Source: a virus (Duplodnaviria > Caudoviricetes). From it: DNA of 46,839 bases. The stretch is from positions 1-46,839 of the IMG/VR virus record IMGVR_UViG_3300035049_000443, one strand, 5' to 3'. Shown here in pieces: positions 1 through 46,839 of this stretch (positions are counted from its first letter, which is position 1; each line of letters opens with the position of its first letter). The position numbers and the translations under genes are program-made. Under the pieces are notes generated by a model that did no database searches, was not told where the DNA came from, and saw only the letters and a list, made by a program, of their open reading frames with translations.

Positions 1-313
1 TATTGATTTCACCAGAAACGCTGACGCCTCGAACTGCGGTAACTGGTCCAAGGAGCAGGTCATAATCAGTGCCGGTTATATCTTCTTTGGGCCAATCAAT
101 CCAGGTACAAGTACCAGCTAATACTGCTGCATCAGAGCTTGTTGTAAACTGAAACTTACCCGTGTTTGCGCCGGCTATGATTGTGCAAGTAACTCGTTTA
201 GTATCAGAAATTCCAGGCAGCAAAACAGTATCACCATCAGCACCATCAGCAATAGTCTCAGTGTATTCAAAGCCACATCCGACAGTCCTCTTTGATAAAT
301 TTACAATAGCCAT
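1..313 (-). CDS. Partial (3'-truncated) hypothetical virion-arm protein, MAIVNLSKRTVGCGFEYTETIADGADG...
   Basis: Hand-translated open frame from ATG at 313 to the window edge; GGGAGA SD at 321-326; follows the giant gene by 3 nt. Confidence 0.75.
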   Translation of the reverse strand, partial: MAIVNLSKRTVGCGFEYTETIADGADGDTVLLPGISDTKRVTCTIIAGANTGKFQFTTSSDAAVLAGTCTWIDWPKEDITGTDYDLLLGPVTAVRGVSVSGEIN

Positions 314-316
314 TTG

Positions 317-3300
317 TTAATCTCCCATATTTGTTCTTTGAAAAAAGTTTTCCAACATCAAATCTCTTTGACGCTTTACCTGAGCGATCCTCTTCTGAAT
401 ATTTGGTGTTTGCGGCATGTCTTTAAGCTTATTAATTAATGCTTTATTCCTATTTAAGCTGCCTTGCATGCTATCTACCATCTTCATCTGGCGAAACTGG
501 TCAATGTTGGATCGCAGAAATTCACGTTTGTCGCCGGCTTTGTCAAACTGATTCTTGAATTTGTTTGTTTCTTTTTTGAGTTTATTAAACTCTTGTTCAG
601 CTAAAGATAATTTTTTTTCACTTCCTCTGCCGTAATGCCAATAATATAATTTTCCAACAACTGGTATTGATTCAACAGATCTAACACCTTCAGAAACATC
701 ACCAAAAACATCCCTGGTTAAGGAATCAACAAATTTAAATGGCGGCAAAATCTGCCCAAACAGCGCAGATCCAGCGCCATCCTTTCTTATTTGAGTTTGC
801 AAATATCTTGAAGCCCCACCCAGGGTAAGTAAGTTCTCAATTACGTGATCCTCAAACTTACTTTCCTTGTCCATAATTAAATCTTTCAGTGCATCCGCGC
901 CAGCATTTGCCAGTGTAAGAACAGAAGCGAGACTGATTAAGTTTCGCATGCCTGACATAACAACTTGAGGATCTTTCGATCTTAGCTGTTGATAAACCTC
1001 TCGTCTAAAGACATCAATTTGTTTCAGTGTATATGTCTTAAGCATATAAAAGATTCTGCCATTACCGGAATTCAGATATTTCTCCGGCATTTCGCTTAGC
1101 GCTACTGGTTGAAAATCTAACAATCTGTTATAAACCAAGAGCTTCACATTCTCACTCGGGTTGTTTGCCAACAAGTCTTGAACAACACTATTGGTATCTT
1201 TACCAAAGATGTGCCTGATTTCTTTTTTTAGTGCCTCAGGATTGTTATTTGCCTTAGCCTTATAGTTTTCAAAAGCTGTGTTGATCAACGTCTCTTTGCC
1301 GATAGAATCTATGCGTTCTAAGCCAACTTTTTTGAAAACCCAAGATACTGCATTACTCATAGTATCTGCATCAGCAAACTCTTGTGCAATCCTTTCAATA
1401 CCAAGATCTTCCTTAGTTATACCTGACTCATTAAAAACTGCTTTAATCAGATTTTTTGTTGTCCGAGCAATCCCAGTCGGTGTCAGTCCTCCAACATAAT
1501 ATGCCCAGGCAAGGTCACCAATCTGGGTCAGCGCTGATATTGGACTGCCCATCGTATCAATATAAGAGAAGTTTTTATATTTGTTTACAATCCCATGTGT
1601 TCCTTGCTCATGAAATCTGGCATTAAGAATCTCTTTGACTGTTGTTTCATGGTCTTCTGTAATAATACCTTTTTCCATCAGTTCGACAATGTAAGTATCA
1701 ATGTTTTCTGAAAAATCTCTGTCGTTGATTTTATACTTTTCAATGACTGCCTGATGAAGTTTGATTTCATCTTGAAGTTCGTTAATCTTATTCTGAATGT
1801 CAGTTGTATCCTGACCTTCGCTAGTCATTAATGCTTCCATTTCTTGTAAACTAACCAGCCTGGTGTTGATTGCTCTAACTTTTGTCTTTGCCCTACCAAT
1901 GTTTTTTGGAACTCGACCAAAGAATCTTCTGGCTTCGATTTTTTTATTCATAGAATAAATGTATTGCATCAGCGCTGCACCGGAATCCATATAATATGGA
2001 GCAAATTCTTCTGGAATAATATCAAATACCCGACCTTGGATGTTACCAGGACCACCAGTTCCGCCATAATTAGAAAGAATAATATTCCCAATAATGTCGG
2101 CCTTGAGATCTTTGTCCATGTTTTTTACAGAAATTCCAAGCTTCTTAGCCTTGGCTTTTAAAGCATCTGTAAACTCTGGCCGACGAGAAATTTCCTTCGT
2201 TACTTGAAGAAAACCTTCTGTGTCTTTTAAAATCCTGGGCCAGTAATTATCCACATAACCAACATCATAACCTACATCTATAGCAGCTTTACGGATGTTG
2301 TCTAAAACCTGGCGAAGTTGATTATAGTTTTCTTTAATACCATATTTGGCTGCCAGAGTATTTATTCTATTAATATCTCCGTTCTTTGTTGCCCAGTCCC
2401 AGGCACTTTGATCAGCGGAAGACATCTTATCAACTGCTCGCATAATAGGTAATGCAACCTGAAGTTGTTGAGATATTTGAGTTGTTGTATCAAAGTCCAG
2501 TTTACGAAGTTTCGCTGATAAGAGAGGGCTAATGTTTTTGAGTCTTGTGGATATTGGGCCTGCAATTTTATCAAGAAATAACTTAGCATCAGCTTTAGTC
2601 ATTCGAGATACCTGACGAACCTTATCCCAAATATTCTTCTTATGTGCATGAATGCGATCATATTCTTCTTGCGGAATGTCTCGGGTTGGTATATTAGGAT
2701 CAGAGATATTAGTTTCTGCAACTTGAAACTGAGGAAACCCTTCTCGAAGGGCTTTTGAACGCATCTTGGGCGTGATTGGCAAGGTCCAAGCAGACATGGT
2801 AATTGGTTCTTGATTAAAAGTTCCGTCAACATCATCAGCAAGTTGTTTTGCTCTTTCTTTTGTTGTTGCTCTGGTAACAAAATTACCGTTTGCATCCCGA
2901 ACAATAAAAGGAGCATTTGAATCAGGTATTTGTGTTTCAAGTTCTGTCTGACCAACTTTGGCACTGCCCCAACTTTTTTTGTTGAAGAACTTGTTGACTT
3001 CTGCCGGAAGGATCTTATCATAAAACCCAGCCATGCCTGTATCAGATACAGTTATATCATCTCCTTCAAATGTACCAGATTGCTGTGGACTTTCAATGAT
3101 CTGATCTCCCATTGATTTTCCAATGGCATCGCTGATGGAATTTTCACGCTCGATTGTATTCACAACCTGCTGGCCGTTCTTATACCCAACCAGCTGAATA
3201 CTATCTTGGGTTTTATTCCATTCAATTTTATCCACAGCTGTACGTAATGCTTGTTTATATCGCTCAACCTGAATCTCTCCTGGAGTCCAAGCGATTTGGT

Positions 3301-6300
3301 CATAGCCATTCTCAGCTGCATATCGGACCATCTTTTTCATGGCCAGCATTGCCCAGTTTTTAGATCCTTTGAACGGCGCATTAGGAACAGTACTGCTATT
3401 ATTACGCTCTTTCTTTGCAAAAGCTAAGGATTCATCAATAATGTTTTGAGGTACTTTTAAATACTCTAAAACAAGAGGATCACCGAGAATATCATTAGCT
3501 GTAATATTAACAGTAGAAGTTTCTGAATCATTCAAAAAGTTTTGTTCAAAATATGGCTTTATTTTGTTTACAATAGCTGCCTTTTCGTCAGCTAAATTTT
3601 TAGTATATCCTTTCTTCCTACCCTCTTGATGCCAGTCACTCTGAACCTCTTCCAAAAAGAGTACCTTCTCTCCGTTAGGTCCAGTGCGATCGTTCATTCG
3701 GACGTGGACAAGAATATTTGGTTCATCATAATGAGGTCCTTTATAATCCTGACCTCTGGTATCTTGATTACCTGCTTCTGCATGAGCTTCTGCAATAAGT
3801 CTTTTTTGATAATCATTTAATTCTGACCAAGGAACATCTATAGCTCCAGGATAATCATTTGCATAACCACCAGAAGTATAATACTCCTCAACTGTTTTTG
3901 CTCCTTGGGCAGGCAACGTCAACAGAACTTCTTTATAATTAGTTCCGCCTGGTTCTTGGTAAGAGGAGAACTTAGTTTGATCCTCAAGAGATCTTTCAAG
4001 ATCTGCACGCTGATTTGAAATTCGTGTTAACTCAGCTTGACGGTCAGCTGGACTTAACATCATTGCATCACCCGTATTTTGACGAAGCTCTTCTTCTTGC
4101 TGATAAAGATAATTTATTTGAGCTATAATTTTATCATCATTTGATGCTGTTGCTTCTTTTACAACTTCCTCAATCCTTATCTGATTAGCATCCAAGTAAT
4201 CCAACACATCTTTCTTGGTAACAGTCTTCTTTCCTTCAAGCCAATTCATCAGGCCGGACCATTCCAATTCGTCCTGCTTAAATTCGCCCTTATTAGCCCA
4301 GGCTTGAACCTGTTTCTTAACTGATTCTCCCGTACCTTTTGACATCTTTTGATCTATCGTATTCCTCAATTGGGAATAAAAGGTATTCGCGGATTGTTCC
4401 ATCTGTGGAACAGTTACCTGATAAGTCTGATCACCAACTTTGCGTTCATAAATCCTGCCAGTTTCAACCTCTCTGGCAAGACCTCCAACAGTCTGTCGAC
4501 CCAAGTTCAGTAGTTTATTAAAGAAATCCAACACACGCTGAATAAGTGTTCCAAGCGGCTTGTTGCGATATTCAGCTCTGTTCAGCATAACCTGTGCGAA
4601 GGTGTTTGCTCTATTTTCACGCATAGCCTGGACTGGATCAGTATTAGTACTAAGAGCAAATGTCAGCTTGCCAGCTTTTCGAAGTCTGTTAAACTCCCGA
4701 TTCAGCGCTGCATCATCATCCTGGGTAATCAATCCCATGTTATCTAAAACATGCTTGTTTTCATGCCACAGAGTTGCATTATCTGCAAAGTCTTTATCAA
4801 GCAAAATGTTGTTATCAATAGTAACTCCCAGGATCTTGCCATCTTTGTTAGACATCTCGCCAGTGTTCATAGCAACTTCAATAAAGCCATCACCAACACC
4901 TGTAATCTTTTGAATGGTAACACCACGCCCGTTTTTAAAACGAACCGAGAAAGAACCATCTTCAGACTGGAAAACTTGCTGACCTGGATAGGTTGCCTGA
5001 ACATCAGATAAAGTAATCCCCTGGCCTGGAGTTCTATCTTCGCGGATTTCAAACTGAGAATTTGAACCATCCTTTAATTTCTGATTCTCAACTATTAGGC
5101 GCTGAATCTGATTCCTGATTGCAGTCTTTTCTGGTCCTTTCGGCATTGTTACTGTCTGCATCATGAGACGTTCAATCTCAGTTTCGTTTGCAGCAATTTG
5201 TGCACTAACCCCAGGCGTAGCATCCTTTACTTGCTGTTCACCAGTTGAACGACCTGGCGTAGTTTTAGCTGATTTTGCTAACGGTTTCTTTGTTCGCTTA
5301 CTATCATTCAGCCATGATTTAAACTCAGTTTGTGTTAATTCAGTAATATTTCCTAAGCCTTGCCAACCATCTTCATAATTAGACAGATACAAAGCTGTAG
5401 CTTCCTGAGCATTCTCTGCACCAAGAATAACTTTATGCTCATCAAACTTACCTGTCTTCGGATCAATCTGATCAACAACAAAAACTTTAGGACTTGTAAC
5501 AGTATCAGGCTTCACAAACACATCTACTTGATCACCATCTTTGCCTTCAGATCTTTGAAAGTATCCATAATGACTTCCCATTTCAGAAGACCATTCATTA
5601 CCTTCAGGATCGGTACCAGATCTGGTTGAGCCTGCCGGATTTTCAATAGAAATCTTAAGCCCGTCAATTTCCATCTTAGCTTTCTTATAATTACCAGCAG
5701 CTTTCTGTTCATCAGAAGGTTCCGCATTGATTTCTGAATCAACAACAGCTTCTTCCGTTTTCAGATTAACTACAGCTAAAGCATTTTTAAGCTGCTTCTG
5801 CTCATCAAGCAGACTAAGAATTTGACGATTAATTTCAGTTTGTTCCGCCTTAGAATTAACAGCCTTCAACTGGTTTGTTAATTGACGAACTTGATTTTGA
5901 TTTTCAATCAGCGCTGTCTGATTAGATTCAAGAGCTTCTCGTTCTGTAGGTGGAATCTCCTGATTGGCTTGCTTAAACATTGTGTTTAAAGCAGCGCGGT
6001 CTGCAATGTTATCTTGAATGAGTTGCTGCCGGAATGTAGCTGGATCAACATTATTGTTTGCTGCTTCAATTTCCATTGTCAACGGATTCCGAAGCATTTC
6101 ATCTCTCTGCCGAATAGAAGTAGCCAACGGCTGAAGATGTTGATAGTTCGTACCAATCCTCGGTACTGGCATATATGGGTCGTAGCCTTCAACAGCTTCA
6201 GGAGAAATATCTTGCGGGCGTGGAAATATTTTCCCACCAAGCCGCTGGGTTATTTTTGCAAATGGATCAAACTGCCTGGGATCAGCTTCTCCATAATCGA

Positions 6301-8224
6301 TTGGAATAATCTGATCAGGAGCCGGACCTTCCAGAATGGGAATTTCAGCTTTTTGCTGTTCAGCAATTTCAATAAATCCAGGCAAGTGGTTTTCAATTCG
6401 ATTCGCGAATCGATCCAGAGCTGCTTCAAGTTCAATCTCACGCAAAGATTTCCGAGGCTGATTTTGATTCATAATCTCACGTTGCCGTTTGATTAATGCC
6501 AGCGCAGATTGTTCTCGTTTAATAATAGTTTCCTGCTCTTCTGGGCTGAGATCAGCAAAATCATTTGCAACAACTTCAAATGGACCATCATCAAAATAAG
6601 CATCAGAATCTATCAAGCGCTGATTTTGACTAAGTAATGTTGAAACAATTTCAGTAGTATTCGGTGTAGATAAAGTGTTACCAAAAGCAGCCAGCAATAT
6701 AAAAAAGTTTTCCTGAACTTCAATTGGAAACTCAGCCAACAGTTCTGGATTATTAACATATCTTTCAGAAGTACCTACAAAGTCTTCTTTCAGAGCTGTT
6801 TCTAAGATATTATTATACTTACGAACCTTAAGTTCATTTTGAAACTTTGCTTCTTCTGCTTGCCAGTAAGCTTCATCTTCTTTTTGTTTTGCTTCATATT
6901 CAGCGCGAGCTTGATCATTTAGAATTCGTGTATCAGCATCAGACAACTTCTTCTGAATTTGTTGTTTTTGATTATTTTCTATAGCAAGATCAAGATCAGC
7001 TTTTAATTGTTGTTTTCTTTCCAGTCTTTGCTGCTTAATCATATCTTGTTTCTGCTGAAGGTCGATAAAATCCTTCTCAGAAAAGAACTTTCCAGCTGGT
7101 TGCTTTTTCGAGTCTTTAGTCTTACCATCTTTTTTATCTACAGCTGTTTCAGCTTGTATAACATCTGGAGTAGAAAAGATTCCAAAGCCTCCGCCCATTG
7201 CAGCGCCCGCCAGCATTCCAAGTGCAGCCGCCTCACCGACACCCTCACCAAGTGGTTTGTCAGTAGCTGCATTCATCCAAACCTGTTCTTGGGCAGACTG
7301 CGGCAGTTCTTCAAAAATACCTTCAGTGATACCACCAGAAATTATGCGACCTACAACTCCTTTGTGATTCTTAACAGATGACTTAGCAACCTCATTTACA
7401 GCCTTTCCAGTTTTGGCCCCTGGAGAAAGTTTTCCTCCAGCCAGCCATGTGTCAATATCACCAATTCCAAGCTTCTTCGCAAGTCTAGCACCCGCGATAC
7501 CAAAAGCTCCAGTACCAATTCCAGACCCAACAGACTGGGCAATTTGTTTCCCGGTTAATAGACCATCTTCATTTTGCTGCCTTACCTCTTCCGCCATACT
7601 TCCAGCCTGGACTGAACCTTCACCAGCAGCGCCAGCAATCAAGTAGCGAGACTGCCCAGCTGCCTGCATCGCCTTAGGTGCGATTCTTCCACCTGCTGCC
7701 AACAATCCCCTGCCAAGGAAACCACCAGCTACCATACTCGGAGTAGATTCCAATACCGAATGAACTATAGTGCTGGGATTTTGTATGGCCGTACCAAGTG
7801 TACTAAGAAAACCTTTAGCTTCAGAAACCTTTCTGTTGGCTGCTTGCTGAGCAGGAGAATAATGACTTGCCAGACGTTCATCCAGCTCGCCTGGCTCATA
7901 ACCAGTTACGTCTTCAATAAACTTGCCAGCATGTCCGCCAGTTGGAAGATTCGCCAGACCGATCATTGCATCAACTGCTTGAACTCCGCCTCGGGCAAGA
8001 CTCACACCAGCGTCAGTTGCAATATTGGCCAGCGTCCTCTCAGGCGGAACAGCATTATCTTCAGCCATGTTTCCTAAAGTTCGCTGTTTTCCAGATAATG
8101 AAACATTCAAACCTGGAGTAGATTCAGCCAATCGGCGATATTGTGGATTTATCTGAAGAAGCAAATTATGCTTTGCTTCAAGATCTTCTCTACTCCAAGA
8201 GCTGTATGGGTTATTTTCAGGCAT
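317..8224 (-). CDS. Giant polyvalent internal virion/ejection protein (2635 aa) with InPase-like, HExxH peptidase-like and EEVQSDWHQ domains
   Basis: Gly/Ala-rich N-terminus; HYGYFQRSEGKDGDQVDVF...FDEHKVILG pyrophosphatase-like motifs; LWHENKH; GGTNYKEVLL...EEVQSDWHQ...APFK block; distal position in the structural operon. Confidence 0.8.
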   Translation of the reverse strand: MPENNPYSSWSREDLEAKHNLLLQINPQYRRLAESTPGLNVSLSGKQRTLGNMAEDNAVPPERTLANIATDAGVSLARGGVQAVDAMIGLANLPTGGHAGKFIEDVTGYEPGELDERLASHYSPAQQAANRKVSEAKGFLSTLGTAIQNPSTIVHSVLESTPSMVAGGFLGRGLLAAGGRIAPKAMQAAGQSRYLIAGAAGEGSVQAGSMAEEVRQQNEDGLLTGKQIAQSVGSGIGTGAFGIAGARLAKKLGIGDIDTWLAGGKLSPGAKTGKAVNEVAKSSVKNHKGVVGRIISGGITEGIFEELPQSAQEQVWMNAATDKPLGEGVGEAAALGMLAGAAMGGGFGIFSTPDVIQAETAVDKKDGKTKDSKKQPAGKFFSEKDFIDLQQKQDMIKQQRLERKQQLKADLDLAIENNQKQQIQKKLSDADTRILNDQARAEYEAKQKEDEAYWQAEEAKFQNELKVRKYNNILETALKEDFVGTSERYVNNPELLAEFPIEVQENFFILLAAFGNTLSTPNTTEIVSTLLSQNQRLIDSDAYFDDGPFEVVANDFADLSPEEQETIIKREQSALALIKRQREIMNQNQPRKSLREIELEAALDRFANRIENHLPGFIEIAEQQKAEIPILEGPAPDQIIPIDYGEADPRQFDPFAKITQRLGGKIFPRPQDISPEAVEGYDPYMPVPRIGTNYQHLQPLATSIRQRDEMLRNPLTMEIEAANNNVDPATFRQQLIQDNIADRAALNTMFKQANQEIPPTEREALESNQTALIENQNQVRQLTNQLKAVNSKAEQTEINRQILSLLDEQKQLKNALAVVNLKTEEAVVDSEINAEPSDEQKAAGNYKKAKMEIDGLKISIENPAGSTRSGTDPEGNEWSSEMGSHYGYFQRSEGKDGDQVDVFVKPDTVTSPKVFVVDQIDPKTGKFDEHKVILGAENAQEATALYLSNYEDGWQGLGNITELTQTEFKSWLNDSKRTKKPLAKSAKTTPGRSTGEQQVKDATPGVSAQIAANETEIERLMMQTVTMPKGPEKTAIRNQIQRLIVENQKLKDGSNSQFEIREDRTPGQGITLSDVQATYPGQQVFQSEDGSFSVRFKNGRGVTIQKITGVGDGFIEVAMNTGEMSNKDGKILGVTIDNNILLDKDFADNATLWHENKHVLDNMGLITQDDDAALNREFNRLRKAGKLTFALSTNTDPVQAMRENRANTFAQVMLNRAEYRNKPLGTLIQRVLDFFNKLLNLGRQTVGGLAREVETGRIYERKVGDQTYQVTVPQMEQSANTFYSQLRNTIDQKMSKGTGESVKKQVQAWANKGEFKQDELEWSGLMNWLEGKKTVTKKDVLDYLDANQIRIEEVVKEATASNDDKIIAQINYLYQQEEELRQNTGDAMMLSPADRQAELTRISNQRADLERSLEDQTKFSSYQEPGGTNYKEVLLTLPAQGAKTVEEYYTSGGYANDYPGAIDVPWSELNDYQKRLIAEAHAEAGNQDTRGQDYKGPHYDEPNILVHVRMNDRTGPNGEKVLFLEEVQSDWHQEGRKKGYTKNLADEKAAIVNKIKPYFEQNFLNDSETSTVNITANDILGDPLVLEYLKVPQNIIDESLAFAKKERNNSSTVPNAPFKGSKNWAMLAMKKMVRYAAENGYDQIAWTPGEIQVERYKQALRTAVDKIEWNKTQDSIQLVGYKNGQQVVNTIERENSISDAIGKSMGDQIIESPQQSGTFEGDDITVSDTGMAGFYDKILPAEVNKFFNKKSWGSAKVGQTELETQIPDSNAPFIVRDANGNFVTRATTKERAKQLADDVDGTFNQEPITMSAWTLPITPKMRSKALREGFPQFQVAETNISDPNIPTRDIPQEEYDRIHAHKKNIWDKVRQVSRMTKADAKLFLDKIAGPISTRLKNISPLLSAKLRKLDFDTTTQISQQLQVALPIMRAVDKMSSADQSAWDWATKNGDINRINTLAAKYGIKENYNQLRQVLDNIRKAAIDVGYDVGYVDNYWPRILKDTEGFLQVTKEISRRPEFTDALKAKAKKLGISVKNMDKDLKADIIGNIILSNYGGTGGPGNIQGRVFDIIPEEFAPYYMDSGAALMQYIYSMNKKIEARRFFGRVPKNIGRAKTKVRAINTRLVSLQEMEALMTSEGQDTTDIQNKINELQDEIKLHQAVIEKYKINDRDFSENIDTYIVELMEKGIITEDHETTVKEILNARFHEQGTHGIVNKYKNFSYIDTMGSPISALTQIGDLAWAYYVGGLTPTGIARTTKNLIKAVFNESGITKEDLGIERIAQEFADADTMSNAVSWVFKKVGLERIDSIGKETLINTAFENYKAKANNNPEALKKEIRHIFGKDTNSVVQDLLANNPSENVKLLVYNRLLDFQPVALSEMPEKYLNSGNGRIFYMLKTYTLKQIDVFRREVYQQLRSKDPQVVMSGMRNLISLASVLTLANAGADALKDLIMDKESKFEDHVIENLLTLGGASRYLQTQIRKDGAGSALFGQILPPFKFVDSLTRDVFGDVSEGVRSVESIPVVGKLYYWHYGRGSEKKLSLAEQEFNKLKKETNKFKNQFDKAGDKREFLRSNIDQFRQMKMVDSMQGSLNRNKALINKLKDMPQTPNIQKRIAQVKRQRDLMLENFFQRTNMGD

Positions 8225-8229
8225 AGGAA

Positions 8230-9090
8230 TTACCTTGTCCAGAGATTTTGTCTTTGAAATCTATTAACCAAAGAATCAGCGGTCCCACCAATTGTTTTAT
8301 TTAATGGATTTAAAACGCTTCTTAATGGCCGAAGTCTTTCAGACATTGAAGAGGTTTCTTGCGGGGCTACAATAGAACTTGTTACTACAGGCCGATTTGT
8401 GTACGTTCCATCAGTAGTTTGAACTACTGAGTCAGTATTAACTAAAGAAATTGGTTCTGTTCTTTGAGTATCTATTTCTGAAGTATTTTGCTGAATTGCT
8501 AAAGCCTCAAGAAGTTTTTTCATCTCATCCGCTTTTGTTGGATTATTCATCTCACTTAGAAAAGATAAGAATCTTCCAGGATCAGGCATATTTCCCAACT
8601 CGTCCGGCTTAAATCCAGCAGCTGCTTGCAAAGCTCGAAGATTATATCCCCTGGACTGATCAAAATCCTGGGCGGATTGCAGACGATTTTCCATTCGATC
8701 AAATTGTTGAGCTTTCAAATCTCGATCTGCTTTTTGCTGCCAAAAATCCTGATCAGATTTTTCTCTTTCCAGATCAAGCATATCATATTTATATGCTAGG
8801 TCAGACTTTTGACGCTGCATTAATCCTTCTTGCTCCATACCAGTACGTTTAGTCATTCCAGCCTGCTCTAAACCAGTTCTGGTAGTAGCTCCTTGTTGGG
8901 CTATTTTAGCAGCATCTAAATTTCCCTGATTAACCAATTGCTGCTGCTCTAATTTTCGCCGTTGTTCATCTTCAGCATTTAACTGCTCACCAGTTACATA
9001 AGTCAAACCTCGCCAAACACCAGGACGGCGATTTTGTCTTTGTTCATTATAAAATCTGTCAGCTGCTTTTTTTGCATAATAATTTGTCAT
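8230..9090 (-). CDS. Putative internal virion (ejection) protein, 286 aa
   Basis: Gln-rich helical protein with repeated T(K/T)RTG(L/M)EQ motif, directly upstream of the giant protein; SD GAGGGAAG. Confidence 0.65.
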   Translation of the reverse strand: MTNYYAKKAADRFYNEQRQNRRPGVWRGLTYVTGEQLNAEDEQRRKLEQQQLVNQGNLDAAKIAQQGATTRTGLEQAGMTKRTGMEQEGLMQRQKSDLAYKYDMLDLEREKSDQDFWQQKADRDLKAQQFDRMENRLQSAQDFDQSRGYNLRALQAAAGFKPDELGNMPDPGRFLSFLSEMNNPTKADEMKKLLEALAIQQNTSEIDTQRTEPISLVNTDSVVQTTDGTYTNRPVVTSSIVAPQETSSMSERLRPLRSVLNPLNKTIGGTADSLVNRFQRQNLWTR

Positions 9091-9103
9091 AGCTTCCCTC
9101 TTA

Positions 9104-10987
9104 TTAATAGCTATAGCTGTGAATATGACTTGTTGTTGGTCTTTCTTTTGTCAAATCATGGCTATATGATAATGAATTTCCTGCTGAGGCAGAAGCATTT
9201 ACTGCATTCATTGCCGATGCAGCTAATTGTGCATTAGTATTCATAATACCTTCAGTAGCTTCAACTTCCAATTTTTTTAGCGCTACATATGAACGAGATG
9301 TACTTTCCACAATAGCCCGAGCTTGTTCCATTTGTGCACGAGCACTTTCAATCTGACTACTGTATTCAGTTACACGAGAACGGAACTCCATCTCTTTAGC
9401 TCCAGTCTTGGCCTGATAAGCACTAACAGATGCCTGATAACCAGAAACAGAAAGCTGCGCTGTCTTGATTTCAGACTCAATTTCAGAACGATAACGATCA
9501 ATATCAGCCCTGTATTTTTCAATTAACTGTTGATTTTCTGCAATCTTATTTGCAGCTTTGATTCTTTCTGCTTCAATAACTCCAAGCTGCCCTCTAATTT
9601 CAGCTTCATATGCTTCTACTTCAGACTTAAATGCATTTGCTCGAACTCCTTCAGCATCAACTTCTGTTTTATAAACATCAACTTTAGTTTTTTCTGCAGT
9701 TATTGCTGTAGCATATGCTTCAGTTTTTGTTCTGAATACATTGATTTGAAGATTTTGTATTTCTGCCTGAATACGAGCAGATTCCATTTCTGTCTGATAA
9801 ATTTTGACTATCGTTTCAACTGCAGCTATCTGAGTATTGTAAATATTTACTCTAGCCTGTTGAACATCAGTTTCAGCTTTTACAGCCTCAATCTGAGCAC
9901 GATAAAGTTCAACAGCTGCCAGTTCTGCCCTGATTTTGGTTTCAAATATCTGAGCTTCAGTCTTGTACTCTTCCAACAAAAGATTCTGTCTGGCTACTAT
10001 TGCGTTATAAATAGAAATTGCACTTTCAACAGATGAAATAGCTGCTTGTAATGCTCTATCCTGTTGAGCATTAAAGAACTGTCCAAGCATTTGTTCTAGA
10101 ACAACTGCCTGCTGAATTGTAAATTGAGTATTTTTCTGTGCAAGTTCAGCCTGATTAATAGCTATTTCTCTACTGGCCTGGTCATTCTTTAACGATATCT
10201 CATTACTGACTTGCATCATCCTGGCTGCATATGATCCAGAAGGAAGTTCAAATCCAGTTGCGGAAAATTGATTTTGAATCTCTTGATATAATCTATCATT
10301 TTCAGTTTGCTGTCTTGTCAGAAAACGAGCATAAATATCTTCTTCAACATCTACATCTAATCCAGTTCCACCATTTGCAATATCATCCAAGATTTTATTA
10401 AATAATGGAATTCGAATATCTGAGTTATATGCAGCTTCAGTAAATGATAGTCCATCTGGTGTATTTGGAGCATCTAAACTTGGTGCAGTTGCTGTAAAAG
10501 TAGCAATATCAATCACAGGTGGGGTTGGAAAAGTTAAGTCATCCAGTGTAGGTGCAGTTGGCATTGTAATACTGGGAGCATTTGGAATTGTAATAGAAGA
10601 TAAACTCGGTTCCTCTGGTACAGTACCATAATTCAAACTAGGTGCTGTTGGCTTATCGAAAGTAAAAGAAAATGATTTAGCCGAAACAGAGGATGTAATA
10701 TCCGGAACATCTACCATTACTGGATCTGTTGGTGCACCAGTTAAAAATGTTGGAAAATCAGCAAGAACCTCAGCAAATGATGGTACTGCTGTATAGTCAA
10801 TTGAAGTTATTTCTGGAAGTTCTACACTTGAAATATCACTGGTACTTGGCATAGTTAAACCAGAAAGAAGAGCGCTTATTTCACCAATATAGTTTTCAAC
10901 ATATGTCAGTGCTTCATCAGCATATGCTTCTGCCAAATCAAATCGATTATTTACCAGTTCACTGGTAGTTAAATCACCTTCAGCCAT
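9104..10987 (-). CDS. Virion structural protein, 627 aa (Pro/Thr-rich N-half, long coiled-coil C-half)
   Basis: Long ORF in structural operon, heptad-rich C-terminal half, SD GAGGTG. Confidence 0.7.
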   Translation of the reverse strand: MAEGDLTTSELVNNRFDLAEAYADEALTYVENYIGEISALLSGLTMPSTSDISSVELPEITSIDYTAVPSFAEVLADFPTFLTGAPTDPVMVDVPDITSSVSAKSFSFTFDKPTAPSLNYGTVPEEPSLSSITIPNAPSITMPTAPTLDDLTFPTPPVIDIATFTATAPSLDAPNTPDGLSFTEAAYNSDIRIPLFNKILDDIANGGTGLDVDVEEDIYARFLTRQQTENDRLYQEIQNQFSATGFELPSGSYAARMMQVSNEISLKNDQASREIAINQAELAQKNTQFTIQQAVVLEQMLGQFFNAQQDRALQAAISSVESAISIYNAIVARQNLLLEEYKTEAQIFETKIRAELAAVELYRAQIEAVKAETDVQQARVNIYNTQIAAVETIVKIYQTEMESARIQAEIQNLQINVFRTKTEAYATAITAEKTKVDVYKTEVDAEGVRANAFKSEVEAYEAEIRGQLGVIEAERIKAANKIAENQQLIEKYRADIDRYRSEIESEIKTAQLSVSGYQASVSAYQAKTGAKEMEFRSRVTEYSSQIESARAQMEQARAIVESTSRSYVALKKLEVEATEGIMNTNAQLAASAMNAVNASASAGNSLSYSHDLTKERPTTSHIHSYSY

Positions 10988-13151
10988 TTATCACCTCATC
11001 TTCCGTATGCAAAGTAAAGAAGGCCCTATCATATTGGCCTATCGGATAATGTTTCATATTTTGATCTACTAAGAAAAACCCCTCATCCCCAACCAGGTCT
11101 TTGTAGATGACCGATCCGCTCCAGTTGTTTCCTGAACGATCTTCTCCGGACAAAAGAATGGATGTCCAGCCATAATCATAAGGCCACCCGGAAGCGGCTT
11201 TGAGCATGTCTGTATTGCCGCCCTGTACTGGTTGCCAGTCACCCGCCCAGACGCAATTTAGCCCAGTAATCCCATTGTCTTCATAGGGTTCTGTTGTCAT
11301 ATGATCTTTTGACAATTCATAAGCATGTCCCATTAAGTTGTTCATCCAAATCCATTTTTGGAATTCATATCTGACAACCCCATATGGTTGGCACTCAAAC
11401 GTATTTCCACCTGTTTGGACCTCAGGATACATCCCTCCGCCAATTTCGGCGCAGCATGAATTGTCTGTCTCCCAGCTCTGAACACTTGAATACATGGCCG
11501 TTTTTGCATAAACGACAGATTGCCCTTTAGAAAGATACTCATCATCAATTAACATTCGCCCATAGTAGGTTTGAGATCCCAAGGTGTATCGGTAAATATA
11601 ATATCGAGTGCCGAAAAAATATGAAAAGGGATAAGACTCCCCTTTAGTGTAGCAGACGGCTGGAAACTCATAGGTTTCACCTTCAAAATCAATAAATATG
11701 CTGCAGGCGTTAGCGCCATTTGTATCAACATAACCAGTACAATTCCAGGAACCCCCGCCAGCGTTCCCCAAGACCTCATTGCCATCGAATTGAACTGGAC
11801 AAAAAAAGCCAGCAGAAGGATGGGCTACATAATAATAGGCACATCTGACCTCTATGTAGCATTTTAGGACACCTAAATTACCTTCGCCTATACCAGAATC
11901 AAACACTGGATATAATTTCCGCTTAACCGGATTCCATAGTGCAGCGGCCAAGTCCCCTGGATCAAATGATGCATCATCTGGGACATAGACCTCTTCAAAC
12001 GTAGCAGCAGGCACACCATCTTCATATGTAACCGTTTCCACGATATATCTCGGATCATTTCGCCCAACCTGCCCCCAGTACAGCACATGACTATCGTTCT
12101 CTTGAATATATCCATAGCCAAGTAGCCGAGTGTATTTTTCATGTTGGGTGGGATTGCTCTCATCAAAAAAATAGTCCCATTTCACAGAACTCTTATACGA
12201 AAAAACCGTTTCCATTTCCGCCGTAGACCGGTTCAGCCTGAAAACATGAAGCGTTTCCTCCTGGTCGCCTATCAAGCCGCAAAAGAAATCATCATCTGTT
12301 TTCCAAACATCCCAGCCGATGTGAGTATCAATACCTTGCCCGGTAACAACTTCGTGAAGATTCCTCCGAACTTCTCGGATAAAAGGACCGAACCAGGTGT
12401 CTGAAGCCCAGGTAATCGGACGACCTTTATAGCTGGCAGTTACACCCCATTTCTCGATAGCAAATCCGTCCAGGTCGATATACGTAAAGACCCCCAAGGT
12501 GAATTTATCATAAACCTTGGTCCATTCCCGCCGGATTGCCTTGGTCAAATCGCTACAGGCAAGGTCAGAAGCTGGCGGATTGTCTAAGGCGGAAAAGATG
12601 TTGAACTCATTCTCAGGGTCCCCCAGGGTGAGTTGATTTAATTCCTGATGATTGTATAAATCCGCATAGTGCCGGCGATAACAAGATTCGATATCCCCAG
12701 AGGCTTTTGAATCAACCCCTAGCAGCTGCCCGTTAAAACAATGAACAAACGATCCATACAGTCGTGATCCAGAAAGAGATTCTATCGTACCGTATCCGTC
12801 ATCGCCGCATTCGACCGCCTCTCCGGACTCAAAACTGCCATCAATGTTGGAAAGAACGATCTTTCGGGTTTCGTCCCCAGTCACCACCAACAAATAAGTT
12901 TCTTCGCCAGCCATCTTTTCTTGAATATCTGTCGGCACAGGTGTCCAGATTTTGCACTTGAACTGATTAAAGCATACAGAACACTCGACATGCACATCAT
13001 CGTGAAGCCAGACCCGCCGGACCCCCTGAGACAATCCCCGGGCAGCCATCTCGGCTTTCAATATTTCCATCTGACTCTGGGCCAGCCCAATAAAAACCTC
13101 AGACCTGGCCTTGTTGCCAGAAAGGATTATTTTATTCCGCCAGTCTTTCAA
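10980..13151 (-). CDS. Tail-associated / possible receptor-binding protein, 723 aa
   Basis: Long ORF overlapping both neighbours; aromatic/Gly/Cys-rich beta-type composition; function inferred from position only. Confidence 0.55.
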   Translation of the reverse strand: MKDWRNKIILSGNKARSEVFIGLAQSQMEILKAEMAARGLSQGVRRVWLHDDVHVECSVCFNQFKCKIWTPVPTDIQEKMAGEETYLLVVTGDETRKIVLSNIDGSFESGEAVECGDDGYGTIESLSGSRLYGSFVHCFNGQLLGVDSKASGDIESCYRRHYADLYNHQELNQLTLGDPENEFNIFSALDNPPASDLACSDLTKAIRREWTKVYDKFTLGVFTYIDLDGFAIEKWGVTASYKGRPITWASDTWFGPFIREVRRNLHEVVTGQGIDTHIGWDVWKTDDDFFCGLIGDQEETLHVFRLNRSTAEMETVFSYKSSVKWDYFFDESNPTQHEKYTRLLGYGYIQENDSHVLYWGQVGRNDPRYIVETVTYEDGVPAATFEEVYVPDDASFDPGDLAAALWNPVKRKLYPVFDSGIGEGNLGVLKCYIEVRCAYYYVAHPSAGFFCPVQFDGNEVLGNAGGGSWNCTGYVDTNGANACSIFIDFEGETYEFPAVCYTKGESYPFSYFFGTRYYIYRYTLGSQTYYGRMLIDDEYLSKGQSVVYAKTAMYSSVQSWETDNSCCAEIGGGMYPEVQTGGNTFECQPYGVVRYEFQKWIWMNNLMGHAYELSKDHMTTEPYEDNGITGLNCVWAGDWQPVQGGNTDMLKAASGWPYDYGWTSILLSGEDRSGNNWSGSVIYKDLVGDEGFFLVDQNMKHYPIGQYDRAFFTLHTEDEVING

Positions 13152-13591
13152 AAGTTGTGCCCCCGGACAATCGGCAGGACCGCCACATGATCAATGGCAA
13201 ATCCAGCGCCGGCAAACTTAAAAGTGAAATACCGACCATACAGCTTCCGACTAATAGCTACACGATAACCACTTTGGAGGTCTGTCGTGGCCGGCAGAAT
13301 GTACGTATCTGACAGACTATTCTCAGTGGATACAGTCATGGTGATGGCGGAGGTTGCCTCATAGCCGATATAGGCATATCTGAGCCGCTTTTCATTCGGG
13401 AGGCCAAAGTCCATCGTTGGGAGTTCAAAATAACTACTGATGGCAGATCCGTTATCATTATCTCTAGAGAACTGGAACAAACCATTGCTGGAAGCACAAA
13501 AAAAGGAGCCATTAAATTTCACCAGAGAATTAATATCCAGCACATACTGACTGGTGGCCTTGTTCTCCAGATTGGTATCAAGAATTATCAT
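13148..13591 (-). CDS. Tail-associated structural protein, 147 aa
   Basis: Coupled ORF (ATGA overlap); MDFG...KRLRYAY motif typical of podovirus tail nozzle C-terminal-like domains. Confidence 0.6.
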   Translation of the reverse strand: MIILDTNLENKATSQYVLDINSLVKFNGSFFCASSNGLFQFSRDNDNGSAISSYFELPTMDFGLPNEKRLRYAYIGYEATSAITMTVSTENSLSDTYILPATTDLQSGYRVAISRKLYGRYFTFKFAGAGFAIDHVAVLPIVRGHNF

Positions 13592-14619
13592 CTGGCATAT
13601 CCTTTTACATACCTGAGAACCCCGGAGACATCCCCGGATTCCATCAAGGCAGTAAACATCGGCAGGCTGGCATCGATGTTATTATCACCAGTTACAATGC
13701 TGCTGATCCGGGACTTCAGTGTAGGCAACGATCCTTCAATATCTCCAATGTTCCCGGCAATCCCGGTCAGCTTCAATGTCATCCTGGGCAGTGAGTTTGA
13801 GATTTCCGCGACCAATTCGCTATCGCCGGATACGGTCATAGACAAACTTGGGATACGGCAATCCATGTCAGCCATCGGTCCGGGAAGGATGTTGGCGGAA
13901 AGCTTTAAGGACGGCAGACTGGCAACAAAATCAACAGGTTCGTCCTTGCTCAAGTCAGCACTGAGCGTCATAGTTGGGAGCGTGGCAACCATACGCCCAC
14001 CAGCGTACCATTCAGCGGTCAGGCTGGGCAGAGTTGATTTAAAATCAATCTTGTGCCCGGCGTCGCCATCCAGCTCAAGTGTGAGCGATGGCAGACTTTC
14101 GATCAGTCCGGCACCGGAACCAATCGAACCAGTCAGCGCCGGAAGGGCAGCCTCAAAATCCGCCGATCTGTCATAAGTCGTGCTGTGAACATCAGCATCG
14201 AGTAGCAGCGACGGAAGGCTGGCTTCAAAATCAACATGGTTATACACATTGATCTCGCAAGACAGAGACGGCAGGTCTGTGACAAAATAAGGATCAAAGT
14301 CTGGGAAATAAATAAAGACGCACTCAACTGTCGGGCTGACCAGCTCATCGGTGGTTTCAAGAGTTTGTTTTACCTCGATAATGTCTGCATGACTCTCTGT
14401 GTCTTCATCAAAGGCAGCTGTTAACTCATCGCGGTTATCAACTACTGTCCAGGAGGTCCAGGATGATCCATTGTCAAAAGACGCCCGGATCTCAGTGGTT
14501 AGGGTTTCCCCATTATCATCACCGATCCAGCCAATATACGGCTTGAACCAATGAGATACCGACGTAATGTCAATCTCAACGGTTCGATTGCCAGATGTTT
14601 CGACGTAAAAAAGGGTCAT
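13588..14619 (-). CDS. Tail/fibre-associated protein with many LP(S/A/T)L repeats
   Basis: ATG at 14619 overlaps the upstream TGA; about a dozen xxxLPxL units spaced ~18-25 aa. Confidence 0.65.
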   Translation of the reverse strand: MTLFYVETSGNRTVEIDITSVSHWFKPYIGWIGDDNGETLTTEIRASFDNGSSWTSWTVVDNRDELTAAFDEDTESHADIIEVKQTLETTDELVSPTVECVFIYFPDFDPYFVTDLPSLSCEINVYNHVDFEASLPSLLLDADVHSTTYDRSADFEAALPALTGSIGSGAGLIESLPSLTLELDGDAGHKIDFKSTLPSLTAEWYAGGRMVATLPTMTLSADLSKDEPVDFVASLPSLKLSANILPGPMADMDCRIPSLSMTVSGDSELVAEISNSLPRMTLKLTGIAGNIGDIEGSLPTLKSRISSIVTGDNNIDASLPMFTALMESGDVSGVLRYVKGYAR

Positions 14620-15740
14620 GTTGCCCGGCCCCAAGAAAAGGTGACATTAAGCACTAAAGCCTCCGTATCTTCCACATAAAGCAATGGTGCTACGCATTCA
14701 TATTCGACACCGTTACCATCTGTGACAGTGCCACCAACTGTGGTGGGCCAGGTAGGTGCGGCTGTATGGGATGTCCCCCCGGTGGTTACTTCATAAATGA
14801 ATTCATCATCCAATGCCGAAATGAATTTATCTCCGACTGTATAGGAAGTAGATGGTGCCCATTCAGTCTCAGAATACATGTTGTATCCTGGTGACAGGCC
14901 GATCTCGAAAAGGATAAGGTTCCAACTAGTTTCCAGTCCCGCACAAAGAAAATCAGCTTGATTATCAGTGTAAACTCCAGCATACCATTCCAGGTTGAAA
15001 GTAACCTCAAAAGAGTCATCAACGTAAGAGTCCATAGACACTGCACTTGGATGAATCCCAGCAGATGGATAAGCGATTCCTGGCGTGGTAGTGCTGTAAT
15101 CCACAATGGTATGATCAAGTCGCCAGCACTTGGTGGCATTCAGCTTGTTGATCGCATTTCTTGGAAACCAAACAGAAGAATCGCTTGGACTGAAGTTGAC
15201 TGGATAAAAGAAATCAGCAACCGGCCCAGAGGATTGAGAAAACGATTGACCGTCAATAGTCACAGCCGATTGTGCTGTCTTGGAATTGCTTGCTGCCCAA
15301 TAGACTCGGACAAGACAGTAAATGTCCAAGGTGTCGCTTGCACCAACAGTGATTGTTGTAGCGTTCCCATCGTGGTCAAGAAAGAGCTGGCGGTTAAACA
15401 ACGAGGTGCCATCTGAAAGACCCATTTCCGCCAAAGTACCTTCTGCTGCCCCAGCTGAAAAACTGTACTTTCTCCTTACTCCGACATATCCAGCTGTTCT
15501 ATCGTATACATGTGAATCAGCGACAATGGTGGTTGTGCTGGCAATTTCAGAAACCAAGGCCGTGTCACTATCTGCTGGAGCAGTATTGCCAGATCCCACA
15601 TGACACTCCGCAGTCAACTGATTCAATGACTTTGTAACCATCTTGTTCAGGCCATAATCCGTCACATGATTATGGAACTGCCCCACAAGAACCCCATTGA
15701 GATAAACTGAAAATTCGCCCCCGACAGTAAGTCTGATCAT
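14616..15740 (-). CDS. Tail fibre/baseplate-like protein, 374 aa, with C-terminal carbohydrate-binding-like insert
   Basis: N-terminal VGSGNTAPADSDTAL...EMGL...LFNR tail-collar-like motif; WAPSTSYTVGD...GTSHTAAPTWPTTVGGTVTDG module. Confidence 0.65.
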   Translation of the reverse strand: MIRLTVGGEFSVYLNGVLVGQFHNHVTDYGLNKMVTKSLNQLTAECHVGSGNTAPADSDTALVSEIASTTTIVADSHVYDRTAGYVGVRRKYSFSAGAAEGTLAEMGLSDGTSLFNRQLFLDHDGNATTITVGASDTLDIYCLVRVYWAASNSKTAQSAVTIDGQSFSQSSGPVADFFYPVNFSPSDSSVWFPRNAINKLNATKCWRLDHTIVDYSTTTPGIAYPSAGIHPSAVSMDSYVDDSFEVTFNLEWYAGVYTDNQADFLCAGLETSWNLILFEIGLSPGYNMYSETEWAPSTSYTVGDKFISALDDEFIYEVTTGGTSHTAAPTWPTTVGGTVTDGNGVEYECVAPLLYVEDTEALVLNVTFSWGRAT

Positions 15741-16261
15741 GTTATTGTGCCCCCTGTGATTGCTACACCAGAAACCTCAGCAGTATTATCATAAAAAGAT
15801 GTTCGACTGCCCCCTGTGATTGCTATGCCTAAAACTTCAGGGCTCTCAAGCATTATGTGACCAGTTTCCAGCATCAGCACATCCTTAAGCACCACCACAT
15901 CCGTCAGCGTTCCGTCCGTCATTTCGTTGTCAATCACATACGGGTCAAGGCCCATGACCAGCAACACAGCAAACTGACGATCATCACCATACCAGGTATC
16001 AACCCCATCAGTAGCCTTGATTCGAAAATGATACGTACTTCCATCCGTGTGAAAGTCATTCAAAGCGGACGCGTCAATAGCAGCCGACACCAATCCAGTA
16101 ACGGAGACAGATTCTGGAGTGGTCTCGCTTCCATATGAACTGGTCTCGCCCCATTCAAAGCTGACATTCAGAGACGCTTCCCCGTGCAGATCATCCAACG
16201 TCCCAGTTAAGGTGATGGATGAACTGCTCAGAGCCGTAGCATATAAAGTGGTGACTGACAT
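15737..16261 (-). CDS. FN3/Ig-like domain virion protein, 174 aa
   Basis: SITLTG...VSFEWGETSSYG...TYHFRIKATDG...YGDD FN3-like pattern; duplicated EVxG(I/V)AITGG at C-terminus. Confidence 0.65.
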   Translation of the reverse strand: MSVTTLYATALSSSSITLTGTLDDLHGEASLNVSFEWGETSSYGSETTPESVSVTGLVSAAIDASALNDFHTDGSTYHFRIKATDGVDTWYGDDRQFAVLLVMGLDPYVIDNEMTDGTLTDVVVLKDVLMLETGHIMLESPEVLGIAITGGSRTSFYDNTAEVSGVAITGGTIT

Positions 16262-16989
16262 CAGCTGGCCGGCAACGTAAGTTGTACAGTGTCAATAGTT
16301 GTCGTACCACCAATACTAATAGCTGTATTGGACATGTTAAACTGACTGCCAGATGTGGAAACAGAACCATCCAAACGAATAGCAGTAGTGGATGCTCCGG
16401 TTGTATAATTGTTGTCATATACCCTAAACCAACCAGCTGTTCCATTTGCCAAACCTTCGCCTGACCAGGTTTCATCAGATTGTTTAGTCAACACACCAGA
16501 AGCTACTTCACCAAAATTGAGTCCATTTGCCGCAGCGCCGCCGGAAAAAGCTCCGGAAGACAGAGTAATGGTAACCAACTTTGTACCAGATTCAGCAGTA
16601 TCTGCATCAGCCGGCTGACTCCCGGAATACACATCAATGACGCAGTTCCGAAAAAGATCAGACAGACTTCCACCTGTTGCATCTGCCAAAATGATCTGCT
16701 CTCCGGCAGCTTCTGTAGCAAGCGAACCAGCGGCCACTTCAACATACCCATCGGCAGAGGCAAGAATTTCATATGTTCCGTCATTGGTTCCCCCAGCAGA
16801 ACCAGCCACGGTAATATACTTCTTCTTGTCAAATACATCCAAGCCGCCAGCAACTCTGGTGATCCGGTCCCGGGAGTCTGTGCCGGTACCATCTTCAAAA
16901 GCGATATCGGTTCCGGTCATCAGATTGGTCGCTTCAGACTCTTGGTCCAGCAGCGCATTTCTCAAACCCGTTGAAAGTCGTAATGCCAT
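16261..16989 (-). CDS. Virion structural (tail) protein, 242 aa
   Basis: MALRLSTGLRNALLD...IDVYSGSQPADAD...GTAGWFR...RLDGSV pattern typical of phage structural proteins. Confidence 0.7.
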   Translation of the reverse strand: MALRLSTGLRNALLDQESEATNLMTGTDIAFEDGTGTDSRDRITRVAGGLDVFDKKKYITVAGSAGGTNDGTYEILASADGYVEVAAGSLATEAAGEQIILADATGGSLSDLFRNCVIDVYSGSQPADADTAESGTKLVTITLSSGAFSGGAAANGLNFGEVASGVLTKQSDETWSGEGLANGTAGWFRVYDNNYTTGASTTAIRLDGSVSTSGSQFNMSNTAISIGGTTTIDTVQLTLPAS

Positions 16990-16998
16990 AACATACTC

Positions 16999-17883
16999 CT
17001 ATTCTAATCCGTGAATAAAATTATAACCTACCATTGATCCAAAACCTGCTTTAGCATTTTCAGGATAAATAACTTTTGCCCTGTTAACATTTATTACCAT
17101 TCCAGCGCTGGTTCCAATTATTGCACCTTCTCTGCTGGCCCAAGCAGCCAGCGGTCCTTGCGACTCAAGACCAATATCCGCAGGCATAACATCAACAAAG
17201 GTGTTTGTCCACTCAATGCCTGGATAAGATAAAACCAGCCGTTGCATCAAAATACCATCCTGAAAAGCGAGATAGTATGTATTCCGTTCAGTAGACACAT
17301 ACAAACCAGTCTTAACTGACTGAATGAAGAGGATCTTTGTATTGTACTGGACAAATCCTTGAGCTTGGTCAAACAAGTCGAAGTTATACAATTCACTGAA
17401 CCAAAGAACATTATCTTTAGAGACAAAAATTCTGCCTCCCATAACTTCGATATGATCTCCGTCAGGAGGTCCTGAAAAAAATCTCGTACTCTCTGGACCA
17501 GTATAAGTTCCCTTTGACCATACATAAGAAACACCGGATTTAATCTTTCCCTTATCAATGCCATTCACATAATATGTAATATCACCAAAACTGGCATAAT
17601 CCACCCGATTACCAGTCATTCCACTGCGGATGCCAGTCAAAGAGCCATCTGCTGCCATAAGGTAAAGAGAATCCCCAGAACAGACATAACATTCAGTTTG
17701 TGTAGCAAAAAGACTATGATAACTTCCGGATTGTAGTTCGGTCAATCCATTGCGTGTTCTGGGCCTGCCTGAACGATCAATAGTTATGTTCACTGCAACT
17801 TGAAGGTCTGTCGGCTGGATACGGACTGGATCATCTACTGTATTTAATCCAGTTGTACCTTTAAAAATTTCTATCGGTTTCAT
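16999..17883 (-). CDS. Tail nozzle/tubular-like beta-propeller protein, 294 aa
   Basis: FKGTTGLNTVDDP...AVNITIDRSGRPRTRNG N-terminus; position after adaptor. Confidence 0.6.
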   Translation of the reverse strand: MKPIEIFKGTTGLNTVDDPVRIQPTDLQVAVNITIDRSGRPRTRNGLTELQSGSYHSLFATQTECYVCSGDSLYLMAADGSLTGIRSGMTGNRVDYASFGDITYYVNGIDKGKIKSGVSYVWSKGTYTGPESTRFFSGPPDGDHIEVMGGRIFVSKDNVLWFSELYNFDLFDQAQGFVQYNTKILFIQSVKTGLYVSTERNTYYLAFQDGILMQRLVLSYPGIEWTNTFVDVMPADIGLESQGPLAAWASREGAIIGTSAGMVINVNRAKVIYPENAKAGFGSMVGYNFIHGLE

Positions 17884-18527
17884 AATAATTCCATTCCACG
17901 AATATCATAAGAAACCGTAAGTTCGAGCGTTCGCAAAGCATTTGAAAACAGCGTGAAGTATTTCATGGTATTAACATTCTCACCTTCAATACCATCTTCA
18001 ATTAGCTCGAATAATTTCCAAGCAGTATAGTTGACCAACAGCGGAATTTGTAAGTGCAGCGGAATACCGTCAGGCACATCAGAATCTTCTGACATATCAA
18101 TTGGGAGGCGATAAAAATGAAGTGTAAGTGTTTCACTGGAAGTAGGAATCCCTTGGTAATAAAGGTTTCCTCCCTTTTCAGCCACCTCATAAATACTGCC
18201 GCTCCGATCTAACAACGGATTAGATTCTGTAAAAGCAATAAAGGAATTGGCAATCTGAATCTCTGTACCATTACCATCAATTACAAATTGTAAATCTCGT
18301 TGATAGGTCGCCGGCATGGATACATACGCAGCATCTGTAGCAGTATCCACAGTATCAATTGTAAACAAGTTGGGCAGCGGCGGGGTTAGGAGAGAACCAA
18401 AAGTTGAAGGCATTCCGCCAGCAATTTCAGCAACACCTTGATTGAGTTTGCCTGGAATGCTGGCCGTTAAAGATGCGTCTTGCATAATATTTACAACAAG
18501 CGCTGTAAGGGAAGCTAAGGTAGCCAT
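17880..18527 (-). CDS. Head-tail adaptor-like protein, 215 aa
   Basis: Helical N-terminus; LHFYRLPIDM...PDGIPLHLQ..LVNY motif typical of adaptors; position. Confidence 0.6.
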   Translation of the reverse strand: MATLASLTALVVNIMQDASLTASIPGKLNQGVAEIAGGMPSTFGSLLTPPLPNLFTIDTVDTATDAAYVSMPATYQRDLQFVIDGNGTEIQIANSFIAFTESNPLLDRSGSIYEVAEKGGNLYYQGIPTSSETLTLHFYRLPIDMSEDSDVPDGIPLHLQIPLLVNYTAWKLFELIEDGIEGENVNTMKYFTLFSNALRTLELTVSYDIRGMELL

Positions 18528-18835
18528 TAGAGGTCATCTCCAGTTATTGGAGTTTCAATGAAGTAACCGTCATTCGGACTGGCTGAAGTTGTAGTAGGTT
18601 CGAGAGTTTCTTCATCTACAGAAGAGACAAAAGGATATGAACTTTCCTTTCTATGAATAGGTACAGACTGGGCTTCACCCAGCGGCTTTGGCGGCGTAAA
18701 ATGAGGATGCTTCGGCTCCCAGCAGGTGTCCGCACAGACAAATAAATTGTCCCAGGTCATGCGACACTCAGAAGCATACCGCTCAAATCCGCATTGATCG
18801 CAAATAACAAGATAATCACCAGGCTTATAAGACAT
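18527..18835 (-). CDS. Small Cys-rich (Zn-binding) virion-cluster protein, 102 aa
   Basis: ICDQCGF...W..LFVC...CWEPKHP motif; SD AAAGGA. Confidence 0.75.
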   Translation of the reverse strand: MSYKPGDYLVICDQCGFERYASECRMTWDNLFVCADTCWEPKHPHFTPPKPLGEAQSVPIHRKESSYPFVSSVDEETLEPTTTSASPNDGYFIETPITGDDL

Positions 18836-18854
18836 AACTTTGTCCTTTTCTGAA

Positions 18855-18886
18855 TAGCCTCCAAGAAAATTAATTCAAGGAGGCTA
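18855..18886 (-). terminator. Hairpin after the decoration gene (possible terminator or stabiliser)
   Basis: TAGCCTCC...GGAGGCTA 8-bp stem right after the stop of 18893-19831; weak U tract. Confidence 0.45.
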
Positions 18887-18892
18887 AAAGCG

Positions 18893-19831
18893 TTAATAAG
18901 CTCTGAGAATCATATAACTGAACGCATGAGCAGTAGCCGGATCTGCCGAACAAGTTACCGTCATCGTATTAGCAGACATAACAACTTTGAGAATCGAGTC
19001 CGTATCGTCAGTCGTATTATAAATTACGATTGGGATATCTGTTGCAAGAGCGCCAGTAACTGTTACTGCTTCTGCAGCATCACCGCCAACAGTTGTATGA
19101 GTCCCTGCATATGCGATATAATGAGAAGGTTTGAATGTTCCTCTGGGACGCAAAACAACATAATGAATACCATGTGTCGTGCTTGGGTCTGCCGAGCACG
19201 TAACTGTAATCTTGCCTGCAGAACAAACTACATCAGAAATAACATCAGTATCATCTGTTGCAGAATAGCATGCAAAAGCAATATCAGTCGCCAATACACC
19301 AGTAATGGTAATATCTTCTGCAGCAGCTCCACCAGTTGTTGTATGCGTACCAGCTGCAAAAATATCCCAGTCAGGCAAACATTTATTTCTCAAAACAGCA
19401 TAAACATATCCATGAGCCGTACTTGGATCTGCACTAGCAGTGATGTCAATGGAGCCTTCATTGGAGATCGCTGCAACAATTTGGTCATTATCATCAGAAA
19501 CTTCATGACCAATAATGGCCAGATCGGAATCCATGATAAGGCCTTCCAAAGAAATAGATTCAGAAGTATCTCCGCCAGCAGAAGTTACTGGACCTCCAGC
19601 AAGATGAACACCATAGCCCATGACAGGGCCTTCAGGAACAAAGAGGCATGATGTAGCAGTGCCGATGTTTACCCATTTAGGGCACATGCCAAGTGAGGCA
19701 TTCGTCAAATAAAAGACACAACCAGGATTGTACCCAGCAGTTCCTGCAGTGGGAATAGTCGATCCAGAAATATTTGTAATATACTTTGTGGTATCAAAGG
19801 TAATACCATTAGGAAAGTTTGTAACACCCAT
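18893..19831 (-). CDS. Capsid decoration-like protein with three tandem ~78-aa repeats, 312 aa
   Basis: Three copies of AG..T..GG...E...G..(A)(T/S)D....DD.D.I......T(A/C)SADP.T.H...Y..LR; strong SD AAAGGAG. Confidence 0.7.
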   Translation of the reverse strand: MGVTNFPNGITFDTTKYITNISGSTIPTAGTAGYNPGCVFYLTNASLGMCPKWVNIGTATSCLFVPEGPVMGYGVHLAGGPVTSAGGDTSESISLEGLIMDSDLAIIGHEVSDDNDQIVAAISNEGSIDITASADPSTAHGYVYAVLRNKCLPDWDIFAAGTHTTTGGAAAEDITITGVLATDIAFACYSATDDTDVISDVVCSAGKITVTCSADPSTTHGIHYVVLRPRGTFKPSHYIAYAGTHTTVGGDAAEAVTVTGALATDIPIVIYNTTDDTDSILKVVMSANTMTVTCSADPATAHAFSYMILRAY

Positions 19832-19952
19832 AATTTTCTCCTTTAGGAATACTTAGTATTATCTCAACTAAATACTTCTGATGAATTTCACACCAGTTTA
19901 CCCAGCGAACAGTACTCTAACTCATCATCAGTAATACTGTTTTGTTTTAAAG

Positions 19953-19991
19953 ACTCTGGAACACTCGACACAGATACAAGTGCTCCAGAGT
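19953..19991 (-). other. 15-bp RNA hairpin downstream of the major capsid gene
   Basis: ACUCUGGAGCACUUG/CGAGUGUUCCAGAGU with two G-U pairs on the minus (coding) strand. Confidence 0.6.
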
Positions 19992-20033
19992 TGTTTACTC
20001 TAACGAAACGTTCACATAATGAACACCAAGTTA

Positions 20034-20954
20034 TCAGGCTCCGGGAGAACCAAAAATTCCCCTGGGATCGGACCAGCCGAATGAGCACCGGAACGTGGCT
20101 TTGAACTTTGCATTCTCAGTATCAAAGTCATTTTCAGTGCCGAAAGAATCTGCCCGACGCTCCATATATTTCAACCCATCCGGACAATTGGTACCTATAA
20201 ACCATGCGTCTGCATCCGTAAGGTAATGATTCACCTTTACTCCTTGAGGGAACTTCTTGGAAGCCCGCAGCGCATTAATGTCATTATTCGCAGTGCCGGA
20301 CTGGCCAACAGATTCCAGAATCCGCATAGCGTCAAATTCCAGCTCGGAAGGAATGATCAGCTTTTGTGGCATAATGGCGATCTTGAGACCGCGATCAGTT
20401 TTGAAATCCGCAATATCGATGCAGGCCTGCTCCAGGGAGGCCTCAGACAGATCAGCCGGCGTAGCAAGTTCATTCCGCCACGTACCTCCAGACTTATTCG
20501 GATGGTCATCAGCACACAGCTCTTTGCCATCAGAGTTAGCGCCCATCGTATAATCAGAGTTGAACGCTCTATTCAAGACGTTTGCTCCAATGATTTCCTT
20601 GGTCTGCCGGATGGAAAAGGCCAGCGCGGATGCCCGTCTCAAGGCAACAGTCACAGCAATACCATCTTCATACATTTCCCGAGTGATGATAAAGCCCAGG
20701 CCGTATGTGACATGCACATACCTGGAGATGAAACCCTGCTCCTGTTCGTCATAAGCAATTCCATTGCCTTCAGTCTTGACCGCAGCCAAACCGAAACCAG
20801 TGACGCCAGCTTCCTCTTCAAAGGCCCGCTGAGAGGTGCCCTTTTCAAAGATATCCATAAACTCAATTGGATATTCTTTATACTTCGTGCCGAACCAGGT
20901 TTTGACTCCTGGGACCAGATCTTTTGCAAAATTACTGGTAGTAATAACACCCAT
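20034..20954 (-). CDS. Major capsid protein (HK97-fold type), 306 aa
   Basis: ITTSNFAKDLVPG...FGLAAVKTEG...YGLGFIITRE..ED...GKELCADDHP...RCSFGWSDPRGIFGSPGA; SD AAGGAGG; follows scaffold/decoration genes. Confidence 0.9.
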   Translation of the reverse strand: MGVITTSNFAKDLVPGVKTWFGTKYKEYPIEFMDIFEKGTSQRAFEEEAGVTGFGLAAVKTEGNGIAYDEQEQGFISRYVHVTYGLGFIITREMYEDGIAVTVALRRASALAFSIRQTKEIIGANVLNRAFNSDYTMGANSDGKELCADDHPNKSGGTWRNELATPADLSEASLEQACIDIADFKTDRGLKIAIMPQKLIIPSELEFDAMRILESVGQSGTANNDINALRASKKFPQGVKVNHYLTDADAWFIGTNCPDGLKYMERRADSFGTENDFDTENAKFKATFRCSFGWSDPRGIFGSPGA

Positions 20955-20965
20955 GGGTCACCTCC

Positions 20966-21568
20966 TTATACGTCCGTTACAGTGACTTGTTCGCGATAAG
21001 CATGTTCAGCGATCAGCACAAGCCATTTGCAGTTATCACCAAGTTCGTTGTCTGGCCGATTGACGATCCGCAACAGGCGGCAGGTTCCAGCAGTATCGGT
21101 AGCGACATCACTGGAATCCAGCTCCATGCCAGATTTGCCAGTAGTCGTAGATCCGGAGCCAACAACTACGTTCGTTGCCAGACCTACGGAAGCCGCTGCA
21201 ATCGATCCACCAACACTATCTTCCTGGATCTCAAAAATCACGAACGGGTCATCAACTACCAGGCAGTACATTGCAGTACCGCCCTCTCGATACTTCATGG
21301 CCAGATTATCAGGATCTGCCATCAAACTGGGGTCTTTACCAAAACCGATGATAACGCCCACATTAGCTGTATCACCAGCAGTGTGCTGCGCTACCGTAGG
21401 AAACTTACCAGTATCATCAGCGGACCCTTCCAGAGTTACCAGATCACCAATGAAGGTATCTGTATCATCCGTGGAAGGAATATAATACACGTTTGCCTTT
21501 CCATTCCACGACGCGCCAGACAGGTGACCAACAGGCCGAAAGCCAGCCGGAATATCAGCATTTGCCAT
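20966..21568 (-). CDS. Capsid cement/decoration protein, 200 aa
   Basis: MANAD.P.GFRPVG...VVDDPFVIFEIQ...GSTTTGKSGMEL pattern directly upstream of MCP. Confidence 0.7.
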   Translation of the reverse strand: MANADIPAGFRPVGHLSGASWNGKANVYYIPSTDDTDTFIGDLVTLEGSADDTGKFPTVAQHTAGDTANVGVIIGFGKDPSLMADPDNLAMKYREGGTAMYCLVVDDPFVIFEIQEDSVGGSIAAASVGLATNVVVGSGSTTTGKSGMELDSSDVATDTAGTCRLLRIVNRPDNELGDNCKWLVLIAEHAYREQVTVTDV

Positions 21569-21588
21569 AACTACACCTCTTTAAAAGA

Positions 21589-21993
21589 TTAAGAAATTTT
21601 CACTTCGCCAGAAAGACCATCAGCGGCGGAAGGCGTCACATTTTTGCGCTTGATTTGATTTTCAGTCGCAGTAATATCTGCCTGAGCCCTGGCATAATCT
21701 TCCTGATAATACTTCTCCGGGATCTCCATCAGGACTGCGCGCTGACCAGCTCCCACATGCGGATTGGTCATACTGCCCATAGAGGATGGCCGGCCAACTT
21801 TTGGATCACCTACCGGCGTATCCTCTACAGGCGTCCATCCAGCATCCTTAAATGCCTGAATACGATCCCCTTTGTCATTCACAAACCGGCGCACGAATCC
21901 GGATCTTTTCGGTGCAGTTAAAATGTTCCGTGATCCTAACGGAATCCTCTTTCTGGGTGTTCCTTCAGTTTTGTCTTTCTGGCTGTCTACCAT
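21589..21993 (-). CDS. Conserved head-module protein, 134 aa
   Basis: RSGFVRRFVND...GW..V...AVLMEIPEKYY motif between scaffold and capsid genes. Confidence 0.7.
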   Translation of the reverse strand: MVDSQKDKTEGTPRKRIPLGSRNILTAPKRSGFVRRFVNDKGDRIQAFKDAGWTPVEDTPVGDPKVGRPSSMGSMTNPHVGAGQRAVLMEIPEKYYQEDYARAQADITATENQIKRKNVTPSAADGLSGEVKIS

Positions 21994-21994
21994 T

Positions 21995-22987
21995 TTATGC
22001 CTCCTGGAGTTTTGCTATATCTTTGATGTACTGCTCTTCGGTCATAATGCCACTCTGGACGAACTGCTTCATGATGGTCTGCTGGTCCGGAGTTAGGTCA
22101 GCCTTCGTGAATGTTGGAGTGCTGCCGGACTTTTTGCCTCTTTCAACTGGACTGGCCGGCCCAACAGGCTTCTGCTGTCCAGATTGTTTGTCTCCAGCAT
22201 TGGCAAGATTCCGTTTAGGTACAGCCTTCACCGGTTTGGTCGGTTCGAACTTTTCAGGAAAAACCTCAGCAACTTTCGCCCGAACAAGTGGATAAAGTCG
22301 ATTAAGCGGGGCACCAGCATATTGCTGGGCCACCTGATCAGCGTAAGCTGCCATTTCATCGTCCTTCAAATACCAATCGTTTTCCTTGATCCACTCGTCA
22401 TAAATTGGATTTGTTGTAGCTTGCTGCTTTCGGGGTTCGGTCAAATTTTTCTCAATTGAAGAGATTTCATTTTCCAACTCTTCAACCTTATCCACATCGG
22501 CCAGTTCCACAGCAGCCCGCTTCTCTTTCTTCAGGCGTTCAATCTCACCTTGCATGCGACTTACTTCAGCCTTATAAACCCTCTCATTATGATCTTTCAA
22601 GGCATCAATGGAACTCTGCATAGTTGAGAGTTGATTCTTGAGGTCTTTGTTATGATCTCGCATAGAATCCTGAATCTCGCGAGACCGGAGAATGTATGTG
22701 GCCGCATCAACGTAGGAGTCGCCTTCATAATCTGGCTTCCACCCCAATTGGCTGGCCAGCTCCTCAACAGTCGGCGCTGGCTTGGCAGCATCACCATCAG
22801 GCGTGCCATCCTCATCAGGCGTGCCATCCCCATCAGTAGCGGTTGCATCAGAGTTATCAGGATCATCAACATTAACGGCCGTATCATCTGCCAAAGCAGC
22901 AGAATTATCAGTACTGGCTGTATCTTTTTGCGGTAATTCTACTGACGCTGCGCCAGCAATAATATCGTCTACAAATTCTTCCGGCAT
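21995..22987 (-). CDS. Capsid scaffolding protein, 330 aa
   Basis: Acidic N-terminus, LGWKP motif, coiled coil, W...NDWY, C-terminal LTPDQ...IMTEEQYIK; SD AGGAGG. Confidence 0.75.
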   Translation of the reverse strand: MPEEFVDDIIAGAASVELPQKDTASTDNSAALADDTAVNVDDPDNSDATATDGDGTPDEDGTPDGDAAKPAPTVEELASQLGWKPDYEGDSYVDAATYILRSREIQDSMRDHNKDLKNQLSTMQSSIDALKDHNERVYKAEVSRMQGEIERLKKEKRAAVELADVDKVEELENEISSIEKNLTEPRKQQATTNPIYDEWIKENDWYLKDDEMAAYADQVAQQYAGAPLNRLYPLVRAKVAEVFPEKFEPTKPVKAVPKRNLANAGDKQSGQQKPVGPASPVERGKKSGSTPTFTKADLTPDQQTIMKQFVQSGIMTEEQYIKDIAKLQEA

Positions 22988-22999
22988 AATTCCTCCTAA

Positions 23000-23314
23000 T
23001 TAGAACTGCAAAACAGCCAAGATGTCATTGTCATTGATCAATGTATAAAACTTTCCGTCCATACCTTTCATTTCTACGCCAGCATACCGGGCATAGTTCA
23101 CATGATCTCCAACCTCAGCCCAGGGCTGACCATCATCCAGATCAAGCCAGGCCGCAGGTCCAATGGCAATAATTGTTCCGCTGGTTGCAGCTCGCTGCTC
23201 GTTCTCACGAGTTGTCTCTGGCAAAAAGATTCCGCCAGCAGTTTTCTCTTTTACCTCATCAGCAATGACGAGTACATGCCCGCCTGTGGGCTGAATTCCT
23301 GATTCGTTACTCAT
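23000..23314 (-). CDS. groES: Co-chaperonin GroES (Cpn10)
   Basis: IQPTGGHVLV...EKTAGGIFLP...GTIIAIGP...VGDHV.YARYAG.E...LINDNDILAV; start moved to ATG 23314 (SD GAGGAGG). Confidence 0.92.
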   Translation of the reverse strand: MSNESGIQPTGGHVLVIADEVKEKTAGGIFLPETTRENEQRAATSGTIIAIGPAAWLDLDDGQPWAEVGDHVNYARYAGVEMKGMDGKFYTLINDNDILAVLQF

Positions 23315-23546
23315 CTGAATTGTCCTCCTCACTAAAGTGGATCGCTAACAGCTGGTCCAGGCCTTCAACATGCCCGATGGCCCGGCAGGTCATGCCATGC
23401 GTAACATCAGCAGTATGTCCAAGAGTTGCGCCAGTTGAAACTTTTTCCAACAACTCAGATCGGACCTTTCTCAAGGCAGTGAAAATCTCTTGTGTTACTG
23501 GATGCTCTTTCCATTCGTCAAACGCTTCTTTTGTTAAATTCATCAA
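23307..23546 (-). CDS. Small portal-adjacent hypothetical protein, 79 aa
   Basis: F.EWKEHPVTQ motif commonly seen between portal and GroES; SD GAGGGGGAG. Confidence 0.7.
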   Translation of the reverse strand: MMNLTKEAFDEWKEHPVTQEIFTALRKVRSELLEKVSTGATLGHTADVTHGMTCRAIGHVEGLDQLLAIHFSEEDNSDE

Positions 23547-23573
23547 GGTGGCTCCCCCTCTTAATCCTGATTC

Positions 23574-25649
23574 TTATTCCTGGTTATTTGTTTCCAATCC
23601 ATACTCTCTCTTAAGCGTGGATTCTTTCAAACCAGCTGGAGCCTTTCCAATGGACTGTTGACTCCGGCCGAGTTGAATCTGATTCAATAATGAAGCTCCC
23701 TCAAGAGCAATCTTCTTATCGTCGTTGGTGATGCCGGCCTGGGTCTTAGCTATTCCAGCATATTCACTTTCCAATTTGGCATAATTCAGCTCGGTCTCAG
23801 ATTGCAACTTGGCAACTTTCGCCGCAAGTTCGGCCACTTCTTGCTGGAGTTTTTGTAACTCAAGTTGGGCCGCCGGGTCTTCTTGCTCCTGATCAGGTAG
23901 GATGTTTTCCACATCCTCAATGTCCAGCGCAAGAAGGTAGCGCCGCATAATTTCCAGGTCATTCAAACCTTGACCGCGCAACTCCAGCATGGCCTTCGCT
24001 TTCATTATGCGCTGCATCATGGTTGTGTTATTCGGATCAGCTACTGGCACCACATCTAGATCGTGAGCAGAAAAATCTGCCTGAACATCAAACTGGCCCT
24101 CATCCAGCAGAGTATTGTACTCCATCTGGTCGAGGTACAGTGCATTCAGGCGGCGCAGCTTTTGATATTCTTTATATTGCGCTCGGTAAATTCTCTTATG
24201 GACCGCAGAATAAACTTGCAGGCCTTGCTCAATCAGGGCCAGCACAGATTCAGCTGGGACATTCGCACCAGGAGAGTTACCAGCCAGGATTTCTGTCATG
24301 CCGGCGAGTTCTTTGCCACTTTCAATCAGGAGGCCGAGCAGTTGGAAAAGCACAGCCGAAGGTTCACGTACCGGCAGAGGGAAGATATTCTTCTTTAGAT
24401 CATCCCCAGTGGATTCAACGGGCTTCCATTCGCCGGCCTTCACCGTCAGCGATTTGCCCTTCGTGAGACGTAATCCCCTACCCAGGAAGCCGCTCTGCCG
24501 GTTTGAGATTGTCCCAGCATCCAACAGCTGATTAATTAGGGTGTTAATAGCTGAGTTGGTGCTCATCAATAGGGAGCCAAAGCCCATTCCGTAAAAGCCG
24601 CCATCTATGGCAGGCATAAAAAGAAAGCGAGTGAAATAATTCTCCGGTTTAATCTTGATTATGGCCCCTTCAGCATTTCGGAGAATTCCATCAGTAGCGA
24701 ATCTTGGCGAGATACGGACCAGCTTCTGGGTTTGCTCATGAACAGTTACAATATACGGTTCTTGATAGCCATCCCCGTCTAGGTCGTACCACCGATGTTG
24801 TTCCAAAAACAAATGCGGGGTTTCTGCATCAGTGTTGGCCGTCTTATCTGAGGTGGCCTCACCAAGTTCAGTAGGGTCAAATTTGGTGAAGATTCCAGAG
24901 TTGATGCGCTCCACAATTTCGTTATGATAAAGATATATGCGATGCGTAACTCGGGGAGCTCTTTCCAAAGATTCGGCAAAATAATTTACAACTAAATCAT
25001 CAGGGAAGACTGTTTGCGATACGTTGCGCCTCTCAAGTGTGTTAAAGTAACTTTTTTTGAATATACACCCACAGGCAGGCAAGCTAAGAAGTAGCTGATC
25101 TACACCTTCTTCCCAATCTTCCATTTGGTGTAGCAGCTGATAAGACATGAAATCACAAAGACGTTGCGCACGATCAAACTTGGCATTATCTACATCAGCG
25201 CCAAGAATCTTCCCTTTGACGACATCATTACCTTTGATGATCTCTGGATAGGCACGCGCTGCAAATTGGATGCAGGCATTAATAATTAGTGGGTATTTAA
25301 CATTGGCTACCACATCCCCGGCGTAAGTCTTCTTCTTTACCAGCAACTTAGCAAGGTCAATGATTTGCGAATTGAGTTCATACCAATCAGCGCAAGTAGC
25401 CAGATCAGTTTTATATCCTTCCAGGACTTTGGTAGTCAGATCGGCCAGCACCTCAGCAGGCTGCTTTGGCGCCAGGTTGGTTATCAACACAGCAGCTTCA
25501 GCTCGCAGAACTTCTTTCTCAATTGCAAGTTCGACGATTGCCTGATCTGGAACAGCCCCAGAGGTGAGGAGATCATCAACTGGTTCTTCTAATGCCCAGA
25601 TGTTGCCTGCGCCAGGCTGGTCATATTGCATGTTTGTCGACTCTGCCAT
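23574..25649 (-). CDS. Portal protein, 691 aa
   Basis: Follows TerL; ANVKYPLI..ACIQFAARAY, LEQHRWYDLDGDGYQEPYIVTV, GFYGMGFG, NQLLDAGTISN; C-terminal helical barrel. Confidence 0.9.
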   Translation of the reverse strand: MAESTNMQYDQPGAGNIWALEEPVDDLLTSGAVPDQAIVELAIEKEVLRAEAAVLITNLAPKQPAEVLADLTTKVLEGYKTDLATCADWYELNSQIIDLAKLLVKKKTYAGDVVANVKYPLIINACIQFAARAYPEIIKGNDVVKGKILGADVDNAKFDRAQRLCDFMSYQLLHQMEDWEEGVDQLLLSLPACGCIFKKSYFNTLERRNVSQTVFPDDLVVNYFAESLERAPRVTHRIYLYHNEIVERINSGIFTKFDPTELGEATSDKTANTDAETPHLFLEQHRWYDLDGDGYQEPYIVTVHEQTQKLVRISPRFATDGILRNAEGAIIKIKPENYFTRFLFMPAIDGGFYGMGFGSLLMSTNSAINTLINQLLDAGTISNRQSGFLGRGLRLTKGKSLTVKAGEWKPVESTGDDLKKNIFPLPVREPSAVLFQLLGLLIESGKELAGMTEILAGNSPGANVPAESVLALIEQGLQVYSAVHKRIYRAQYKEYQKLRRLNALYLDQMEYNTLLDEGQFDVQADFSAHDLDVVPVADPNNTTMMQRIMKAKAMLELRGQGLNDLEIMRRYLLALDIEDVENILPDQEQEDPAAQLELQKLQQEVAELAAKVAKLQSETELNYAKLESEYAGIAKTQAGITNDDKKIALEGASLLNQIQLGRSQQSIGKAPAGLKESTLKREYGLETNNQE

Positions 25650-25652
25650 TTG

Positions 25653-27125
25653 TTAATATCCCGTAATTAAGTCACGGTCATGAGTTTGATAATTTTCAGA
25701 TTCCTCCAAAGCGAGCAGCTCCCAAAAAGGCTTAGGGATGGCCCTTTGCAACCCAGACATTACCAGATACCTCGTGCAGTCCATCAAATGATCATTCTTC
25801 TTAACTATTTGGCCTTTCTCATCTCGGCAATACTGCCGAAACTCAATGAACCACGGAAGGAGAGAGGAAAACACCTTGAGTTTGTTTGTAGATAACATCT
25901 GCCAAACCTTATAAATGCCGGCCTCAACAGATTTGTCAGCATTAGCAATGTCGAGGCCCAAGCCCCAGTAGATGTCAAAAAGATTCTTTCCGTCCACCTG
26001 AGATCGGCCATGAGCAGCGGAGTCTATCACGCCTGGAATCCATACGCCCCTGGAGCGGATGCCTTCAGCATGAATGATAGGTTCTGCATTACCCTGATAA
26101 TAACAGGAATAGAGGTAGGTTATGTCCGTGTCTGGGTTAGTTGCCCCCCAGAGTGCAGCTGTCTTATTCCAGCCAACATCCAAAGCATAGCAGCGCCGCC
26201 AAAAGTCAGGAATGGGAAAATCGTCAACACTAATATTACTTTCAAGGATGGGATAAATTGCACCGGAACCAAGCTGGGGAACACCCTTAGATCTGGCTTC
26301 TCGTTGATGCGGTGGGAGGGCAGCGTAGAGCTTTTCTTTCTGTGCGGATGTTAGGTGCGGCGCGTCATCCCAAGTTGCCGTAATTAAGCACTTATCACCG
26401 GATGTGTTGTCCATCAGCTGGCCGTCAGGCATAAACTGCAGGACCGTATCGGTCATCCCTTCAAGCGGTGTGAAGGTTAGCATAATCAAACCGTTTGTGG
26501 TCATGGTTCGAGTTACGCACTCAGTATAGATGGCCATCGGGCATTCTTCATCCAGCCAAATGAGGTCTTGCTCCGTCCCTTCGAATGACTTTCTACCTTC
26601 GGCGTAGGACTTGATTTTGCACCGGCTAACTCCACCGGAAATATGCCTGACGAGGATTGTATCGACTGCGTTCGGAACACCGCCGGCTTTGGGTGTGGTC
26701 TTCATTATGTACTTATGTGGAATCAGGCCAGTACCAAAATCTTCAGGTGGCCCTATCAGTTTGTACTGAACAATATCTCTGGCTGTCGTACTGGTGGTCC
26801 CTGCTGCCCAGGCATTGATCGGCCGGTCGAAGCGATATCCTGGCCACCAAGCTGGATAATCTCCAGTAAGATGGCAGGTCGCTTCAAAAGCACCAATGGA
26901 TTCACTTTTTCCTATCCGGTTTGCAGCCATGATGCACCGCTCAGCTTTGGTCTTGCCCATGGCGAAGAACTGCATATGCTTGGGATAGTTATGGCGAGAT
27001 AGTGGCCCATCCTCCGGGAAGAACTGAGAAATCTTGTTGTGCCGCAGCCGAGTTGACTTTTCCTTGAGAAGCTTGAGATATTTCTCCTTTTGCTCCCGAG
27101 ACATGTTGGCTGTGACATCAGGCAT
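25653..27125 (-). CDS. terL: Terminase large subunit, 490 aa
   Basis: Walker A-like AANRIGKS, Walker B IWLDEE, TFTP coupling motif, RNase H-like LDVGW and DHLMDCTRY. Confidence 0.95.
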   Translation of the reverse strand: MPDVTANMSREQKEKYLKLLKEKSTRLRHNKISQFFPEDGPLSRHNYPKHMQFFAMGKTKAERCIMAANRIGKSESIGAFEATCHLTGDYPAWWPGYRFDRPINAWAAGTTSTTARDIVQYKLIGPPEDFGTGLIPHKYIMKTTPKAGGVPNAVDTILVRHISGGVSRCKIKSYAEGRKSFEGTEQDLIWLDEECPMAIYTECVTRTMTTNGLIMLTFTPLEGMTDTVLQFMPDGQLMDNTSGDKCLITATWDDAPHLTSAQKEKLYAALPPHQREARSKGVPQLGSGAIYPILESNISVDDFPIPDFWRRCYALDVGWNKTAALWGATNPDTDITYLYSCYYQGNAEPIIHAEGIRSRGVWIPGVIDSAAHGRSQVDGKNLFDIYWGLGLDIANADKSVEAGIYKVWQMLSTNKLKVFSSLLPWFIEFRQYCRDEKGQIVKKNDHLMDCTRYLVMSGLQRAIPKPFWELLALEESENYQTHDRDLITGY

Positions 27126-27136
27126 AATCAGCTATC

Positions 27137-27829
27137 CTAATCTATGTTATTAAAAGGATTAAAGGCTTCATCAGATAACTTGGCCTCAATGTCAGGCGGC
27201 AGCCCAGATTGTTCTTGCGGCTTGCCTGGAAAGGCATCTTTGGGAAAGGTTATACAGTTGTTATATGTTTGACTGGAAGCAACCACGTCAGGCAGGCGGT
27301 CTTGATCAGTATCCTCAGAGCAAGGAGTAACTCCAGGAAAATCCTGATCTGGCTCAGAAGAATCATTGCTGGCGGCGGAAAACTCTTCTGCTGGTAAAGC
27401 TTTGGTAATTTGATTCCTGGCTATGGTTGCTTCCATGGCACGAATTTCAGCTTCGATCTCGTCATCAGATTTATGGCTATAAACGTCTATCTCGAACTTG
27501 TCGCTGGGCTTGTAGCCATTACGATCAAGTACATCTTTAGCTGCGGTTAGCTGGACATTGAATGGGGCTTTGATTTTAGGATCAAGAATCCGCTCAATAG
27601 TGCCCAGCGCACTCTGGTTGAGGCTAATGAGCTTTTTGCGCACATCCAGGGTGTCTTCCTGAGACTTGTCAATTAAGCCATTTAAATAGGCCTGCCCTAA
27701 AGGACTGCGCAAAATCTGAGATACAGTGCTTGGCGTCATGCCCATCTTTTCCGCGATCTCGTTGTTCTTAAAGCCACTAAAGCTCATCTGGACGATGGTC
27801 CTGTGCTGGCTGCGGAGTTCCTTGAGCAT
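27137..27829 (-). CDS. Probable terminase small subunit (N-terminal HTH), 230 aa
   Basis: NNEIAEKMGMTPSTVSQIL HTH, AAKDVLDRNG motif, directly upstream of terL. Confidence 0.65.
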   Translation of the reverse strand: MLKELRSQHRTIVQMSFSGFKNNEIAEKMGMTPSTVSQILRSPLGQAYLNGLIDKSQEDTLDVRKKLISLNQSALGTIERILDPKIKAPFNVQLTAAKDVLDRNGYKPSDKFEIDVYSHKSDDEIEAEIRAMEATIARNQITKALPAEEFSAASNDSSEPDQDFPGVTPCSEDTDQDRLPDVVASSQTYNNCITFPKDAFPGKPQEQSGLPPDIEAKLSDEAFNPFNNID

Positions 27830-27948
27830 GCGAGTAAGATCCTTGGTAAGTGTATAAAGTTTTTATGTTCCAGAAGAGTTAATGCTTGCCTGATCGGGAG
27901 GCAGTTGCCACTGTTGCTGGCCGGATAAAACTTCTGGAGCTTACCTTA

Positions 27949-27977
27949 GGTGTACCACGTTCCGGGCGGGAAGTCAA
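27949..27977 (-). promoter_or_regulatory. sigma70-type promoter for the packaging/structural operon
   Basis: TTGACT-N17-TACACC with CGTGG before -10 (extended -10). Confidence 0.55.
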
Positions 27978-28248
27978 GCGAAAAAAATGCCTTATTTGGT
28001 CAGGTGACAAAAAACATTCTTCCGGACACAATGAAGGCACTATGCCTGGGGGCTGGCCTATATAATAAGGTAGCAACCATGAACAAACATCAGAAGCATT
28101 ACCATAAAGTTGGTCTTTATTCCAGCTGTTTGAAAATCGTTCCCTGAAAAGCAAAACCTGGTAGTTGCTTGTTCAGATAGCTGGAATTTCCAAATTTTGG
28201 TACAAGAGAAGAAAACTTAACAGTGCTTATATAACAGAGGAAATTTTA

Positions 28249-28899
28249 TTATTGTTTTTTCGTAATACTTTGTTTTAATTTTTTCTGGTATTGTTTAAAA
28301 GACATTTTATGCTTATTTCCTGAAAGAAAATTTTTTACTTGGTGTTCACGTAATGAACGAAAACTTTTTCTTTTTTGAACAACTGTTTGTACATAAATAT
28401 ATGCAGGACTATTTAACTCATAAGAAGCATCATCAATACACTGCTCAGCAGCTAATCTATGACAAACAGCCTCAGTAAAAGAATCAAAACTACCAAGATA
28501 AAAATTTTTATTTTTATATCCAATCGATGCACACCAACAAGAATCTAAATAAACTCCAGGAATTAAAAAACAAGCTTTTCGATTAATACGATTCCTTTGA
28601 TTTTGACTTGCAGTAACCTCTTTTAAATTTTCTATCCGATTATCACACTTACACTGATTTTTATGGTCTATCTGTTTTGGCCAATAACCTTTTTGATGAA
28701 GCCAAATAATTGTATGCGCTGTATAACTTTTGCCCTTAACACAGACAGTTAAATATCCATCATGATTTAAATTAAATTGAGGTCCTTTTCTTGCACGATA
28801 GTGGTTTTCTTTTCTAATTAAAAGTCCTGAAGTTTGATCATAAAGAAATAGTTCTTGAACTTGTGCCTGTGTTGGTTTAGCTAACTGATTCTTTTTCAT
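28249..28899 (-). CDS. Free-standing HNH homing endonuclease with AP2-like DNA-binding domain
   Basis: IDHKNQCKCDNRIENLKEVT.SQNQRN HNH motif; GVY...W.ASI...YLGSFDSFTEA AP2-like; visibly AT-rich; ATG 28899 with SD GGAG. Confidence 0.9.
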   Translation of the reverse strand: MKKNQLAKPTQAQVQELFLYDQTSGLLIRKENHYRARKGPQFNLNHDGYLTVCVKGKSYTAHTIIWLHQKGYWPKQIDHKNQCKCDNRIENLKEVTASQNQRNRINRKACFLIPGVYLDSCWCASIGYKNKNFYLGSFDSFTEAVCHRLAAEQCIDDASYELNSPAYIYVQTVVQKRKSFRSLREHQVKNFLSGNKHKMSFKQYQKKLKQSITKKQ

Positions 28900-28939
28900 A
28901 AAATTCTCCAAAGAATAATCTTAAATTAAAGTTTCTATT

Positions 28940-28968
28940 ATAATAACATAAAGTTTTTTGTTTGTCAA
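28940..28968 (-). promoter_or_regulatory. sigma70 promoter of the HNH gene
   Basis: TTGACA-N17-TATTAT with TG extension. Confidence 0.7.
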
Positions 28969-29465
28969 GGAGGCGTTTGTCACCTAAAGAAAAAAGTAAA
29001 AATCCACAAATCAGTATAGAAAGCCCTAATCTGACCTGGAGAATCGAGGCATCGCTCTACCCGGATGTGCGTGCGTTCCATAATTGTTCCCATGCGCTCA
29101 GGCGCATACTACGTCCCAGGTAAACGACACCAAAAAGCTGGCAGCAGCTACAATGTAGCCACAAACCCAACGGTTTATAAAAATGAATCGGGCAGAACGC
29201 CCGCCGGCCGTGGGTTTCCAGCAGAATTGCATCATTTCCGGTGGACCCGGGTTCAATATCGTGAACAGGCGGAAACCGGCATGGATAGCGGATCTTGGCG
29301 GATATAAGGGATCGTGATAAGGCAAACGGTTTATAATCTTGAACAGTTTGGCCCCCGGTAAACCGGCAGCATCCATATAGATATGGGACCAGGACAGAGG
29401 TGAAAAGAAAAAATGTTGAATGATTTCAGCCAGTTGGAAAATAAATCGAGTTGGCTGGTACAGTT

Positions 29466-29481
29466 TGGTACGGGGGTTGCA
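29466..29481 (+). promoter_or_regulatory. sigma54-type (-24/-12) promoter upstream of ORF 29619
   Basis: TGGTACG-GGGG-TTGCA, exact GG-N10-GC spacing. Confidence 0.55.
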
Positions 29482-29618
29482 GTACAGTTTGGCACGTCCG
29501 GCAGGGAATCGCCTGACAGAGGTCTTTGACAATTTGTGAGCTGGCAGGATAAAGGGATTCCTGCTACAACAACCGGCCCGGATACCGGGCCATTAACTCA
29601 ATTTAAAGGAGTATTATC

Positions 29619-30023
29619 ATGAAAAGTACTTATGAAACCCTGAATGCCCAGCAGACCGAAACATCCGTACCACATTACAGCAAGGACAATGTGGAACATA
29701 ACCTGCCGGCTGGAATGTTTCCAAACGGTGAGACTTATGTGGATGCAACAAAGCTTGAACAGTGGGCCAGGGAAAATGGATGCCTGCATTCTCTCATGCA
29801 ACTTGGGGTTCAGCAAGGCCTGATTAAGGTTCGTGCGACATTTAAGAGTGTGAAAAAAGATGACGTATGGACTCCGGAATATGGTCAGACCAATGTAGAT
29901 GCCTGGGAATGGCCAGTACAGGATAAACCGAAAAGCAAAAAGTCTGCGGCAGATATTGCGGCAGAGTTTCTGGCAAACATGACCACAGAACAGCGAGCGG
30001 TCTTTCTCAAAAGCCTTAAGTAA
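29619..30023 (+). CDS. Hypothetical early protein, 134 aa (probable paralog of 42389-42745)
   Basis: Strong SD AAAGGAG, upstream GGCCCGG/CCGGGCC hairpin, own terminator. Confidence 0.85.
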   Translation: MKSTYETLNAQQTETSVPHYSKDNVEHNLPAGMFPNGETYVDATKLEQWARENGCLHSLMQLGVQQGLIKVRATFKSVKKDDVWTPEYGQTNVDAWEWPVQDKPKSKKSAADIAAEFLANMTTEQRAVFLKSLK

Positions 30024-30037
30024 GCTAACCATTAATC

Positions 30038-30079
30038 AAAGCCCGGCAGGTCAATCCACCGACCTGACCGGGCTTTTTT
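30038..30079 (+). terminator. Rho-independent terminator
   Basis: AAAGCCCGG-CAGGTC...GACCTG-A-CCGGGC followed by T6. Confidence 0.85.
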
Positions 30080-30094
30080 GCTTGGTAACTACGC

Positions 30095-30214
30095 CACCAG
30101 GAATAGCATGCCTCACCAGGAATAGCATGCCTCACCAGGAATAGCATGCCTCACCAGGAATAGCATGCCTCACCAGGAATAGCATGCCTCACCAGGAATA
30201 GCATGCCTCACCAG
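30095..30214. repeat. Tandem repeat, 6 perfect copies of 19-bp CACCAGGAATAGCATGCCT plus 6 bp
   Basis: Direct reading; no spacers. Confidence 0.97.
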
Positions 30215-30270
30215 TTCCCTGGCCCGGAATGGCTGTTCATGCTATCCGGCAGTCATGCTGCAATGCCTCC

Positions 30271-30286
30271 AGTTTCACGTGAAACA
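30271..30286. promoter_or_regulatory. parS: Chromosome-type parS site
   Basis: AGTTTCACGTGAAACA, 15/16 match to TGTTTCACGTGAAACA; extra half-site CGTGAAACA at 30289-30297. Confidence 0.7.
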
Positions 30287-30315
30287 GGCGTGAAACACAC
30301 AAGCCGGGCCTACCA

Positions 30316-30332
30316 TGCAAAAACCGTGCCAA
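30316..30332 (-). promoter_or_regulatory. sigma54 promoter
   Basis: TTGGCACG-GTTT-TTGCA, perfect consensus. Confidence 0.75.
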
Positions 30333-30344
30333 CCAAAATACTCC

Positions 30345-30357
30345 TAATTGCTTGATT
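30345..30357 (-). promoter_or_regulatory. IHF consensus site upstream of the sigma54 promoter
   Basis: AATCAAGCAATTA = WATCAANNNNTTR, about -38 to -50 from the predicted start. Confidence 0.6.
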
Positions 30358-30476
30358 CATAGTTGGATCAGCCAACTCCAGAAAATGCCTGCCGAAAGAT
30401 TAGTCAAGCCATAAACTGGAGCAATTCCAGCCAGTTGGGGCTGGACTAATTGGTGTTCACTTTTCGGGGCGGTATA

Positions 30477-30492
30477 AGCAACAACCGTGCCA
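30477..30492 (-). promoter_or_regulatory. sigma54 promoter
   Basis: TGGCACG-GTTG-TTGCT, perfect consensus. Confidence 0.7.
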
Positions 30493-30541
30493 CGCCGAAA
30501 CGCCCGTCAATAGGGGTTTTCCGGTTTTGTTAGGGCATGAC

Positions 30542-30739
30542 AATTATGTAATAGTCGACCCCCTTTTTCGTCAAAAGGGAGTTGATTATTACGTAAACGT
30601 AATAGGGGGGGTAGGGCAAAATTGTTAGGTATATATAATTTTTTTATATACACATAACCTAACATAAACCGTAAACGTTTATATATACGTAATAATCAAT
30701 CCCCAGGAGCGCAAAAAGGCATCCGACAATTACATAATT
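30542..30739. repeat. 54-bp gap-free imperfect inverted repeat around a 90-bp AT-rich core (origin-like)
   Basis: Arms 30542-30595 and 30686-30739 share AATTATGTAAT.GTCG, CCTTTTT and TTGATTATTACGTA at identical spacing. Confidence 0.85.
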
Positions 30740-30805
30740 CTCAACCCCAAACCAAACCAAACACTCTTGCAACCAACAAACCTGGCAAAACACAAACAAA
30801 CTGGT

Positions 30806-30875
30806 GTAACGCAGGTAACGGATGATGTAACGTTACCGGATGATGTAACGTTACCTCAGGCGTTACCACCGTTAC
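30806..30875. repeat. Dyad-symmetric array of GTAACG/CGTTAC boxes
   Basis: Boxes at 30806, 30815, 30827, 30845, 30861, 30870 are mirror-symmetric about 30840.5. Confidence 0.85.
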
Positions 30876-30998
30876 TACTGCCATCCACCACAAGCCAGCA
30901 GGCACTAACCAAACCAGTTTACCAACCCAAAGCTAAAGAGCAAGAACTAACCAGTTCAGGCAGTCCACAGGCAGTTCTCAATGCCTCCAAAAAACACC

Positions 30999-31027
30999 TT
31001 GACACACCGGCCCGTCCGTGTTACCTT
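30999..31027 (+). promoter_or_regulatory. sigma70 early promoter
   Basis: TTGACA-N17-TACCTT with CGTGT extended -10. Confidence 0.7.
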
Positions 31028-31097
31028 ATCCTATAACCAAACCAAACAACCTTAACTCACCCAGACCAGACCATTAACCCACAACAAAGGAGTTCCC

Positions 31098-31769
31098 ATG
31101 AACCCAACAGTCAGCCCAACAACAAAAGATGACCTCACTCTAAACTGTCAGCGCTGCCAACACAGTTGGCTCCGTAGAAACCTGGAAACACTACCAAAGG
31201 CATGTCCAGCTTGCAAGTCTCCCTACTGGCAAAAGCCCCTCACACCCTACTGGGCAGCTAAACGCCAAGAGCTGGCCCACAAAAAAGTAAACCATGATCC
31301 AATTTTGGAATACCTCAAATATAAGAAAGCTGCCAGAATTGAAGAACAACCCTACCTGAAGAACCCACCAAAGATTAAAGAATCCACCCTATTGGTATAC
31401 ACCACAAAAGATCTTAATGACTTCGATAGTAGTAATGACTTCGATATTATTAAAGAAGCCGTAGATTATTGGCTTCCAGAAATTGCTGATCCAAAACCGA
31501 GTGTAGACCAGCTATATCAGGCAGGAAACACAATAGTTACCACCAGAAAAGATATGGCCCTAAAAAATATTGAGATAAAAATCAAGAGTGGTAAACTCAA
31601 TCCAGATGATGTTTACCTCATTGAGTTGGCTGGCCATAGTAATCAGCTACAAGAGATTTTTCAATTCGCAAAAGATGGTAATATCAGAGGTTTTTGGGGC
31701 TTTCCCTGGCCACCTGAGCCAGAACATAACATGGACCCCAGGAAAGTGTTCACGTCAGGCAATAGGTAA
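31098..31769 (+). CDS. Zn-finger protein, 223 aa
   Basis: CQRCQHSW...PKACPACKSPYW Zn-ribbon; SD AAAGGAG. Confidence 0.8.
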   Translation: MNPTVSPTTKDDLTLNCQRCQHSWLRRNLETLPKACPACKSPYWQKPLTPYWAAKRQELAHKKVNHDPILEYLKYKKAARIEEQPYLKNPPKIKESTLLVYTTKDLNDFDSSNDFDIIKEAVDYWLPEIADPKPSVDQLYQAGNTIVTTRKDMALKNIEIKIKSGKLNPDDVYLIELAGHSNQLQEIFQFAKDGNIRGFWGFPWPPEPEHNMDPRKVFTSGNR

Positions 31770-31996
31770 CAATCCAGTAAGCTGGAGCATGCAACAAATG
31801 ATTAACAAGCAACCCAGTTGACCGGCCACCACCGGCAAGCAACACGGCCCGGACCCGGCCACCGGAACGACCCACCACGGCCCGAAAACAGCCCTTTTCC
31901 CGTCGGTTTGACCACCACCCGGCCCACTACCCCTATCTATATAAAACGGCCCGGAAAACGGCCCTTTCCGGCCCGTAATCTTTTTTCAGAAAACGG

Positions 31997-32025
31997 TTGA
32001 CAACACCACGTAAACGTGGTAAGAA
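31997..32025 (+). promoter_or_regulatory. sigma70 early promoter with palindromic spacer
   Basis: TTGACA-N17-TAAGAA; ACCACG-TAAA-CGTGGT palindrome. Confidence 0.6.
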
Positions 32026-32125
32026 AACCGTATATCCTTTATAGTCAACGGTTTACAGCCCACCTGACAACCAGGCCCGGCCAGACCAGCAACTCAAACC
32101 TTTTAAACCAGAAAAGGAATTCACC

Positions 32126-32338
32126 ATGAACAAGCTCGATCAAGCAAAAGCCAGGATCAGGGCAAAGAAATTTGCTCAATCCATCCCAATGGGCCTGGCA
32201 ATCAAGATGCCAGATGAAGAACTGGAATTTCTTGATAGTCAGGATGATGATTACGTTCAGACTTATATGAACCAACTGAAGCAGCTGGCAAAGCCTGCCA
32301 ACCATTACAAACTCGGTATTTTGTGGGAAAGGTTATAA
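32126..32338 (+). CDS. Hypothetical early protein, 70 aa
   Basis: SD AAAGGA, first gene after promoter. Confidence 0.7.
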   Translation: MNKLDQAKARIRAKKFAQSIPMGLAIKMPDEELEFLDSQDDDYVQTYMNQLKQLAKPANHYKLGILWERL

Positions 32339-32400
32339 CAAATCCAGGAAACACAGCTACCAGGTTGTGCTCCAAAACTCAAACAAAAGGAGTAAACAGT

Positions 32401-32619
32401 ATGAAAAAAGTAAAGACATTGTTCGTATCTACAGATCACCACGGCGACATTATTATTCAAATCCAGTTTGAAGACAAAAGCTGGATTGAAGTTGCAGCTG
32501 ATCCGGCAGAAACAACAGAGATCAACATCGAAAAAGCAATCTATGGCAAACTCGTAACTGGCCTGAAAAAGCTGACTCCAGACCAGAGAGAAAAACTTTA
32601 CACAGGTTTAAAAGAATAA
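32401..32619 (+). CDS. Hypothetical early protein, 72 aa
   Basis: SD AAAGGAG before ATG 32401; followed by GCCCTGC/GCAGGGC hairpin. Confidence 0.75.
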   Translation: MKKVKTLFVSTDHHGDIIIQIQFEDKSWIEVAADPAETTEINIEKAIYGKLVTGLKKLTPDQREKLYTGLKE

Positions 32620-32683
32620 CCAGCCAAAAGGCCCTGCCCGAAAAGCAGGGCTTACAACTTTAACCAAACAAAAGGAGTTAAGC

Positions 32684-32926
32684 ATGAAACCTTGGCCACC
32701 CATAACCGAAGGAACCCTCACACCGGCATATGGCAAAAATTACAAGACTGACCTGGAAGCTCAGGCAGCCTTCCTCTCAGGAACAGACTTCAAATGGAAT
32801 CATCCAACCGGAGGAACGTATTGCTCCATTAGGGACTTCCATCCAGGCGACCAGGCAAAAATCAGATACAACAACAATAAATCTGTTACTCATGTAACAG
32901 TACCGAATGAAAAGGAGTTTGCCTAA
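32684..32926 (+). CDS. Hypothetical early protein, 80 aa
   Basis: SD AAAGGAG; LTPAYG..YK...F..G.DF...YCSIRD motif. Confidence 0.8.
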   Translation: MKPWPPITEGTLTPAYGKNYKTDLEAQAAFLSGTDFKWNHPTGGTYCSIRDFHPGDQAKIRYNNNKSVTHVTVPNEKEFA

Positions 32927-33126
32927 TGGAACATATTTCTCATGCCCTAACAGTTCAGGCTGCCAACATTCAGCGATTCACCGCCAGGCGCAACCTGGCA
33001 TCTTGCCCATTCTGCTCCAGGCCACTAAACCACATCAGGAAAACCACAGTCGGAGCGCATAAGACATGCAAGTCGTGCTTATGCACATATTTTATTCCGG
33101 CCAGCAGATTGGACTTAGTAGATTGA
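32926..33126 (+). CDS. Small Zn-ribbon protein, 66 aa
   Basis: CPFC...CKSC; TAATG overlap; SD AAGGAG. Confidence 0.7.
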   Translation: MEHISHALTVQAANIQRFTARRNLASCPFCSRPLNHIRKTTVGAHKTCKSCLCTYFIPASRLDLVD

Positions 33127-33141
33127 TTGCAAGTAATGCCA

Positions 33142-33217
33142 GCGGCCACTGCCTTAACAATCCCAACAGAGTCAACATTGTGTTTGTTAAGGCAGTCAAC
33201 CACCACCAACTGGCCGT
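33142..33217 (+). other. Long intergenic RNA hairpin (RNase III-like site candidate)
   Basis: Perfect 13-bp stem ACTGCCTTAACAA (33148-60)/TTGTTAAGGCAGT (33184-96) plus outer GCGGCC/GGCCGT. Confidence 0.6.
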
Positions 33218-33252
33218 TCACACAATGAACACACTATATAAGGATACAGCAA

Positions 33253-33564
33253 ATGCCGAAAATAAGCACCAAGTACCTGAAAGACCAAGAATGTACCATA
33301 TTAATCAGCCAGTACAACACAGGCAGTACAGCCATTCAGCTGATTAGTCCTGAAGGCGAGCATCTCATGAACGCAACTGTAAATATCCCGACAGTTATTC
33401 TCAATCCGGATCAAGTCTGCATCAAAGACTACTCTGAAAACCAGGGCATACTGGCCGAGCTTATCCGGCTGAATATCGTTAGCCAGCCTGAGTTCTATAT
33501 CACATCTGGTTTTGTCGACATACCAGTTTGTCAGCTCCACGATCCTGCTGACTGGCAGAGTTAA
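33253..33564 (+). CDS. Hypothetical phage protein, 103 aa
   Basis: AIQL...GE....ATVN...IKDYSENQG...SGFV..PVC motif; SD AAGGA. Confidence 0.8.
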   Translation: MPKISTKYLKDQECTILISQYNTGSTAIQLISPEGEHLMNATVNIPTVILNPDQVCIKDYSENQGILAELIRLNIVSQPEFYITSGFVDIPVCQLHDPADWQS

Positions 33565-33566
33565 GC

Positions 33567-33782
33567 ATGAAATCAGTTGCTTACATCCTAATCCTGGCCA
33601 GCCTAACCATTGGTGCATACCAACTCGGTCTGCATCACGGTCAGCAGGCTGGTCAGGCAACAGCAACCAGCTATCAGAAGCTCTACAACCAAGCAATCCA
33701 GTGGCAAAACCACCAAACTGCAAATATACCAACAATCGTACCAAATCCCAAACTGAAGGAGAAAAACCATGAGTCGTATTAA
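33567..33782 (+). CDS. Small membrane/exported protein, 71 aa
   Basis: N-terminal hydrophobic helix. Confidence 0.6.
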   Translation: MKSVAYILILASLTIGAYQLGLHHGQQAGQATATSYQKLYNQAIQWQNHQTANIPTIVPNPKLKEKNHESY

Positions 33783-33954
33783 ATCCATCCTCATTAACCG
33801 GGACAACATGACACCAGCTGAAGCAGATGAACTCATAACCAAGGCCAGGGACCAACTCCAGGAATACCTGGTAAATGATCAGCAAGACCTGGCATATGAT
33901 GTTTGCGAGGAGTTCTTCGGCCTGGAACCAGATTACATTGACGAGTTACTTTAA
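33769..33954 (+). CDS. Small acidic protein, 61 aa
   Basis: RD.MT..EA...FGLEPDY motif; SD AAGGAG. Confidence 0.8.
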   Translation: MSRIKSILINRDNMTPAEADELITKARDQLQEYLVNDQQDLAYDVCEEFFGLEPDYIDELL

Positions 33955-33979
33955 TCCCAAATTTAAGGAGACTTCCATC

Positions 33980-34174
33980 ATGACAACCAAAGCCAATTCT
34001 ATGACAAACGCACATTATGCCAAAACCACATCTTTTTGCAAAGCCTGTCAGCAATACATGGAAACCAGTCAGCCAGGACTTGAACTTGACAAGATCGCAA
34101 CCAGAAGACAGGCCAGCAAGTACAGACGAGGCACAGGTGTTGTTTACAAAACCATTAATAACCTGCTCCAATAG
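33980..34174 (+). CDS. Small basic protein, 64 aa
   Basis: SD AAGGAG before ATG 33980; F..AC...TRRQASKYRRG.G motif. Confidence 0.8.
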   Translation: MTTKANSMTNAHYAKTTSFCKACQQYMETSQPGLELDKIATRRQASKYRRGTGVVYKTINNLLQ

Positions 34175-34236
34175 CCGCACTGACGAGCTGTATTGCAGCG
34201 AAACCAGCCAAACCTGCAATCTTGGCTGGTCTGCGG
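34169..34236 (+). ncRNA. Type I hammerhead ribozyme
   Basis: Stem I CCGCA/UGCGG, core CUGACGA, stem II GCUG/CAGC, GAAA, stem III CCAGCCAA/UUGGCUGG, GUC cleavage triplet (C34231); 5' CAAUA complementary to loop II UAUUG. Confidence 0.92.
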
Positions 34237-34264
34237 AAATTAACTCAAACAAAAGGAGAGTATC

Positions 34265-34471
34265 ATGAAACAATCAGACAGTTTTCACAATTCTGACAAC
34301 TATCAAACTTTTGACAATGAACAACATCTGCGCCGCCTCGCAAGGAAACGCATTGCCAAATCCGTGCGATGCATCCCAGTTCCTGAAACACAAGACTGGA
34401 TGTTTCTTACCGACCTGGATGAAGCAATCGATCAGTTGACCTGCCAGCTGGAGGTGCAATTATGCCATTAG
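34265..34471 (+). CDS. Hypothetical protein, 68 aa
   Basis: SD AAAGGAG downstream of the ribozyme. Confidence 0.7.
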   Translation: MKQSDSFHNSDNYQTFDNEQHLRRLARKRIAKSVRCIPVPETQDWMFLTDLDEAIDQLTCQLEVQLCH

Positions 34472-34905
34472 ATGCCACATGCAATTCGTGTAACAAACAA
34501 TATTCATATCCAGCCCTGCAGGCAGACAAACAAACTGGTTTGTGTCCAGCCTGCCAGCGCAAACATGAAATCAAGCAACTGGATGCAGAAATTGCAGCCC
34601 TACAGCCCAGACTGGAAGCAATAACTCCGGAATTAATCAAACTGAACAAAAGGCGCAAAGCTCTGGCAATCGCCCACGAGAAGGCACTCTCAGCCTGGGA
34701 AAAAGTAGCCAAAGTCCACTCAGCGCTGGATCGAAAGATTGCCCTCATGATGCATGAAAGAGACATCCTGGCTGAGGTCAAGGAAGTTAAGACCAGTAAG
34801 CCTGGCTTAACTCCAGCTCAGAAGGCCAAAAAGGCCCTGGATAGCCTGCCACCAGAAGTAAGAGCAGCCATCCTGAAGCAATTCAATCAAACTGAAGAGG
34901 ATTAA
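34462..34905 (+). CDS. Zn-finger + coiled-coil protein, 147 aa
   Basis: CNSC...CPAC, coiled coil, C-terminal LPPEVR motif; SD GGAGG. Confidence 0.8.
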   Translation: MPLDATCNSCNKQYSYPALQADKQTGLCPACQRKHEIKQLDAEIAALQPRLEAITPELIKLNKRRKALAIAHEKALSAWEKVAKVHSALDRKIALMMHERDILAEVKEVKTSKPGLTPAQKAKKALDSLPPEVRAAILKQFNQTEED

Positions 34906-34959
34906 CAGGCGTCCTGCTTGGAGATTCCAATAAAACAAAATTTTGAAAGGAATTAAATT

Positions 34960-35157
34960 ATGACATTCGACGAAGCAATGAAACTATCCCGGTTCGATCC
35001 CGTAACTTACATTCCGGCACACGCAAATGGTAATGCCAACCATCCAGACGTAGAACTCGGCATCTTTGTTGGCATCTCACCAGGTGGTGTTCGAGTCTTA
35101 TATTGTAAGAGCCGAACTGTGCAGCTAACCAGACCAGAAGATTTGGTCCTTGGATGA
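34960..35157 (+). CDS. Hypothetical protein, 65 aa
   Basis: V.YIP.HA.G...HPD.E.G...T.PEDL motif; SD AAAGGA. Confidence 0.75.
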   Translation: MTFDEAMKLSRFDPVTYIPAHANGNANHPDVELGIFVGISPGGVRVLYCKSRTVQLTRPEDLVLG

Positions 35158-35169
35158 AAAGGAGCCAAC

Positions 35170-35373
35170 ATGACTATACACATAAAATTTAAAATAGTCT
35201 GTAATCTCTGCCAAACAGTTTGTATTGCAGAACATTCTTTTAATTTTATAGAAGATCTTATTACAATAAATATTACCTGTCCAGAATGTAAAAATCGTAT
35301 CAATAAGCTCAAGAATCTGAAAGATGAAATTGATACACTAAAGGATGATTTTTACAACAGAAATAATCAGTAG
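35170..35373 (+). CDS. Small Zn-ribbon protein, 67 aa
   Basis: CNLC...CPEC; SD AAAGGAG; AT-rich. Confidence 0.7.
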   Translation: MTIHIKFKIVCNLCQTVCIAEHSFNFIEDLITINITCPECKNRINKLKNLKDEIDTLKDDFYNRNNQ

Positions 35374-35386
35374 GAGAACAGTTAAT

Positions 35387-35548
35387 ATGAAAACTTTCAC
35401 CAAATACTTTCTTATCATTACAGTCGGCATCATGCTCGGATATGCCTGGGCAGCCAGTTGTTACCTGCCAAAGATTAAGGCACTCAACACAGCGCTGGCT
35501 ACATACAAGAGTTACATCAATCAATCGGAGATCAGTCATGATCGGTAA
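35387..35548 (+). CDS. Small membrane protein, 53 aa
   Basis: SD AGGAG, ATG 35387, hydrophobic helix. Confidence 0.6.
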   Translation: MKTFTKYFLIITVGIMLGYAWAASCYLPKIKALNTALATYKSYINQSEISHDR

Positions 35549-35753
35549 ATGCACAGCCTGTGGCCAGCCCTGCGAAGTTTGCATCATAGATTATGGTATT
35601 GGCCCATACGAGTATTGGGGCGCACCAGGCGTTGACGTTCAGCTTATGGCAGTCAGCGACTGTTGCGAAGCCCCAGCAGTTGATGATACTGGCAATCAAA
35701 TCACTGTCCAGAATGTTAAGGATGAAGAAAAGTCATTTTTTCTTGGTGAGTAG
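35538..35753 (+). CDS. Cys-rich hypothetical protein, 71 aa
   Basis: CTAC...DYGIGPYEYWGA...SDCC motif; SD GGAG. Confidence 0.75.
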   Translation: MIGKCTACGQPCEVCIIDYGIGPYEYWGAPGVDVQLMAVSDCCEAPAVDDTGNQITVQNVKDEEKSFFLGE

Positions 35754-35808
35754 CTGTTCAGGCTATGAACACCAAGTTATAAAACACAAACTCTAAGGAG
35801 ACTAACCA

Positions 35809-35967
35809 ATGGCTACATACATAAACTTTAATATTACCGGCGAATTATCAGATGACCTTCAATTTACAGAAGCCCAGGCTGCGGAACTTCTCAGCAAGAT
35901 GGAAGATCTCTTTCTTCGAACTGACCTGGATCTCTATGACAGCGAATATAACTTTGATGAAGAATAA
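35809..35967 (+). CDS. Very acidic mini-protein, 52 aa (below the ORF-track cutoff)
   Basis: Hand translation MATYINFNITGELSDD...YNFDEE; SD TAAGGAG. Confidence 0.7.
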   Translation: MATYINFNITGELSDDLQFTEAQAAELLSKMEDLFLRTDLDLYDSEYNFDEE

Positions 35968-35990
35968 CCATTAATAAAAAGGAAAATCTT

Positions 35991-36308
35991 ATGGACAAAA
36001 CAACTGAAGAACTCCAGTCCTTGATTAAGCAAATCGCAGCTGAAAATGATCTTGATATTGATCCATCAGAGCTGGCAACTCGCATTTATCAAGATTCTGT
36101 GAACATCGTAATACCACTTTACCTCTATGGCCAGAAAGACCTCAGTTTAATTATGGCCAGTATTCATGCCATACTGACTGAGCTTTTTCAACACGATGGA
36201 AATCAACTGGCCATCTCAGCGGGCCTTCGAAAGTTGATCAGCTTAACCTGCTGTAAAGAAAACAAATCTGCACAAAACATAATTACTTGTTTTCCACCGG
36301 AGGAATAA
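35991..36308 (+). CDS. Hypothetical protein, 105 aa
   Basis: SD AAAGGA; operon context. Confidence 0.7.
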   Translation: MDKTTEELQSLIKQIAAENDLDIDPSELATRIYQDSVNIVIPLYLYGQKDLSLIMASIHAILTELFQHDGNQLAISAGLRKLISLTCCKENKSAQNIITCFPPEE

Positions 36309-36313
36309 CTCCC

Positions 36314-36676
36314 ATGAGAAACAAACCCATAAACTTCCGACTAAACCCTTACCAATTGGCTCGGGGCCTATGGTTAATCAGAACAACTGAACCTAATTAC
36401 CAACCCAGTAGCGCCGCTGACATAGTCAAGCGTCTCTACTTGGAATACACGGCCAAAGCTACAGTTGGTCACAAAGATAATATCTTCATTCCATTCATGG
36501 AAGAAGTATATCTCTTGATAAACCAAAAGAGATCAAAGAAACCCAGCCTGGATGACTTCATCAGCCAGCAAGTAGCCCAACCTGAATTGCCAGCCCAGCC
36601 TGGTGATGATACATCAATTATTAATACGGTAACTGATTTTAGTCCGCCAGCTGACTGGTTGGACGAAGATGAATAA
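36314..36676 (+). CDS. Putative ribbon-helix-helix DNA-binding protein
   Basis: N-terminal KPINFRL strand + helices; SD GGAGG before ATG 36314. Confidence 0.6.
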   Translation: MRNKPINFRLNPYQLARGLWLIRTTEPNYQPSSAADIVKRLYLEYTAKATVGHKDNIFIPFMEEVYLLINQKRSKKPSLDDFISQQVAQPELPAQPGDDTSIINTVTDFSPPADWLDEDE

Positions 36677-36700
36677 CCCCCAACAGAAAGGAACTTTCCC

Positions 36701-36970
36701 ATGAAAAAAGTAGTTTCCCTCCGAATGGACCCGCACGAGCTCGCCAAAGCCAGAGATGGCTTGATTGCAAAAGGTATTGATGCTAACCAACTGGATACGG
36801 TTAGCCAAATCCTGCGCCTAACTTTCTATTCAGGCCTGCTAACACTTTGTAATGAACCCAAATCCCCGCCTACTGAAGCCAGCCTGGCATTTGTCAACAG
36901 TCGGTTAATGCAAAAAAGACCAACAGACCTGTCCAGCCTGGATGACCTCATAAATAAGGATGCTGAATAA
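36701..36970 (+). CDS. Putative ribbon-helix-helix DNA-binding protein (paralog of the previous gene)
   Basis: KVVSLRM strand + helices; shared SLDD(F/L)I. Confidence 0.6.
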   Translation: MKKVVSLRMDPHELAKARDGLIAKGIDANQLDTVSQILRLTFYSGLLTLCNEPKSPPTEASLAFVNSRLMQKRPTDLSSLDDLINKDAE

Positions 36971-37134
36971 TGCCAGATATACCAATTACTCTTCAGGGCA
37001 ACATAAACATTACCCTGGTCTGTTCAGAATGTCACTCACAACTCGAAGCCACCATCATAGTTGTGCCGGACTAAAATGCAATAATCATAACCATTGATGG
37101 CACCCATAAATGTGAACCCCCAACCAAGAATTAA
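36970..37134 (+). pseudogene. Small Zn-ribbon ORF interrupted by in-frame TAA (37072-37074)
   Basis: MPDIP...CSEC...VVPD*NAIIITIDGTHKCE..., frame continues to a second TAA. Confidence 0.4.
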
Positions 37135-37170
37135 CCCAACCAATAATAATTAATCAAAGGAGTTATTATC

Positions 37171-37587
37171 ATGCAACCTATCTTTTTTCACGAAAAACGA
37201 GCAAAGCTCATAGCTAAACAGCAAAGAGAACTTGCCTCATTCGATGCCCAGGAAGCTGAATACAATGTTTTGTTTGACATCCTGGTGGATGTAACATCCG
37301 AGTTTCCAGACATCTATACTTCTTCTTACATAAATTATGCCACCATCAGCATTCCTGAACACATGACCAGAGAACAATTCTACAAATGGCTGGATTACCT
37401 CGAAGCTGAATACCTATCAGAGTATAACATGATCCGGAATGATGTTGTCGGCAGTACGATTAACACTGAATACGTGCATGGCAGCACGGATGGTCTTATT
37501 CATATTGATTTTGTCATCAGCCAATGCCGGACCATCGAAAAGATGGAATACAAGAAAACATACGTAGCAGACTGTCATTGGGAATAA
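37171..37587 (+). CDS. Hypothetical protein, 138 aa
   Basis: SD AAAGGAG. Confidence 0.8.
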   Translation: MQPIFFHEKRAKLIAKQQRELASFDAQEAEYNVLFDILVDVTSEFPDIYTSSYINYATISIPEHMTREQFYKWLDYLEAEYLSEYNMIRNDVVGSTINTEYVHGSTDGLIHIDFVISQCRTIEKMEYKKTYVADCHWE

Positions 37588-37610
37588 CAACCAAAGGAGA
37601 ACACCCACTC

Positions 37611-39104
37611 ATGATTAAGTATAAAGGCAAAGTATTAACGCCTGAACAAGAAAGTCATGTCCTAAAGATTACCGGCAGCCAAGATAACTATGCAATCCAA
37701 GCTCCGCCCGGTTCCGGAAAGACATTCCTTCTACTCGCTTTAGCCCGCAAAATGTCCGGCTATGGCCTGAATGTTAGTTTTAACAAACTCCTGGCAATAG
37801 AAGCCCAGAAGAAGTTCACACCATCTGTGCTGTGCAAAACTGGCCATGCCCTGGCATATGGTGAATGCGGCCATAAGTATAAAAAGCGCCTAAAGAAGCT
37901 AACTGGCAAACTTCTATCTGATGTTGAAGATATTGGGGACTGGCAAATGTTCAACAGCCCCGCGAATAAAGGATACCTAATCCTCCATACGATCCGGAGA
38001 TATTGTTATAGCTCCGATCCAGTTGTGCTGCCTCGCCATGTACCGCAACTCACAATTCTGCAAGAAGCCGACATCGAATGGATGCGAGAGGATCTGGTAA
38101 AACAAAGCCAGTTAATTTTCAACAAAATGTCCAGCACTGACAGTGAGCTACCTGTCACTCACGATGTGTACCTCAAAATCTGGGCATTAACCAACCCAAT
38201 CATTCGGAAGGACTACATCTTCTTTGACGAATATCAAGACAGCAACCCGGTCATTGCAGACACAATCAAAAGACAGAAGTGCCAAAAGATTTTTGTTGGA
38301 GACGCATTCCAGCAAATCTACAGCTGGCGTGGGGCCGTAAATGCATTAAAGGACACATCCCTGGATAAGCTCTACATTACGCAGTCCTTCAGATTTGGTG
38401 ATGCCATAGCTGCTATGTGTAACACAATCATTACCAGCTACTACTCATATGAATTTCCATACCAGCCATTTTATGGCAACCCAGATGTAAGCTCAAAAGT
38501 ATTTTATGACAATCCTCCTATGCCGGATTGCATCATCTGCCGGACCAACAAAGGCGTAATCCAATCCACCATCCAAATGCTGGATAATGATTTTTCTGTC
38601 CACATACTCGGAGGCACTCAACCATTGACATACCTGATTAATTCCATTTATCAACTCAAGTTGAAGAACTTCACCAATCATCCGGATCTGTTCCTTTTTA
38701 AGAGCTTCCAAGAGTTAAAAGAATATGCTGAGTCCGACATGGGCGGGGATCTGAAGCCAGTTCTTAAACTGCTTGATACTTATGGCAGGGAACGACTGCT
38801 TAACATTCTTGAATCAACAACTGATAATGCTGATGAGGCTGATGTGACCATTACAACTGCGCACAAAGCCAAAGGTTTAGAGTGGCCAACAGTGAGGCTT
38901 GCAAATGATTTCAAGTTTGCCACAGAAGATGGAACTCCCAGCCAGGAGGAAACTAACATCTTGTATGTCGCCGCATCTCGAGCACTCCACAACCTTGATT
39001 TAAGTCAATGCCTGGCTACGTCTCCAATGAGTCTAAATCAGGCCAAAAAGAATCAGTACGAAAAATGGCAACTTGAACAAACTATAAATAACACACAATC
39101 TTGA
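37611..39104 (+). CDS. SF1 UvrD-like DNA helicase
   Basis: APPGSGKT, DEYQD, VGD..QQIYSWRGA, SFRFG, TAHKAKGLEW, YVAASRA; start at ATG 37611 (SD AAAGGAG). Confidence 0.93.
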   Translation: MIKYKGKVLTPEQESHVLKITGSQDNYAIQAPPGSGKTFLLLALARKMSGYGLNVSFNKLLAIEAQKKFTPSVLCKTGHALAYGECGHKYKKRLKKLTGKLLSDVEDIGDWQMFNSPANKGYLILHTIRRYCYSSDPVVLPRHVPQLTILQEADIEWMREDLVKQSQLIFNKMSSTDSELPVTHDVYLKIWALTNPIIRKDYIFFDEYQDSNPVIADTIKRQKCQKIFVGDAFQQIYSWRGAVNALKDTSLDKLYITQSFRFGDAIAAMCNTIITSYYSYEFPYQPFYGNPDVSSKVFYDNPPMPDCIICRTNKGVIQSTIQMLDNDFSVHILGGTQPLTYLINSIYQLKLKNFTNHPDLFLFKSFQELKEYAESDMGGDLKPVLKLLDTYGRERLLNILESTTDNADEADVTITTAHKAKGLEWPTVRLANDFKFATEDGTPSQEETNILYVAASRALHNLDLSQCLATSPMSLNQAKKNQYEKWQLEQTINNTQS

Positions 39105-39117
39105 AAGGAGCAAACTC

Positions 39118-39606
39118 ATGAAAATCACATCTTATTGGCAGGCCGAAACTGGCTTTTATGACGAAAAAGTTGGTCGCTACACCAGGAGAAGATTTACCGA
39201 TATTAAGGAAAAAGTATTAGAAACAGAAATACGTATCTCTGAATACAATAACCAACCTGTACTCCAATTCATTGGAGGTCCAACCGGATATGAATCTTAC
39301 TACCTCTCTGATTTGATACCACTTCTGGATGAGCCAGATAATGAAAGAAAGTGGGTAATCTGTGCAGGCACTATAAATTCTTGGCCGCGCTGCTGGGTTA
39401 AGATTGGCGAGCTGAAGAAAGTTATTCAGCATTTTAAAGAAGACTCACCTCACTGGACAGATAAACATATTACGGTTGCTATAGATGACAATAACGAACC
39501 AATCTTTACAGCCTGGGATGAAAGCGGTGCAAACAATATTGGAGAGTTTTCAACACATGAGAAAGCCAAAGAGGCCTTAATTGAATATGCTAAAACCCTT
39601 AACTAA
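39118..39606 (+). CDS. Hypothetical protein, 162 aa
   Basis: SD AAAGGAG. Confidence 0.75.
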   Translation: MKITSYWQAETGFYDEKVGRYTRRRFTDIKEKVLETEIRISEYNNQPVLQFIGGPTGYESYYLSDLIPLLDEPDNERKWVICAGTINSWPRCWVKIGELKKVIQHFKEDSPHWTDKHITVAIDDNNEPIFTAWDESGANNIGEFSTHEKAKEALIEYAKTLN

Positions 39607-39621
39607 GAAAGGAACTTTACC

Positions 39622-39786
39622 ATGCCTATTTCAAAAAGAAAGCTGAATAAGTACCGCAAGGATGCATTGAAAACCAGAATTAATTGTCTACCTGATTCTA
39701 AACGCAAAATCCAGGCTGAGATCATCCTTGAGTTGACCCGCGAACTCTTGGACCAGGAACTTCTTAAAGAAGCTAAAAAGGAGTAA
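39622..39786 (+). CDS. Hypothetical protein, 54 aa (below the ORF-track cutoff)
   Basis: Hand translation MPISKRKLNKYRKDAL...; SD AAAGGA; fills operon gap. Confidence 0.7.
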   Translation: MPISKRKLNKYRKDALKTRINCLPDSKRKIQAEIILELTRELLDQELLKEAKKE

Positions 39787-39788
39787 TT

Positions 39789-39980
39789 ATGTCAAAAACA
39801 ATTGAAGTTGCCATAGAAGTTAAAGGCAAAACAGATGCAGCAATATTTGTAACTGACGGAAACGAATCTGCATGGCTGCCGAAATCACAAATTGAAAATG
39901 GGCCAGACTCGTTTGAAATCGGCCAGGTGTATGAAATAACAATTCCAGAATGGCTGGCATTGAAGAAAGGACTCATATGA
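39789..39980 (+). CDS. Small beta-rich phage protein, 63 aa
   Basis: TDAAI.V.DG...WLPKSQI...IPEWLA.KKGL motif. Confidence 0.8.
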   Translation: MSKTIEVAIEVKGKTDAAIFVTDGNESAWLPKSQIENGPDSFEIGQVYEITIPEWLALKKGLI

Positions 39981-40051
39981 TAAAAGAAACTTTAATATTA
40001 AATATAATCCTATTTATTATAGGCTTTATACTCGGATTAATTTTCGGTTAG
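39977..40051 (+). CDS. 24-aa single-helix membrane peptide
   Basis: MIKETLILNIILFIIGFILGLIFG; ATGA overlap, SD AAGGA. Confidence 0.5.
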   Translation: MIKETLILNIILFIIGFILGLIFG

Positions 40052-40060
40052 GAGAAAATC

Positions 40061-40315
40061 ATGCCAACTAAAGAAGTAACCACAATTCAATATGAAGCCA
40101 GTGATGGAACACTACATCCAACATATCAAGAAGCTTCTGCTCATGAGGCAAAACAAGAGTTTGTTTCGTGGTATAATCATAGACACGATCTCATTTCTTC
40201 TTGTGGAGAAAGCATAATTGATATTGAGGATATATTGATTTGGATTGAAGAGAATAAAGATTATCTCAGTTCTTTTTTCTTTAAACTAAACAGAACAAAG
40301 CCGTGGGTAAAGTAA
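40061..40315 (+). CDS. Hypothetical protein, 84 aa
   Basis: YEASDGT.H....EA..HE motif; SD AGGAG. Confidence 0.75.
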   Translation: MPTKEVTTIQYEASDGTLHPTYQEASAHEAKQEFVSWYNHRHDLISSCGESIIDIEDILIWIEENKDYLSSFFFKLNRTKPWVK

Positions 40316-41010
40316 TGAAAATCATAGATCAAAGCTACGAAATCATCAGTCTGCCGGACAATCTGCTTAGAGCTATCGAACAGGCCGGGCGTGTGTGTTA
40401 TCAAAGCTCTAATAAGATAGGATGTACAGATGATGCATGCACACAACCACAGTTTAATAGAGCTTTCCAAGATGACAATAATCTTTGGGAATGCGATCCA
40501 AAATGTCCGAAACACTCTTCCTATAAATTCATCAAAATGCTCCGGGACAAGAAACACCATGCCATGATTGAGTTCGGTGACATCATTGTTCGTTTTATAA
40601 CCAACCGGGGCGTGACCCATGAACTGGTACGGCACAGGCTATGTAGCTTTGCTCAAGAGAGTACAAGATATGTTAAATATGATGGTCAGATGGAGTTTAT
40701 TAGACCTGTCTGGATTCCTTCTAACATAACGGACGATATGCGAGCCTATCATACTTGGTACTTTGCTTGTCAAACAGCAGAAGAGCGTTATAGACAGTTG
40801 CTTAAAGATAACTGGCGACCAGAACAAGCCCGGGAAGTGCTGCCCAATTCTCTGAAAACCGAAATCGTGGTCAAAGCCAACATTCGAGAATGGCGGCATA
40901 TTTTTCAGCTCCGTACATCTAAGAAGGCCCATCCTCAGATGCGAGCACTAATGTTGCCCTTATTAAAAGAGTTACAGACCTGCCTGCCTGTTGTTTTTGA
41001 CGATATTTAA
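40315..41010 (+). CDS. thyX: FAD-dependent thymidylate synthase ThyX
   Basis: AGRVCY.S, RGVTHELVRHRLCSFAQESTRY, QAREVLPNS, AHPQMR; TAATG overlap gives start 40315. Confidence 0.95.
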   Translation: MKIIDQSYEIISLPDNLLRAIEQAGRVCYQSSNKIGCTDDACTQPQFNRAFQDDNNLWECDPKCPKHSSYKFIKMLRDKKHHAMIEFGDIIVRFITNRGVTHELVRHRLCSFAQESTRYVKYDGQMEFIRPVWIPSNITDDMRAYHTWYFACQTAEERYRQLLKDNWRPEQAREVLPNSLKTEIVVKANIREWRHIFQLRTSKKAHPQMRALMLPLLKELQTCLPVVFDDI

Positions 41011-41026
41011 TGAAAGGAGACTAATT

Positions 41027-41353
41027 ATGACGACTAACACCCAGACATACACTCAAACTGAAGGTATCATTCGCAAAGTATTTGCTGTCGACTTTGATGG
41101 CATCTTAACTGATAATAACTATGCCAATCCAGCGCCAGTCCCTCGGGTGTGTGACAAAGTCCAGGAGCTTTACAACAATGGTCATATCATCATCATCTGG
41201 ACAGCCAGGCCATGGAGTTATGCCCCGCAGCTGGTGGCTTGGCTGACAAGGTTTGACGTGCCTTTTCATGGCATCCAGATGTTCAAAGGTGGTGCTGATG
41301 CATATGTGGATGATAAAAACATGGCCCTACGTACAATGATGGGCCTGGAATAA
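41027..41353 (+). CDS. HAD-superfamily phosphatase-like protein
   Basis: VDFDG motif I, WTAR motif II, K...D.YVDDK motifs III/IV. Confidence 0.85.
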   Translation: MTTNTQTYTQTEGIIRKVFAVDFDGILTDNNYANPAPVPRVCDKVQELYNNGHIIIIWTARPWSYAPQLVAWLTRFDVPFHGIQMFKGGADAYVDDKNMALRTMMGLE

Positions 41354-41364
41354 GGAGATTTCTT

Positions 41365-41547
41365 ATGACTGTCAATGAACTTAAGGAATTTCTCTTGACG
41401 TGCCCACCACAGGCAGAAGTCTTCATCCAGACAGAACGCTTAGCTGACCATGGTCACGCATCAGCTCTGGCAACTGCATATGAACTGAGTCATCCAGCTG
41501 AGAAGAGGTCGCCGATTGTTTTACTTGTACCAAAGATTTTAACATAA
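41365..41547 (+). CDS. Hypothetical protein, 60 aa
   Basis: MTV.EL..L...P..AEV pattern; SD AAGGAG. Confidence 0.7.
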   Translation: MTVNELKEFLLTCPPQAEVFIQTERLADHGHASALATAYELSHPAEKRSPIVLLVPKILT

Positions 41548-41572
41548 AGAAGATTATAGTATTGGAGGACTC

Positions 41573-42208
41573 ATGGCACACGAAGAACTGAAAAAACAGT
41601 ATGAGGAAGATTGGCAGAAATATCGAGGCAACACATATAAAATGTGGGAGTTTAAAAGCCCAGGGGGTCACGGATGGGAACATTTGTCTGGCCCGCCCTG
41701 TTGGGACCGCTTCAACCAATACCGCCGCAAAAACCCACCCTTTGAACCTGAATATTTCTCCGGCCTGAACTGGCGGGATGCGGAGAAGCTGGTAGGGAAG
41801 CTGGTGGAGTTTACGGACGATCCAGGTTCTAACGAGTGGGAGTCTGGAGTGCTTCAATGTTTAGATTTTAAGGGTGGCCGTCGATTTAAAGTGAAAAATA
41901 ACTACCATTTCGAATACATCCGCACAACTCCCGAAACCCACGCCCATCCAACCATCACCCTGACCGTCAACGGGCGGGAGTGGGTGCTGCCGAGGCCGGA
42001 GGTTGAGGCACCTGAAAGACATACGCCTTATTTTCGAGTAAGAGCAAATGATGAAGTAACAAAATATTATTGGCAAGGAGGTCAAGTTGAGATTGATTGG
42101 CTTGATAATGGTCATGTTCACTTAACCAAAGACCGCGCCCAGGCATGGACAGACTGGTGGGAGAACACCGTCATTGCGGCAATCAAAGCCAGTAACAGCC
42201 TGAGTTGA
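41573..42208 (+). CDS. Hypothetical Trp-rich phage protein, 211 aa
   Basis: SD GGAGG; WEF...W....P.W....YRRK motif. Confidence 0.75.
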   Translation: MAHEELKKQYEEDWQKYRGNTYKMWEFKSPGGHGWEHLSGPPCWDRFNQYRRKNPPFEPEYFSGLNWRDAEKLVGKLVEFTDDPGSNEWESGVLQCLDFKGGRRFKVKNNYHFEYIRTTPETHAHPTITLTVNGREWVLPRPEVEAPERHTPYFRVRANDEVTKYYWQGGQVEIDWLDNGHVHLTKDRAQAWTDWWENTVIAAIKASNSLS

Positions 42209-42262
42209 GATTGTCAAGGTTTTGGAGGCACTTTTTATTTTTTTTAATAGGTCACTTTTTTG

Positions 42263-42291
42263 TTGACAAACACGACAAACCGTGGTATAAA
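42263..42291 (+). promoter_or_regulatory. Strong sigma70 promoter of the recombination operon
   Basis: TTGACA-N17-TATAAA, CGTGG extended -10, T-rich upstream element. Confidence 0.8.
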
Positions 42292-42388
42292 CAAGGTGTC
42301 AAAATAAGTTTTTCCGGACATTTTTCCGGCAACTCGGCAGGATGGCCTGCCAATTAAACGTTTAATTCATTTCAAAAGGAGTAACATC

Positions 42389-42745
42389 ATGATTAAAGTC
42401 GTCTCAAATGCAGCCAAACGTGAACTTACCTTGGACGAACCGGCAGTCCTCACAATGGGAACGCTGTCTGAACTGGCCGAAGCCTTGGGGGAAGATCTGG
42501 CGGTCCAGAAGATCAAGGCACAGCTCAAGGTGGACTTCCGCGCTATGGTACGGCGCAAAATGGAAGAAGTCGATGACAATGGCGATCCGGTCAATTCTGA
42601 TGAGGCCATTACCTCTGAAGATTATTCTGACTGGAAGCCCAGCCTCCGGATCGTCAAAACTCCCGAAGAGCGGGCCAAAGAAGCTCTTGGCAATCTGCCG
42701 CCTGAAGTTCGTGAAGCTATTCTGGCACAGTTCCAGAATATGTAA
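42389..42745 (+). CDS. Hypothetical protein, 118 aa (C-terminal LPPEVR motif)
   Basis: SD AAAGGAG; first gene after promoter. Confidence 0.85.
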   Translation: MIKVVSNAAKRELTLDEPAVLTMGTLSELAEALGEDLAVQKIKAQLKVDFRAMVRRKMEEVDDNGDPVNSDEAITSEDYSDWKPSLRIVKTPEERAKEALGNLPPEVREAILAQFQNM

Positions 42746-42765
42746 CACTTTGGCTGCATAACAGT

Positions 42766-42875
42766 AACCGGGCCGGAGAGATTATTGCTCCTGGCCAGGT
42801 GTTTGCTTTGATACATCGTCCCGGAACAGGGTAATTTTTTCCGGTCATTGCCAGTAGCAAACCTCCGGCCCGGTT
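42766..42875 (+). ncRNA. Candidate structured RNA (long stem closing a three-way junction)
   Basis: 13-bp perfect outer stem, 10/11-bp inner stem and two internal hairpins, fully intergenic. Confidence 0.6.
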
Positions 42876-42917
42876 TTCAACCAACAACCATCCTTCAATA
42901 TCCGAAAGGAAATAACA

Positions 42918-43133
42918 ATGAACTTTTTAAAAAAACTAAAATTGGTTTTTTCTTATGGCCCAGAATTAGAAAAGATTTTAGTGCAAAAAAGAGAAGAAAT
43001 TCTTGCAGCTGAAAGAGAAAAAACTAAAGACTATTTAAACTTATGTGCTCGGCATCAACAAGCACATTATGGAGCTACATATACTGAAAAAAACTGTGAT
43101 TATTGTAAATTACTTAAAGCATTAAAAGAATAA
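42918..43133 (+). CDS. AT-rich small protein with CxxH...CxxC, 71 aa
   Basis: SD AAAGGA; flanked by 30-bp direct repeats. Confidence 0.7.
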   Translation: MNFLKKLKLVFSYGPELEKILVQKREEILAAEREKTKDYLNLCARHQQAHYGATYTEKNCDYCKLLKALKE

Positions 43134-43163
43134 CTGTCCTTCAATCCCCGAAAGGAAATTAAA

Positions 43164-44147
43164 ATGGATTACAGAGAAAAGATCGACTACAGTTCTCTCT
43201 CAACCTATATGAACTGTCCTCGCGAGTTTCTTTTCCAATATGTTATGAACCTCAGACCAATCGGTACTTCTATCCATCTCGTGTTCGGCGCCTGCTGGCA
43301 CTATGGCCTGGAAGTTGCCTACAACACCATTAAAGAAAACCCCACCAGTATCACTCCCATGGATGCCACCATCATTTCCATTAAAGCCTTTAACCAGCTC
43401 TGGAAACTTGATGGTGAACCGCACTTCCCTGATGAAGACATCATCTTTCCAAAGTCTCCTGGCCATGCTGCGAATATGTACAAGGAATACTGGAATCGCT
43501 TTCTGCCACTGGATACTCGGGACACATCAATCCTGGCTGTAGAAGCTCCTTTTGCGCTGAACGTAAACACTGAAGACGAATCAACAGTTCTTCCAAACTA
43601 CATCGGTAGGATGGATCTGATCCTTAAAGACGGTGACAAGGGGATTGACATCATTGATCATAAGACAGCCAAGGCTCTATATAAAACGACACCTCAGTCT
43701 TTTGAAGCCTCATTCCAGACTGACGGCTATCTCACGGCTGGCAGAATCTATTATGACAAAATCCCGAGTATTACTTATCGCATGGCCTTGTGTCAAAAGA
43801 GTAAAATTGCTTTCGAACCGATTGTTATCAACAAACGAGCAACTGCTATTGACCATTTTTTGCATAACCTTGTTCATTATATGAAAGAGATCATTCACAA
43901 CCTTGACTTGTTGGAGCAAGACAAGGTAATGTGTCGCAACCGCACGGATGTTCTCAAATCTTTCAATCGCAAACCTGGATATGCCTGCACCACATTCTCC
44001 ACTACTTGCGCATACTATGATCTTTGCTTTGCTCGGAATAATCCGCTACTCTGGATAGATCGCGCTCCTCAGCGATTCTACTTCAATGAGTGGGACCCTG
44101 AAGAGCATGAAGCAGCAACAAAGAAACGCCTGGAAGAAGCAGAATAA
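43164..44147 (+). CDS. PD-(D/E)XK Cas4/RecB-like exonuclease with putative Fe-S cysteines
   Basis: YSSLSTYMNCPR, VEAPF, GRMDLI...IIDHKT, C-terminal C-x6-C-x5-C. Confidence 0.88.
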   Translation: MDYREKIDYSSLSTYMNCPREFLFQYVMNLRPIGTSIHLVFGACWHYGLEVAYNTIKENPTSITPMDATIISIKAFNQLWKLDGEPHFPDEDIIFPKSPGHAANMYKEYWNRFLPLDTRDTSILAVEAPFALNVNTEDESTVLPNYIGRMDLILKDGDKGIDIIDHKTAKALYKTTPQSFEASFQTDGYLTAGRIYYDKIPSITYRMALCQKSKIAFEPIVINKRATAIDHFLHNLVHYMKEIIHNLDLLEQDKVMCRNRTDVLKSFNRKPGYACTTFSTTCAYYDLCFARNNPLLWIDRAPQRFYFNEWDPEEHEAATKKRLEEAE

Positions 44148-44173
44148 AAATAATACTTTTTATTTGAGGTAGA

Positions 44174-44392
44174 ATGATGAATGACAATATAACTGAAGAA
44201 GTTAAAACATACTACTTTACTTTCACCCAGCGCAGCGAACTCAAAAATCATTATGTAGCCATCAAAGATACATATGTAAACGCGCGAAATCGTATGGTAA
44301 ATATTTTTGGCAGCGCCTGGGCATTTCAATACGACTCTAAAGAAGCAGCCGGAGTTGATCGCTTCAACCTGGCCTGTCTCATAACACTTTAA
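44174..44392 (+). CDS. Hypothetical phage protein, 72 aa
   Basis: YYFTF...YV.I.....AR..M...FG..WAFQY motif; SD GAGG. Confidence 0.8.
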   Translation: MMNDNITEEVKTYYFTFTQRSELKNHYVAIKDTYVNARNRMVNIFGSAWAFQYDSKEAAGVDRFNLACLITL

Positions 44393-44417
44393 ATGAACAA
44401 CTCGGAGGAGGTTTCAA

Positions 44418-45269
44418 ATGGTAAATGTAACCGCAAGTAAACCAGGCATTCCAGGCCCAACAAAACCAGAGGTTCAGGCTGAGTCCAAATCTGGTTTTGG
44501 CAAAACTCCGCTTGTGTCTCGCCAGCGCAAGTTCGATCTCAAGTTTCTACTGACTGGCAACTCTGGTTCTGGCAAGACCCATTTTACAGCAACCTATACT
44601 GGCGGTCCTATCCATTATTATATGTTCGACAAAGGAGGTGAAAAGACAATAGAGAAAATGATGGGAAACAGAACTGACATTACAATGGATAACTTTTCAT
44701 CCAATGATGTTCTGTTTTCAGATTTTTGGAAGCAATTTCAGGATGACGGCAAGAACGAGTTCTTTGAACACTTGGCTGCAAACTCTGGCCTACTTGTTCT
44801 TGATTCTCTAACTAACGCTAACCGAAAAGCTATTGATGAAATCTGCAAGAAGTCTGGCGTAACTCCAAGTGGTATCGGCAAGAAGTTGGACAATAAACTC
44901 GGCATGGCTCAGCCGCATTGGGGTCAGCTGCTTAACTGGATGTCAACCCTCGTATCAGCGCTGCAAGAACTACCTTGCGCAGTTGCTGTAACAGTTCATC
45001 TTCACGTCCTGATGAACTCTAACCAAGAGGTTGTCGCTCGCTACCCTGCGGTAAATGGCCAGTTTCGCCAGCTCCTATCTGCGGATTTTGACGAGGCTTA
45101 TTTGCTCACAACTCAAGGCAGTAAACGAATGATTTACTTTACCGAAAAGCTGTCCTTTGAAGCAAAGTCACGTTCCTTTGATATGCCGTATATCACAGTA
45201 ACTGATTCCGGCATCACGATGGATAATTTGGTCAAGGCATATCTTAACCGCGAAACAGTTATTAAGTAA
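44418..45269 (+). CDS. Sak4-like (AAA_24) ATPase / annealase
   Basis: Walker A GNSGSGKT, Walker B LVLDSLT, AKSR near the C-terminus; between exonuclease and SSB. Confidence 0.8.
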   Translation: MVNVTASKPGIPGPTKPEVQAESKSGFGKTPLVSRQRKFDLKFLLTGNSGSGKTHFTATYTGGPIHYYMFDKGGEKTIEKMMGNRTDITMDNFSSNDVLFSDFWKQFQDDGKNEFFEHLAANSGLLVLDSLTNANRKAIDEICKKSGVTPSGIGKKLDNKLGMAQPHWGQLLNWMSTLVSALQELPCAVAVTVHLHVLMNSNQEVVARYPAVNGQFRQLLSADFDEAYLLTTQGSKRMIYFTEKLSFEAKSRSFDMPYITVTDSGITMDNLVKAYLNRETVIK

Positions 45270-45343
45270 CAAATCTTACCAACCCATGGCTGGGCATAGT
45301 GTCTGGTCTACAAAACATAACACCTTTTTAAAGGAGTATTATC

Positions 45344-45766
45344 ATGGCATTAATTCCAAGTTTAAGTGAAATCCCCGATCGCGCACCTGTAGAAGCAGGT
45401 GAGTATGACCTCAGAATTACCAAGGTCAAAGAGACCAAGTCCAACAAAACTGGCCGGTATGGATGCATGTTGATCTGCGAGATCGATGGCGAAGACAACG
45501 CTGAGACTGTCTTTCACACCCTGTGGTATGGTAACTTCAAAGATTACCAGAAAGATGATGAAGAAAAGAACAACATGATGTGGCGTATGGTGAAGGACTT
45601 TTTGCGCTCATTAGGACTTGATCCAGAGCAAGAGACTGACGAGTCAGACTTAACTGGACTCGAATTTACAGCAATGCTAACTTATAACGATGGTATGGAC
45701 ACAGATGATGACGGCAAACCAGTCAAGGTCGGCCCGTCCAGGAATGAGATTGCACAGATTCTGTAA
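45344..45766 (+). CDS. Single-stranded DNA-binding protein (DUF669-like OB fold)
   Basis: PVEAGEYDLRITKV...FL..LG...LTG....N EI pattern, acidic, adjacent to the Sak4-like gene. Confidence 0.75.
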   Translation: MALIPSLSEIPDRAPVEAGEYDLRITKVKETKSNKTGRYGCMLICEIDGEDNAETVFHTLWYGNFKDYQKDDEEKNNMMWRMVKDFLRSLGLDPEQETDESDLTGLEFTAMLTYNDGMDTDDDGKPVKVGPSRNEIAQIL

Positions 45767-45818
45767 TTCAGAATGGCCGTTCATAAAGTGAACACAACTT
45801 TGTGAACCACTAACCAGT

Positions 45819-45913
45819 CGGTGGGTAGCTTAATTAAAGCCCCGGCATTTATCAGAACTAATTCCAAGATTTTGTAATGTCGAAGATGTGGGTATCCAAT
45901 CCCACCCCACCAA
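45819..45913 (+). ncRNA. tRNA-like element with expanded anticodon arm (non-canonical or pseudo-tRNA)
   Basis: Acceptor GGTGGG/CCCACC, TA, D stem GCTT/AAGC, variable AGAT, T stem GTGGG/CCCAC; degenerate D/T loops; no encoded CCA. Confidence 0.65.
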
Positions 45914-45931
45914 CACACAAAGGAGAATAAA

Positions 45932-46435
45932 ATGGAAAGATATCTTGGTGTAAAAGAGATCAAAGCCAAACCAATGACCCTGCAGGAATACAATGATTAC
46001 CGGGGGTGGGATATTCCGCAAGAAGAAGATCCTGCCAAGGCGGGTTACCTGGTTGAATATCTTGATGGAGGGGAGAGCAACCATCCGGACCACAAAGGAT
46101 ATATTTCCTGGTCTCCGGCAGATGTTTTTGACCGGGCGTACCGGCCGGTATCCGGCATGACGTTTGGTTTAGCAATCGAGGCTATGAAACGAGGGCACAA
46201 AGTTTGCCGAAAAGGATGGAACGGAAAAGCAATCTATATTTTTATTGTGGACAGTGCCGTTGGTTTGAAAAGAGTCGGTTTCGATGGTGAGATGTGCGAC
46301 GTGAGTATGCAACAACATATTGCTATCGACACAACTATGCTTCAGACCGACAACCTGGATGCACCCAAAAGCGTTGTACCCTGGCTGGCATCACAGACCG
46401 ATATGCTGGCAGAAGACTGGATGATTGTAGATTAG
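45932..46435 (+). CDS. Two-domain protein with C-terminal DUF2829 (Tad2-like) domain
   Basis: MTFGLAIEAMKRG.KV.RKGWNGK...WLASQTDMLAEDW; N-terminal GYLVEY.DG...YISWSP.DVF..AY domain. Confidence 0.85.
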   Translation: MERYLGVKEIKAKPMTLQEYNDYRGWDIPQEEDPAKAGYLVEYLDGGESNHPDHKGYISWSPADVFDRAYRPVSGMTFGLAIEAMKRGHKVCRKGWNGKAIYIFIVDSAVGLKRVGFDGEMCDVSMQQHIAIDTTMLQTDNLDAPKSVVPWLASQTDMLAEDWMIVD

Positions 46436-46437
46436 TT

Positions 46438-46839
46438 ATGTCAGAACTCTTAACAAAAGGCATGCAGTTTACAATCAACGTAGCTAAAGATGAACAAATG
46501 ATCTTTAATAAAAAGGAATCTAAAGAAATGCTCCGAGTCTATGTAGCCGGTAAATATTCAGCAGATAACGTACTCGATGTGCTCCGAAACATTGGTCATG
46601 GCCGCAAAGTATGTGCTGAACTCTTTGCGCTCGGTTTCGCTCCATTCTGCCCATGGTATGATGCAGATTTTATTATTCAAAACCCGGACGGGCAATTTAC
46701 AGTTAAACAGTTTTACGATTATTCTATTGCATGGCTGGCTGTATCAAACGTCATGCTGGTTATCTCCGGAGTTGAAGATTCCACTGGAGTTCATGGTGAA
46801 ATAGAATTCTGTAAAAAGAACAACATTCCAATAGTATAT
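46438..46839 (+). CDS. Partial nucleoside 2-deoxyribosyltransferase-like (DUF4406/DUF1937-type) protein
   Basis: Hand translation ...MLRVYVAGKYS...GFAPFCP...WL...S.GV.GEIEFCKKNNIPIVY, open to the edge; alternative start at 46528. Confidence 0.75.
   Translation, partial: MSELLTKGMQFTINVAKDEQMIFNKKESKEMLRVYVAGKYSADNVLDVLRNIGHGRKVCAELFALGFAPFCPWYDADFIIQNPDGQFTVKQFYDYSIAWLAVSNVMLVISGVEDSTGVHGEIEFCKKNNIPIVY

What the first reader, a model, noticed from the sequence alone, without database searches (positions are those of the whole stretch)
34169..34236. Complete hammerhead ribozyme whose pseudoknot overlaps the upstream stop codon
Seen: all core nucleotides (CUGACGA, GAAA, GUC) and three intact stems, with predicted cleavage after C34231, ~20 nt before the next SD. 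The 5' flank CAAUA (34169-73), which is the last codon and stop of ORF 33980-34174, is exactly complementary to loop II UAUUG. Loop III CUGCAAU (34214-20) can alternatively pair with AUUGCAG (34192-98) and would break stem II. Known: type I hammerheads use loop II tertiary contacts for fast cleavage and occur in phage intergenic regions. Inference: cleavage may be switched by ribosomes terminating on the upstream ORF, making it a translation-sensing self-cleaving mRNA element.
Basis: partly seen in the sequence, partly recalled or inferred. Interest (0 to 1): 0.85.

Follow-up and report, generated by a model that had tools for sequence, protein, structure and literature searches.

The report
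Phage hammerhead ribozyme abutting stop codon
A complete hammerhead self-cleaving RNA motif starts right at a gene's stop codon in a phage's small-gene region and likely cuts the message between two genes; most comparable phage hammerheads sit on a stop codon the same way, so this is an ordinary member of a known kind rather than a demonstrated translation switch.

Summary
The motif is real: a canonical type I hammerhead at 34175-34236 in a tailed-phage contig, the only one in the window (0 equally good hits in 300 shuffles). A related phage keeps it, with a compensatory stem I change and an inserted stem III pair. All coordinates are correct.

The special features do not single it out. The stop codon is the class consensus (N-A-G before stem I). 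The upstream coding frame ends at or inside the ribozyme in 132 of 147 other phage type I hammerheads. The 5-bp pseudoknot is not enriched in the class and is weaker in the ortholog (4 pairs, two G-U). The loop III pairing register is not kept there.

Best reading: an mRNA-processing ribozyme packed against the upstream gene, of the kind described in prophages in 2011. One residue remains: in both orthologs the ORF end is predicted to trap stem II in the nascent RNA (base rate 29 of 195), so translation might help folding.

This scan has noted stop-abutting phage hammerheads before on other DNA (21 findings matched my word search; 8 were shown). Nothing was tested at the bench.

The parts
33966..33971 (+). 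Shine-Dalgarno-like AAGGAG of the upstream ORF
   Evidence: sequence
33980..34174 (+). Upstream 64-aa ORF of unknown function; its UAG stop (34172-74) ends one base before stem I
   Evidence: ORF; 72% identical ortholog in L001, partial relatives L002-L004; no PHROG or Pfam family
34169..34173 (+). CAAUA, 5' strand of the possible pseudoknot with loop II; A34173 is the class-conserved A2.7. Bases 34170-72 can alternatively extend stem I with 34239-41, and 34171-75 can pair with 34187-91 as a nascent-RNA trap
34175..34179 (+). Stem I, 5' strand (CCGCA)
   Evidence: compensatory change in L001
34180..34186 (+). Catalytic core CUGACGA (C3-A9)
   Evidence: only N7 differs in L001
34187..34199 (+). 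Stem II (GCUG/CAGC) with loop II UAUUG (34191-95)
   Evidence: stem identical in L001, one loop change
34200..34203 (+). Core GAAA (G12-A15.1)
34204..34229 (+). Stem III (8 bp) with 10-nt loop III (34212-21), which holds the 7-nt complement (34214-20) to 34192-98
34229..34231 (+). GUC triplet; predicted cleavage 3' of C34231
   Evidence: sequence plus hammerhead consensus; not tested
34232..34236 (+). Stem I, 3' strand (UGCGG); would be the 5' end of the downstream fragment
34237..34264 (+). A/C-rich leader with SD AAGGAG (34253-58); the same leader motif precedes other early genes that have no ribozyme
   Evidence: families D2, D3
34265..34471 (+). Downstream 68-aa ORF of unknown function, overlapping the start of a 147-aa ORF (34462-34905)
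   Evidence: both have counterparts in the same order in L001 (147-aa ORF 83% identical)

Best explanation
This is a canonical type I hammerhead motif in a phage intergenic region that likely acts as a largely constitutive mRNA-processing site, predicted to cut the small-gene transcript after C34231. Shown: the motif, its conservation with compensatory change in a related phage, and that its stop-abutting layout is the rule for this class. Inferred: it cleaves during or soon after transcription. The upstream fragment would keep stems II and III and a 2',3'-cyclic phosphate as a built-in 3' end, so no spacer is needed and the gene's stop is drawn from the ribozyme's own flank. The downstream fragment would start with a 5'-OH 33 nt before its AUG. 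The tertiary contact likely rests on the class-wide A2.7-U(loop II) pair, with the other four CAAUA/UAUUG pairs an optional local extension. Ribosomes ending at the UAG would open stem I briefly and may tune the rate, but this would be a side effect of packing rather than a selected switch.
For: Single descriptor hit, 0 strict hits in 300 shuffles. Ortholog: 6 substitutions and 2 insertions in 34175-34236, none in an invariant base or breaking a stem. 206 type I clusters from viral loci; 171 of 198 have an ATG ORF within 70 nt after the cut, median 31 nt, against 33 nt here. Upstream coding frame stops within -15..+11 of the core in 132 of 147. Type I stops lie at a median -2.5 nt from stem I, type III stops at -42 nt from stem III (0 of 12 within 12 nt), and the 50 nt before type III fold more strongly (median -13.2 vs -6.75 kcal/mol), as a 'ribozyme body serves as 3' end' model expects. 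Different upstream gene in L001. Prophage hammerheads flanking variable small genes cleaved in vitro and in E. coli (PMC3088659).
Against: No cleavage or RNA data for this element. Rfam does not score it. Secondary-structure prediction gives stem II only p~0.26-0.29 here, against a family median of 0.97, so it may be slower than typical members. Real coding frames stop at -10..-8 far more often than other frames (56 of 120 vs 6 of 125); that fits packing but would also fit selected ribosome-ribozyme coupling. The end-protection role rests on recalled RNase biology; my one search for it gave no usable paper.
Confidence: 0.7

Rival explanations
1. Translation-assisted folding: in the nascent RNA the last codons of the upstream ORF capture the 5' half of stem II. 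A ribosome reaching the stop would melt that trap, let stems II and III form ahead of it, and on release let stem I and the pseudoknot dock, so translation would switch cleavage on.
For: For a transcript ending at C17, predicted p(stem II) is 0.00 free and 0.96 with the flank masked in the window, and 0.01 and 1.00 in L001, where a different 7-bp pairing does the trapping. The trap hairpin is -9.8 against -5.6 kcal/mol for stem II alone. A 7-bp flank match like L001's occurs in 1 of 198 other clusters. +11 of a ribosome with the stop in the A site is 34179, leaving stem II outside the tunnel.
Against: 29 of 195 other type I clusters show the same predicted trap, so one independent ortholog at a 15% base rate is weak. 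The two traps are not the same helix. Predictions omit the pseudoknot, tertiary contacts and Mg2+. In yeast, adjacent helices exchanged rapidly and only helices of about 10 bp or more resisted (PMC2817708).
Confidence: 0.12
2. One reading: the 5-bp pseudoknot is required for fast cleavage, and terminating ribosomes break it, so translation of the upstream ORF holds cleavage off.
For: Perfect 5-bp match, reached by this loop with only 2 of 192 other flanks at this register. Pseudoknots were predicted in about 40% of hammerheads and mattered strongly in those tested (PMC3088659). The ortholog keeps 4 contiguous pairs, one with a change on both sides. The ribosome does cover these bases.
Against: Not enriched across the class (>=4 Watson-Crick pairs 2 of 192, 3.3 expected). 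The L001 copy of the same gene ends in a similar sequence about 190 nt away from its ribozyme, so part of the match may come with the gene end. The same bases can extend stem I instead, with 3 of 3 pairs in both orthologs. The ribosome covers stem I itself, here and in most of the class. The upstream ORF has protein-level relatives and is replaced by another gene in L001.
Confidence: 0.08
3. Attenuated or decaying ribozyme: competing folds (5' trap, loop III pairing) make it slow, so most transcripts stay intact and it is a weak or vestigial processing site.
For: Window and L001 both fall among the 8% of 194 clusters with p(stem II) at or near 0.3 or lower (0.29 and 0.32). Three near-isoenergetic folds lie within about 0.3 kcal/mol. 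It lacks the U1.7/loop-II-A pair seen in 58 of 194 clusters (that contact is described in PMC11875169).
Against: Core and stems are fully conserved in L001 while the flank and the upstream gene differ. A third relative also carries the motif. The G-last/A1.7 combination seen here occurs in 15 of 194 clusters.
Confidence: 0.07
4. Loop III is a dedicated anti-ribozyme strand that pairs with loop II and stem II to hold the ribozyme off.
For: 7 Watson-Crick pairs; 0.3% of random 10-mers do as well, and none of 33 other clusters with a loop III of 7 nt or more reaches 6 pairs. L001 loop III has a 6-bp match to the same hairpin. Predicted p~0.3 in the full-length RNA.
Against: The register differs in L001 and the two loop III substitutions break the window's pairing. 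The predicted fold needs stem III to open; it drops to 0.0 once stem III can form, at a transcript end of 34230. No trigger is apparent.
Confidence: 0.03

Closest known systems
Hammerhead ribozymes flanking genes in prophage/phage polycistronic transcripts (Perreault et al. 2011, PMC3088659)
   Same: Canonical core, intergenic position among small hypothetical phage genes, variable flanking genes, possible pseudoknot between loop II and the flank, proposed processing into shorter mRNAs.
   Different: Single copy in this contig rather than a tandem cluster. The paper's main text has no occurrence of 'stop codon', 'ribosome' or 'translation'; its supplements were not read. No activity data here.
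Type I hammerhead families in Rfam (RF00163 Hammerhead_1, RF02275 HH9, RF03152 RAGATH-1)
   Same: Type I topology (stem I open) and invariant core.
   Different: No match at E<=1 for the window or the ortholog locus L082; relatives give only sub-threshold scores. Stem III is long with a 10-nt loop.
Hammerheads with a U1.7 / loop II A Hoogsteen contact (Schistosoma, sTRSV; as described in PMC11875169)
   Same: A stem I flank-loop II contact seven positions from the core; 58 of 194 phage clusters have U1.7 with a loop II ending in A.
   Different: This element has A1.7 and a loop II ending in G; the conserved pair available to it is A2.7 with the first U of loop II.
glmS ribozyme-riboswitch (as reviewed in PMC6765202)
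   Same: Self-cleavage inside a bacterial mRNA with a possible effect on expression.
   Different: glmS is ligand-gated and tied to one gene. Here no ligand or fixed partner gene is seen and gating is unproven.

Membership tests
Hammerhead ribozyme | Invariant core CUGANGA, GAAA, UH | tested here: met
   34180-86, 34200-03, 34230-31; kept in L001
Hammerhead ribozyme | Three helices around the core with zero-length junction spacers | tested here: met
   5/4/8 bp; all cells paired in both orthologs, one compensatory change
Hammerhead ribozyme | Self-cleavage 3' of H17 | not testable with these tools
   No RNA holder listed; needs an assay
Type I hammerhead | Stem I open, stems II and III closed by loops | tested here: met
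Rfam hammerhead families (RF00163, RF02275, RF03152) | Score at or above the gathering threshold | tested here: not met
   No match at E<=1; relatives are also below threshold, so the models miss much of this phage class
Pseudoknotted hammerheads (Perreault 2011) | [quoted passage not shown] | tested here: met
   5 Watson-Crick pairs possible in the window; 4 pairs with two G-U in L001
Pseudoknotted hammerheads (Perreault 2011) | Pseudoknot conserved by covariation or needed for rate | tested here: inconclusive
   One ortholog only; not enriched in 192 other clusters; rival distal stem I pairing equally kept; rate not testable
Phage intergenic processing hammerheads | Phage context, between co-oriented small genes, cut shortly before an SD/AUG | tested here: met
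   Terminase, portal and major head hits; cut 33 nt before AUG, class median 31
Phage intergenic processing hammerheads | Several copies flanking genes (common, not universal) | tested here: not met
   One copy in the window
Translation-gated attenuator (leader-peptide type; features recalled) | Fixed upstream peptide with a stalling signal and a conserved alternative fold | tested here: not met
   Upstream gene differs in L001; alternative helices differ between orthologs
Translation-gated attenuator (leader-peptide type; features recalled) | Output changes with upstream translation | not testable with these tools
   Needs a coupled transcription-translation or in vivo assay

The most novel reading that the evidence does not exclude
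Phage type I hammerheads are built to be read by the terminating ribosome. In this lineage the last codons of the upstream gene trap stem II in the nascent RNA, and only a ribosome arriving at the stop frees it, so the transcript is cut only once the upstream gene has been translated: a natural translation-gated ribozyme, and a class-wide reason for the stop-codon overlap.
Probability: 0.13. Interest if true: 0.72.

Novelty: new member of a known kind. Interest (0 to 1): 0.28.

Why it matters
As a single element it adds one more phage intergenic hammerhead to a kind described in 2011. The biological role of these ribozymes was still called largely elusive in a 2019 review (PMC6765202). The class-wide result may matter more than this copy: upstream genes end at or inside type I ribozymes in about nine of ten cases but well before type III ones. 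I did not find this stated in print (searches; supplements not read), though this scan has noted it before. It gives a simple test of whether ribosome traffic tunes natural self-cleavage. If translation gated cleavage here, it would be a new regulatory use of a hammerhead in bacteria.

Tried and rejected
Rfam scan of the window: no hammerhead hit; 2 chance snoRNA matches elsewhere.

Searches for near-identical copies: 0 in viral contigs for the exact 36-mer and for a CAATA...TATTG pseudoknot pattern; 0 in metagenome contigs. The stem III pattern gave 2 loci, L001's contig and L349, which has no full hammerhead. The 147-aa protein alignment found only L001's contig in viral contigs and nothing in metagenome contigs. 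A genome-contig scan for UAUNG loops gave 24 loci, 0 full type I and 3 passing as type III. L002's record ends before the ribozyme and has no second copy. So covariation for the pseudoknot rests on one readable ortholog.

Sequencing runs: no RNA holder listed. Contigs from runs X1, X2 and X3 match the stretch letter for letter but may be its source. A 263-nt contig in X5 (depth 3.8) matches 34169-34237 with 5 other letters and 2 insertions; the tool did not list those 5 letters, so it cannot test the pseudoknot.

Promoter/terminator scan: nothing clearly above shuffles (22 vs 14.4 +/- 3.8; 17 vs 11.2 +/- 3.5); no terminator-like site near the ribozyme on the + strand. No tRNA genes. No PHROG or Pfam family for the two flanking small ORFs.

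Rejected: chance motif; class-wide extended pseudoknot (any-register test 8 vs 6.0 expected); class-wide distal stem I extension (3 of 198 vs 8.3 expected). PMC13481778 (passages) had nothing on stop codons or pseudoknots.

Full report
Context. The window is a whole 46,839-base virus record. It is a tailed phage: terminase large and small subunits, portal and major head protein lie on the minus strand, and a plus-strand block of small, mostly unknown ORFs runs from about 29.6 kb into helicase, thymidylate synthase, exonuclease and Sak4-like genes. Calling the small-gene block 'early' is my inference from this layout. The four DNA runs that hold the stretch are labelled oil field metagenome and may be its source. 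The host is unknown.

Observation. A descriptor scan for all three hammerhead types found 1 hit on both strands; 300 dinucleotide shuffles gave 10 loose hits and 0 with stems of at least 5/4/8 bp. Rfam found nothing here at E<=1, but of 10 related loci scanned, the hammerheads scored only below threshold and the ortholog not at all, so this reflects the models.

Ortholog. The upstream 64-aa ORF found 4 related viral loci. One, L001, carries an orthologous hammerhead. Over 34175-34236 it differs by 6 substitutions and 2 insertions: a G-C to U-A change in stem I, an inserted G-C pair in stem III, N7, one loop II base and two loop III bases. With two sequences the shuffle control is not significant (124 of 500), but no change hits an invariant base or breaks a stem. 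In L001 a different, 49-aa ORF lies between the 64-aa ortholog and the ribozyme, and it too ends in TAG right before stem I. A third relative appears as a 263-nt contig in run X5, where the same ORF runs up to a match over 34169-34237; its 5 differing letters were not listed.

The class. A full hammerhead was found in 96 of 96, 116 of 124 and 114 of 123 loci; 395 motifs collapsed to 245 clusters, 206 type I and 39 type III. The clusters come from shared 10-mers and are not phylogenetically independent. The patterns also bias the set: forces UA at the start of loop II and forces AG before stem I. In the 153 type I clusters found without a flank constraint, position 2.7 is A in 141 and 2.6 is G in 131; the triplet 2.8-2.6 is AAG in 57, TAG in 34, CAG in 25 and GAG in 8. 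A2.7 goes with a U at the start of loop II in 180 of 194 (partly forced by the patterns). So the window's UAG is the class motif N-A-G with N = U. An ATG ORF starts within 70 nt after the cut in 171 of 198 clusters, median 31 nt; here it is 33 nt.

Stop-codon overlap. Where the triplet is TAG, it closes a frame of 40 or more codons in 33 of 56 clusters (window and L001 included), against 10 and 10 for the other frames. With a simple ORF rule, 162 of 192 upstream ORFs end within 15 nt before the core or inside the ribozyme (6 of 198 had no ORF called). A stricter rule kept 147 of 198 other clusters with exactly one open frame: 132 stop within -15..+11, and 56 of 120 stop at -10..-8 against 6 of 125 non-coding frames (Fisher P 4e-15). 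Type III motifs differ: median stop -42 nt, 0 of 12 within 12 nt (only 12 of 39 usable), against -2.5 nt and 90 of 108 for type I. The 50 nt before type III motifs fold more strongly (13 of 38 with z<-2, against 25 of 200). My reading: a type I cut leaves stems II and III on the upstream fragment as a ready-made 3' end, so nothing keeps gene and ribozyme apart, whereas type III needs a separate hairpin. Selected ribosome-ribozyme coupling would give the same type I pattern and is not excluded. The overlap is in either case the rule and not special to this window.

Pseudoknot. The 5-bp match is uncommon: this loop reaches 5 pairs with 2 of 192 other flanks at this register and with 10 of 192 in any register. 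But the class shows no enrichment (>=4 pairs 2 of 192, 3.3 expected; 5 pairs 0, 0.9 expected). L001 keeps 4 pairs, two as G-U, one through a change on both sides, and loses the fifth; it also has a perfect complement 7 nt further upstream. The same window bases can instead extend stem I by 3 pairs, also kept in L001 with a two-sided change, though that too is not enriched in the class. The pseudoknot is therefore plausible but unproven. Pseudoknots in all three hammerhead types, in about 40% of examples, are already described (PMC3088659; passages and section 6 read; supplements not read).

Ribosome geometry. With +11 as the last base in the mRNA tunnel (PMC8861025, passages) and the stop in the A site, +1 is 34169 and +11 is 34179. 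A terminating ribosome would cover the pseudoknot strand and the whole 5' strand of stem I, and leave stem II free. Any interference is therefore through stem I, as in most of the class.

Competing folds, the evidence against my main reading. Predicted p(stem II) is 0.29 here and 0.32 in L001, against a class median of 0.97. In a transcript ending at the cleavage site, stem II is trapped by the ORF end (p 0.00 here, 0.01 in L001) and freed when the flank is masked (0.96, 1.00); 29 of 195 other clusters behave so. The trapping helices differ between the orthologs. The 7-bp loop III match is rare (0.3% of random 10-mers; none of 33 comparable clusters reaches 6 bp), and L001 has a 6-bp match in another register; the pairing needs stem III to open. 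These predictions omit pseudoknots and Mg2+, and short adjacent helices exchanged quickly in yeast (PMC2817708; abstract and section 11). I read them as a weak hint that translation could help folding, which is the opposite direction to 'ribosome blocks cleavage'.

Mechanism. Shown: motif, conservation, context, class-wide layout. Inferred from established hammerhead chemistry (PMC6765202, passages): cleavage after C34231 giving a 2',3'-cyclic phosphate and a 5'-OH. Inferred: separation of the upstream and downstream messages with different stabilities, the role proposed in PMC3088659 and PMC6765202; protection of 5'-OH ends from RNase E is recalled and comes from no call. Untested: any effect of translation.

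Prior notes and print. This scan's notes hold 21 findings on phage hammerheads matching my words; of the 8 shown, most describe type I motifs on or next to a stop codon (read after my class test). None matches this sequence or this genome. They are unchecked AI notes and I count them as leads only. I found no paper stating the stop-codon overlap (search listings; 'stop codon' has 0 occurrences in the main text of PMC3088659, PMC6765202 and PMC13481778). The library lacks most subscription journals.

Verdict. A real type I hammerhead, a new member of a known kind. Constitutive processing 0.70, translation-assisted folding 0.12, ribosome-blocked pseudoknot switch 0.08, attenuated or vestigial 0.07, loop III switch 0.03. 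Interest 0.28.

Noticed in passing
window ~30095-30213: Perfect tandem array of a 19-nt unit, about six copies, in the ORF-poor zone near the divergence of the two gene blocks; could be origin iterons or protein-binding sites.
   Followed up: no
window 29595-29611, 32376-32392, 32661-32677, 34242-34258: Shared A/C-rich leader plus SD motif before several small genes; the copy after the hammerhead is identical over 17 nt to the one at 32376. May be a recombining expression cassette.
   Followed up: no
window 317-8224 (-): 2635-aa ORF at the end of the virion gene block with an inorganic pyrophosphatase-like InPase domain (PF18823, residues 839-973, E 5.5e-54).
   Followed up: no
window 28249-28911 (-): HNH endonuclease just upstream of the terminase small subunit.
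   Followed up: no
L015 259-310, ~1201, 1727-1794: Three ribozyme classes within 2.4 kb of one viral contig: twister-P1 (below gathering score), a type I hammerhead and pistol.
   Followed up: no
L010 and L011 (one contig): At least five type I hammerheads punctuating one small-gene array.
   Followed up: partly
194 type I clusters from L005-L348: Position 1.7 covaries with the last base of loop II (U/A1.7 in 104, A/U1.7 in 58, G/A1.7 in 15, G/G1.7 in 6), suggesting a swapped form of the known U1.7-A contact.
   Followed up: partly
type I vs type III clusters: Upstream stops abut type I ribozymes (median -2.5 nt) but lie about 40 nt before type III ones, often with a hairpin between.
   Followed up: yes
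L001 3223-3372: A 49-aa ORF absent from the window sits between the 64-aa ortholog and the ribozyme, showing gene gain or loss right at the ribozyme boundary.
   Followed up: partly
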